A program made the position numbers and the translations under genes. Shown here piece after piece: positions 1 through 64,000 of a stretch of 64,000 nt of DNA (positions are counted from its first letter, which is position 1; the number at the start of each line of letters is the position of its first letter). The notes under the pieces were generated by a model, which was not told the origin of the DNA, did not search any database, and saw only the letters and a list, made by a program, of their open reading frames with translations. This DNA is from Vitrella brassicaformis CCMP3155 (lineage: Eukaryota > Protista > Chromerida), in the NCBI GenBank assembly GCA_001179505.1, contig CDMY01000342.1, positions 1 to 64,000 of the forward strand, read 5' to 3'.

Positions 1-696
1 GTGTCTGTGTGGACTCGCTGCGCTGCACTCACCGCACTCGTTGTGTCGCTCGCAGAAGGCGCGAATCTCACCCAACACCGACAACTGAAACATCACGCCA
101 CACACATCCATCCATCCATCCGTTGTGTGCACCTGTTGGCCGTCGTCGAGCGCATCGACCGGCGCCATCGCAGCGTCGTCGTCTAAGTGACACACACACA
201 TTTATCCAATGACACACGTGGGTGTGGTGTGCGCCAGATCTCTCTCTGTCTCGTCTGTCTGGCACACCTGCGGCCGGCTGCTGCTGTCCGTGGTCATTGG
301 CCTCCTCGTGCTGCCCCTGCTGGTCGTTGTGGTCGCCATGGATGTCGCCATGGTGGCTGGCGTGTGGGTGCGGCTGCTGGATGGCGTGGATGCCGTCGTC
401 ACACGCCGTCTTGACCTTGAGTGTCATCTGGTGGTGCTGTGTGTCGATGCCGCCACAGGCGCACTCGAGCGGAATCTCGTTGTAGTGAGCCGACGGGTTC
501 GATGGGTCGGTGGGGATGAAAGGCCTGAAGTGCTTCGGCTCGTAAGTGGCAGACATCCGCTCGTCGTAGTACCTGCAGTCAGAGCAGCCAACATGCCATG
601 CCAGGGAAACAGACAGACAGTGAGGCGGATGGGCAGTGGCCATTCAGTCTGTCAGCTGCTTACATCATCTTCATGGTCAGATAGCGGTCATCTGCA

Positions 697-734
<38 letters not shown>

Positions 735-1792
735 CAGGGATGATGAGCATCTGTCTCATCTTGTGTGTGTGTGGATGGGCCTGGCCTGCCTGGCAGCGGG
801 CTGAGCTCCTCTAAAGACACACAGGCACACAGACAGACAGACAGACAGACAGACAGAGGGGATGGATGTCGGTGTGTGTGGTGCCTGTGCTGAGTGGCTG
901 CCTTGACTGACTTACGTGTGAGGAAGATGAGGTTCTGGAGCATCGATGTGGTCTGTTTCTTGGCCTCCTCCTTGGACACTCCCCCACTGTGTGCCCCCGT
1001 CGCCTGGTGCCTCACCACACTCGCACTCGCACTCGGCTGTGCCTGTGGGTGGCCGTTGTCGCGCTCCACGTCCACACTCACACCGTTGTCGTACGCAAAC
1101 TGCACAAACAACACACAGAGAGAGATGGGCGTGGTGTGGTTTGGTGAGTGTCTCTCTGTGTGTGTGTCTGTGTGCCTTGAAGTGGTAGGACTCGAGCAGC
1201 GCGTCCGTCAACGAGTCATGGATGCCGAAGATCAACATACTGATTGCACCGCCACATCCATCCATCCATCCACAAGACACAGCACAAGACACACACACGA
1301 GTGCATCCCTCCCTCCCTGCCTGTGTGTGTGGCTGACCGGAGGCACTTCTTGTCGATGGCGTCGAACACACCATCCTCGAGCCACGCGTGCAGCTTCGCC
1401 GCCTCGCTGTGCTCGTCCTTGGGCCGCAAAATCTTCAACGGCAACTCACCTGCACAACACAGACAACACGCAGCCACAACACAAACAGAGAGAGACATGC
1501 ACTTGTGTCGCCTCTCTCACTGATGGTCTTCTCCTCGAAGCAGTCCTCGGGGAAGAGATTGCGAATGTAGGCGATGCTCGAGAGGCTCGTGCGGAGGGCA
1601 TTGCGGATCACTGAAAGAAAGATATTAGACAACACAGGTACAGGCGGGAGTGACCACGTGTGCGTGGCCGGGTGATTGTGTGATCGTGTGGTGGGTGATT
1701 GTGTGCCGACTGCATAGCGATTGCGTGCCGCTGATGGTGGCGGACGTCTGCTGGGTGGCCTGGGCCGGGCGGACCGCCTGAGCCGTTGCCAT
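1..1792 (-). CDS. HOP1: HORMA-domain meiotic axis protein (Hop1/HORMAD-like), multi-exon, 3' end runs off the window
   Basis: Spliced translation MATAQAVRPAQ...QSLCMIRNALRTSLSSIAYIRNLFPEDCFEEK...LKILRPKDEHSEAAKLHAWLEDGVFDAIDKK...TTSMLQNLIFLTRK...YYDERMSATYEPKHF follows HORMA motifs (ITYLRGIFP, VKIL, YYDE..P..YQP). ATG at 1792. Confidence 0.85.
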
Positions 1793-2156
1793 TCTCACTC
1801 ACTCACTCACTCACGTTGTCAATGCGACGCGACAAGAGGAGAAAGCCAATCAATCAATCAATCACTGATCACTGATCACTGAATGAATGAATGAATCGGT
1901 GCTGAGAGAGACACACAGACACTGCTGTCGCTCTTTTTGCAAAATCGATCGAATTAATGCGTTAGAGACATTGACGTAATACAGTACGTATGCGATTCAT
2001 CTAACGAATTCCCGATCGATCGTCCGTTGGTTCACTTTCCTCCGTGTTGTGTCTGTCTGTCTGTCTGTCTGTCGCTGTTCGTCACTTGTCTGTCTGTCAG
2101 TCCATGGACGCTGGCCACTGGGTCTCTGTCTGTCTGTCGGGCACTCCTTCGAAGGC

Positions 2157-4686
2157 TCACGTGTCGAGCTGGCTCTTGGGTGAGAAGAGGTGCAGCAGAA
2201 ACAGGCAGTAGAGGTGGAGGAAAGCGACGTACACATAAAACACCAGCCGGATGGGCGGACTCACGAACAACAGACGCGTGAACGACCTGCACTCACACAC
2301 CCCCATGCGCACCGACGACATCACATGCACAGCATACCACTCACGCGCTGTGGCAGCCACACGCACCTGAGAGGCTGGTCCACCTTGTGGACGAACTTCA
2401 TGACCGTCTCGGCCTCCTCCCCCTCTGGTGCCGCGCCAGCCCCGGCCGTGCCCCGCGCCCGGATGTTCTCACCTGCACCACACACATAGACGTTCACACA
2501 GGTGTGTGGCTGTGAGGGGGTTGTGTGGATGATGCCCACCTCTTTCCATATCTGAGTCGGCGGCCATGTCCTGCCGAAGCTGCTGCAGCTCATACCTCTG
2601 GGTCGTCCGCTCACACACCAGAGTCTGCACACCGCAACACGCCTTGCAATGATGCTCACATCTCCCTCCCACCCTCCCCACGCACCTCTATTCGCTTGTC
2701 CTTCTCGTCGATGCGTCGCTTCAAGTAGTTGATCTCCTCCCTGTACCGCCTCTCCGCCTCCTCCATGACCTGGGAGGGCACCTGGGCCGCGTGTGGTTGG
2801 CGCTGGGCTGTGTCCGCCGTGGTCTGCTCGGAGAGCCGCCTGACGCGCTCCTGGAGCTTGGCGTTGTCATCCTTGAGGTGGGCCACTTCCTGCCGATACA
2901 TGTCGTTCTCCTTTTTGAAAAGGTCGCTGATGTAGCGCGCCTCGGACAGCTCCTGCTCTGTTGTCCTGACAAAACAAACGCACCAGTGCATGCAATGCCC
3001 ACACAGAGAGAGAGATGGACACACTGTGCTCTGTCTGTGTTGGGGTGCGGGTCGGGTGGAGTGGGTGGGTGGCTGACTTGACTTACTTGAGTCGGTCTTG
3101 GAGTGAGAGCAGCTGCCGGTGTGAGCTGTCTTGTTCGCTGACCGACTGTTTCCTGCTGCTGGCCATGTCGTCGAACCGGCGCTGGACGGCTGTCAACTCA
3201 CCCCCAATCTGACACCCACCCACCATGCAGGAAGCACGCAGGCAGACAGAAAGAAATCGGTGCAATGCGGTGCGGTTCTCAGCTTCTCAGCCAGACCACA
3301 CCGACCTCTCCGTATGCCTGCTGGAGGTCGTCGAATTGCGCCTGCAGCTCAGCGCATCTGTCGAGGGCGGCCTGTTTCTCCTGCTCTTGTTTGCTGAGGT
3401 CGGCGCGGAGGCTGGCCTCCGTCTCGACCACGTCGGACTGCAGCTGGTCGAAGCTGGAGAGATGCTGCCGCAGATGCTCCAGCTCCACCCGATGCCGCTC
3501 GCGGTAACGCTCCATCTCGGCGCTGTGTTCGCTCTCACTCTGACCACCGCCACCACAACACAATACACAACACACAACACACAACACACATGGCGGGGAT
3601 GCGTGTGCGTGTGCGTGGGGTGTGCGGCACGAACCTGTTCGTATGCCTGCTGCTTCTCCTGGATAAGCCCTTGGAGGCTGTCTACCTCTCGTCGTGACAT
3701 CAACAGGTCCGCCTGCAAAGACTTGACCTGACACCAGACCAGAGATCAGACACACAATCCGGCAACCAACCAAGCCCGTCGAGCATACTGCATGTGCACG
3801 GACGTCCGTACCTGGTTGTTGGCCTGGTTGAGCTCCTTCCTGTACTGGTCGATCTGTCCGTCCTTGCCCATTAGCAGCGAGTGCAGCTCCTGCTCGATCT
3901 CTGTCTTGACCTGCTCGGTCTCCGCCTCGTGCACCGCCTGCAGTCCATCCATCCATCCATCCAAGTGGAAGGCCACATCTGTTCTCCCCCCATCTGACCT
4001 GTGTCTCCTTCTTGAACTCGAGCATCTCCTTCTCGGCCTGCTTGCGCTGCGCTCGACACGACTCCTCTGCCGCCTCGGCACGCTGAACCGCCGACGCGAG
4101 TTGCTGACGGACGGCGTCCATCTCACCCCTGCACACACACACACACACACACAACACACGTGCGGATGGTTGGCTCATGCGTGTGTGGGTCCGTGTGGTT
4201 GGCTTGGGGCCTTTGTCGTACGTGAGCTGCTGGTTGCCATTCTTCTCTTGCTGCCAGAGGCGTCGCAACTCGGCGTTGTCCTCTGAGGTCGTGTTGAGCT
4301 CACGGTAGGCCTCCTGCACGACACACGACACACACAGACACATGCCAAGATAATGATGGCATTGCAATGTTATGGGAATACCTGGAGCTTGGCCTCCATG
4401 GCACTCTGGTTGTCGCCCATTTGGTCCCTCTGCCGCAATGCCTCCTCAGATTGGTGTGTGAGCTCCTCGATGCGCCTCTGGTGGGCGTCGAGGCCCTCCT
4501 GCAGCGACATGGCCTTCGCCTGAGCAGCGGCCAGCTTGGCCGAGCCAGCGGCCACCTCTCCGTCGAGCTGTGACTGGATTTCCTGCACGCGAGAGGCATG
4601 CTCGGCGGTGAGAGAATCCTGGGCCGCCTGCCAACGAGATAAAGACACAGAGAAACATCGAGCGGTGTGTTTGGTGTGTTTGGAGT

Positions 4687-4718
<32 letters not shown>

Positions 4719-7541
4719 CCAACCAACCGCCCATCCACCGACCTGCATGGCCTGCATGTCCGACGCAGACTTGGCCTCCAGGTCGGCAAGCTGCTTGGCC
4801 AGCGTCTCGTTGAGCGCCTCCTTGTCGTGTTTCTCCGCCTGCAGCCGCTCTATCTGCTGCTGGTAGCTGCAGTTCTCCCGCCTGAGGCCCTCCAGCAGCC
4901 GCCACAGCTGTCGCACGTCCGCCCCCTCCTTGCCAGGCGACGATGGCGCATCGGCGGGTGCGCGAGGGTGGTCTTCGGATGTCTGTGTCTCCATAGCAAC
5001 CTGACACACATACACACACTCACAAGTGGACTGACGGATGGTCAATGAGAGGAGTGAGGCCTCACCCTGGCGGATGGCGAGGTCAGCACGGCGGCGTCCG
5101 TGCCCACAAAAGCAGATGTAGCAGTTGGTGGAGGGAGGGAGGTCTCGGCCGTGGTCGACGCGCTCGGCTGGGCCGGCTCATCCGGACGGATCAATGCATC
5201 GGGTGAATGCTCCTGCTGCTCCTGCTGCTCCTGCTGCTGCTGATGCTGCTGATGCTGCTTCTGCTGATGCTGCTGCTCGCGCGGCTCCTCGAGTGCTGGT
5301 AATGGCTCGTCTGGCACACCCTCTGCCAATGGGGTGAGAGATGCAGCCTGGTGCTGCTGCTGCTGGAGCTGGGGCTCGGTCGACTCCACTGCATCTATTG
5401 GCAGCTGAACATTGGCCGACTCGACAGCTCTCGGTGACAGCCCGCCGCTCTCACCCACGTCGATCAGCGGTGCCTCATCGTGGCTGGGCAGCAGCTGCTC
5501 CGCACCCTCATCGCCGGCTTGCGGTGTTGCGAGGTCATCAATCGACAGGTCCTCCACCCCCCATCCTTCAGAAGCCGCCTGCAATGCCCGCGGCGAGTCC
5601 TCCATGGCACTCCTCGCACTGAGCTCTCGCTCTTGTGTGGTCGTCTCGGGGGCTGGTGGGGATAGGCCATCGGTGTCGCGAGAGACCACCTCAGGCGACA
5701 GCGGGGGCGAGGGCAAGGGCGGCTGGCCGTGGCCTTCAGGTGCCGACTCGCTGGACAGCGGCAATGGCACGTCCATATCCACGTCAGCCATCATCTCTGT
5801 GGGAGGCTGGAGCTTCACGACCGTCCGTGTGATGTGGCTGCCGTCTGCACATGAAGACGAGCTGTTCATGTCCTCCCCTGCGTCAGCGGGTGGCGTCGAG
5901 TCCAGCGCAGCAGAGGCCGGTGCAGAGTGGGCCGCCGCGTTGAGGGCGTTGAGGCTGACAGGCGTGGGCGACACACACGGGGATGCGATCCTGTGGGCCT
6001 CGTCGCTCTCGTTGCTGTTGGTGGCTTCGATCTCCTCACTGTTCTCCGTCGTCACGGAGGGGGAGGGCAGCGCTGCAGCCGGCTCGTGTGGTGGGGAGGC
6101 GTGTGGCGGCTGGCGAGAGCGGTCGGTGTCCTGGCTGCCCAGCGGGCCGCCCGCCTCGCTCGACACTTCCCGGGAAGACTCGGTGAAGACCTGCGATGAT
6201 GGGAGGGGCGGGGAGGAGGTGCCGAAACGGGGAGAGGCGGCTGATGGACCAGCAGGCATCACCTAAGTGAATTGATGAAGGCACACTGTCGATCGAGATG
6301 GTGTACCATCAGTGTGTCTATCGGTTCTTTCCCACCTCACTCACCACGGCAGCAGGCTGCCTCTGCGGTCCGTCGCTGGCCGGCAGCGCCCTGTCGCCCT
6401 CACCCAGCCCGTTCTCCACACCTCCTCCCCCCTCCACAGCCACAGGAGCAGCCACAATCTCGCCACCGCCACCGCCACCACCATCGGCACCACTGCCCGC
6501 ATCGATCGCCTCAGTCGAGTGCCGCATCACCGGGCTGGTCGTCGCCCTCTCCCGCTTCTCACACGGCGACGAGCGGTTGGATCCCGTTTTGCCCACGAGG
6601 AGGAAACTCCCGGACATGGCCCCTCCCTCAGACGGGAGCAGAGAGAACGCCGATGACGGATGCGACGATGAAGACGAGACATTCGAGTGGGACGGCGACA
6701 GCCTCTGTGCCGCAGCGACGGTGGGGGCGGGCAGTGAGGGTGGTGCCGACTCCACTGGTCGGACTGATGGCTCTGGGGCGGCAGATGCGGCCAGTGGTGG
6801 TTTGCCGCTCTCAACAGCGGAAACAGGGCGGTCCACACGAACAGGCTGGTCCGGGCGAGACGCTTGTGGCGGCAGCGGCAGGCGAGGCCGCTTCGGTGCC
6901 TCCTTGCCCGTGTCCGCCAACCCAAACGACTCAAAGAAATCCACCTGCTGCTTCATCCCAGCACCAGGTTGTTGAGTGCCGCCATCTTTGCCGGGGTGGG
7001 TGGATGGGGCCGTGGGTGATGGGGAGGTCTTGGCGCCCTTCTTTGTCATGGGGGTGGCCGATGCCGACTGCGGCGAGTCAGTGGTCATGAGCTCGGAGTG
7101 CAGGTGCGCGACGGCTCCCTTGAAGAAGCTCACGGCTGACGTCATGCCCTCGCCGGCACGGGATGAGGCACCCGCAAACAGGTCACTCACGCCTAACAGA
7201 CAGACAGGCAGGCAGGCAGACAGAGAGATCGACACTCGCAGGCAGGCAGCACTGAGATGGCTACTGGTAGTACCGGCTTTGAGTGCCGCTGCAGATCGTG
7301 CTCCACTGGTCGGCTGCTGCTGCTGCTGCTGAGTAGTGCCCCAGCCCGGCGCAACACCGCTGCGCGGCGAATCCTCCGGGACGTCGTCATCGTCTGCAAC
7401 ACACAGACCAGCGGGTGGGCAGATACACAAGTGCCGAGACTTCCTGGATGTCAGCACACCTTTGTGACGTGTTTCCCTATCCAGCAAGGAGCCGTCGTCC
7501 ACTTTGTCCAACAACGTCTCGATCGACTTCAGGAAGTGCAT
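2157..7541 (-). CDS. Golgin-84-like tail-anchored coiled-coil protein, many exons
   Basis: N-terminus MHFLKSIETLLDKVD resembles the golgin-84 tethering motif; large low-complexity exons at about 6318-7190 and 5060-6262; heptad-rich exons 2300-5000; C-terminal RLLFVSPPIRLVFYVYVAFLHLYCLFLLHLF matches the golgin-84 transmembrane anchor. Confidence 0.7.
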
Positions 7542-7791
7542 ACCGCACCGTGCTGTATGGAGTCAGATTCAACAACACTGACGGCAGAGATCCTTCCCTC
7601 CCTGGCCCTAGGGTTTGGGTTGCAAGGTATGCCAACTTGCCCCCGCAGAACAGGAAGGAGAAGTGCGGTGACTGGAAAAGCATGCCATTTGCTGTGTAGC
7701 TTGCTATTGGGACGCTACACAGCAACCTCGTGTTGCTGCTGGCTCCAAGCAGAGGCTCTGCGATATTACCGCCATCCGTGTGTGACAGACG

Positions 7792-9127
7792 ATGAACGCC
7801 AACCGCCACACGCAGGGCAACCGCTCGCTGACCAGCCGGGCGCAGTCCATCGCGCGCATCCTGCGGGAGCAGCGCGAGATGGCGTCGCACCCGAGCAGCC
7901 ACTGGTACGCGGCGCCCATCGACCTGGACGACCCCTACGAGTGGCACTTCACACTCAAGGGGCCGGATGACACCGACTTCCAGGGCGGCATGTACCACGG
8001 CAGGATACTGCTGCCGCAGGTGCGTGTAACAAGACAGCAGAGTGCGTCGTTGGTTCACTCACTGTTTCTGGTCTGCTTCTTGTCGTGTCTGTCTTGTGCT
8101 GTGGTGATGTCGCGTCGTCAGGACTACCCGTTTTCGCCTCCGTCGCTGTATCTGCTGACGCCCAATGGCCGGTTTGAGGTGGGCAAGAAGATCTGCCTCT
8201 CGGCCTCGTCGTACCACCCGGTCGGTAGACGAACACACACACACACACACGCACACACACACACACACATCGATGGGCGGCCGCCGGATAAATGGATGGG
8301 TGGATGTGCACAGACAGATCCACACGAGAGCAGACGGATGCATTCCTGTGTGTATGTTGTGTGGTGTGTGTTTAGGAGTTGTGGCAGCCGGCCTGGGGCA
8401 TCCGTACCATTCTCGAGGCGCTGAGGGCCTTCTTCCCCACACCGGGGGATGGCGCCATCCGGTCACTGGACTGGGACCCCCACATCAGGCGAAAAATCGC
8501 CAAGGAATCGGGTGAGCGGAGGATAGACGCACACGGCCCTAGAGCTGCGTGTGGATGTTTGTGTGTGGATATGATGTGTGTGCAGGTGGGTGGGTTTGCC
8601 CGGTGTGCAAGAAGAGCAACCGCGAGATCATTGAGAGCAATTGCCCCGCACACGACACCGACACCGAGCGGCCGCCCGCACCGTGCCCCATCAAATTCTC
8701 TCACGAGCAGCAGCCAAACAACAAGAGCAACACCACAGCGGAAATGGCAAATGCCACCACCACCAGCACATTAACCGAGCCAGCAGCCACGGAAGCAGCA
8801 GCGGCACCAGGCCCCTCCCCTGCACTCTCCGCCTCCCCGGCACCACCCACTGGGCCGTCGAGTGGGGGCCACCGGGTGCGTCGGCGGCCGCCGTCGTTGC
8901 ACCGGGGCCCTGTGGTGTGGCAGCTGATCAAGAGCTTCCGCGACAGTGTGCCGCGTACGCGGCTGGACCTGCTGGCGTGCGGGCTGGACTGCCTGATGCT
9001 GTTTCTGCTGGGGTGTGTGGTAGTGCTGCTGATAGAGCTCATGTGGAGCCCACCACTCGCACCCAAGATGGGCAGTGGCCAGAGTGGCGGGGCGGGGGCG
9101 GGGCTGGGCGCAATAGACGAGCTGTGA
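7792..9127 (+). CDS. UBC6: ER-anchored ubiquitin-conjugating enzyme, Ubc6/UBE2J type
   Basis: Exons give YEWHFTLKGPDDTDFQGGMYHGRILLPQ-DYPFSPPSLYLLTPNGRFEVGKKICLSASSYHP-ELWQPAWGIRTIL, then CPVC and a C-terminal hydrophobic anchor LACGLDCLMLFLLGCVVVLLIELM; TGA at 9125-9127. Confidence 0.92.
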
Positions 9128-10457
9128 TTGATGTGCCTGGTGGGTGGATGGGGCTGGTGGTGGGGGAGGTGGGGAGGTGACAGTGAGCCGAGTCAATGAA
9201 TTAAGTGTGGGGTGTGGTGTGGGGGTGCGGTCGGTGTGAGAGAGTGGGGGCATGGATCTATTGCTCGGGTCGTCATGTGCAGAAGTGAGTGAGCGATGGA
9301 CGTGCTGGTGTTCATTGCAATATGGGTCTCGTTCGTTCGTGTGCTATCGACTCTGGAAATTTGTCATGCCGCTGTCGGATCTTGTGCAGCAGCCGTTCAT
9401 ATGATATGCGGCTGTTGTACCATGGTCACCGGCGGCCGTACTGGTTTCCAGAGTCAAAGTGCTGGGCAACGAGCGGTCGATCGATCTCAAGAATGGCCGA
9501 TGCAGCGACGACTTGTCTGCAGATCAGTTCTTCGTGTTTTGTTCTTTTGAGTGTTGCCTGCCGGTTTGGCCACACGTGACTGACGTGTGTGGGTGCGTTT
9601 GACATCGTGACGTGACGTAACGGTCGGTTCATTGTGCTGCGGCTGATGATCGACTTGTGTCCTCGTGTCTCGATACAGATGCACACACCACCTGCGGCCA
9701 TGTGGAAGGGTGCTGGTTGGATGATGGTTTGATGGTCATGACGTTGCCGACTCGATCGGTCGACTCGTTGTGTGTAATGTACAAAACTCTTATTGACTCT
9801 ACACACACGTAAGTACGCACACGCTATGCATGCCAGTGTTTGTCAACAGAAGTAGTGTCTGTCCGCACGCACACACACACGCACACACCGCGCGCACACA
9901 TTCCGTCAGGGGCAGCCAGCGTAGAGACAGGCAGACAGGCAGGCACTTTGCCGCCTCTGCATCCATGGCATCCATCGGACAGACAGAAACGTGCATGCAG
10001 GCCGGAGAAGAAGGAAAACAATACAGCGTTATCCTAGCCATGAGAAAGAGATAGAGACGCACAACACCGCCCGAAAACATGCACCCAGCAAGCCAGCCGG
10101 TGACCCGATTGCTTTCTTATCCACCCACTCGTCTGTCTGTCTGATGTGTGGAAAATATGTACTGTGTGTATGTCTGTGTATCTGTCGGTTGGTACCCCCG
10201 TCAGTCCGTCCTATCGCAGCCTCCCTAGGGAGTCAGTGAGTGTCAGTAGCTAAGCTACTTAAGCAGCCCATCTCGTCCAGCCGTCGTGCCTGTCCTGTAT
10301 AGCCAGCCAACCAACCTATACAGGCGAAAGCATCAACAAAACACCCCTGTATGTTATGATGTATTGTGTTATAAACGAGAAGGCACGCATCCTTACACAC
10401 AAACACACGACATGCACACAAATGCCGCCTCCCCGTCCTTCCTACCCACTACACACA

Positions 10458-13400
10458 TCAGTCATCTCTCTTGCCGCCGCCAAACAGTCCGCCCCTCGGA
10501 GGCCCAACCGCCTTGGCCACAGCCCGGGGCCGACCGCCGCGGCCCTCCCGCTCGCTCTCGGTGTCTTCGTCAGGCACCACCATCTCAGTGGGTGGCATGG
10601 GCAGCTCCTTGGCTTGAGAGCTGTTCACCTGGAGGGCTGAGGCGTCGGTCTCAGGCTGCTCGGCCTGGAGGCGGTCGACGAAGGCCTCGATCTCCGAAGC
10701 CGACGACATGGCGTTGGGACGAGCAGATGAGGATGAAGCGTCTTGGGTGGAAGTGGAAGAGGGCAGGGTGGTGTCGTCATTGCCAGACGAGGGGGCGGCG
10801 AGAGCAGTCACATCACCGTCAGCAGTATCACGCACACTCACAGCCGGACGGGCGGGGGGGGCCTCCTCTTCCGAGAGCCCGCTGCTCGACCGGTCCGGAC
10901 GATCACTCTGAACGATCAATCACACATAACAAAAGACACACGAAGAGAGAGACCACACAGGCAATGAGACACGATGTGACAGCGTGGATATGCACGTGCA
11001 GTGTGTGTGTGGCTCCCCCCTCCCCCTCCGTCCGCTGCGTCTCATCTGCCTGACTAACACTGAACAGAGCAGAGCTACTAAAGTGTCGCGTGAGCGAGGC
11101 CACGAGAGAGGGACGGAGGGGAGGGGCGGCGGATGGGAGGGAGGGAGAGGAAGGGGTGTGGTGCCGTGCTCGTAGTACTAACATACTTTGGATCGGGACG
11201 GCGGGCCGCTGAACAGCTTGTGCTCTCTCTTCTGACGGCTCTCGCGCTTGCTGCTGCTGCTGCTGCTGCTGTCACTGTCGCTGAGCTGCTCGACGTCGGC
11301 ATCGTCAGCATCAGCAGCCGCCGCCAGATCGTCCGCCCCCTCCTCGCCTCCGTCCCTCTCTCGTGAGGCCCTCTTCTCCTCCCTCATGCTGTCTCGCTCC
11401 TCCCGCCTCTCCTCCTTGACCCGCTCCCTGTCCTCGTGGATCTCGCTCAGCGACGGCTTCTCGCCGACGCCCAAGCTGCCCAACTCGGGCCTCTCTGGCC
11501 TGGCTGGTCTCTCTTTGACCTTCCTGTCTTTCTTCTCTCTGTCTGCCCGGGCGGGAGGGGGCGGGGGCAGCTTGGGCAAAAGGCCTCTCTTGTCAGTGTC
11601 GTGCTCACGTTGCAGCCGGCGGACGTCCTCGACAGCACCCTCCTCCATGAAGTACTCCTCACCAGTCGACTCCTCAGCCACGGGGTAGTACTCCTCCTCA
11701 TCGATGCTCTGCGCCTCAGCCGGTGGATCAGCCTCCTCAGCAGTCTCAGCTTCGGGGAGTGTGCTGGCGACCTCCTCGCTGTCGGTAGGCTCCACCTCTG
11801 CCTCTGTGGCAGCAGGCGCCTCAGCGACCTCCTCCTCGACGGGCATGGGCGCGGCCTCTGCGGACTCGCTGTCAGCGGCTGCAGGGGCCGCCTCCACTGG
11901 CTCTTCAACAGGCGCAGACGCGGTTTCCCTGTCGCCCTCTGCCGGAGCGTACGCGGTCTCTGATGTGGGCGGGAGGTCCGTCTTCTTGGGCTCGGGCACG
12001 TGCTCTGTCTTCTTGGGCTCGGGCTCAGGCACCTTCTTGGGCTCAGGCTCGTAGTCCTTCTTGGGCTCGGGCTCAAGGAACTCGTGGTCGTAGCCCTTCT
12101 TGTCGTCAACCGGGTAGGTCTCCTTGCTCTTCTTGGAGCGGGCTTTCTGCACACACAAAGACACACAGACAGAAAGGAGAGAACGAGGGTGGGAGGACGG
12201 CTGTGTCTGTGTGTGTGTGTGTGCGCGTGTGTGTGTGCGCGTGTGTGTGGGTGTGGAGGTATGTAAGTAGGCTGGCTGTTAGAAAATACCAACGGCTACT
12301 AAGGGCTGGCTGACTGAGCAAAAGTTGCGTGAGTGAGTGACTGAGTGAGCTAGCTAAGTAAAACTAAATGGGTAGTACGGTAGGGTATGTAAGTAAGTCT
12401 GACTGACCTTGTAGGTCCTTATAGGCTTGATCTGGTATGTCGTGTGCGTCTCGCCCTCACTTCCTGGCTCGATCATGTACCCCTCTTTGCTATGCTTAGC
12501 AGTCTCTTCCTCGACATGCTTGTACTTCTTGCTAACCTCGCGTTCCTGCCGCTCATGGGCGCGGCGCTGGCGCCTCTCCTCGCGAGCGTGCTCCCGGGCG
12601 TGGTCCCGCTCCTCCTGCTTTGACTTCTTCTTGTCGTAGCCCTTGGACGGGTAAATCTCGTGCTCGGTCTTCTTGTCAAAGGTCGGCTCGTACTCGACGG
12701 GCTCAACGTAGTCCTTCTTGGGCTCAGGCTCGTAGTCCTTCTTGGGCTCAGGCTCAGGCTCCTTGGGAGGCGGCATCGGCTTCTTGGGGGTGGTGGGCGG
12801 CTTCTTGGTATCAGTGGGCGGGGGCTTAGTGGTGGTGGTGGTGGTGGGGCCCGCGTCCTCATCCTGCAGAGGGGCCGCCACAGCCTCAGGCTCGGCCTCC
12901 TCGACCTCCTCGGCCTCCGGGGTCTCTTCGGTCTCCTGCAGGCCGCGCTTGTTGATGTTGTTCATGTTGGCCAGGGCTGCGAGGGCGCCACCGAGGGCAT
13001 CAGCCACGTCACGCTGAACAAGAAACACACACACACAGACAAGGGCAGAGGCAATGTAAGAGGCGACGTGAGGGCCAGAAATGCAGCCACACCATATGGT
13101 GTCCCCGTTCCATCTGTCTGCCCCTTCCCTTCCTGTCTGCCTGTCTACCATCGCCCCTTCCTCCATCTCCTGTGAGCTATCCTCCCTCGAAGAGGCAATT
13201 ACCTCAGCCTGACACACCACCAAGCCACACACAGGAGAATGAGCCAATTGACACATCAAGTGAGTGCAGTGCGCGTGCGAGTGCCCGCCCGCCCACTAAC
13301 CACTTTGACGTCGGCATTCACGACACCTGCACCAGACAGACAGACAAGACAGACAGAACCAACAAGCAACAAGCAACACGCGACAGCGGATGGACGAATG

Positions 13401-13480
13401 ACGCAGCCGACTGAGAGAGATGCGATTGACGTACCGAGGGCGAGAGCCGTCAGGCAGAGGACCGACAGCCAGGCACGCAT
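10458..13480 (-). CDS. Secreted low-complexity protein with EPEPKKDY repeats
   Basis: Spliced signal peptide MRAWLSVLCLTALAL-GVVNA; open GT-AG-flanked exons at about 12408-13015, 11190-12147 and 10458-10910; E/P/K/Y-rich; stop at 10458. Confidence 0.75.
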
Positions 13481-13786
13481 CGTGAATGACAGAGGATGAG
13501 GTGGCGGCGGTGCTGCTGACCACACTCGCTGCTCAACGAAACAGATGTGCTGTGAGTGACTGGAAGTGACGGGAAAAAACAGCAGAAGCGAGAAAAGAGT
13601 CAAAGAACAGCCGATTGAGCGCCGGATATGTCACCCTGTACATGTACGTTGTGCGATTTGTAAACGAAATGCGCCGTTTTGAGGATTAGGGCACGAATGT
13701 TTCACGGATTTCAAAAATTTTGAGTTTGACAGCGCCTGGCTTGAATCAGACAGCCCAAGCGGAGCAACGGGCATCGCATCTTCACC

Positions 13787-16237
13787 ATGATGAATGGCGT
13801 GCGGCAGGAGCACGCGCGAGAGCTTCAACATGATCTTACACGAGGCAAGAGACGAAGATACACACAGAACAGACACCAACAGTACAGGCAGGCCTCCTTC
13901 ACTGTCTGTTCTCGCCTGTCAGATGTCCACGGTTTGACCCAGCAGCTGACGTTGCCCATTGTGTCTGCAAGTCCCCTCCCCCTCCCCCCTCCCCTGCAGC
14001 CGCACCAGCACCAGGAGATGGTCAAGACCGAGCCGACAGACGCAGGCGGCGCTGCTGCCGTCGGCCAGGCCTCCAACCACTCGAGCGGTGACCAAGGTGA
14101 CGAGTACTCCGATGAGGGCACCCCGCAGGAAGCCGCGATGCAGGTGGGCAGTGCTGGGCCGGGGCTATACGGACCGCCACACCCGATGGCCATGGCCATG
14201 GTGAGCGAGGGAGAGAGAGAGACGGTGGGCGACGAATGGAGAGATGCCCCGTGTGGCGGTGCGGTGTGGTGTGGTGTGGTGTGTGCAGCTACAGGTGGGT
14301 TTCAATGCTGCCGTGAGGCGTATCATGGAGCAGGCGTCGGCGGCTGGCGCTCTGTCCAAGAAGCGCAAGCGCAACACCAAGAAGAGGGAGCCGCAGGACC
14401 CAAGAAGCTCCCTCACCATCTCATCCAACGCGGTGAGCGACCCCTCGACAGACTGACGGTCAATCAACACCTGTCTGTCTGTCTGTCTGGATGTCTGGAT
14501 GTGGCGTGTGCGTATGCCTGTGTGTGTGTAATACATATCAGCCCCGGCGCCCCCGCACAGCGTTTCACATCTTCTTCCACGGCAACCTGCGCAAGTGGAA
14601 GGAACAGCACCCCGAGATGGACCTCGTGAAGCTCTCACAGGTGGGTGGCTGGGTGGCTGGCTGGGTGCGTGGGCTGGGCGGCACACAACCAACACACGCA
14701 TTCGCGCATGGATCCTCTCCATTTGACAGTGGTCTGTGATACACATATATCTATCTATGTGTGCAGGAGGCGTCGCGTCAGTGGCGTGACATGACGGACG
14801 AGCAGAAGCGGCCCTACCACGAGGCCAAGAAGGAAGAGGAGGCCACCTACCAGAAGGAACTCGCAGTCTTCGAAGAGGCCCAGCGACTGCACGCACAACA
14901 GGTTCGTAGGCAGACACGACACACAACACAACGGACACACACCAACACGCATAACCTCTGGTCCTGTGTTTGCGGCCGATCAGATGGGCTTCATATATCC
15001 GCCTGGCCTCCACTGTAAGGAGAGAGAGAGAGGGATAGAGAGAGGGAGCACATGTGTCGTCGCTGTACTGGTCAGCACACGTGTGTTTTCTCGTTGTGTG
15101 TGCAGTGGGAGGGGGCGGGAGGGGCGGGGGCGGGTACTTGGACATGCCTAACACCTTGTGGAAGTGTAAGCAGCGATGGATGGATGGATGGATGGACAGA
15201 CAGACAGACAGACAGATGGACGCACAAACAAACGCGCTCATGGCCCTGTGTGTGGATGGCTGTGTGTGTATAGGTGATATGGGACCCCCGCCTGCCTGGA
15301 CGCCTGAGCCCTACGTGCAGCGCTGGGGCCAGATGGAGCGCATTCTCCGTAAGCTCTTTTTACAACCACTATAGGACGACACACCTCGGGTGGATGATCT
15401 CTCCCCGATGCTGGTGTGTGTGGCGCTGTCTGTTTCCTGCAGAGGCCAAGGATGTCGAGACGGTGGACAAGGGCCGCAACACTGTCCAGCTTCACGAGCA
15501 GATGCGGGTGCGTGCAGAGGGCGGAGAGAGACGAGGCGATGACACTGCCTGCACACACACCAGCACACAAAAGCTTCGTGTCTTCCTCTCTCTTTGTGTT
15601 TGTTGTGTGCAGGTTTACCAGGTGCAGCTCACAGGTACGCTAAGAGAGACGGGCACCTTCCTACCATGTGTGTGTATGTGTTGTGTCTGTGTGTTGGTTC
15701 AGATCGCAAGACCAAGATGCTTGAGCGTCTGAGGGACTGCGAGGCGGCCCTGGACAAGTACTACTACCCCATCTTCCATCGCATTCTCACCGCCACAGAC
15801 GAAAAGGAACTGCTGTACGCGACATACACATACACAGTGTACCCAACGCACACGGCCTTATTTATGTGTCGTGTGTGCGTGTGTGGTGGTGTGTGCGCGC
15901 TTGGGTGTGTGGGTGGGTGCAGTGCGTGGGCGGCAGTGTTCAATCCCCCCGACCCGGAGCATAAAAAGATGGCCATTGAGGTCCGTGGTTCACCGACAAA
16001 GCGACCAGCTGAAAGCACCAGAGCGTCGCATATGGTCTCTCTGGCGTTGGCTGTCACCTTCCACCCACAGATGCAGTTCGTGCCGTGCAACGAGGAGGAG
16101 GTGGTAAGCCACTCACCGACACACGCACGCGCGTGCCCACGGTGGATCGATTTGCCCTCTCTGTCTGCCTATGTCAGGCTCGTCGGTTGCTGCAGCGGCT
16201 CTTGTCAGTGGCGGGCAACCAGCAGACATTCGCATGA
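13787..16237 (+). CDS. HMG-box protein, multi-exon (start codon uncertain)
   Basis: KKREPQDP...PRRPRTAFHIFFHGNLRKWKEQHPEMDLVKLSQ-EASRQWRDMTDEQKRPYHEAKKEEEATYQKELAVF is a canonical HMG box; downstream exons end ...AGNQQTFA* at 16237. Confidence 0.8.
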
Positions 16238-16659
16238 CGCACGCAGGTCGTGACCAACTCGTGTGCAGACGTACGTGAGGTTGATTGATGAGTGGATGGA
16301 TGGACGGGTGTGTATAGAGATGGGCGGGCGAGCGGTGCAGTGGATGGACACAGTGCATGTGGAGAGGACATCGTTGAGGCAAGATGTGTACAGCTAGACA
16401 CACAATGAAGGAATGGATGAATGGATGGATGGATGAGTGCGTGAAGCGGTCACATACAAACAGTGTCTTCTCTGTCTGCGATTTGAGCGTCGACGGACGA
16501 TGCTGTGCAGGGTGTGTGTGTGTGTTTGTCTGCACGGGCATACGACTGACTGGTCCATCCGACCGAGGTCTGCGTGTCTGGAATGGGTGGGCCAGGAGCG
16601 CTGCAAGAAAGGCATGCAGGCAGGCATGAACACACACACATCGACACACACAGAGAGAG

Positions 16660-17706
16660 AGAGAGAGGCACATGCGCAGTGCACGCCCCCTCCCTCCCTC
16701 CCTCTCTGCACACACAGCCCACCCCTGCGCACATCCGTGTGTGGCAAGGTGCCTGCCTGCCTGCTGCGCACTCCTGCACACCAACCGCATTCACGAAATT
16801 CGCAAACCCTACACATCACAATTAGGGTTTAGGGTGTGGGGTTTCCAGCCCTGCGAGCTCAGACGTGCTGGGGAAAGGCACGCGCATAGATCGCGGCAGA
16901 TCTCCGCAGAGAGGGAGGCTCACAGGAAGGCCATACACGCAGTCAGGAGCAGCCAGAATATCAAACAAGCTGACATCTCTCTCTGTGTCCGTGTCTGTCT
17001 GTGTGTGCAGGTCGAGATGGCGTGCTGTGCCAAGACCCCGAGGCTCGTTTGGCTGTCAGAGGATTGCTCTCGATGAAGGCTTTGCGCTATGCTGCAGCTG
17101 GCGGCTGCTCACGGCGGGTGCGATCACAGACATACTCGTTTGTCTGGGGTGTTGTGATGTGACCCATGTGCAGCTCAGCAGCGAGCCGTGTGCAGGAGAT
17201 TTCCGGCACCATCTTATTGACCGGGGCATCCAGCCTAACACGCACAGCCAGCCGTCGAGCGATGCTCTGTGAGGTCCGTCTGACTGACCCCGTCCCTCCC
17301 CTCTGTATGTGAGTGTCATCTCTGCAGGCCCGTAAGTCTTTCGCTCTGTGTGCGCTGCCCGGCCCATCCAACACACGCATCTGGTGCACCCTTGAGTGGG
17401 CTACACAGGTGCCAAGAGAGAGGAGCAGGTCAGCACAACCTGACGACGCTGCAAGACCGAACAAAAATGTCACCATTTTGCCATTTTTGACCGTAGGATG
17501 ACCATTGATGGCCACCTGTAGGCCGACATACGACGGATAGACAAGAACCAAGACCACTCCTGGGTGCGCATACCTTCAAAATGACCTATTTGTTGTGCGC
17601 GACTTTTTTTCTCGGACGTACTTGGCCCAGTGGGTGGGCAATCAATCTACCCCCAGTTACACCCTCTCTCTCTCTCTCTCTCTTCCCTTATTCATAGCAT
17701 CCCCCC
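16660..17706 (+). pseudogene. Calpain-like fragment repeat, copy C1, with telo-box pair
   Basis: Shared blocks SRWRAVPRPRGSFGCQRIALDEGFA, GPSNTRIWCTLEWATQVPRER and MTIDGHL*; in-frame TAG at 17519-17521; TTAGGGTTTAGGG at 16822-16834. Confidence 0.6.
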
Positions 17707-18006
17707 NNNNNNNNNNNNNNNNNNNNNNNNNNNNNNNNNNNNNNNNNNNNNNNNNNNNNNNNNNNNNNNNNNNNNNNNNNNNNNNNNNNNNNNNNNNNNN
17801 NNNNNNNNNNNNNNNNNNNNNNNNNNNNNNNNNNNNNNNNNNNNNNNNNNNNNNNNNNNNNNNNNNNNNNNNNNNNNNNNNNNNNNNNNNNNNNNNNNNN
17901 NNNNNNNNNNNNNNNNNNNNNNNNNNNNNNNNNNNNNNNNNNNNNNNNNNNNNNNNNNNNNNNNNNNNNNNNNNNNNNNNNNNNNNNNNNNNNNNNNNNN
18001 NNNNNN
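17707..18006. other. Assembly gap, 300 N (also 20245-20544, 24750-25049, 26578-26877, 29006-29305, 46674-46973)
   Basis: Six runs of exactly 300 N, i.e. fixed-size placeholders; five fall inside the duplicated 17.7-29.3 kb region. Confidence 0.98.
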
Positions 18007-18297
18007 TTTGACCGTAGGATGACCATTGACGGCCACCTGTAGGCCCACAGACGACTGATAGACCTATTCTGTGAGTGCCTGTGGCCTGGTGCGAAAAGCA
18101 TCAAACTGACCTATTTGTGCGCGACTTCTTTTCTCTGACAAAGTACTTCGCCCGGTGGGTGGGCAGTCAATCAATAAGCTACCCCAAGGTACGTACGAAG
18201 GTACACCCTCCACACCCCCCCTCTCTCTCTCTCTCTGTGTGTGTGTGTATGTGTTGTGTCTGTGTGTGTGTGTGTCTGTGTCTGTGTGTTGGTTCAG

Positions 18298-18832
18298 ATC
18301 GCAAGACCAAGATGCTTGAGCGTCTGAGGGACTGCGAGGCGGCCCTGGACAAGTACTACTACCCCATCTTCCATCGCATTCTCACCGCCACAGACGAAAA
18401 GGGACTGCTGTACGCGACATACACATACACAGTGTACCCAACGCACACGGCCTTATTTATGTGTCGTGTGTGCGTGTGTGGTGGTGTGTGCGCGCTTGGG
18501 TGTGTGGGTGGGTGCAATGCGTGGGCGGCAGTGTTCAATCCCCCCGACCCGGAGCATAAAAAGATGGCCATTGAGGTCCGTGGGTCGCCGAGAAAGCGAC
18601 CAGCTGAAAGCACCAGGGTGTCGCATATGGTCTCTCTGTCGTTGGCTGTCACCTTCCACCCACAGATGCAGTTCGTGCCGTGCAACGAGGAGGAGGTGGT
18701 AAGCCACTCACCGACACACGCACGCGCGTGCCCACGGTGGATCGATTTGCCCTCTCTGTCTGCCTATGTCAGGCTCGTCGGTTGCTGCAGCGGCTCTTGT
18801 CAGTGGCGGGCAACCAGCAGACATTCGCATGA
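18298..18832 (+). pseudogene. Duplicated last four exons of the HMG-box gene, without its 5' exons
   Basis: DRKTKMLERLRDCEAALDKYYYPIFHRILTATDEK(G/E)LL...AGNQQTFA* repeats 15702-16237 at an offset of about 2.6 kb, with scattered substitutions. Confidence 0.8.
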
Positions 18833-19294
18833 CGCACGCAGGTCGTGACCAGCTCGTGTGCAGACGTACGTGAGGTTGATTGATGAGTGGATGGATGGAC
18901 GGGTGTGTATAGAGATGGGCGGGCGAGCGGTGCAGTGGATGGACACAGTGCATGTGGAGAGGACATTGTTGAGGCAAGATGTGTACAGCTAGACACACAC
19001 ACAATGGATGGATGGATGGATGAGTGCGTGAGCCCGGTCGGTCACATACAAACAGTGTCTTCTCTCTCTGCGATTTGAGTGTCGACGGACGATGCTGTGC
19101 AGGGTGTGTGTGTGTTTGTCTGTCTGCACGGGCATACGACTGACTGGTCCATCCGACCGAGGTCTGCGTGTCTGGAATGAGTGGGCCAGGAGCGCTGCAA
19201 GAAAGGCATGCAGGCAGGCATGAACACACACACACACATCGACACACACATCGACACACACATCGACACACACACACACACACACAGAGAGAGG

Positions 19295-20244
19295 GAGAGA
19301 GGCACATGCGCAGTGCACGCCCCCTCCCTCCCTCCCTCTCTCTCTGCACACACAGCCCACCCCTGCGCACATCCGTGTGTGGCAAGGTGCCTGCCTGCCT
19401 GCTGCGCACTCCTGCACACCAACCGCATTCACGAAATTCGCAAACCCTACACATCATAATTAGGGTTTAGGGTGTGGGGTTTCCAGCCCTGCGAGCTCAG
19501 ACGTGCTGGGGAAAGGCACGCGCCCAAACCGCGGCAGATCTCCGCAGAGAGGGAGGCTCACAGGAAGGCCATACACGCAGTCAGGAGCAGCCAGAATATC
19601 AAACAAGCTGACACATCTCTCTCTGTGTCCGTGTCTGTCTGTGTGTGCAGGTCGAGATGGCGTGCTGTGCCAAGACCCGGAGGCTCATTCGGGTGCCAGA
19701 GGATTGCTCTCGATGAAGGCTTTGCTATGCTGCAGCTGGCCGCTGCGAAACGGCGCCTTGGCGTGCACTCCCAGACATCGTTCTGTGCATGGGGTGTCGT
19801 GACCATGTGCAGCGCAGCCACGATTGAGTCTCCGGGAGATTTCCGACCATCAGCTTATTGACCAGGGCATCCAGCCCGACACGCACAGCCGTCGAGCGGT
19901 GCTCTGTGAGGTCCGTCTGACTGACCCCCTCCCTCCCCTCTGTATGTGAGGGTCATCTCTGCAGGCCCGTGGTTCGCTCTGTGGGTAAGGCCCGGCCCAT
20001 CCAACACATGGATCTGGTGCACCCTTGAGTGGGCTACACAGGTGCCGAGAGAGAGGGGCAGGTCAGCAAAACTGACGACGCTACGCAACCGCAAAAAAAT
20101 GTCACCATTTTGCCATTTTTGACCGTAGGATGACCATTGACGGCCACCTGTAGGCCCACATACGACTGATAGACCTATTCTGTGAGTGCCTGTGGCCTGG
20201 TGCGAAAAGCATCAAACTGACCTATTTGTGCGCGACTTCTTTTC
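19295..20244 (+). pseudogene. Calpain-like fragment repeat, copy C3
   Basis: Same blocks as C1; telo-box pair at 19442-19468; in-frame TAG at 20151-20153. Confidence 0.6.
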
Positions 20245-20564
20245 NNNNNNNNNNNNNNNNNNNNNNNNNNNNNNNNNNNNNNNNNNNNNNNNNNNNNNNN
20301 NNNNNNNNNNNNNNNNNNNNNNNNNNNNNNNNNNNNNNNNNNNNNNNNNNNNNNNNNNNNNNNNNNNNNNNNNNNNNNNNNNNNNNNNNNNNNNNNNNNN
20401 NNNNNNNNNNNNNNNNNNNNNNNNNNNNNNNNNNNNNNNNNNNNNNNNNNNNNNNNNNNNNNNNNNNNNNNNNNNNNNNNNNNNNNNNNNNNNNNNNNNN
20501 NNNNNNNNNNNNNNNNNNNNNNNNNNNNNNNNNNNNNNNNNNNNGGCCTACTGGTGGGTGCCGT

Positions 20565-21190
20565 GCGCGCGCTGCAGGCTTTTCCGTTGTCCATCATGTG
20601 GTTATTTTTCGGTGATGCGCATTCTTGCACTCATTGACTAGCAGTCGGTCGGTCGGTTGTCTGCTGTGCTGTTCCGTTAAGTAAGGGCGCATCCGGGCAA
20701 ACTGCCTGCCTGCCTGCCTGCCTGCCTGCAAAGCAAGAGAGTAGCCCTCCTGTCAATCCTACACATAGGATGCTATGCTGTGCATGCCATCATGATTGGC
20801 ACATAGGGCTGTGCTGTGTCTGAGAGAGATGCGATTTGCCGACCGGCAATCAATCGCTGGCGACTGAGTGATCCGTCAATTAGAGCTTATCTATCAGCTG
20901 GATTCTATGCTTTCTGCTTATTTGTGGTCGGTTTCCAGTCAGTGTTGTTATTTTTTCTGTTGGTGGGGGATGGGACCATTGAGTTTGACTGAGCGTGGCT
21001 GTGTGTGTTCTGTGTGCATCACACATGTGAGCCGGGGCCCCACACGCAAGGCCATCCACCCCCTGAGGGCACACACCGCACCGGTTGTCTCTCTGTCTCT
21101 CTCTGTGTCCGTCCATCGGCTTTCGGCCGACTTGACGGGGTCGTGTGTAGAGATGAATACTAAGAGTTAGACTTCATCGTAATGAGTTCT
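20565..21190 (+). repeat. About 630-bp non-coding module, second copy at 22795-23430
   Basis: GTGCGCGCGCTGCAGGCTTTTT...GGTTATTTTTCGGTGATGCGCATTCTTGCACTCATTGAC...AAGAGAGTAGCCCTCCTGTCAATCCTACACAT is shared by both copies, which head tandem units about 2.2 kb long. Confidence 0.85.
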
Positions 21191-22728
21191 GTCTGAGGAC
21201 GCACACCGCCTCGCTCAGTGTTCGTCCTTTCCACTGGGTTCCATCTCGCACCGGTTGACCGCACTAAGCCCATCGATTTCCTTCTGTGCTGCACACCCAC
21301 TTCTCACACACGCAAGGCCATCCGCCCAACCGCCGCACACAGACAGCCCACCACACCAGCAGTCATTCCTGAGCTTTCCAGCCTCAAGCGCTGGACACTC
21401 GTCGAGTTGCGTCAGTCAGACTGCCTGGGTGTGTCTACCACCTGCTGCTGCACACGCGCATTCACGAATTTCGCAAACCCCACGCGTCATTACTGTGCAG
21501 ATGAGCACGGCAGCGACCTTCATGCGCACCTGATTGCAATGGGAAAAAACTTCAGGCGCACCGATCGCCGACTCTGCGAGCTTAGACTGCGAAAGGGACG
21601 CACAAACAGCACAGGACAGATCAGCAGCAGAGAGGCTCACACACGCACACAGGAAGGCCGCACGAGCAGCCAGGGGGAGCCAGGAGGGCAAATAAGCTGA
21701 TATCTCTCTCTCTGTGTCTGTGTGCAGGTCGAGATGGCGTGTTGCGCCAAGGCCCGGAGGCTCCTTAGGGTGTCAGAGGATTGCTCTCGGTGAGGGCTTT
21801 GCTATGTGGCGACTGATTGGCCTCTGCTCACGGCGGCTCGTCTGTGTGGGGTGTTCTGACCCATGTGCAGCTCAGCGAGGCGTGCGTGTGCAGGAAATTC
21901 CTGAGCACCAGATTGGCCGCAGCATCCAGCCAGACACGCACAGTCGTCGAGCGGTGCTCTCAGAGGCACCTTCTGACTGACTCCCTCCCTCCCCTCTGTG
22001 TGTGAGTGTCATCTCTGCAGGCACACCACACCATCTGTGTGTGCGGCCCGGCCCATTCAACACACGAGTCGGATGCATCACTGAGTTGGTCAGACAGGTG
22101 CCAAGAGAGAGGGGCAGGTCAGCAAAACTGACGACGCTACGCAACCGAACAAAAATGTCACCATTTTGCCATTTTTGACCGTAGGATGACCCTTGACGGC
22201 CACCTGTAGGCCCACATACGACTGATAGACAAGAACCAAGACCACCCAGGGTTAGTGCGAAAACATATGGAACCAACCTTTTATAACCGACTTCTTCTTT
22301 CTGTGTGTGTGGGGGGTGTGCGTGTGTATAGGTATAGGTACGGCGGTCAGATTATGGGTGCCAGCCAGCGGCTCTTTCTTGTGGAGTTGGATCAGCCCAC
22401 CCACTTGGATGTGACCTACCACAACAGCAAGAGCAAGCAGCACACGGGCGTGTTTGTGTATCGTGGCTGTGAGACGGGCATGGCCAGGGAGCCGTCCGTC
22501 TGGCGGGGGGAGATCTGGCACGACCAAACAAGAGGCATCAACACGCTGCCCATCTACATCCCTGAGGCGGGCTTCTATGCCGTGTTGTGAGTAACATTTG
22601 TGAGATCGGCTTTGAGACGGACATCACCATCACGTGCCCTGATGATGGCGGCTCTGGCTCTGGCGGGATAATCGTGAGCGTGCAGTCGGCAGATGACGGC
22701 TTCTTGAATGGGGACAACACATGACAGG
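21190..22728 (+). pseudogene. Calpain-like (domain III/C2L-like) pseudogene, copy C4, most complete
   Basis: Exons link as ...VPRERGR-MTLDGHL*AHIRLIDKNQDHPG-YGGQIMGASQRLFLVELDQPTHLDVTYHNSKSKQHTGVFVYRG...IYIPEAGFYAVL. TAG at 22207-22209; an apparent 1-nt deletion at about 22587 (restoring it gives VSNICEIGFETDITIT). Family call is from loose motif resemblance only. Confidence 0.5.
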
Positions 22729-23429
22729 AGAGTCGTGTGAAGGTGGGGGCATTCATCGTGTGTGTTGGCGTGATTCATTCATGTGGGCGAGGAGCCAACT
22801 GGTGGGGGCCGTGCGCGCGCTGCAGGCTTTTTCGTTGTCAATCACGTGGTTATTTTTCGGTGATGCGCATTCTTGCACTCATTGACTGTCAGTCGGTCGG
22901 TCGGTCGGTTGTCGGCTGTGCTGTTCCGTTAGGAAAGGGCGTATCCGGGCAAATTGCCTGCCTGCCTGCAAAGCAAGAGAGTAGCCCTCCTGTCAATCCT
23001 ACACATCCGATGCTATGCTATGCTGTGCATGCCATCATGATTGGCACATAGGGCTGTGCTGTGTCTGAGAGAGATGCGATTCGCCGGCCTGCAATCATTA
23101 ATCGCTGGCTCCGTCAATTAGAGCTTATTTATCAGCTTATTCTATGGAACGAACACCTTTCTGTTTATATATTTGTGGTCGTTTTCCAGTCAGTGTTGGT
23201 ATTGTTGTGTTGGTGGGGGATGGGACGAGTGACTTTGACTGAGCGTGTCTGTGTGTGTTCTCTGCGTGTGTGTTATCGCATCACATGCGAGCCCCCCACA
23301 CGCAAGGCCGTCCGCCCCCTGAAGGCACACAACACACCGGTTGTCTCTCTGTCTCTCTCTGTGTCCGTCCATGGGCTTTTGGCCGACTAACTTGGCGGGG
23401 TCGTGTAGACATGAATGAGTACTAAGAAT

Positions 23430-24749
23430 TAGACTTCATCGTAATGAGTTCTGTCTGCGGACGCACACCGCCTCGCCATGTATTCGTCCTTTCCACTGGT
23501 TCCATCTCGCACCAGTTGACCGCACTAAGCCCACCGATTTCCTTCTGTGCTGCACACCCACTTCTCACACACGCCAGGCCATCCGCCCAACCGCCGCACA
23601 CAGACAGCCCACCACACCAGCAGTCATTCCTGAGCTTTCCAGCCTCAAGCGCTGGACACTCATCGAGTTGCGTCCGTCAGACTGCCTGGGTGTGTCTACC
23701 ACCTGCTGCTGCACACGCGCATTCACGAATTTCGCAAACCCCACGCGTCATTACTGTGCAGATGAGCACGGCAGCGACCTTCATGCGCACCTGATTGCAA
23801 TGGGAAAAACTTCAGGCGCACCGATCGCCGACTCTGCGAGCTTAGAGTGCGAAAGGGACGCACAACAGCACACCACAGACCAGCAGCAGAGAGGCTCACA
23901 CACGCACACAGGAAGGCCACACGCGCAGCCAGGGGGAGCCAGAAGGGCAAATAAGCTGACATCTCTCTCTCTTTGTGTCTGTGTCTGTGTGTGCAGGTCG
24001 AGATGGCGTGTTGCGCCAAGGCCCGAGGGCTCCTTAGGGTGTCAGAGGATTGCTCTCGATGAGGGCTTTGCTATGTGCTCACTGATTGGCCTCTGCTCAC
24101 GGCGGCTCGTCTGTGTGGGGTGTTCTGACCCATGTGCAGCTCAGCGAGGCGTGCGTGTGCGGGGGATTCCTGGGCGGCAGATTGACCGGGGCATCCAGCC
24201 CGGCACGCACAGCCGTCGAGCGGTGCTCTCAGAGGCACTTTCTGACTGACCCCCTTCCTCCCCTCTGTGCGCGACTGTCATCTCTGCAGGCACTTCTTTC
24301 GCTGTGGGTATTGCCCGGCCCATCCAAAACATGGATCAAGTGCATCACTGAGTTGGTCAGACAGGTGCCAAGAGAGAGGGGCAGGTCAGCAAAACTGACG
24401 ACGCTACGCAACCGAACAAAAATGTCACCATTTTGCCATTTTTGACCGTAGGATGACCCTTGACGGCCACCTGTAGGCCCACATACGACTGATAGACAAG
24501 AACCAAGACCACCACTGGGTTAGTGCGAAAACCATGAAAATGACCCTTTATAACCGACTTCTTCTTTCTCTGTGTGTGTGGGGTGTGTGTGTATAGGTAT
24601 AGGTACGGCGGTCAGATTATGGGTGCCAGCCAGCGCCTCTTTCTTGTGGAGTTGGATCAGCCCACCCACTTGGATGTGACCTACCACAACAGCAAGAGCA
24701 AGCAGCACACGGGCGTGTTTGTGTATCGTGGCTGTGAGACGGGCATGGC
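23430..24749 (+). pseudogene. Calpain-like pseudogene, copy C5, truncated by a gap
   Basis: Near-copy of C4 including YGGQIMGASQRLFLVELDQPTHLDVTYHNSKSKQHTGVFVYRGCETGM; TAG at 24474-24476. Confidence 0.55.
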
Positions 24750-25090
24750 NNNNNNNNNNNNNNNNNNNNNNNNNNNNNNNNNNNNNNNNNNNNNNNNNNN
24801 NNNNNNNNNNNNNNNNNNNNNNNNNNNNNNNNNNNNNNNNNNNNNNNNNNNNNNNNNNNNNNNNNNNNNNNNNNNNNNNNNNNNNNNNNNNNNNNNNNNN
24901 NNNNNNNNNNNNNNNNNNNNNNNNNNNNNNNNNNNNNNNNNNNNNNNNNNNNNNNNNNNNNNNNNNNNNNNNNNNNNNNNNNNNNNNNNNNNNNNNNNNN
25001 NNNNNNNNNNNNNNNNNNNNNNNNNNNNNNNNNNNNNNNNNNNNNNNNNGCTTCATTCATTCATCTGTGTGTGTTGGTTCTGTCCACCAG

Positions 25091-25533
25091 ATGGAGGAGG
25101 TCTTCAAGCACCAAAGCAGGAAATTCATCCATGCCATCGAGAAGTCAGGTGGGCACGCCGTCTGTCGGTGCGCCTGCAGGCACTGCATGTCGATGTATTT
25201 CTGTGTGTGTGTGTGTGTGTGTGTGGTCATCCACACACAGGTGCCCTGCTGCCTCCCGAGGTTGTCTCCACAGCGGCTGTGGAGGCCGTCAAGAACAAAT
25301 CGCTGGTGAGTCGGGCCCGAACCAGTGTGTGTCGCTTTATTTCCTTGCCCTTATGTGACTGTCAGCCGAGTGGTCTGGTGATACGAGTGACACCCCAGCT
25401 GGGCATCGACTTTGCCCGGCTGCCTGGGAGCCCCTTTGCACAGCCGGTGGTGCCGGCGTCACTCAAGGCCTACAGCGAGAGGCTGGTGGCGAAGATCAAG
25501 GAGAGGGACCAGAAGATCGCCGCCAAGCTGTGA
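25091..25533 (+). CDS. Three terminal exons of an unidentified gene (5' part missing or in the gap)
   Basis: GT-AG splicing gives MEEVFKHQSRKFIHAIEKS-GALLPPEVVSTAAVEAVKNKSL-LGIDFARLPGSPFAQPVVPASLKAYSERLVAKIKERDQKIAAKL* with coding-like codon usage. Confidence 0.65.
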
Positions 25534-25729
25534 GGGCGTCTGTGTGGCTGCCGTCTGCACAATGATTGGACGACGCTAGAGTCAGACGCTATTTTTGTGA
25601 GAAGGACTTGAGTTTGTCGTGTGTGGACTCAATAGCTTTGAGTCGGCATTGCGGTTGACATCCAAGTATCTGTGTGTCTTTTGTCTCAGCGCTCCTTGAT
25701 GGACACCACACACACACACACACACACAG

Positions 25730-26577
25730 AGAGAGAGGCACATGCGCAGTGCACGCCCCCTCCCTCCCTCCCTCTCTGCACACACAGCCCACCCCTGCGC
25801 ACATCCGTGTGTGGGAAGGTGCCTGCCTGTCTGCTGCGCACTCCTGCACACGCGCATTCACGAAATTCGCAAACCTTAGATGAGCGCATCAGCCGCCGCC
25901 CCTGTGGCCCCCTTGCAATGGAGAAAGCCCTCAAAATCAGAGAGTATAGGGTTTAGGGTTTAGGGTTGCGAGCTTAGACGCGCTGGGGAAGGGACCGTCT
26001 TCAAATCAAATCGCACAGATCTCCGCAGAGAGGCTCACAGGAAGGCCATTCACGCAGTCAGGAGCAGCCAGAATATCAAACAAGCTGACATTTCTCTCTG
26101 TGTCCGTGTCTGTCTGTGTGTGCAGGCCGAGATGGCGTGCTGTGCCAAGACCCCGAGGCTCGTTTGAATGTCAGAGGATTGCTCTCGATGAAGGCTTTGC
26201 ACTGTGCCGGTTGATGCACAGCGGAACTTCTCTCTGACCACCGTCCCTCTCCCAATTTTGTCCATCTCTGCAGGCCCGTGGTTCGCTCTGTGGGTATTGC
26301 CCGGCCCATTCAACACACGCATCAGATGCACCCTTGAGTTGGCAACACAGGTGCCGAGAGAGAGGGGCAGGTCAGCAAAACTGACGACGCTACGCAACCG
26401 AACAAAAATGTCACCATTTTGGCATTTTTGACCGTAGGATGACCCTTGACGGCCACCTGCAGGCCGACAGACGACTGATAGACAAGAACCAAGACCACTC
26501 CTGGCCTGGTGCGGAAACTGTCAAAACAACCCTTTTATAACCGACTTCTTTTCTCTGACCTACTTGGCCCAGTGGGT
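25730..26577 (+). pseudogene. Calpain-like fragment repeat, copy C6
   Basis: TAGGGTTTAGGGTTTAGGGTT at 25947-25967; the shared exon carries CAG (26460-26462) where other copies have TAG. Confidence 0.6.
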
Positions 26578-26879
26578 NNNNNNNNNNNNNNNNNNNNNNN
26601 NNNNNNNNNNNNNNNNNNNNNNNNNNNNNNNNNNNNNNNNNNNNNNNNNNNNNNNNNNNNNNNNNNNNNNNNNNNNNNNNNNNNNNNNNNNNNNNNNNNN
26701 NNNNNNNNNNNNNNNNNNNNNNNNNNNNNNNNNNNNNNNNNNNNNNNNNNNNNNNNNNNNNNNNNNNNNNNNNNNNNNNNNNNNNNNNNNNNNNNNNNNN
26801 NNNNNNNNNNNNNNNNNNNNNNNNNNNNNNNNNNNNNNNNNNNNNNNNNNNNNNNNNNNNNNNNNNNNNNNNNNNNNTG

Positions 26880-27846
26880 CACACACACTACACACACACT
26901 GCACACACACGCACACACACTGCACACACAGGCCTCCCCCCTCCTCTCTCTGTGCGCGTGGACCCCTGTGGACACGAGCCTGTGTGTGAGTGTGCCTGCC
27001 TGTCTGCCACGCGCTGCTGCACACGCGCATTCATCAATTTCGCAAACCCTACGCATAACTAGGGTTTAGATGAGCGCATCAGCCGCCGCCCCTGTGGCCC
27101 CCTTGCAATGGAGAAAGCCCTCAAAATCAGAGAGTATAGGGTTTAGGGTTTAGGGTTGCGAGCTTAGACGCGCTGGGGAAGGGACCGTCTTCAAATCAAA
27201 TCGCACAGATCTCCGCAGAGAGGCTCACAGGAAGGCCATTCACGCAGTCAGGAGCAGCCAGAATATCAAACAAGCTGACATTTCTCTCTGTGTCCGTGTC
27301 TGTCTGTGTGTGCAGGCCGAGATGGCGTGCTGTGCCAAGACCCCGAGGCTCGTTTGAATGTCAGAGGATTGCTCTCGATGAAGGCTTTGCACTGTGCCGG
27401 TTGATGCACAGCGGAACTTCTCTCTGACCACCGTCCCTCTCCCAATTTTGTCCATCTCTGCAGGCCCGTGGTTCGCTCTGTGGGTATTGCCCGGCCCATT
27501 CAACACACGCATCAGATGCACCCTTGAGTTGGCAACACAGGTGCCGAGAGAGAGGGGCAGGTCAGCAAAACTGACGACGCTACGCAACCGAACAAAAATG
27601 TCACCATCTTGGCATTTTTGACCGTAGGATGACCCTTGACGGCCACCTGCAGGCCGACAGACGACTGATAGACAAGAACCAAGACCACTCCTGGCCTGGT
27701 GCGGAAACTGTCAAAACAACCCTTTTATAACCGACTTCTTTTCTCTGACCTACTTGGCCCAGTGGGTGGGTGGGCGGGCAATCAATCAATCTACCCCCAG
27801 GTAGGTACATACACCCTCCACACACTGGCCTACACACCCACTCTCC

Positions 27847-27850
<4 letters not shown>
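26880..27850 (+). pseudogene. Calpain-like fragment repeat, copy C7 (27066-27767 almost identical to 25876-26577)
   Basis: Telo-box pair at 27044-27067 and TTTAGGG repeats at 27137-27157; CAG at 27650-27652. Confidence 0.6.
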
Positions 27851-27880
<30 letters not shown>

Positions 27881-27884
27881 TCAG

Positions 27885-28648
27885 GTGAGGAATGACGCCG
27901 ACGAGCGTCAGGTGCGTCAGACGCTGGAGGTCATGGGGGCGTACCACAGGGGACTCAGACCACACGTAAGCATGCGACGGAGGATTCAGGCAGGACACAC
28001 ACGCCCTGCTGACCGACCGCTGGACTGACCTTTCGCGTGACTGTCTGTCTGCCTGTCTGTCTGTCTGTCTGTCTGTCTGTGTGTCTCATGTGCAGCGTGT
28101 GATGTTTTGCGGGTCGACTGCTGGCCGGGCGTCGATGGTGCGGCAACTGCAGCCCATGACACACATCGAGAGTAAGCCGTGCCGTATCCAATCCACAGCT
28201 GCATTGCAAGTGTGACACACATGACACGCGCTCTTTGCCCTGCTTGGTTGAGTGCTCATCAGGCAATCCCGAGATCCTCTCGGCCGTGAAGGGTACACAC
28301 AGGCAACTCCACTGACAGGCCACCGTCATCACATGTCATTCACATTACCAAACAGCACACCACGGTGTGTGTGTGTGTGTGTGTGTGTGGCTGCATTGCC
28401 ATCACTCAGGCAAGGTGCCCAATGTGGTGCACGTGGGCAGCGTAGACGAGCCGAGGTCAGCAGCAGCAGCAGCTGGTGCACCCTCACCCGACTTCAGCTC
28501 CCTGGCAGTGAGGCCCGACACACAGCAAGGCACCTACCCCACCCGTCCGTCGACCCCCCACATTATAATGCCATCTCACGTCTGTGGTGTCTGTCTGTCT
28601 GTCTGTCAGGACTGCTTGGAGGTGCTCAAGGCCGTGGTGGCTTCGTGA
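27885..28648 (+). CDS. PEX22: 3' half of a plant-type PEX22-like peroxin (5 exons, native 5' exons absent)
   Basis: VRNDADERQVRQTLEVMGAYHRGLRPH-RVMFCGSTAGRASMVRQLQPMTHIE-SNPEILSAVK resembles the plant PEX22 motif KVLFCST..GR.SFVRQLEPDWHIDTNPEI; all splice phases are consistent to TGA at 28648. Confidence 0.65.
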
Positions 28649-29305
28649 CGAGCAGCCTTGTGCGAGTGTGTGTGGGTGTGGGTGTGGGAGTGGATTGGCG
28701 TGTAGTTTTGTCTCTCTTCTGTACAGCCGGGATGGACGGACGGATGGAGGGATGGCATATTTGTTTGTGACCGACCTGTCAAACCATCTGGCCTGCAGGC
28801 CTGGCCTGTTTGTGCAAGGTAACCACCAGCCAGCCAGCCAGCCAGCCATGTCTGTCATTCAATTAGATTGATTACTGTCCAGCCCCACACTGTCTGTCCG
28901 TCTCACCCCATTTATTCATCCAGGACCCACTCGCCCGCCCATGTGACTGGCATGCACACCACACCACACCACCCCCCTCACAAAAGTTCCCCATCCCCGC
29001 ATAGCNNNNNNNNNNNNNNNNNNNNNNNNNNNNNNNNNNNNNNNNNNNNNNNNNNNNNNNNNNNNNNNNNNNNNNNNNNNNNNNNNNNNNNNNNNNNNNN
29101 NNNNNNNNNNNNNNNNNNNNNNNNNNNNNNNNNNNNNNNNNNNNNNNNNNNNNNNNNNNNNNNNNNNNNNNNNNNNNNNNNNNNNNNNNNNNNNNNNNNN
29201 NNNNNNNNNNNNNNNNNNNNNNNNNNNNNNNNNNNNNNNNNNNNNNNNNNNNNNNNNNNNNNNNNNNNNNNNNNNNNNNNNNNNNNNNNNNNNNNNNNNN
29301 NNNNN

Positions 29306-30095
29306 CAATCCACAGCTGCATTGCAAGTGTGACACACATGACACGCGCTCTTTGCTTGGTTGAGTGCTCATCAGGCAATCCCGAGATCCTCTCGGCCGTG
29401 AAGGGTACACACAGGCAACTCCACTGACAGGCCACCGTCATCACATCACCAAACAGCACACCAGTGTGTGTGTGTGTGTGTGGCTGCATTGCCATCACTC
29501 AGGCAAGGTGCGCAATGTGGTGCACGTGGGCAGCGTAGACGAGCCGAGGTCAGCAGCAGCAGCAGCTGGTGCACCCTCACCCGACTTCAGCTCCCTGGCA
29601 GTGAGGCCCGACACACAGCAAGGCACCTACCCCACCCGTCCGTCGACCCCCCACATTATAATGCCATCTCACGTCTGTGGTGTCTGTCTGTCTGTCTGTC
29701 AGGACTGCTTGGAGGTGCTCAAGGCCGTGGTGGCTTCGTGACGAGCAGCCTTGTGCGAGTGTGTGTGGGTGTGGGTGTGGGAGTGGATTGGCGTGTAGTT
29801 TTGTCTCTCTTCTGTACAGCCGGGATGGACGGACGGATGGAGGGATGGCATATTTGTTTGTGACCGACCTGTCAAACCATCTGGCCTGCAGGCCTGGCCT
29901 GTTTGTGCAAGGTAACCACCAGCCAGCCAGCCAGCCAGCCATGTCTGTCATTCAATTAGATTGATTACTGTCCAGCCCCACACTGTCTGTCCGTCTCACC
30001 CCATTTATTCATCCAGGACCCACTCGCCCGCCCATGTGACTGGCATGCACACCACACCACACCACCCCCCTCACAAAAGCCCCCCATCCCCGCAT
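29306..30095 (+). repeat. Near-identical copy of 28187-29005 across a gap (last three PEX22-like exons plus 3' flank)
   Basis: Long identical stretches (ORFs 28484-28858 and 29577-29951 translate identically) with a few indels and SNPs; either a recent duplication or an uncollapsed assembly overlap or haplotype. Confidence 0.8.
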
Positions 30096-31062
30096 AGCAT
30101 ACACAGACATTCACACACACCCACACGATAGGCACAGAAGACAGACAGGCAGCATTGGATTCACACGCAGCACCAACACCACCACCACCAGCAGGAAGGA
30201 CCACGACAGTATTATCTTACAATAGATACAATCAGACAGACAGATAGACAGACAGACAAGTGGTAGGTCAATCAAAACGGCGGCCGTCTGGAATGAGGCT
30301 TGTGTGGAAGACAGACAGGCAGGTAGGGAGGGAGGGTGCACGGGAATCGCGTGTGTGTGCGCGCACCCCTCATCCCCCAGTCTTTCTCTCCCTTAATGTG
30401 GCCTTCCCCGCCTTGAAACAAGACAGACAGGACAGGCAGACACTTACCAGAAAACACCTGACACAAGCCAAGCCCGCCCGCCAATTAACACCCAGCCAGC
30501 CTCTCTCTCTCTCTCTCACTCACACACACACACACACACGCACACACGCACACACGCACACACACGCCTTCGCCTTCAAGCCATTGTTATGGTCACACAC
30601 ACACACACAGAGACACACACACACACACGAATATTTATGAGTAGGCAGACAGACCAGTTGGTTCAGTCAGCCAGTCCGATGAGCATTGCCAGCCAGGCTC
30701 CGTCCGTCCGGTTAGAAGATTGCCACAGCGATAAGAGCATTACGATTGACAACGATACAGAGAGAGAGAGAGAGAGAGATTGACAGACAAGGCAGGTAGG
30801 CAGGCAGGGAGAGACAGACAGCGTCACGTGCGACCGATTTCACGCCGAGCATCGCGTACGGCAGGAGAAGACGGTCGAACGCGACAGTTTTCCCACGCCG
30901 TACGAGAGGCCCTGGTAAAACGGCCGCACGCGAGAGAGAGAGAAGACAGACAGATGGGCAGGCAGTCAGGCAGGTACATCACATCAGTAATACGATCGAC
31001 CCCCTGGTTCCCTCCCCTGCCAATGCATCAGTGTCAATCCAATCCTGCAGTCAGTCATTCCT

Positions 31063-33498
31063 CTAGCTATCCTTCCTCCACCCCCGCAGCAACAGCCCCT
31101 TACCATCGCCACTGCCCCCCTCCCCCGCCCCCGCCCCCTCGCCGTGCTTGCCGCTGCCCTTGTTCACATAATGCACCGGCGTGACGTAGTTGACGGCCAG
31201 CAGCGCCCGCAGCAACGGCACGTTCAGGTAGTAGTCGCACCGCGCAGCAGCCGCCTGGCCCACCGGCTTGGCCTTCGTCTCCCTGCCGTCTCCCTGCTGC
31301 TGCTGCTGCTGCTGCTTAGATCGGGTGTTGGCGTCTGGCTGTGGCGGTGTGGGCAGGGGCAGGTCGACGAAGCGCAGGAGGCCCTTCTGCACACACACGG
31401 AGAGGGACCGCAGTCCCCGCATCCACGTGGCGAGCACTGCGGGCGGAGGGGAGGAGTGCGGCGCGTTGGAGAGGGACAGCTCCAACAGCCACGCTGCGGA
31501 GGACACAGACACACACAGCGAGAGGGAGAGACAGCCATGGAAGCATCCACTCATGTGAAAAGAAGAGTTTCATGGGTCGCACGTACTTGCGACGGCGTCG
31601 ATGCATTTGGTGTATCTGTGGGCGATGCGGTCCGCCGTGGCCTGCCTGCGGTGTTCCATCTCGGTCAGCTCAGCGCGGTAGTGCCGCAGCATGGCGTCGA
31701 TCTGCTGCTCCTCCTGCTCCACCTGCCGGCTCCAGCTGCTCTGCGTGTCGATGCCGTCGTGGTGGGGCTCGTGGGTGGGGTCATGGGGATCGTCGTGCGC
31801 CTCCTCTGCGTTGTCCACGTCTGCCGCGTGTGCTGCGAGTGGTGTGAGAGAGATGGGGGCGGGGGGCGGGGGGGACGGCGAGGCGCACACCGACATGGAT
31901 GAGGCTACCGGGGAGGTGTCATCTGCACACACACACACACACACAGAGAGAGAGAGGGGGAGGGAGGACACAATGACCCACATGGATGGGCGTGGGAGTG
32001 GGCGTGTGTGAGGCATGACTGCGTCCACACCCACCGAGGGCGACGGTTGTTTCTCGCCCGATAGAGTATCTGCCGCTGGCAGTGGGGCTACCGCCATCCC
32101 CACCCCCCTCACCGCCCCCAGTGCCCCCCCTGTCGGCCCGCCGCACCGGGGAGCCCACCACCACAAACCCATCCTCACTGCGATAGTCCATCACGCCGCT
32201 GACGCTGCTGTCCTTATCGCTGAACACACCCACACCCGCCCCTCTGTCCCGAGAACCACCACCAGACGTCCCACCACTGGGTGGGACGCCATTATTGTCC
32301 CCCCTCCCCCTCTCCTTGCTACTGCTGCTGTTGTTGTTGTTGGCTGTGTTGCCACCGTTGCCACCTGTGAGTCCCCTGAAGCAGGGGAGGCAGCACTGGC
32401 AGATTTTGGCGAGGGGGATGGCGAAGGGGGAGGACGACAGAGCGGCCGAGAGGGAGGACGGGATGAACTGCGAGGGGAAGGGGAGCGAGCACTGCGACGG
32501 CAGGGAGGGGGGCGACTGGTCGCCGACCGGGGCTGCGGCCGTGGGGGAGTGGGTGTGGGTGTGGGTGTGGGTGTGTGTGGGTGGTGAGGTGGGCGGGAGT
32601 GCGGAGAAAAACAGAGGGGGGCTGCTCGAGATGAGGTCCAGCGACTTAGGCGACGGGTGGTAGCTCTCCGGTGCCTCCTCTGGTGCTGCTGACGGCTCCT
32701 TCTCTGCCTTTATCTCTATCTGCTGCTCTTGTTTGGCCTCCCCCCCTCCGCCATGGCAGCTGCAGCTGTCCGTCTGGTGATCGATCTCGGCTTGCTCGTT
32801 GGGCGCCTCTGGGTGGTCGTTGGTGTGTTGCTGGTCGTCCTCCTGGTAGTGGTGCTGGAGGAGGTTGAGCTGGTGCTTGAGCTGCTCGCGCATGGCCCGT
32901 CTGTGGGCCTGCTGCTCTGTCTGCGTGTTGATCCACTCGCGCAGCTTGTCGCACTCCTTGCCCTGCCGCTCGTAGGAGAACAGCAAATCGCTGAACGCCT
33001 GCATCTCAACCTGACTCACAGACACACACCATCCACACACACACACACACACACACAGAGAGAGAGAATCCGGCGCTTCTTGCTTACGGTGAGGAATCTG
33101 GTCATCATGGCTGCGTGGTGGTTGCGCTTGGGAATGCACCACGAGAGCGGCACCCAGCCGCTGCTCGTCTCGTCCACCAGACAGCGCAGGGACAGCCGGG
33201 GACCGCCTCCCGCCGGGTCCAACGTCAAAGGCGAGTTGGCGAAGAAGTGAATCCTGAACGCAACGCACCAAACAAACAAACAAACACGCCAATCTCTCTC
33301 TATCGGTGTGTGTGTGTGTGTTGATGGTGCCGTGCTGTGCTGGGGCTTACTGACCATACGGGCGCGGCCCTGACTTTGTCTGAGACGGGCAGCATGTGCA
33401 GCGACCGTGCCTTGGCGGGCGAGAGGACGCGCCCGGACCGGAAACGGGTCTTACGGGGGTTGAACGGCTCTATGCATGCGATCGTCAGAAAGTGCTCT

Positions 33499-33552
<54 letters not shown>

Positions 33553-34506
33553 GCCATGATGCCATGCCAGCACGGTGTTCTTTCTTCTGGCTGTCCGACG
33601 GCTTGCCTACTCAGCAGGCTCTGCGGCTCGAACGGCGCGGCAGCGATGAGCCAGTGCGCGCCCCACCTCATAGCCAGCCTTCTCCTCTCCCACCCGTTGA
33701 ACCTTTGCACACTCACGTTGCCCCCCTCATCCGCAGCGTCAAACGTCTCACGCACCGTCAGCACGCGGCGCGCGTGCTGGTAAGACTGCAGGGGCATCTC
33801 GCGGTTGCCCCGCTCCTCCCACCGGGCCTCGCCCGTCGCCCGCGAGTAGATGACGTACTTGTACGAGAAGGGGCGCACGCTGTCGGGGGCCAGGTCGATG
33901 GTGGCCTGCCACCGGGGGAACAGGGAAGGGTCGGTGCTCATCGGCAGGCCCTGCTTGGGCGTCCAGGAACCGAACAGGGGGCTGGAACCGACCAGACGAA
34001 CGTCCTGCCCAACCTGCACACCACACCACACACCGTCAAGTGAAGCCACGTGACGTGAAGCCACGCATGCGATAGATATGATGCGATCCAATGAATGAGT
34101 GAAAAGGTCGATGTTCATGTGTGTGTGACGTGTTGTGTTCTCTTCTGACCTGTGTGTCTGCACAAGTGACTACGAAGCGGATACGGGCCCATCCTGGCAG
34201 GGGGGACGACGCCTCAAAGGCCCCAGGAAGGTCGACAAGGTCGTTGCGGCATATCGCCTCCTGCGTATGCACAGCACAGCACAGCGCACCGCAGCGACAG
34301 AACATCGAACACCGTCAGACAGCGTCAAACAGAGCCACTTCCGCTGGTGGCTGCCCTGCCTCGCCTGCATTGCTTACGAAGCTGAGTGCGTCCCTCCATC
34401 GCGTGGATACCCGCCGGAGCCTGACGAACTGCACGCCCTCTGCAGCGACTGCGGAGCTCTGCAAAAACCCGTCAGGGCACGGCAGACCGCCGCTGTCGCT
34501 GCTCAT
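31063..34506 (-). CDS. CBM20 starch-binding-domain protein with long coiled-coil and low-complexity C-terminus
   Basis: RIRFVVTCADTQ-VGQDVRLVGSSPLFGSWTPKQGLPMST...FPRWQATIDL...FSYKYVIY...ARWEERGNR is a typical CBM20; further in-frame exons continue to about 31063. Start codon and ends are approximate. Confidence 0.75.
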
Positions 34507-34622
34507 GAGCTGGGCAGCTCACTGCACAAGGTCACTGGCAAGCCGCCGGCCGCCTAGGACATTCCGTGAAACTGCACGCGCGAGAAGGTCGGGACGAGAA
34601 GGTGGGATTTTAGACGGCGAGA

Positions 34623-36320
34623 ATGACCCTCGCTGCTCGGACAGCCCTCAGTGGGTCGCGGCAGGGCGTCAAATTGCCTTGTGCCGGCGTGTCATGTCGG
34701 CTGCAGGCGATGGGGTTCTCCGGGCACTACGACGGGCCGGTGTTCAGCCACCGCCGCATGCCCTTCCACGGGTCGGGGCTGGTGGACACCGAACGGCGCG
34801 GCGACCCCCCTGCCTCGGCTGACCCATGCTTCCGCAACGAGTTCATCCAGCAGGTACATACAGTAGGCCACTCACACACACGCGTAACTAGATTATGACG
34901 GACAGATCCACCCCCCTGTGTGTGTGTGTGTGCGTGTGTGGTTGGCTGCAGGACCCTGCCAAGCACGAGGCGGACTGGAAGTACGGCCCGAAGATCGCGC
35001 CTGCGTACGACCTGCCGTCGCTCATCACGCCGTCTGGCGACCCGCACCAGATGTCCAACACGTACCTGGTGCTCTTCTGGAAGTCCATGTACCGATACAC
35101 CCACTACAACATGATCCGGGAGCCAACATTCCCCAGAGAACCCGACCTCACCAGGGTCAGACACACACACGGCTTGGCGGCACTCTCTACGTCGCTCGAC
35201 CTCTGCTGCCTGTCTGTCTGTCTGTGTGTCGTGTGTGACCGTGTTTGTCGGTTCGGTGTGCAGGGTGAGTTGGCTGCCGGTGCGACGGTTACGCGCACGT
35301 CGGTGTGGCATAACCCGAACGAGCCGGCCATCCAGTCAATCAAGAAATTCCACCCCGACTACTTCCGCCCCGTCGGTCTGGCGACCACGGCGCCCAACCC
35401 CACCGACTATGGCTTCCCGGGGATCGGCGACTTCCGAGACCAGCGGCTGCCGCGCGGACACGCCGACCGACGGCCCTGGTACTACTTCTGCCTCGCTGCA
35501 TCCACCATGGTCATGGGGTCGCTAATCCGCGGCTTCGTCGTCAAGCTCAACTACCAGCTGTGGATCTCACGCGTGAGTGGCAGGCAGGCAGGCAGGCAGG
35601 CAGGGAGAGAGGGAGGCAGGGGTGAAGGGGATGATTGCCGGACCATGGACGGCATGGACGGCTGTGTTGGTCTGTCTGTCTGTCTGTTCATGTGTGGTAC
35701 GTATGTGTGAAGGATATGGAGGCCTTGGGGAATGTCGAGGTTGACACGAGCCAAATCATGCCTGGCCAAAACTACACCACCCGCTGGCGCGGCAAACCCA
35801 TCTTCATCAGACGCAGGACACCCGAAATGATCGCCGCTAGCCGGTAGGTACCCACTCCCCCTCCCACCTCAACTCGCTCCTGCACACGTGCGTGTGTGTA
35901 TTGATGTGATGGCATGCAGTGCGGACGACTCGCACTGCAAGTCTTTCAAGGACCCCGCGACGGACGCCGAGCGGTGCCCCAACCCCGAGTGGCTCATCGT
36001 CCTGGGCGTCTGCACCCACCTGGGATGCATCCCACACGCTGATGCGGGCATGTGGCACGGCTTCTTCTGCCCCTGCCACGGATCGCACTACGATCATGCC
36101 GGTAAAACAGACAATGAATGAATGAATCACCACACACACACACACACACGGACCGCACGAACCGAGAAAGAAACACTCGTGTGTTCTGTGTGTTGCCTTT
36201 CTTTGCTGCATTGCTTCATTTCATGCAGGCCGTATTCGTGCTGGCCCTGCGCCGACCAACCTGGAGATTCCTGAGTACGAGTGGGTCAGTGACACCGTCA
36301 TTAAATTGGGGACGGACTGA
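34623..36320 (+). CDS. RIP1: Mitochondrial cytochrome bc1 Rieske iron-sulfur subunit with long N-terminal extension
   Basis: Presequence-like [13 protein letters not shown]; [12 protein letters not shown]; Fe-S boxes VCTHLGCIP and [11 protein letters not shown]; [17 protein letters not shown]; TGA at 36318-36320. Confidence 0.97.
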
Positions 36321-37122
36321 GTGATCGGTCAAGGAAGGGATCGTCTAAGTGTGTGCGGAGGGAGGGAGGGCGAGGGAGGCTGGTGTGGTGTGCTTCGGTA
36401 GTGGGTGAGGGGCTGAGGGCTGAGTATTTCGTGTCTCTCCAGCGGCGGGTGGTTTGATTGATGTGTGCACATGCGCACCATGACGCACGCTGTGGCACGT
36501 GTCGTTCCTTCGTCGACGGTCTTGTCTGCGGCTCCTGAGGCGCATGGAGAATGCGCCTCGGTGCGACAGGCAAGGCCATGGACACAGGAAACGGCGTGTC
36601 TGTGGCGGCTTGTCATTCTGGGTGGATCCATGGTTGGCTGTGGGTGAGAGCCTCTGCCTGCCTCCCTGCCTGCCTGCCTGTATGCTCGTCTCGGTTGGTT
36701 GCTCTGCTTTCGAGAGAAGTGAAGTGAACCACACACATGAGTGTCGGGCTTCAGCCGAGGGAGGGACAGAGGGATTGAGCGAGCAATGGCAAGAAATGCC
36801 ATAATTTGTTTGTACCATCGTCGGTGCGTGAGAGCGTCAAGTGCATGGGAGTGTGTGGCGGTGCATGTCCGCGTCAGGCCGGACCTATGTGTGTGCGGAC
36901 AGATGCGTGTGACTGAGTGATGGTGATGGGGGTCACGCAACTTTTTCACCTGTGCATGCGTGGCGGAGAGACTCCATTCATTCACTCGCATCACCTCAAG
37001 CGTCCAATTTCTCACGAGAAAACATAGGTCGCATTACTACACATTTCTCAGCTGGCAACGGTGCATTGCACACACACACACACACACACACAGGAGGGCA
37101 CTCAGCCCTTCCCCCTTGGTCC

Positions 37123-38826
37123 TTAGCCACTCACTCGGTGCTTGCACCGATCCCCCGTCTCAAATGAGCTGCCGGCCAGCTCCCGCAGCCTGTCGATCAG
37201 GTCCCGCAAGCCCGCCTTGCCGTCAGCAGCCTGCGGCGCATCATGCCGCCGGTAGAACGACAGGGCGAACCGGACCGCATGGGGCTCCGCTTGCAGAAAC
37301 CGCCCGTGGGCCACCCGGTCCTTCAGACGCTTGAACAGCCGCACGACGTCCAGCACCGCCACCACGGCCGGCTGCTCAGACTGCCCGCTGCCCACTAAGG
37401 CGAGGGACGTCAAGAGGAATGCCTGGCGCCTCTCGCCCCTCCTGCTGCCGTGTGGGGCCTCTCGGATGTGCTGCTCGTCCAGCAGGATGGAGCGGGTCTT
37501 CATGGGCAGGGCTTGAGTGACAAAGAAATCGAACAGTGGGAAGAGGGTGGCGCAGGTGATCTTGCCACGGCAGCAGACGGACCGTGTGGTGGGTATGGGG
37601 GGTATGGGGGGGAGAGGGGGGTGGGGCGCGATGGCGGGGCTGTGTGTGGGGCTGGAGGGAGGGGGGCTGGTACGCCCGCAGTGGAAGAGGTAGAGCTGCA
37701 TGAGCTCCGTGAACTTGCACCGCCCGTACAGGCCACCGCCTCCGTAGCTGCTGCTGGCGTCCACAATGCCCTCCATTTCGGCAAGGGGACCTGCACACAG
37801 ACAGAGAGAGAGAAAGCAGAGGCCGGCACTTGTGTGTATGGGTGATGTGTCTGCTGGTCTATGTCTGCCAGTCTAACATACCTACCTTTGATGAAGAAGT
37901 CGCCAACCGGGTTTTCTTCGAAGCCTGCCTCACTCTCCTTGTACCAGGCCCTCAGCTCCTGGTTATCCGTGTGGACGGCTATCGTCCAGCCAGAGTCCGA
38001 CTCCGTCATCCCGCCCTCCAGCTCCCTCTCGATCTCTTCAAGCAGCTCGTTGTCATCGTCTTCGGCACAGCCGACAACCACGCTCTGCTCATACCCATCC
38101 TCCCTGTCGGCGTTGTCGTCGATCTGGATGCCCAAGTGGGGTGGGTCTGCAGGCTGGCTGGCGCCTGGGACGGAGATCAGCCGTCCGAACACATCGAGTT
38201 GGGCCACGGCCTCGGGAAGGGACGAGTGGCCGAAGAGCTGGCAGTCGCTCAGCACTGCCTCGTCCATCGTTATCGGCACACCTGGCAGTCAAACAACACG
38301 CGGATGATAAGCGACGTGTGTGTGATGGGCCGGTTTGTGGTGGTCTGTGGTACCTTCGAACTGCAGCGCCATGGCGAGCACCAAGAACAGCTCCCAGCGG
38401 CTCCAGTCCCCGAGCTCCTCCAATAGATGAAGGGCTTTAAGCGTGCTAAATTCTGTCGTGATCTTCACAAACCGAAACAGCTCCACACCTTCCGCACGAC
38501 AGATCACACAGACAAGCAATGATGTGGCGTGCTCCTCCTCTCTCACTCACCGAACCCGTGTGCACGCACGTACCTGACGGGCCAATCTTGCGGGCCCTCT
38601 TCAGCTTGGCCGCGTTCTCTGCCAGCCGCCGATGGAGATAAGCGGTCCAATGCCGCCATCCAGCTCCACGCCTCATGGCCATACTCACCCGTCGCACTTC
38701 GAACAGAGAGACCACGGGCAGCCATTCCATGATGTCCATGGTGCTCTTGGCGTCTAGATGGCTCAATGAAAGGCGGCTCCCTGTCCGTTGTCTCTTGGGT
38801 GACGGTTCTTCCATGGGCTCTTGCAT
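37123..38826 (-). CDS. Hypothetical protein with F-box-like N-terminus (chromerid expanded-family style)
   Basis: MDIMEWLPVVSLFEVRRVS is F-box-like; long open exons at about 37890-38280 and 37123-37790. Confidence 0.5.
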
Positions 38827-39186
38827 CCTGTGACAGGCACCCTTTCAACAGCTCGCAGCTCGCAGAACTCTGCCAATTTAATAATCCCTTGCCCGTTGGA
38901 GCGAAATTAAGTAGAGTGCCTAGAATAAATCAGGGATATGTGTCCATGCGGCACATCCTGCGTCAAGCCTTATGTGCTGCCTTATCACTCGATACACATA
39001 GCCCAGACGGACACACGATGAGATACACAGACACAGAACCTAATAAACAGTCCCTCTAAATGATTCGCCGATGAAGTGCGCATTGCCGACAACCACAGCC
39101 CCATGCACGCCTCTTTGTTGCAATGTGTGGTGACCGAACAACAGGCGCATCTCGCGGATGTGCCGCGTTACATGTAATGCATTTCA

Positions 39187-41587
39187 TCATTTTTTCTTCT
39201 TCTTCTCGTCCTGTTTTGGCTTGCTGCTTGCTTGTTTCTTCTTCTCGTCCTGTTTCTTCTTCTCGTCCTCTTTCTTCTTATCGTCCTCTTTCTTCTTCGC
39301 ATCCTGGTTTGGTTTGTTGGGATTCGTCTTGGTCGCTGGGGATTTCTTTGTGGTCGATGGGGGCTTCTTTAGCTTCTCCTTGCTGCTCTTGTCCTCCTTT
39401 GGCTTCTCCTTGCTGCTCTTGTCCCCCTTTGGCTTCTCCTTGCTGCTCTTGTCCTCCTTTGGCTTCTCCTTGCTGCTCTTGTCGTCCTTTGGCTGCTTCT
39501 CCTTGCTGCTCTTGTCGTCCTTTGGCTGCTTCTCCTTGCTGCTCTTGTCCTCCTTTGGCTGCTTCTCCTTGCTGCTCTTGTCCTCCTTTGGCTGCTTCTC
39601 CTTGCTGCTCTTGTCGTCCTTTGGCTGCTTCTCCTTGCTGCTCTTGTCCTCCTTTGGCGTCTCCTTATCCTTGTCCTGCTTTGCCTTCTCTTGTTGACGT
39701 TCTTGTTTAGCCTCAGCAGCCTTAGCGTCTCTTTCTGCCTTCTTCGTTTCTGATAGACATGACGGAATCGAGATATCTATAGATAGACAGACAGGCATAT
39801 GGTACCTTTTTCCTCTTGTTTCAGCCGCTGCTCCTCCTCTCGTTTGTCTCGTTTTTCTTTTTCACGGGCGTCTCTATCCTCCTTTTTCTCTTCTTGGCGT
39901 TGTTGTTTAGCCTCAGCAGCCGCGTGTTCCTTGACGTCTTTTTCTGCCTTCTTCCTTTCTGATAGACATGACGGAATCGAGATATCTATAGATAGACAGA
40001 CAGGCATATGGTACCTATTTCCTCTTGTTTCAGCCGCTGCTCCTCCTCTCGTTTGTCTCGTTTTTCTTTTTCACGAGCGTCTCTTTCCTCCTTTTTCTCT
40101 TCTTGGCGTTGTTGTTTAGCATCAGCAGCCGCCTGTTCCTGAACCGCTCTTTCTGCCTTCTTCCTTTCTGATAGACATGACGGAATCGAGATATTTATGG
40201 ATAGACCGACAGGCATATGGTACCTTTTTCCTCTTGTTTCAGCCGCTGCTCCTCGTGCTTGCTATGCTGTTCGTCGGCGTCTTCTGGCTGCTTCTCAGTG
40301 ACATCTGTTGTTGGCTGCTCCTCGGGAGGGGTCTCTTCTGCTTCAGGCTTGGGGGTCTCATCCGCTTCATACTGCTCTTCCGCTTTAGGCTGCTGCTCCT
40401 CGGTGGATGACTTAGGGACCTCTTCTGCTTCAGGCTGCTCCTCGTGCTTGCTATGCTGTTCGTCGGCGTCTTCTGGCTGCTTCTCAGTGACATCTGTTGT
40501 TGGCTGCTCCTTGGGAGGGGTCTCTTCTGCTTCAGGCTTGAGGGTCTCATCCGCTTCATACTGCTCCTCCGCTTTAGGCTGCTGCTCCTCGGTGGATGAC
40601 TTAGAGACCTCTCCTGCTTCAGGCTGCTCTTCGTGGGATGGCTCGGAAATATTTCTCGCTTCAGACTGCTGCTGTTCGGGAGGTGGCTCTGGGGTCTCTT
40701 CTGCTGCGGGTTGCTGTTGTGTGGAGGGCGCTTCGTTGTCAGGCTCTGGCTCGAGTTTGCCGCTGCTGACATCCCCTTGAATCCCTTCGAGTTCTCCCGC
40801 GACCTTCTGGCCTTTGTCGGACGGCGTCTCGGAGCAGTCCAAATCACTGCCTTTCAGCACGATGGGCTCCTCGCCAAGATTAAGCCGCTGTTTCAGGCGT
40901 TGTATCAAAGCTTTTCGAGCCCGCTGAAATTTGAGCACCTTCAGGTATTTGTGGAGTTCTGGGGGGATGCATTTCTTGATGAACGAAGGGACGGGCCAGA
41001 GAGATTCCTCGGTCAGCTCGAAAGTCTCCGGCACTGGCGCTTCAACCTCTTCTATCTCTGTCGCCATCCCGGTCGTCTCAGCAGGTTTCCCGGTCTCTTC
41101 TGGGTCTGCATGCACACACGTCCACCCAGCGAACCCACGCGTAGAGGCGAGGAGAGGCAGTTCACTTGAGTGGCCGCCATCTCACCGTCGTAGTCCATCA
41201 TTTTGCCATGGATAAGAGAGATTGCTGTCTCTCTTCGACCCACTGCAAAACAAAGATGATTGCATGTTACAGCGTTACAGCGCACCTTCGTCGGATGTGC
41301 CGTTGCTGTGTACGCTCACATGATGGCAGAAGCGTGATGCCCTCCCTTCTTCTCCTCCCCCTCATGAAGCGTCGCACGAGATGAGGGCTGCTCTCGTGGA
41401 CTTGAAGGCACATGGATGCCGTGATGCGGCTGTGGGCAGCAGTCCTGTTGTTGCTGCTGGTGGTTCTGTTGCTGCTGCTGATGATCGTCCCGGCGTAGCG
41501 CCTCCGCAGTGCAATGATGGCTTCTGAGGCCATAGTCAAAGCAACGGCAAGAAGGACAGTCACTCCGAGCGGAAGGACCGCGGGCAT
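39187..41587 (-). CDS. Repetitive E/K-rich protein, possibly secreted (5' exon structure unresolved)
   Basis: Open exon 40224-41110 with a 60-aa duplication; 209-bp exon+intron repeats; terminal exon of 24/27-bp KE(KQ/K)PK(E/D/G)DKSS repeats; hydrophobic MPAVLPLGVTVLLAVALTMASEA at 41587 may be its signal peptide. Confidence 0.6.
39365..39670 (-). repeat. Coding minisatellite, 24/27-bp units
   Basis: About ten units of CTTCTCCTTGCTGCTCTTGTC(C/G)TCCTTTGG with or without an extra CTG. Confidence 0.9.
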
Positions 41588-42045
41588 TGATCAGGCAAGC
41601 GAGCAAGTGCTTAGCTCAGCGCACAGGGATAGCATTGAACAGCGGTGAACCCCGGGCTCGATGGGGGCAATAGGCGCGGCATTTGAGACGCGCGTTGAGA
41701 CGAGGAATCCATATCGGTGGTCGAGCAATGGAATCGAGAAGGCATGGGCATTGAGGAGAGCCACACATGGAGCAGTTCACACAACTGAAGCCTTGTTTCG
41801 GACCAGAGCGTTTGAAGGGGAGGACCGAAATAGCTGGCAATAAACGGACAGCGTCCACGACCCTCCAACACCTCTGCTGAACCGAAGGAGCTCAAACGCT
41901 CAATCTGGACACCCTCTTCTTTCTTTCTCAAAAAACGGCTGCTCTACGGCAATGGCCGAACCTCCGTAACCCACTCCCGACAGACCCCCTCCTGAGGTTT
42001 TCCTCTCATCCCTCCCCCCTGCCCCTCCCCTCGTCTGCAGTCACC

Positions 42046-43866
42046 ATGTCGGACAGTGACGTGTCGACAGAGTGTGGCACCTTCGGGTCCTTCTCGTCGT
42101 CGACCTGCACCACGCCCACCACCCCGGTAGCCACAGAGAGCGAGCCGTCGCCCCGGGCCGACTCGCCGTCACTCGCGCCTTCTGTCGACGGCTCATGTGG
42201 CGGGGACGGGTGAGCGGGAAGAGCAGGGAAGGAGAACAGGGCGGGAGGGAGGCTGACTTGTTGGTTGTTTGTTTGTGTGCGTGTGTCTGCAGGGCCCAGA
42301 TAGCTGCGAAAAGGAGCGGCACGTGAGCAGGGGAGAGAGGGAGGGAGGGAGGGAGGGAGGTGCTTTGAGCTATCTCTGTGTGCGTTGTCTGTCTGTGTGT
42401 GTGTTTGTGTGGTCGCCTGCAGCAAGGAGGACTTCAAGGTCAAGTATAAGACCGAGGTGAGTGAGCCAATGACATAGGCGGCAGGGAGGAAGTGAGTGAG
42501 GGCGCAAACACTTCCTGTTCTCCGCTGTTTGCCTCTGCAGCTGTGTCGGAACTGGCTGGACTACGGTCGCTGCATCCACGAGGACAAGGCAAGATCTGTT
42601 GACGAATGGCCCACCCACACTACACCACGCCACACCACACCATGCGCACCATACATACTCTGTGTGTGTGTTGCTGTGTGTGTCCGTCCGTCTTTGATGA
42701 ACAGTGCACGTTTGCGCACGGTGAGGATGAGTTGCGGGCCAAGGTGCACGTGGGCCGCAAGTACAAGACCAAGAAGTGCAAGCAGTTCCACACCAATGGG
42801 TGGTGCCCATACGGCGCACGATGCCTCTTCATCCACAGGGAGTAAGCTAAGCAGCCCATGGCAACCCATACGCACCGCACCAGGCCATCCGTCGACTCGA
42901 CCTGTGTGGTGTGTGTTGTGTTGTTGTCCACACCCAGGCATGGTGGCGAGTTGGTGCGTCTGCCGCTCAGTTGGCTGGTCACCCTGCACCCTGACACCGT
43001 CGGCAAGCTGCACCACACACGGTCGGCACTCACACAGACCAGACAGGCACAAGTGGCCACAACCGGCAGGCACTGTGGACATCTCTCTATCGCTCAGGTC
43101 CGGTACGCCGCTGTCGGAGCTGTTATCCCAGGACCTGCCCAAGTGGGAGGAGCAAGACGCACGCACCACCCCGCCGCCCCCGCCCTCATCCGCCATGACC
43201 GACGCGATGCGGCCCGCCAACACCCCTGCCAACGGCAGCAGCGCCGGAGGCGGCTGCGGCTCTGGGGGTGGGGGGGCAGCCCCCTCACCCACACGGTCGG
43301 AGGGCGGGTCTTCACGCGCCAAGGCAAGGGCTATTGACAGGGATGCCACGCCGCCTGGTGAGTGAGTTATGGCAGTGACGCTCACTCTAGCAGAGGGAGT
43401 TTCATTCCTCTGTGTGGCCTGTGGTGTCTTTTTTTCAGCGTTTTCCTCCGTGGCTGTGCCGTCATCCTCGTCGACGACGCCGTCAGCGGGTGTGCCGACC
43501 CCCACAGCAGCAGCGGACCTGCTCAAGCTCTTCCCAGCCCCCCCCCCCCCCCCCCCCCCGCCTCCCCCACCCGACCATTCCCTGGCCAGGCAGTCTGGCG
43601 GCTCCCTTTGTGCATCGGTATCGGCGTCAGCAGCCTGCCCCCTGGCTTTGTCGATTCTCGTGCCCACCCAGGTGCACCAGCAGCAGCTGCAGTACCCCCC
43701 ACCTCCCCCGCCCCCGCCGCCGTCGTCGCCGCCCACATGTGCTGCGGCCGCTGCTGCCGCTGCTGCCGGTGTTGGTGGGTCTGGGTCTCCTGTGCATCTG
43801 GTGTCGTCGTCTCCGTTTGAGTTTTCCATGCCGATGCCGCTCGTGTTGGGCACTGGACGGGGGTGA
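42046..43866 (+). CDS. Tandem CCCH zinc-finger RNA-binding protein (TTP/TIS11-like)
   Basis: KYKTE-LCRNWLDYGRCIHEDK-CTFAHGEDELRAKVHVGRKYKTKKCKQFHTNGWCPYGARCLFIH gives two C-x8-C-x5-C-x3-H fingers with KYKT leaders. Confidence 0.9.
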
Positions 43867-46800
43867 CGTGACTGACATAGCTTGCTTACTGACATATGTG
43901 AGGCGGACATGATCCATTCGATTGATGCGTACGTATCGTACGTTGGGCAGCGTATCTTATCGTATGTGTACAGGAAACATAGTCAGTCAAGGAAGGCAAG
44001 GCGCGGATCCTGGCATCGATCGCATCCTGGCTGATCAGATGAGCCAAGCCAAGCCAAGCCAGGGGTGCTGTGCTGTGCTGTGCGGTGGGTGGGTTGGTGT
44101 GAGTGGGTGGGAGTGGTTGAGAGGGGGGGCGGTGTCGTGTCTACCCATGGATCGGATCGATGCACTTTTGTACACCTGCCTGTCTGTCTGGCTTTCTGTC
44201 TGGCTGCTTGACTGTCTGTCTGTCTGTCTGTGGCCGCCCTTTTTGGTGTTGGCAATGAATCTGTGAGATGTCGCACGCCCCTCAGTCGTCAACAAGAGGA
44301 TGCGATCGATGCATACATACCAGGCTCGTTTCTTACTTTGCTTTCCATTCCTTCTCATCCCTCTCTGCCTGTCTGTCTGCCTGTCTGCCTGCGTACGTAT
44401 CCTTCTCGAAAGCGAGGAGGTTTTGCTTGTTTGCGGTATGTATCCATGTGTGTCTATCTATGAGTGCGTGTAAGTGCGTGTACGTCATGTGTGTGTGTGT
44501 GTGTGTGTGTGTGCTTGTTTGTCCATGCCTGTGGATGCCTGAATGAATGACCTCTATCTAACTTAACGAACGCAACACCGTGGCCACTACTAGCTAGCTG
44601 GGGGACAGAGAAAGGCGAACAGCGACGACGGCCCCCCAAAAGCGGGGGGACGCTTTGTGAGTGAGTGAGCGGGATGGACGGGCGGGCGGACGGGCGGGCT
44701 CCGCCATGGATGGATGGATCGATCGATCCGATTGGTGCGAATGAATTGGTGGCGTACGTGTACATGTATGTCTGTCTGTCTACGTGTGAGTGCGTGTGGT
44801 AGATAGTGAGTGCATGGGCTAGGCGTAATGACTGACGGGGCACTTCAGGACATCGGGGCTGCTCGCTCTGGTGTGTTGGCTTCGGTCGACCCTCGCCGAA
44901 CCCCGGATGGCCACAAATTGGGGCCATCTGTCGCGGCCGAGCGAGACGGAGCGCCCCGACTGTCGTGAGTGGCTTGTCTGTAAGCGGGGGAAGCATCGCA
45001 TGGCATCGCATGAGCGTGTTTGTGTACAGGGTGGGTAGTGAGTGGCACGGTTTTCTTTGTTGCGCCACTCTTTGTGGGCGAAGCGCGGCGCTTTGGGTCT
45101 GTGTGTCTGTGCGCATGTCTGGACGAGGAAAGAGGAAGGGCCGCATCGCATCGCACTCATGTTCATCGCATCATCGCATCATCGCATTATATATCGCAGG
45201 AGCTCTCAATGGCTATGGCCATAGCCAACGCACGTACGTACGTCACTGACTGTGTTTTATTTATCTGTGTTTCTGCCCGTCTGCCTGTCTGCCTGTCTGC
45301 CTGTCTGCCTGTCTGTGTGAGCGGCTGGTGTGTGTGTACGTGCTCTTGACGTGTCGTGTTGATATAAACGAACCGAAGGGAGGGAGGGAGGGAGGGGGCT
45401 ACGGGGGTAAGGGGGTAGGGGGAGGGGGAGGGGTATGGGATGTTCGTTCGCCTGTTCGTTTGTCGACTCGCTTATCCGCACCGACCAATTCGATTGCCTG
45501 CCTGCCTGCCTGCCTGCCTGTCTCTTTGTGTGTCTGTCTGTCTCCTCCCTGCGTACGTGCGTGCCTTTGTTTGGTGGTCGGTCATGTGTGCAGGCAGACA
45601 CTCGTACACACAAGCATACAAACAAACACCCAATTCGCTCTTTCTTTCTCTGTCTCTATCACTTTCTCTCTTGCCTCGCGACCTTCAGTCTGTGTGTGAG
45701 TCGGGTCGCCTCACCCCAAAAGCAGGGGTGGGGTGGCTCGGTTCGCACGGTTGCACACACAACACACATACACAGGTTGGTTTCTCGTCTCGTCTTCCTG
45801 TCTAAACACACATACACACACACGCACACGAACCGTGTATGAGCCTACGCATCTGCCTACACCAATCAGTCCATGTCGTTGTCTGATGTCGTCTGCCTTC
45901 TTATCTGTCTGCCATGCGTGGCGGCTGGCTGGCTGGCTGGCTGACTGTTTGTGTCCGGGCTGTCGGTCTCTCTCTCTCTCTCTCCGTCTGTGCGTCCGTG
46001 TGGTGTGGTTATTGTAGTGGTCGATGATGCATGCTTTCGTGTGTGTGCGTCTTTATGCATGGCCACCCCCACTCAGCCCACGGGCACCACATCATGGATA
46101 TAGTGCTGTGTACAGCCTTGCTTCCTTGCTCTCTCTGCTCGTCCCTCCCTCCCTCCCATGATGTGGTGACCGTCCCACCCATACACACCTGCACCGCACC
46201 CGCCAGCCATCCCATCCCTCCCACATGTGCCTGCCTGCCTGCCTGCCTGCATGTGTGTGTGTGGGGGGGGGGGGTGGATGGGGCTAGCGGATATATAACA
46301 CACCGACACACACGAACATCTGACTGACAGAGGACACGCCAACGCTTTATCAGTATTTATTATACATTTGATTGAATATGCCTGCAAGCGCCTGCCTGCT
46401 CATAATGTATGTCATGACGTCACGTCCGTGTGTCAAACGTTTGTGTGCGACCGAGCGATTCGTTCGTGTCATGTCATCCATCGTGTAGAGTATATCCATG
46501 TCGTGCGTGTGTGTGTTGTGAGAGGTCGACTGCGATCGACTGGTGGATGGATGGATCGATGGCTGGCGGACAGCTGCTTTATTTATCTCATCCGTGCCAT
46601 GTCCCTGCCTGCCTGCCTGCTTGCCTGCCTGCCATTTGCGTGAGTGAGGTGGAGGGATGGGGGGGGGGGGGGGNNNNNNNNNNNNNNNNNNNNNNNNNNN
46701 NNNNNNNNNNNNNNNNNNNNNNNNNNNNNNNNNNNNNNNNNNNNNNNNNNNNNNNNNNNNNNNNNNNNNNNNNNNNNNNNNNNNNNNNNNNNNNNNNNNN

Positions 46801-49230
46801 NNNNNNNNNNNNNNNNNNNNNNNNNNNNNNNNNNNNNNNNNNNNNNNNNNNNNNNNNNNNNNNNNNNNNNNNNNNNNNNNNNNNNNNNNNNNNNNNNNNN
46901 NNNNNNNNNNNNNNNNNNNNNNNNNNNNNNNNNNNNNNNNNNNNNNNNNNNNNNNNNNNNNNNNNNNNNNNNNGAGACGACTACGTGTGTGCGTGCAATT
47001 GAGGGGGGCTGCGTGTGCATGCCATGCCATGGATGTGCCTTCCAGGCAAACAGACAACCAGATTGACCGACAGACGGACAGAGGGACAGAACTTTTTCTG
47101 GATTGCTGTCTGCACACGATACATACATGCTCTCACCGTATCTATATACCGTTGGGTATGTAATTTGCTGGCTGGTTGGAGGGGTGGATGCAGTGTGTGT
47201 GCGCACCGCATCGCATCGCATCGACTGGTGTTTTTTGTAATTCAGACACCGGTCGGCCGATGGATGGATCCGTCCTGGCAAGTGAGCTGAGCGTGGCGTA
47301 ATTGCATTCACTGTGTCTGTGTTGTTGCGTGTTGTGTGCATGTCGCTCTGTATGTATATATAATATCTATACACATTCATGTCTTGTCTGTTTGTTTGTT
47401 GAGGGAGGCAGATCAGTCAGTCAGTCGAGGAGTCCCGCCTGTCATGTCCTGTCTGCCCGCTTGTTTGGCTGGAGTGTCGGCTGGCTGGCTGGCTGGTTGG
47501 TTGGCTGGTTTTGCGTTGTTCCTTCCTTCAAGTTGTCATATTTATATCTATCATACGTACATATCCATCAATGGATCGATTCATGTCGTGCGTGTCTGAC
47601 ATGTCTCATCTAGCCAGCCGGCAAACCAAAGCCCTTCTTGCTTCCTGCCTTCCCTCCCTCCCTCCCGTGGCACATGCACCGCTCCGCTGACAAACAGCCA
47701 GGCTGTGTGTGTGAATGCACTGCATGGAACGTCCCTGCCTGCATCATGCATCGTGCCATGCATGGCATGACCGATGTTCGTGTACGTATGCGCGACCGTC
47801 ACGCTACCTGCTGTGTCTCCGTGGTGACTGCCTGTACATACCACACAGACAAATGGCCGGTGATGCATGGGATGGACGGTGTTACCTACATAGATTTGTA
47901 ATCCCTCAACAAAAAGGTGTGCGTGTCTGCGCGTGCGAATGGCATAGGTGTAGTGCTGGTGGTGGTTGGTTGCAGTAGAAGTGGTTGTTGTGCTCATTGA
48001 GGCAAGCTGGCGTGGGTCCAACTGCTGGAACTGGCGAAGAAACGCATCGAGCTGCTGCCTCTGTCGCTGATGCTCCTCCCACTTCTCCTCGTAGCGTGAC
48101 AAAGGCTGTCCACTGGGCGGGGGGTCGAAAAGGCACCACGGACGGCCGGATGGTCGGGGTTGCGGCTGTGTTCTGTTGTGTGTTGCCGTGACGTCCTCAC
48201 CGGGCCGAATGCAGCTTCGACGTCGCCACGACGAGCCTTGCCTCTCGTCCCAGACGTGGTGCCGTATCGATCTGTGTACTGAAGCGTCATTATTTTGCAT
48301 CCTTTGTCGGTCACGCATGAGTCTCATCATCCATTCATTCGACGTACTGTACGTGTCTTTCCACACACACCAACCAAATCGACACACTCTGTACGTAGCT
48401 AGCTAGGCGCACACACATATATACACACAAGACGAAAAGGCCAAGCACTCAAAGCGATGCTTGTGCCATGAACAGACAGACAGGCAGGCAGACAGAGACA
48501 GACACAGAGGCAGACACAGAGGCAGAGAGGGAGAGAGGGAGAGAGGCACACACACACGGCTAGAGAGGCACACACACACGACTAACTCATGCACGGCAGG
48601 CATGACATACAGCTTCTCGAACAGCACATACACATGATGTACAGAGCCGACAGACGTATGGCAAAGAAGCACGCACACGCACACACGAGTGAGTGAGTGA
48701 GTGCTCCCACGTACGGCTCACTCTTGACTCACACGACCGACCATGCATCGCTCGCGTACACAAACAACGCCTCGCTTAGCGCCCACACCACCCCACACCC
48801 ACGTCGCCACGCACGCACGCACGCCCGCAAGCATCGACTAATCGAGTGTCCTCGATCGATCTGGCTCCTGTCCTGTCTGCCTCACGGCTGACGGACACCG
48901 TTGACAAAAGGCGGGCGATGGAATGTGTGTGTGTGTGTGTGTGTGCTCAGTGAGTGCCGCACACACAGTCCACACACTCAATAATCTACACACTAGGGTA
49001 AGTACTTACACGAACAATTACTCACCCACCTACACATGCACACATCTGACTGACGGACTGACTGACTGCCTGGCTGGCTGGCTGGCTGAGTGATTCATAT
49101 CAACACGGCACTCACTCACGGCCAGCGCAGCATGCAGCGCACGCACGCACGACATGCAGACAGACAGATCTGCCCAGCACAGCCCAGCCCTGTCTGTCCC
49201 CGGCCCCTCTGTCTGTCCCTCCTTCGTCAA

Positions 49231-50046
49231 TCAACAGGGACCGCCGCAAAGCTTGTCGGCATGTTTGTCAAGCTTGTCGGCACCCTTGTCAAGAAAACCC
49301 GACAAATTGTAGGCCCCAGAATTCCAGGCAACATTGGCCATGTCCCGTTTGACCTTTCCAACGAACCGTTTGGCCTTTCCAACGGCCCGTTTGGCCTTTC
49401 CAAAGAGAAAGTCAATAATAAGTCTCCTCCGATCGGCGGCGGCGGCGTCGGGTCCAGATGACGCGCTGATACGCTCCTTGCGGAGTCTGTCGACGGTCAT
49501 GCGGCTGCGGTCGTCGGTCCGGATGGCCGTGAGGGCCGACTCAAGGTCCACAGGCGCCCCGCCTATCAGCTCGCGGAACTCAGAAGCTGTCTTGACCTCT
49601 GGCTCAACGACTGCAGTCAGTCGTTAACACACAACAGACATCCACTCACAGGTTGTGTGTGCGTCAGGAGGAACAGGCAGCACACATACCTGGTGCCTCA
49701 GCTGTCGACGACTGCTCCGTCTTGTCGTCTGCTGTTTCCACCGCCGTACGCACAACAGTCTCAGGCAGGACACCTGCACACACATAATATACACACACAG
49801 GAAGTATGTATTGCCAGCCTGAGTGCGAGAGTGCAGACGTGTGGATGACTGACTGAGTGAGTGAGTGGGTGTGTGCGTACCTTCAGTTGTGATTTCGTTG
49901 GCACCATCAGCTGTCCCGCCTCGCAATCGCCTCGCCAGCACAGAGGGTGCGGCACCAGCAGCAGCAGCAACAGCAGGCGGCTGTGGATCAGCCGACGCCA
50001 GAGTGATGCCGACAACACACAGCAGCACGCTAAGGACCTTCATCAT
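49231..50046 (-). CDS. Secreted prepropeptide A (209 aa), candidate cationic amphipathic peptide precursor
   Basis: Exons 50046-49881, 49773-49690 and 49610-49231 (GT-AG, total 630 nt). Signal MMKVLSVLLCVVGITLASA, acidic propiece, DRRR, then LIIDFLFGKAKRAVGKAKRFVGKVKRDMANVAWNSGAYNLSGFLDKGADKLDKHADKLCGGPC*. Confidence 0.85.
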
Positions 50047-51889
50047 CCTTGTCAGGAGCAGATGGATGGATATACGCGAGCAAGCAGACCAGCAGCAGAC
50101 CGAGAGGCAGGCACGAGTGAGTGACAGACAACAAAGAGCGGGCTGGGCAGCACTCAGTGATGCTTAAGCTGTCTGCGATAAGTGGTCGGCAGAGAGATGC
50201 TTGCAGTCGAGTAGGGATGAGGAGGATGGATGGAGGGCAGCTCAGGCTGGCAACAGTGGGTCGTTGCAAAAGACACAAGGCCACCAAGACAGTCGCACTG
50301 CAGAGAGAGAAGGGAGGGAGAGAAAAGAGAGGAGTCGCACCTCTCGCTCGCTGCCAATCAGCCTGCGATGTACCTCATCGTCCAACATGGCCGGCCGACT
50401 GTGAGTCACCGAGGGCAGGGCTGGTCTTCGAGCGGTGCGACCCGTCTGCACGCCCAACGAACCAACAGGCACCACGCCAACAGAGAACGAACAAATGCGC
50501 TGCATTCGTCATTGCATAGATCTTGTGTGTCCTCTCACCGGATCCCCTCCCCGACGACTTTCTTCCGCTTAGCTCGCAGACTTAAGACATTCCGTGAAAC
50601 CGCTCTCTCACTGGAAGGCACGACAAAAACACTCCACATCTACGATGGCTTCTGCAGGTACTTATGTACTGGTTGTGTTGCGGTGCATGGGGCTGCTTTC
50701 GTCAGGGGCGGCGTCCTTTTTTGACCCTGTGCCGCTTGCTTCGGCGACTCCCCCTCCCTCTCTCTGATCCTGGCCAAGCAGGCCTCAGTGGCCGTCGAGG
50801 AGCTCAGACGTCTGTCTGCGCGGCAGCGGGCGCTCTCACTGCTTGTCGCTTAGCCACTTGTTGCCGGCCATTTGCAGTGGACATGGCATCAGATCTGTTC
50901 TAGGGCAGTGTCTGCATCAATTGTCGTGTGGTTCTGCAGACGGATATCTATTGGCATGAATGGACCAATCAATTGACAACACATCGATTTATCGATCTAA
51001 GCGTCATTTATTTTGCATCCTTTGTCGGTCACGCGTGAGTCTCATCATCCATTCATTCGACGTACTGTACGTGTCTTTCCACACACACCAACCAAATCGA
51101 CACACTATGTACGTAGCTAGCTAGGCGCACAGACACGTATACACACAAGACGAAAAGGCCAAGCACTCAAAGCGATGCTTGTGCCACAGACAGACAGACA
51201 GACAGAGAGACAGACACAGAGGCAGAGAGGGAGAGAGGGAGAGAGGCACGACTCACTCGTGCACGGCAGGCATGACATACAGCTTCTCGGACAGCACATA
51301 CACATGATGTACAGACCCGACAGACGTATGGCAAAGAAGCACGCACACGCACACACGAGTGAGTGAGTGAGTGCTCCCACGTACGGCTCACTCATGACTC
51401 ACACGACCCCATGCATCGCTAGCGTACACAAACAACGGCTCGCTTAGCGCCCACACCACCCCACACCCACGTCGCCACGCACGCCCGCCCGCCAGCATCG
51501 ACTAATCGAGTGTTCTCGATCGATCTGGCTCCTGTCCTGTCTGCCTCACGGCTGGCGGACACCGCTGACAAAAGGCGGGCGATGGAATGTGTGTGTGTGT
51601 GTGCTCAGTGAGTGCCGCACACACAGTCCACACACTCAATAATCTACACACTAAGGTAAGTACTTACACAAACAATTACTCACTCACTTACACATGCACA
51701 CATCTGACTGCCTGGCTGGCTGGCTGGCTGGCTGGCTGAGTGATTCATATCAACACGGCACTCACTCACGGCCAGCGCAGCATGCAGCGCACGCACGACA
51801 TGCAGACAGACAGACAGACAGACAGATCTGCCCAGCCCAGCCCAGCCCAGCCCTGTCTGTCCCCGGCCCCTCTGTTTGTCCCTCCTTTG

Positions 51890-52570
51890 TCAATAACAGG
51901 GACCGCCGCAAAGCTTGCCGGCATGACTGTGAAGCTTGTGGCCCTTGTTCCACATATGATTCCCGACGTTGTTGAGCCCAGCAGCGTACGCAACATTGGC
52001 AATGCCCTTTTTGACACTTCCAACGAACTGTTTGACCTTTCCAAGGAATTCACCAAGAAGTCTCCTCCGATCGGCGGCGGCGGCGTCGGGTCCAGATGAC
52101 GCGCTGATAGTCTTAACCTCTGGCTCAACGACTGCAGTCAGTCGTTAACACACAACAGACATCCACTCACAGGTTGTGCGTGCGTCAGGAGGAACAGGCA
52201 GCACACATACCTGGTGCCTCAGCTGTCGACGACTGCTCCGTCTTGTCGTCTGCTGTTTCCACCGCCGTACGCACAACAGCCTCAGGCAGGACACCTGCAC
52301 ACACATAATATACACACACAGGAAGTATTGCCAGCCCGAGTCCGAGAGTGCAGACGTGTGGATGACTGACTGACTGACTGAGTGAATGGGTGTGTGCGTA
52401 CCTTCAGTTGTGATTTCGTTGGGATCATCAGCTGTCCCGCCTCGCAATCGCCTCGCCAGCACAGAGGGTGGTGCGGCACCAGCAGCAGCAGCAACAGCAG
52501 GCGGCTGTGGATCAGCCGACGCCAGAGTGATGCCGAAAACACACAGCAGCACGCTAAGGACCTTCATCAT
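51890..52570 (-). CDS. Secreted prepropeptide B (164 aa), paralogue of A
   Basis: Exons 52570-52402, 52294-52211 and 52131-51890 (total 495 nt). Same signal peptide and nearly the same propiece, DRRR, then LLGEFLGKVKQFVGSVKKGIANVAYAAGLNNVGNHMWNKGHKLHSHAGKLCGGPCY*. Confidence 0.85.
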
Positions 52571-53293
52571 CCTTGTCAGGGGCAGATGGATGGATGGATG
52601 TACGCGAGCAAGCAGACCACCAGCAGACCGAGAGGCAGGCACGAGTGAGTGACAGACGACAAAGAGCGGGCTGGGCAGCACTCAGTGATGCTAAGCTGTC
52701 TGCTGAGTGGTCGGCAGAGAGATGCTCGCAGTCGAGTGGGGATGAGGAGGATGGATGGAGGGCAGCTCAGGCTGGCAACAGTGGGTGGATGCAAAAGACA
52801 CAAGGCCACCAAGACAGTCGCACTGCAGAGAGAGAAGGGAGGGAGAGAAAAGAGAGGAGTCACACCTCTCGCTCGCTGCCAATCAGCCTGCGATGTACCT
52901 CATCGTCCAACATGGCCGGCCGACTGTGAGTCACTGAGGGCAGGGGGCGAGAGTGGCTTATGGAAGATGCAGCAGCTCATCTTCATAGAAGCCACGAAAC
53001 CGGGTCCCTGCTGAGCACGAGGGAGATAGTGCAGTGTTTGCCAGTGGATAAGGGACCGCGCTGCTATTGTAGCGGGGATCTGGGCATCAACTGCGCGAGA
53101 GATCGCTTGGCGCGCGCTCAAATGATGGAGTTAGTGCGCAAAGCTCCGCGAAGCAGTACTGCCCGCCGTTCTGAGTTTGTCGTGTAGCTTTCCGGAGAGT
53201 TTTAGACGCTCTTCGTGTCATTGGAAATCCCCTGTTGATTCGTTTCTCGGCTCCGGCGCCCCTCGAGTGCTCTCGCGGTTCCCTCTGCGTTGG

Positions 53294-53603
53294 ATGCCTG
53301 ACGAGTCCCACGACACTGCATGGCCAGAGGCTCCACCAAGCTGCTGCTGCTCACCACCGCTCCCACCGACACGATTCCGTCCCTCCGACAGTTTCCCGCA
53401 GTCGGTTCCTTCCCCTCCCCCTACCACACGACGGTGTGACACCAACAGCAACAGCCACGGCCGTCCTGGCGACTGCTGTCAGGCCTCTGACGACCACGGC
53501 GGAGCGCACCTGACGCACACGGCTGGTGTCTCGGGATTGGTGTATGCCCACTGCGCGCGGGACAGGCGGCTCGACTGCTGTCACACCTTTCCGTTTCGGA
53601 TAA
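53294..53603 (+). promoter_or_regulatory. Three upstream AUGs/uORFs in the putative eIF5 leader
   Basis: ATG at 53294, 53320 and 53544, each with T at -3; the transcription start is unknown. Confidence 0.45.
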
Positions 53604-53661
53604 GACGGACACGGACGAGTACCGACTCTGACACCGACGACGGTAGCGATAGCGAGCGACA

Positions 53662-56505
53662 ATGGCGATGCTCAACATACCCAGTAAGTAGGACCGGAGG
53701 GAGCCTCGCCTTCTGTTGGTTTTAAAAACAAATATTGATTCGTTGTGTACTGGTGTGTTTGGTGTGCTTGGTGTGTGGTGTTGTTTTGTGTGACGGTGTA
53801 GGCACGATTGACGACCCCAACTACCGTTACAAGATGCCCAAGCTGATGGCCAAGACGGAGGGCCGCGGCAACGGCATCAAGACCAACATAGTCAACATGG
53901 CCGACATCGCACGAGCACTCAAACGACCCCCCGGATGTGAGTGAGCAGAGCTCTGTCCTGTCCCACACACACTCACACACGTTGATTTGACACACAGGGA
54001 GGCAGGCAGGCAAGGGGCAAATGGAGTTGTGGTTGGTGTGGTGTGGTGTGGTGTGGTGTGTCTGTAGATCCGACCAAGTTCTTCGGTTGTGAGCTGGGTG
54101 CGCTGTCCAACTTTAGTGACAAGGAGGAGAAGGCCATCGTCAACGGCCAGCACGACGCCAAAGTCCTGCAGGAACTCCTGGACAAGTAAGTCAAGTCAGC
54201 GGGCGAGCATCCATCCCCCCACCAGACACCCACGACACCCACCCTTTTCCACTCCTCTCTCGGCGTGTCGTGTGTCAGGTTCATCCAGCTTTACGTGTTG
54301 TGCCCCAACTGCCACCTGCCCGAGATCGATTTGTCCATCAAGAAGGGCACCATCACCTACAAGTGCAACGCGTGCGGCGCGGCGGGCGACGGCGACAACG
54401 TACACAAGCTCGCCACATTCATACTCAAGAACCCACCCGACGGATCCGAATCCACCACCGGCAAAAAGACGTACGTGTTGACGCACACACCTTGACGCTT
54501 GACGCACACACGACAAGGCGTGCCGTGCCCCCACATGGACGGGTGTGTTGGTGTGTTGTCTGTCTGTCTGTCTGAATGTGCAGGAAGAAGAGCAAGGAGG
54601 AGCGTCAGGCTGCCCGTCGCGCCAAGACACACGATGGCGGCAACGATGACGAGGACGTAAGCCCTCACCCACCCCACCCGACCCCCAAATACCCATACCC
54701 ATACCACACCTCTCTGCTCTGTTCTGTGTGTCGGTTCGTTGTCCACCAGCTGGACGAGGTCGACGAAGCCCCCAAGAAGAAGAAGAAAGACAAGGCCGAC
54801 AAAGACAAGACCGACAAGGACAAGGACAAGGACAAAGACAAGGCCACGGGCAAGAAGAAGAAGGCCTCGTCCAAGTCCAAAAAGGGCGACTCGGCCAACG
54901 GCGACGGAAACGGCGAGGGCGACGGCGACAGCGACGACAGGAACGGCGTCGAGGGCGACGAGGAGTTGGCTGACGCTGAGGAGAAAGACGACGGGTCTTC
55001 GCCAAAGGACACCCCCACGGCACACACCAACGGCACCGCTGGCACCACTGAGGTGAGTGAGTGTGGGTCGGTGAGGAGAGGGGGTGGATGACTGTGAGAT
55101 GGTGTCATTGGGTGGTGTGTTGTGTGCGGTGCGTGTGCAGAAGAAGAAGAAGAGCAAGAAGGTTGACGATGAGGGCGTCATGGCCAAGGAGGCGCTCACC
55201 CACGACAGCCCTGAAATACGTATATATGTGCCCGCAGACAAAACAAGACACACGCATCCCATCCCATCCCATCCCATCCATCTCTGCGAATCGAATCCAC
55301 ACGCTGTGTGGGCCTGTGTGTGTATCTATGTGACAGTTGACGTGATCGAGCGTCTGCACAAGTTTGTGTCGAGCACCCCCGACATGACGCCCACCGACTT
55401 CTTCTCCGAGGTCCGCCTTCTGCAGGTGTCGCAGGACTTCGACGGACAGGTGCGCATCCATCATCGCATGGGATGGGTGGCCACACACACGCACCCGGCA
55501 CAGACGTGTCCAGAGGCCGGCAACACATACATCCATCTGTGTGTGTGCGTGTCCCTCACGTAGATGCGGCTGTACGTGGTGCTGTGTGTGTTGTTTGGCG
55601 TTGACGAGTCCTCCCTCTGCTCCAACTCACTCAAAAAGCGTTTCCCGTTCGTCAAAAAGGTACACAAAATACCAACCAGGAAGGGACCCACCATCCTGCC
55701 CACCACGTGTCGTGTGTGTATGACACGTGTGTGTGTGTGTGTGTGTGTGCAGGTGATAGATCAGACGATGAAGGTTGGGGACATCCTGAGTCCGCTGGAG
55801 CTGTACGTGGCGTCCAAGGCGCCCTCTTGCCTCTCGGGCACCGAGCAGAAACCCGCCGACTTCAACCTCATACTCAAACAACTATACGACGCCGAGCTTG
55901 TCGACGAAGGTGAGCCTTGCAGGCCACACACGTACACACACAGCCACCAGCAGCAGACGGATGCTCCCTCTCCCTCTCTCTCTGTGTGTGTGTGTGCGTT
56001 GATAGGTGGGTTCATGAAGTACTACGGCGAGGGTGACGTTGACGAGGCGTCTCACCACCTGGAGTGCAAAAAGGCGGGCGAGTTCTTCCTCAACTGGCTG
56101 CAGTAAGGATCACTGCACTGCACTCCACTCCACTCCCCACACGTCGGTCGGATCACAGTTTGGACACGATGGCCCTCCCCTTTCTGTGTGCAGGGAGGCT
56201 GACGAGGAGGAGGGCGAAGAGGAGGAGGAAGAAGAGGAGGAAGAGGAAGAGGTGAGCACGACACGGTACCCACACAACCCAGCATCACCTCCCTCCCTCC
56301 CTCCCTCACCATGCTTGTCTGTCTGTCTGTGCATCAGGATGGGGAGGAGTCGACCCCTGCAGTGAGCCGCCACGCGAGCATGGAGCCCACCGCCAGCCAG
56401 CAGCCCAACGGCACCGCACCCGCCGACCAGCTCAACGGCCAAAAGGCCACCGAGGAGGAGGAGGAGGAAGTGGAGGACGACGACCTGGACATTGACAACA
56501 TCTGA
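53662..56505 (+). CDS. EIF5: Eukaryotic translation initiation factor 5
   Basis: [51 protein letters not shown]...[10 protein letters not shown]...[15 protein letters not shown]...CNACG; K/D-rich linker; W2-like C-terminus ([18 protein letters not shown]); TGA at 56505. Confidence 0.97.
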
Positions 56506-56947
56506 TGTGGGAGGGAGGGGTCACATCTCATCCCATCTCATTGTATGACACGCCCAGCCAGCACATCGCATTACATTCCATGGACATGGGGGTCGGTGGG
56601 GGAAGGGGTGCGTGGCGTGGGGCAGCGTCGCCTGCCCGCCTGTGGTCTGTCTGTGTCTGGCCGGTTTTCGTGTGCCCCTCTCTCTCTCTGTGTGTGTGTG
56701 TGTGTGTGTGTGTGTCCGTGTGTCGCTCTCTTTCTTTTCCTTCTTTTGTTCTGCCTGCCTGTCTGCCCGGTGTAATCAATGCATACGTGACCTGACCTGT
56801 GTGTGTATCGTGCGTGTCCTTACCTTACCTTACCTTACCTTACCTTATCTGACTGACTGACAAATGTGATGATTGATGATGCCATGCCGTCCGTCGACTA
56901 TCCTTTTTCAACAACTACAAATAATGGTGCGCTGCATCGCGCTCGAG

Positions 56948-57976
56948 ACGGTATGGTGCTGGGTGCGTTGAGGATGGGCAGGTGACAGCGACTGATGGCT
57001 CTCAACAGCCATTGCGTCGCTGTCAGCTGTCCTTCCTGTACGCTCCCAAAAACAGACCACGACGCGTGCAGCAACATGAGCAATGAGCTGTGTGTGGGAG
57101 GAGAGACTATTGGATGCAGTGCAATGCACTTATGGTGTGTGGTCCATGAGTGCCGAATGCTCGACAAACAACGGTCTCTGCGTGAGAGAGCGGGGCATGG
57201 GGTGGGGACCATCCATCTGTTCCACTCAATATGATATCATGACAGTAGATAGAAAGAGACGAGATGCACACCATGCACTTGCCCTTCATGTCTGATGGAT
57301 GCCTCTCCTGCGTCTGCCTGCAACGTGTAGCCGTCGGCTGTCTCTGTCGGGTCGGCGGCATCACGTCCGGCAGGACTGGACAGGTATCTATCTGCATGTA
57401 ATGGATGGCCGTGGATTCGTGGACATCCATGAGGCATGAGGCAAGTATGGTAGCTAGCTTTGCGCTGCGTCTGTGTTGTGTGTGTCTGATTGATTGATGC
57501 GCCGAGCCGAGCAGTCACCCCTCCCTCCCTTGACACCACGCTGTAGGTATGCAGCGATGTGTTTTCATTCACACGTGAGTGATGTTGTGCATGTGTATGA
57601 TTGTGTATGCGATGATCGTACAGGTCGACTGACGGACCCTTCTGCACGGATGTGCGTGTGTATGGTATGGTGTGCTGTGCTGCGTGTCAAGAATTGAACT
57701 TTGAAAGCCCAACAAAACACACACCGTCCGTGGGTCCGTCCGGTCCACAGCATATATAAGAAAAGTGCAGCCGTAGTAATTGATTGATGCGATGATGCAT
57801 ACGCACAAATCACTGAATTCATTAGATTCGTGGGAGGACCAAAACCCTCAGGAGAGGCAGGCTCGTCGGGTCTTGGGTCCGTCAATCACGGGCAGAGATG
57901 ACAGTGGCGCAATGGCTGTTGAGAGCCACTAGTCGCTGTCACCTGCCCGTCCTCGACGCACCCAAGACGATACCGT
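56948..57976. repeat. Pair of 78-bp inverted repeats (56948-57025 and 57899-57976), each containing a hairpin
   Basis: Manual alignment of the left arm to the reverse complement of the right arm gives 9 mismatches in 78 nt. Confidence 0.85.
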
Positions 57977-58199
57977 GCCATCCATCCCCTCCCTCTGTGT
58001 CGATGATGCATCCATCGATCCATGCTATGCATTCTCTCACATGCGCACACAATAAATGGCCTGGCCACATGCACTCGTAATAAATGCATAAACATGGACA
58101 CGACACACATCATGACATGATGCGCACACCTCAATGCACTCACTGCCCCCTCCGTTCCTCCCTCTAGTGGTAGGTACATCACATGCACCACACGACATC

Positions 58200-59400
58200 A
58201 CACGACACGACACCAAAATCCCTCACTCACTCCACTCGGCGGCTGGCTCATCCGTCGCTCCTCACTTCCACACTGCCTCCGCTGCCTGGGTGTAGCCCCC
58301 GATCGTCTGCAGGGCCACGTTGCCAGTGCCCGAGGCTGCTGACCCCCGGCGCGCTGCCGCCGCTGCAGCCGCCTGTTTGTTCTGCTCGCGGAGTGAGTGC
58401 AGCTGGCCCTTGAGCAACCCCTCGCATGAGCGAATGCCCATGTCGAACACCATGCCGCAGCACGCCACAGCTGACATACACACAACAGAGAGAAAGAACA
58501 GATCACTCGACCGCTAAGTACACATGGCCGGCTGCCTTTGTGCCGTGTTGTCCTTACTCTGTGCGGCGGCCTCCAAGACCGGCTCGCACTCCTGGTTTTG
58601 CTGCAAGCAGAGTCAACGAGGGAGAGAAATGAACAGCCGGCCAGTGTGCTGTGCTGTGTCCTCTCTCCTCCCCTAGCTACCATGAGCAGAGGGTCGTCTT
58701 CGGCGGCGTCCTCAACAGGAAGACGATTCAGATCCTGACCAGCCAGCACAGTACAGACGGCTTGCATTAACCACCTCTCCCGCGTCCTCATCCATTCACA
58801 TCAACTGCTCACCGCACGTCGCCCATTGGTGATGTCGCCAGCGAGGCTGCCCGAGTCCAGCGACTGCTGCGGGACGGCGCGCCGGCTGAGATCTACTCTA
58901 CGGCTACCTGCTCCAGCACCAGGAGTGGAGGTTTGCGTGTCGGGCGCCAGATCAGGTGAGGCGAAACCTGCGTGGGACACACACACACAGAGAGAGAGAG
59001 ATGGACACCTACTGGCATGCATGACAGCAGCCCGCACACCTGAGGCGAAGGGATGGGAGGCGTCGCTGCTGAAAGTCGAATGCCACACCTGGCTGCTGTC
59101 ATTCCACATGGTGCCGCTGCTCTGCTGCATCTCTGCGTAGGGCAAGATCTTCTGCGCAAGAGGGGCGAAAAACATCGCGCCTCGGGGCTGCGAGCTAGGC
59201 GTGCAGGGAGGAGGAGGAGAGTCAACTTTCCTGTCGCTCGTTGGTCCTTTGCCCTTTCGTCCTTGTGCATATCATCGCATTAACTGCATAGTGCATTGCA
59301 TTGCATCCATCCGTCCACTGCCTTTCGTTGACCCCCCTTTTTGCCTCGTCGTGGGCGGGCTGTTAGCGATTTGCAATGACGACAGAGGAGGCGCCTCTCC
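58200..59400 (-). CDS. Possible hypothetical multi-exon gene
   Basis: Several short coding-like segments between microsatellite-type introns (e.g. KILPYAEMQQSSGTMWNDSSQVWHST, DLNRLPVEDAAEDDPLLMVAR); no family motif recognised. Confidence 0.3.
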
Positions 59401-59418
59401 TTCGTGAGCATCTGATGG

Positions 59419-61683
59419 ATGGAGGCGGAGAGGCTCAACCAAGCCATTCATCGAGATGATGTCTCTGTGTTTGTATCTGCCTGTCTGCACTGTGCAGACA
59501 AAGACACGTCGGGCCGCAAATCGTCGGTGTTTCGGGTGGGCTGGGCAGGGGCTGGGGCAGGGCAGTGCAAAGACTCCTGCACCGGTGCGTCTGTACATGT
59601 GTATGTGTTCAGGTGTTGACGCATTCAGGGCCCGAGCCGCCCGAGATTGACGAGGAGACAGCCATTGCAAAGGGGGGACTCGAGGCTGTTCCTGAGGTAC
59701 ATATTACAGTACGCAGATGGAGGCAGCGCATGCGGCGATCGCACGCCATCGACGTGAATGTAAGATGAGAAGGAGTGTGTGTATGCGGCGACAGAGGAGG
59801 CAATCGAGATCCACACCAGACACACAGGTACTCTCTTGTCAATGGCTGACGATTGGTTGGTGTTGCGTCATTTGGTGTCTCTCTGTCGGTGTGCATGGCT
59901 GAAGTTGGTTCTGCTCCTCGTCTGACGGTGACCCAGCTGGCGGAGCATGCCCGCCGGCACACCATTCTCAACACGGCAGCCATCAATGAGCTCAAAGAAG
60001 TGTAGGCAATGGACTTGGGGAGGGCAGTGAGGGAGGCGGTAATCAATGCGTGGATGTGTGTGTGCAGTGATCCGAAGGTGGTGCAATTTCTGCAGTCGTG
60101 GGCAGGCGTGCTCGTGCAGGTAGGTAGGCTATCAGACAGACAGGAGGGATATGTGAATCTGACGGCTAAGTGCGTGTCTCCTCTCCATTCCATTCCATCC
60201 ATCGCAGCTGCTCATCTTCTTCGTCTGCGTCAATATTCAATCGTAAGCCCTTAAGGACTTACCTACCGACAAGATCGACCGTTGCCCACCCAATGTGTGC
60301 ACTGCACGGTTCCCTGCTTGCAGATTCACCCCCAACGTAGGCGGGTGGCCAAGGTCATCCCCCAAACCGGCAAGAAGGGCCAGCCTTTCTTCGATGGTGT
60401 GCATTGCATCTTCACACCACTAAACCCAGGACGCACTGCACCGACCACAACAATTAAAGGCATGGACGTGTGGGTATTGTATGGCGCAGGTGTTGTCATG
60501 TCGTGTGCGGCCCTATTCAATGTCACCCTGATGATCTTCGTCTCCCTCGCCGCCGACGGCGTGCAGGGACTCAATGCATGCTTCAGCCCCAAGGCATGCA
60601 GCCACACCCACGCACAGAGACAGAGAGGGAGAGGGGCGCCCAAATGACTTCCCGACATTTGTACCTACTGTGTGTCAGGAAGTGCTTCTGATGTCCCCTC
60701 CGGCCTTTTTGTACGGTGTGGGTGACTGTCTGCAGCTCATCGCCCTTAAGCTACACCGACCCCACACTCGTGCAAATCGCCTCTCAGTCAAAGATGATCC
60801 TGTCGGCCCTGCTGTGCCGCTTCTGGCTGGGCCGCCCCCTGAGCGGCCTCCAATGGCTGCTGCTGGTGGCCACGTCGACCATCCTTTATTCCTATGTGCA
60901 GTTAGACTTTCTGGTCGACAAACTCTCGGTGGCCAAACTGGGCAAGGCCGCACAGGACAAGGCCGCACAGGCGCAGCTGATCGGCATTTCCCTGCTGGGA
61001 CTCAGAGTGCGTAGGTCGACGTAGTGAAGGGGCCGAGAGAGTAGGGGCACTGCGTGTGTCGTGTCGGCTTGTAGGTGTTGCTGACGACGCCAGGTGGTGT
61101 GCTGTCTGACTACCTATTTAAGACGACCAAGCGTCCATTCTACATACAGCTCGCGCAGACGATGTGGTCAACGGCGGCCGCCAGCATGGTCATGACACTC
61201 ATCCAGTTCTGGAAGGGCGACCTCTGGTCAAAAGGCGTCTTCGGAGGTATGGACTTGCGACCGGATTGAGACGTGGAGACATGTACTGAATGCATTGTAG
61301 TGCATTACACGTGTGTCTTCATGCCATGCAGGAATTGACTGCGGCGGTGTGGAGCCGTGCGGCTGGAGCGGCCGCGTGATTTTCCTCACCGCATGGTGGG
61401 CTGGTTGATGGATAAAGGCGCAGAGACACACAGATGTCTCCCTGACCGTGAATATTGGTTGGAGGATGGATGGATGCATGGCTGGACGGATGTCTGCAGG
61501 TATGCGCTGCGCACGTCGGTGAACTGTCTGCTGCTGAAGCGGCTGGATGCGGTGTGGAAGGGCATCGCCGACACCGTGGCGACCCTCTTCGTCTTCATCT
61601 ACGCCGTCACCATCTTCGGCGAGAAACCCGGACCGGCAGTCGACCTCAAAGTCAGTGCGTGATCGACTGAGCGAGAAGACACA

Positions 61684-61719
<36 letters not shown>

Positions 61720-61880
61720 TGCAATACACCTGCGCCTGTCTTTGTGTGGCCAAGGTTGCGTTGATTTTGGGTATCATCATTGTGGTGATTGCCTATGTGC
61801 TGACCAAAGTCAATGTCCCCAAGAAGGAGGAAAGCCAGCAGCAGCAGCAGCAGCAGCAGCAAGAGGCCAAGAAGGAGTGA
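59419..61880 (+). CDS. Nucleotide-sugar transporter (SLC35A/DMT type) with an apparent +1 frameshift; 5' exons uncertain
   Basis: PAFLYGVGDCLQLIAL/SYTDPTLVQIASQSKMILSALLCRFWLGRPLSGLQWLLLV; GVLSDYLFK; LLKRLDAVWKGIADTVATL; TGA at 61880. Confidence 0.8.
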
Positions 61881-62294
61881 AGCAGTTCACCCACATGATG
61901 TGCAATTCGGTGACTGAGTGAGAGTTTTCGGCAGACAAGAGAAATGAGGATGTGATGTGTGTGCTATGCGGTGGGTGGTGTGTGGTGGGTGGCTCGCGAG
62001 TGCGACCGACAAAGTAAGCGCTGGAGAGATGGTGGTGATTCCATACACAAATGCGTCCCTCAGTCATTAATTATGCATCCCTCGAGACCTGGGTATACTC
62101 CAAAAAGCTCTTCCTTGTGTGTCCACACACACACACACATAAAGAGTACTTACTGTCTGTATACACTGACTGCACAGTGCAGACAGATGCACACACACTC
62201 CACAAAGTGGGACCCACACACGTACAAACAAAGGCAGGTACACTTGTTGTGTCCATCCATCCATCTACTGCCTGCCTGGCCGCCGTGCGTCTAT

Positions 62295-62954
62295 CTATTG
62301 GCTCTTGATGCTCATCTTGAGCTGCTCGATTCTCTTCCGGTAATAGGCGATCAGCTGCGAGACACGCCAACACACTCTGTAGGCACAAACACACACACGT
62401 CACTCACACGCTGCAGAGAGGTGAGACGGGTGCTGGCTGACATCCACAAGGTGATGTTAGAGAGGCTGATCCACCTGCACACACACACGCACACACACAC
62501 ACACCGATCATGGCAGGCGGGCACACACCAGTAATCAACCAATAGCAGCAGAGTGCTTCCTTCCGTACCAGTTCCGTTGGTGCCTCCAGAGGTTCATTTT
62601 CCATCTGTCCTCCATCTGCACCTGATAGGGCGAGGTCGCCGCCTGGGTGCTCCTCATCTTCTGCAGGTCGACACTCTCATACGCAAACAGCACCAGCGTC
62701 ACCAAAGTGATGAACGTCACCACCCTGCACAAACAATCCACACACAATCGATTCTGTCGCATCTGCCTGTCCTGTTTGTTCTGTTTGCCTGCATACCGAC
62801 CTGATCCTGGCGAGTCCGATGGAGATGTGAGCCGCGCAGAGTGCATGGCCTGGCCGAGGCGCTCGAGCATCACCACGCCAGACAGCAGCAGGATGCACAG
62901 CGTGGCGGCGATTGGGGCGCAGATCCACGCGATGAACGACCACACCGAAGCCAT
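62295..62954 (-). CDS. BAP29/BAP31-like ER membrane protein
   Basis: Three hydrophobic segments with ...MEDRWKMNLWRHQRNW-WISLSNITLW (cf. FRAQRNLYISG), then basic coiled tail YYRKRIEQLKMSIKSQ*. Confidence 0.7.
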
Positions 62955-62959
62955 TGATG

Positions 62960-63275
62960 GCACCGACGTTCGGCCCCGTCTGTCTGTATGCCTTTGAGTG
63001 AGCCTCTTCAGCTTTCCCCTTTGTGCACGTCTAAGCTCGCAGAAACCCCACACCCTAAACCCTATAGTCTCTGCTTTGAGGGCTTCTTCCCATTGCAGGG
63101 GGGCGGGGAGGGCGGGGAATGGTTGCTCGTGTGATGGGCTGTCTGTGTGGTGAGCTTGAGCGGATGGCCTCGCGTGTGTGAGAAGTGGGTATGCGGCAGG
63201 GGGGGTATCGATGGGGTGAGTGCGGTGAAGTGGTAAGAGGTGCAATTTGGTGGAAATGCCGAATGGCGAGGCGAT
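62960..63275 (-). promoter_or_regulatory. Upstream region of the BAP31-like gene, homologous to the 5' module of the calpain-like repeats; contains TATAGGGTTTAGGGT
   Basis: Reverse complement aligns by eye to 23468-23630 and to 25915-25990/16822-16930; telomere-type motif at 63052-63066. Confidence 0.6.
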
Positions 63276-63490
63276 GGGCGTTGGCATACAGACCTCTTTA
63301 AGACAAAGCTCTACAGTCAATACTCGTCCTTCCAGGGCATCGCCAAGTTGGCAGAAAAGCCGTGGACACAGAGAGAGAGTGAGTGCGTGCAGGGGTGAGT
63401 GGGGGCGAGTGGGGGTGCAAGGGGGTGTCCATCAGATGCACACACACACAGACAACACACACAGACTCAGACAGACAGACAGACACGCTC

Positions 63491-63762
63491 GGCTCGGCCC
63501 TTCGGGCCTCGCCTTCGCCTGAGTGACACACACACACACACACACGCACAGAGAGAGAGAGAGAGGGAGAGACAATCGAATGATTGCAGGGGGTGTGTCC
63601 ATGCGATGCACACACACGACAGACACACAGACAGAGAGAAAGAGTGCGCTCAGGCTCGGCCCTTCGGGCCTCGCCTTCGCATGGACGACACACAGACACA
63701 GACACACACACCTGCCCATGCCTTGGCTCGTCTCGGCTCGGCCCTTCGGGCCTCGCCTTCGC
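63491..63762. repeat. Three identical 28-bp GC-rich units separated by microsatellite spacers
   Basis: GGCTCGGCCCTTCGGGCCTCGCCTTCGC at 63491-63518, 63653-63680 and 63735-63762. Confidence 0.9.
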
Positions 63763-63899
63763 CTGAGTGACACACACACAGAGAGGGAGGGAGGGAGGGA
63801 GGGAGGGAGGGATGGATGTGTGTGTGGGGGTCATGTGTGTGGGGGTCGTGTGTGTGGGGGTCGTGTGTGCGTGCTGCGCGGCCCTCAGCTCAGCGCCCG

Positions 63900-64000
63900 C
63901 CCTGCCCCGCAGGGTTTGACGTTGAGCCAGCCGCTGATGAGCATTTCCTCCTCATACTCGTTGTCGTCGATCATCCGCTCTCGCCTCTCGCGAAAGAAAG
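63900..64000 (-). CDS. Exon fragment of a gene entering from the right edge
   Basis: Open frame FRERRERMIDDNEYEEEMLISGWLNVKP with coding-like composition. Confidence 0.45.

Follow-up and report, generated by a model that had tools for sequence, protein, structure and literature searches.

A tandem gene pair of Vitrella brassicaformis encodes predicted prepropeptides with conserved RRL-type motifs and hypervariable cationic tails

Two neighbouring genes within a 64,000-nucleotide stretch of DNA (the window) raise the question of why a free-living alga related to malaria parasites, Vitrella brassicaformis CCMP3155, should encode short cationic peptides at the end of acidic precursors. A first-pass annotation had taken the two genes, here called A and B, for antimicrobial-peptide-like precursors laid out as in frog skin, and had guessed that the DNA came from a chromerid alga. 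The guess was right, since the translations of A and B are identical to CEM03481.1 and CEM03482.1 of this strain. Both proteins are already present in GenBank as 'unnamed protein product' and also in UniProt, and our literature search found no publications on A, B or their family. The locus is best explained if A and B belong to a multigene family of small secreted prepropeptides that is restricted to Vitrella. That they are processed, membrane-active defence or competition peptides, convergent with the frog-skin precursors, is a reading to which we give about an even chance.

The coding regions and other features of the locus are listed in Table 1. All four coding-region introns of A and B are of the GT..AG type and both reading frames are open. 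The earlier description of two intact three-exon genes holds for the coding part, but each gene has in addition a fourth, non-coding 5′ exon. An intron-less, cDNA-type contig (L007) aligns to 50520-50374 and 50302-49879, i.e. to the 5′ UTR and exon 1 of A. The proposed tandem arrangement is confirmed as a direct duplication, and tblastn reveals no further copies of the family in the window beyond A and B. Chance ORFs were considered and rejected, because the frame is kept through the diverged block in five subfamily-1 sequences (see below) and because the exon junctions are used in RNA contigs.

Table 1. Positions of the features of genes A and B within the window.
Feature	Position	Strand	Basis or remark
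Gene A coding region, CEM03481.1, 209 aa, 630 nt	49231..50046	-	spliced frame rebuilt; 100 % match to deposited P0001
Gene A coding exons	50046-49881, 49773-49690, 49610-49231	-	introns GT..AG
A 5′ UTR, ~430 nt, with 43-nt GT..AG intron at 50298-50340	50047..50520	-	RNA joint 50297/50341 in run X1
Signal peptide of A (predicted), residues 1-19, ending ASA, then DPQ	49990..50046	-	hydrophobic core, small residues at -3/-1
Site 1 of A, RRLRGG, residues 39-44, within ARRLRGG	49915..49932	-	invariant in all members aligned/read
Acidic propiece of A, net -9, predicted disordered	49435..49914, both introns included	-	charge count; AlphaFold pLDDT <50
39-residue module in A propiece, residues 92-130	49471..49587	-	alignment; without counterpart in B and D
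Site 2 of A, DRRR; next codon Leu makes RRL	49423..49434	-	translation, motif comparison
Cationic peptide A, 63 aa, net +7, predicted helix-turn-helix, ends CGGPC	49234..49422	-	counts, hydrophobic moment, AlphaFold
Gene B coding region, CEM03482.1, 164 aa, 495 nt	51890..52570	-	rebuilt; identical to deposited P0003
Gene B coding exons	52570-52402, 52294-52211, 52131-51890	-	introns GT..AG
B 5′ UTR, intron 52823-52865	52571 to at least 52945	-	intron placed by register with A
Signal peptide of B (predicted), equivalent of A's	52514-52570	-	
Site 1 of B, RRLRGG	52436-52453	-	invariant in all members aligned/read
Acidic propiece of B, net -10	52073-52435	-	charge count; AlphaFold pLDDT <50
Site 2 of B, DRRR	52061-52072	-	translation, motif comparison
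Cationic peptide B, 56 aa, net +6, 4 His, ends CGGPCY	51893..52060	-	counts, hydrophobic moment, AlphaFold
Tandem duplication unit 1	48290..50420	.	direct-repeat families D1-D4 and D6
Tandem duplication unit 2	51008-52945	.	direct repeat of unit 1; spacing 2.52-2.72 kb

The search for paralogues that the first-pass annotation had called for identifies at least nine Vitrella genes in two subfamilies, together with one environmental homologue. All members have a common layout, namely: a predicted signal peptide, the ARRLRGG block, an acidic propiece, a second, RR(x)L site and a hypervariable cationic tail. Intron positions are kept between subfamilies 1 and 2. Aside from the environmental homologue, a profile search of 1.84 billion protein clusters detects no relatives outside Vitrella. 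Homology to a LEA-like or structural family, which had been named beforehand as speaking against the peptide reading, was looked for in Pfam, NCBIfam and the PDB and was not found: hmmscan of exon 1, exon 3 and the full-length proteins gives no Pfam match, NCBIfam a single meaningless 16-bit L23 match, and the PDB sequence profile search 0 matches at E up to 1, while Foldseek with the model of A against the PDB returns generic helical hairpins alone (sulerythrin, ferritin and ROP), at E above 0.5.

The signal peptides were called by a heuristic, i.e. a Kyte-Doolittle 11-residue mean of about 3.0 combined with small residues at positions -3 and -1. Just downstream lies ARRLRGG, the longest invariant block between the subfamilies; its RRLRG (site 1) is found in 10/10 sequences, with RRLR spanning residues 39-42 in A and 40-43 in B. 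We also considered whether the Ala/Arg-rich stretch behind the signal peptide might be a transit peptide for bipartite targeting to the plastid. This possibility was set aside on sequence grounds, because the stretch is only ~20 residues long, begins with Asp (Asp-Asp in subfamily 2) and is followed by a strongly acidic region. The acidic propiece is 34-102 aa long, an entire exon or module having been lost in some members with the cargo retained, a pattern that fits a dispensable carrier.

At the distal end of the propiece, the first-pass annotation had pointed to a tribasic DRRR as the processing feature. This is not what is conserved. The site reads DRRRL, ERRGL (paralogue C), DRRSL (environmental homologue) or ERRL (subfamily 2), and its invariant element is therefore RR followed by 0-1 residue and L, i.e. 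RR(x)L or, more loosely, RxL. RRL itself is present in 8/10 sequences and RGL or RSL in the other 2/10; the Leu is invariant in 10/10 amid hypervariable surroundings, and in all ten sequences RR(x)L sits exactly where the conserved part meets the hypervariable part. Judging from these sequences, kexin-type cleavage by a classical dibasic convertase seems less likely as the conserved signal, because the Leu of site 2 is invariant and because there are three internal KR pairs in peptide A. That a general dibasic convertase should cut at these pairs as well counts in favour of RxL processing.

Recounting the residues of the tails gives the figures reported before: the 63 residues of peptide A after DRRR include 13 K/R and 6 D, with a charge of +8 in residues 1-26, and peptide B includes 7 K, 1 E and 4 H, with its hydrophobic residues at the positions listed at that time. 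Across the family, the propieces carry -6 to -22 and the mature parts +4 to +13, and the two are negatively related (Pearson r -0.76, n=9, members not phylogenetically independent). For A to D, the charges of propiece and tail sum to -1 to +1, notwithstanding the 34-102 aa range of propiece lengths.

The tails of A to D exhibit amphipathic periodicity with a peak at 95-105 degrees, i.e. alpha-helical (p 0.004-0.043 versus shuffles). The hydrophobic-moment calculation that had been suggested as a check gives the same picture for A (maximum moment 0.70, p 0.005) and B (p 0.043). In the AlphaFold model, tail A is predicted to be a helical hairpin (helices 138-180 and 184-205, pLDDT 73-88) attached to a disordered propiece, and tail B is predicted, with low confidence, to have the same helix-turn-helix topology. 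A C-terminal Cys pair, putatively a disulfide, is kept in 5/5 subfamily-1 sequences as the residues of the loop change (CGGPC, CGWKC, CGYNQYC); the spacing is 3 residues in CGGPC(Y) and CGWKC and 5 in paralogue D (CGYNQYCSY). Cargo length across the family is 29-63 aa. The subfamily 2 tails are rich in Lys, Trp and Tyr, with GGGGY and GRGY repeats and up to +13 in 29 aa. Gly/Tyr-rich, YGGYG-type tails occur in some invertebrate antimicrobial peptides (nematode, arthropod), which the subfamily 2 tails resemble although folds and sequences are unrelated. The protein-language-model neighbours of peptides A and B are frog antimicrobial peptide, dermaseptin, cecropin and bombinin clusters, with scores of 0.5-0.62 that serve as a lead only. 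Two features count against an antimicrobial reading, namely: the second helix of A is not cationic, and 56-63 aa is long for linear antimicrobial peptides.

Conservation along the genes is markedly uneven. DNA identity among A to D is 89-100 % across the 5′ UTR, exons 1-2, introns, propiece and 3′ flank, as against 65-78 % in the mature block. In the five sequences of subfamily 1, the mature block keeps an open frame despite 22-35 % divergence in DNA and ~65-70 % in protein. By the Nei-Gojobori method, six out of six pairs give dN 0.32-0.52 and dS 0.13-0.41 for the mature block, with dN/dS of 1.2-2.5, compared with a dS of 0.02-0.08 in the prepro region. It should be noted that the individual tests for dN>dS are borderline (Fisher p 0.045-0.33) and that dS is raised in the mature block too, not dN alone; gene conversion of the flanks, together with retention of old, distinct cargo sequences, accounts for part of the contrast between prepro and mature regions. 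For the environmental homologue, identity is 84-91 % over the prepro part and 31-36 % over the mature part, and the same contrast is seen in subfamily 2.

The paralogues are transcribed and spliced, and RNA support for A and B themselves is partial. In contigs from RNA runs, exons 3, 2 and 1 are joined precisely where predicted and the introns are gone, so that the splicing put forward for verification is indeed used, in paralogue C and in D or B. The spliced contigs in runs X1 and X2 show the R-to-S change (49486 T>G) found in paralogue C, and a second RNA joint, 52131/49881, fits either paralogue D, in which exon 2 is missing, or B with that exon skipped. Full-length ORFs of paralogues are present in MMETSP transcripts and in one intron-less contig. 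At >= 95 % identity, no RNA contig covers the mature-coding part of A (49231-49436) or distal B (51883-52003), and among the listed sequencing runs, which were of any kind rather than RNA-specific, the mature block of A is found in no RNA run and only in a marine sediment metagenome. The sole unambiguous A-specific RNA is a 92-nt contig from run X1, which matches the 3′ UTR of A without mismatch.

How far does the frog-skin analogy carry? The layout stands: as in the brevinin, esculentin, nigrocin and dermaseptin precursors, a signal peptide, an acidic propiece, a basic site and a cationic amphipathic peptide follow each other, and the genes are arranged in tandem as a multigene family. In frog antimicrobial peptide genes, too, the prepro region is conserved, the mature part is hypervariable and positively selected, and the charges of propiece and mature peptide are negatively related (PMC7106915); these features recur in Vitrella with dN/dS above 1. 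An anionic propiece likewise offsets the cationic mature peptide in defensins, as cited in PMC7106915; folds and sequences of defensins and the Vitrella proteins are unrelated. The putatively closable Cys loop at the very C-terminus of the Vitrella tails recalls the Rana box, in which two Cys lie 4-5 residues apart with the second at the C-terminus (PMC6280737), though 4/5 Vitrella sequences have C-x3-C rather than the frog C-x4-5-C. In other respects the precursors differ. The tribasic site is not conserved, the Vitrella site being RR(x)L and that of frogs KR; the Vitrella peptides, which come from a unicellular alveolate alga, have a greater length (45-63 aa), and an additional invariant RRL, more strongly conserved than site 2, stands right after the signal peptide. 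This ARRLRGG motif goes beyond the dermaseptin model and, as a sequence feature, points to TEXEL/RXL-type processing. Neither the exons nor the full proteins match PF03032, PF08023 or PF12121 by hmmscan; there is no homology to the frog families, and any likeness to them is convergent.

In the pathway as a whole, secretion, both cleavages, the enzyme responsible, disulfide formation and an action on membranes or microbes are inferred. The signal peptide would carry the precursor into the ER, and a short N-terminal segment ending in the RRL of ARRLRGG may then be removed. A cut at the second RxL-type site at the end of the acidic propiece (RRL, RGL or RSL, always after RR) would free the C-terminal cationic peptide, with cleavage presumably at or beside the conserved Leu. 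The likely enzyme would be an aspartyl protease of the ASP5/plasmepsin V type or a site-1-protease-type subtilase. Until release, the acidic propiece would neutralise the cationic part. Once freed, the peptides of A to D may fold into an amphipathic hairpin of helices, with a small disulfide loop closing its C-terminal end, and may act on anionic membranes, whether of bacteria or of other organisms that compete in the reef biofilm, with their sequence diversity possibly maintained by diversifying selection.

The same features were weighed against other functions. Released peptides might be structural or adhesive polycations built into the thick cell or sporangium wall or an adhesive matrix, which seems unlikely to us, as does the accompanying idea that they bind polyanionic polysaccharide or cross-link via tyrosines and follow a silaffin/RXL-like precursor logic. 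Silaffin precursors also have an acidic N-terminal part followed by a basic, polycationic part, and the repeats and charge of the subfamily 2 tails would suit a wall or adhesive role equally well. The Vitrella proteins, with ~20-23 residues between predicted signal cleavage and RRL, moreover match the 'RXL domain' of diatom biosilica proteins (silaffins, cingulins, silicanin-1); in diatoms, the domain is a stretch of ~30 aa after the signal peptide that ends in RXL and is removed by an unknown protease (PMC5525289). A and B, however, have only 1-2 Tyr, with neither Tyr/Gly repeats nor Ser/Lys clusters, and show helical amphipathic periodicity instead, and wall components do not usually combine a dN/dS above 1 with hypervariability limited to the cargo. 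No homology to silaffins, cingulins or silicanin was found in Pfam or the 1.84 billion clusters; a silica biology to match is missing, and Vitrella is not known to silicify.

Secreted signalling peptides, such as pheromones, mating-type factors or quorum-like cues, could likewise come from a multigene family with a conserved prepro part, a variable mature part and a small putative disulfide loop, and the precursors of ciliate (Euplotes) pheromones do combine a conserved prepro part with divergent mature ligands. We nevertheless give this little chance: charges of +4 to +13 that acidic propieces match, together with amphipathic helices, characterise membrane or polyanion binders rather than receptor ligands, and at most one disulfide and no compact fold are predicted. 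Hardly more probable is a protein whose tail is never released and that works intact, e.g. as a disordered matrix or storage protein of secretory granules. The precursor is overall nearly charge-neutral and most of the chain is predicted to be disordered, as such a function would have it; the invariant RR(x)L at the conserved/hypervariable boundary (10/10 sequences) and the carrier-like variation of the propiece through exon or module loss speak against it.

The remaining reading is embodied in the automatic, unreviewed UniRef name of A and B, 'RxLR effector protein'. Here RRLR/RRL would be a host-targeting signal of the RxLR/PEXEL/TEXEL kind, and the proteins translocated or contact-dependent effectors; this is improbable in our view, and so is the corollary that the short basic tail acts in or on a host or prey cell, e.g. 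a coral or another protist. As in oomycete RxLR effectors, in which RxLR comes within about 60 residues, a signal peptide is followed within the first 45 residues, ~20 residues past the predicted cleavage site, by an RRLR that fits RxLR, and then by an acidic region; TEXEL, too, is RRLxx, and strongly cationic Lys/Trp peptides can cross membranes. Against this, the dEER motif is absent (no EER in any sequence read, the region being merely acidic), there is no WY or other effector domain by Pfam, the tail is predicted to be a simple helical hairpin, the cargo is tiny, and the lineage is another one. Vitrella is described as free-living and at most loosely associated with corals (PMC4501334, PMC5864212). 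In Plasmodium and Toxoplasma, two reports describe the motif as primarily a maturation site, in non-exported proteins as well (PMC10900883, PMC10790765). The automatic label is probably misleading for these proteins, whatever their function.

Returning to processed membrane-active peptides, a close parallel for the putative cleavage sites lies in the substrates of Toxoplasma ASP5 (TEXEL) and Plasmodium plasmepsin V (PEXEL), with which A and B have in common an ER signal peptide (predicted) followed ~20 residues on by RRL, in a sister lineage of Apicomplexa. The consensus of ASP5 is RRLxx, in which P1-P3 are constrained and P2′ can be dispensed with, and its substrates are cut at both N- and C-terminal ends (PMC4764566); site 1 has this consensus. 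The PEXEL fifth position, E/Q/D, is absent: site 1 has G, and at site 2 the fifth residue in seven distinct sequences checked is I, G, F, G, K, P or L, never E/Q/D. Unlike the parasites, Vitrella is free-living with no host cell known, the cargo is a cationic peptide of 29-63 aa rather than a dense-granule protein, 2/10 second sites are RGL or RSL, and cleavage and protease are putative. Our literature search found no statement on a chromerid orthologue of ASP5 or plasmepsin V; PMC8540915 includes aspartyl proteases of Vitrella, and its text is silent on whether any belongs to clade D. That a free-living chromerid uses the RRL/RxL maturation signal of the exported effectors of apicomplexan parasites (TEXEL/PEXEL) at both ends of an acidic carrier to release rapidly diversifying cationic membrane-active peptides is a tentative extension that we regard as rather doubtful.

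If that extension were true, the apicomplexan-chromerid lineage would have its first gene-encoded antimicrobial-peptide system, and the export motif of the parasites would seem to have started out as a site at which the prepropeptides of secreted defence peptides are processed. Should the peptides be released and act on membranes, they would form a new, sequence-unrelated helical-hairpin and Lys/Trp-rich family in a lineage without described ones, and would be a clear case of convergence with host-defence precursors of frogs and invertebrates in prepro conservation, cargo hypervariability and charge balance. They would also serve as candidate substrates, natural, abundant and easy to assay, of a secretory protease with RxL specificity in an organism that is related to Plasmodium and Toxoplasma but free-living, so that the origin of the PEXEL/TEXEL pathway would become experimentally approachable.

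A separate observation concerns the 39-residue module in the propiece, which is present in A, paralogue C and the environmental homologue and missing from B and D. The module of A is related to one that is present three times in P0006, another Vitrella secreted protein, which profile positions 92-143 match at E 1.4e-12.

Both strands of the A/B region were examined, and the models of genes A and B were then rebuilt by script. The two intact three-exon genes claimed in the first-pass annotation were recovered as such, with three coding exons each and GT..AG borders in all introns, and the residue counts given for their C-terminal peptides are exact: 63 aa with 13 K/R, 6 D and net +7 for peptide A, and 56 aa with 7 K, 1 E, 4 H and net +6 for peptide B. 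The acidic propieces carry net charges of -9 (A) and -10 (B). The A/B feature is real, as first described. A and B form a direct tandem duplication, and tblastn finds no third copy in the window, which corresponds to the initial 64 kb of contig CDMY01000342.1. The exon-3 translation of A leads to three Vitrella brassicaformis CCMP3155 proteins (GCA_001179505.1), namely: CEM03481.1 (A), CEM03482.1 (B) and CEM03351.1 (C, a paralogue elsewhere). All three are called 'unnamed protein product' in GenBank and 'RxLR effector protein' by automatic UniRef naming. Full-text literature searches returned nothing on the A/B family, nor is it mentioned in the paper on the chromerid genomes. Most of the conserved region 5' of the coding part, which resembled a promoter, is in fact 5' UTR. 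In its spliced form, the 5' UTR of A contains an upstream ORF of ~66 codons with its ATG at 50387.

Coordinates of the A/B locus and of related features (window positions unless stated; L001 is the end of contig CDMY01000338.1)
Feature	Position	Strand	Description
Gene A, coding exons	50046-49881, 49773-49690, 49610-49231	minus	630 nt, 209 aa
Gene B, coding exons	52570-52402, 52294-52211, 52131-51890	minus	495 nt, 164 aa
5' UTR of A	50047-50520	minus	~430 nt; 43-nt GT..AG intron at 50298-50340
5' UTR of B	52571 to at least 52945	minus	
Tandem units of A and B	48290-50420 and 51008-52945		direct duplication
Propiece module of A	49471-49587		39 residues
Paralogue C	4609-5413 of L001		204 aa; in tandem with D
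Paralogue D	2076-2539 of L001		129 aa; exon 2 lost; C-terminus CGYNQYCSY
Solo copy	6651-7264 of L001		5' UTR and first 12 coding bases
Homologue M1			188 aa; ENA assembly ERZ893782; C-terminus LCGWKC
3' flank of unit	51036-51761		high contig depth
Tandem 189-bp units	40245-40622	minus	within long ORF 40195-41115

When the full set of 1.84 billion cluster representatives was scored with a profile built from A, B and C, six matches were obtained. Four of them are relatives of like layout (B, D, P0008 from Vitrella and P0005 from an environmental assembly), while P0006, a Vitrella secreted protein (CEM06919.1, 332 aa), matches through a propiece module alone, and the sixth, a 1569-aa protein, aligns with profile positions 3-39 (E 6e-8). 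This 39-residue module (core PVDLESALTAIR...DRLRKERI) is shared by the A, C and M1 propieces and occurs in three copies in P0006, which has an MMETSP transcript, ends in GGRRLRGD and belongs to no Pfam family. A word-indexed profile search revealed further members. Beside A and B, the family includes other Vitrella genes (C, D and subfamily 2) and the environmental homologue M1. Subfamily 2 (P0008/P0010, P0011, P0012 and P0013) is spread over four other contigs. It shares three coding exons, the style of signal peptide and an ARRLRGG block with subfamily 1 (A-D and M1). Its propieces are more acidic, at -17 to -22, and its tails, at +8 to +13, are rich in Lys/Trp/Tyr; GGGGY or GRGY repeats are present in some of them.

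Near the end of CDMY01000338.1 (L001:1-8000) lies a second array, comprising D, C, a gap (run of Ns) that follows C, and the solo 5' UTR copy. The flanks of its unit extend past the contig end, and there may be more family members than are represented in the assembly. Close relatives are also present in the environmental assemblies ERZ893782 and Logan ERR3274946 and in a marine sediment metagenome run (X9); therefore, metagenomes give access to Vitrella-like organisms that have cargo variants of their own. It should be noted that automatic gene callers read through intron 1 in environmental assemblies and truncate the proteins (P0005, P0009).

The longest block invariant across both subfamilies is ARRLRGG, located ~20 residues past the predicted signal cleavage (ASA|DPQ). 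The second site, between propiece and cargo, had been described as a tribasic DRRR. This holds for A, B and D, but not for C (ERRGL), M1 (DRRSL) or subfamily 2 (ERRL); what is invariant in 10 of 10 sequences is RR, 0-1 residue and Leu, i.e. an RxL motif preceded by Arg. The RRL of the Vitrella precursors fits the TEXEL consensus of the protease ASP5 (RRLxx), which has constrained P1-P3 positions and a dispensable P2', and ASP5 cuts substrates at N- and C-terminal ends alike (PMC4764566). The Vitrella sites do not follow the fifth-position rule of PEXEL. A layout like that of the Vitrella signal peptide and stretch to RRL is found in the diatom 'RXL domain', where a signal peptide and a short stretch to RRL are removed by an unknown protease (PMC5525289). 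A plain dibasic convertase would be a less economical explanation, because the Leu is invariant and peptide A contains three internal KR pairs.

Conservation of the carrier contrasts with hypervariability of the cargo. Among A, B, C and D, DNA identity is 89-100 % in the 5' UTR, exons 1-2, both introns, the propiece and the 3' flank, against 65-78 % in a sharply bordered block of ~165 nt between the RR(x)L and CGGPC codons. By the Nei-Gojobori method, all six pairs give dN 0.32-0.52, dS 0.13-0.41 and dN/dS 1.2-2.5 in the mature block, while dS in the prepro part is 0.02-0.08. By one-sided Fisher tests, the excess of dN over dS in the mature block is borderline (p 0.045-0.33). Mature-block dS is likewise raised several-fold, and therefore gene conversion of the flanks, with distinct cargos kept, is part of the picture. 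Either way, the cargo is under selection. M1 and its relatives share 84-91 % protein identity in the prepro part against 31-36 % in the mature part, and subfamily 2 genes show a like contrast.

Over the first 30 cargo residues of A-D, the hydrophobic moment peaks at 95-105 degrees, with the best 18-residue window above shuffles (p 0.004-0.043). AlphaFold2 models A with helices at 138-180 and 184-205 joined by a turn (pLDDT 73-88; propiece below 50), and B with the same topology at low confidence. The C-terminal Cys pair is kept in 5 of 5 subfamily-1 sequences while the loop residues vary, which suggests a small disulfide loop, recalling but not identical to the frog Rana box (PMC6280737). In an ESM-Atlas feature search, the clusters nearest to mature A and B were frog AMP (PF08023), dermaseptin, cecropin and bombinin, at scores (0.50-0.62) that count as no more than a lead by the tool's own rating. 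The charges of propiece and cargo are inversely related (r = -0.76, n = 9, the sequences not being phylogenetically independent). In A-D, the segment between the first RRL and the C-terminus has a summed charge of -1 to +1, even though loss of exon 2 or of the 39-residue module makes the propieces differ in length, with a range of 34 to 102 residues.

In two runs labelled as RNA (X1 and X2), contigs link exons 3, 2 and 1 at the exact predicted junctions (joints 49610|52211, with ends CT..AC, and 52292|49879), with zero intron depth. These contigs carry 49486 T>G, the Arg-to-Ser difference of C, and therefore document C. Joint 52131|49881 is consistent with D (without exon 2) or an exon-skipped B, and joint 50297|50341 corresponds to the 5' UTR intron. 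For A, a 92-nt X1 contig matches its 3' UTR (49118-49209) with zero mismatches, and its mature-coding block has no coverage among the RNA contigs examined; outside the source genome, this block was found only in a marine sediment metagenome (59 % of words). For C and for members of subfamily 2, spliced ORFs of full length are present among MMETSP transcripts and in an intron-less 1094-nt contig.

Taken together, these data firmly support a family of small ER-targeted precursors that is lineage-specific and expressed. Each would consist of a conserved, disposable carrier and a fast-changing, selected cationic cargo, with a conserved RxL-type site between them. For such a design, a released membrane-active peptide for defence or competition is the most economical function, to which we give an even chance; this first-pass interpretation is plausible and strengthened, though unproven. 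The tripartite layout and the coordinated propiece and mature charges are also known from ranid AMP genes, in which the mature part is under positive selection (PMC7106915).

Among the rivals, polycations of the wall or of adhesives are most plausible for subfamily 2. Translocated effectors are implied by the database label; membership in the oomycete RxLR or PEXEL families is unsupported, as it is in the frog AMP and diatom biosilica families, the likeness being one of mechanism and layout. Signalling peptides, or a protein that stays unprocessed, are the other alternatives to a released membrane-active peptide. The family is a new one in sequence, though the kind of system is known, and its unusual RRL/RxL site pair ties it to the question of apicomplexan export motifs.

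Two runs that otherwise hardly cover the A/B genes (X3 and X6) show contig depths of up to ~1300 in the unit's 3' flank; this segment probably holds a dispersed or microsatellite-rich repeat common to other organisms or loci. Elsewhere in the window, the two tandem 189-bp units are 97 % identical and encode an acidic, Glu/Pro/Gln-rich 63-residue repeat.
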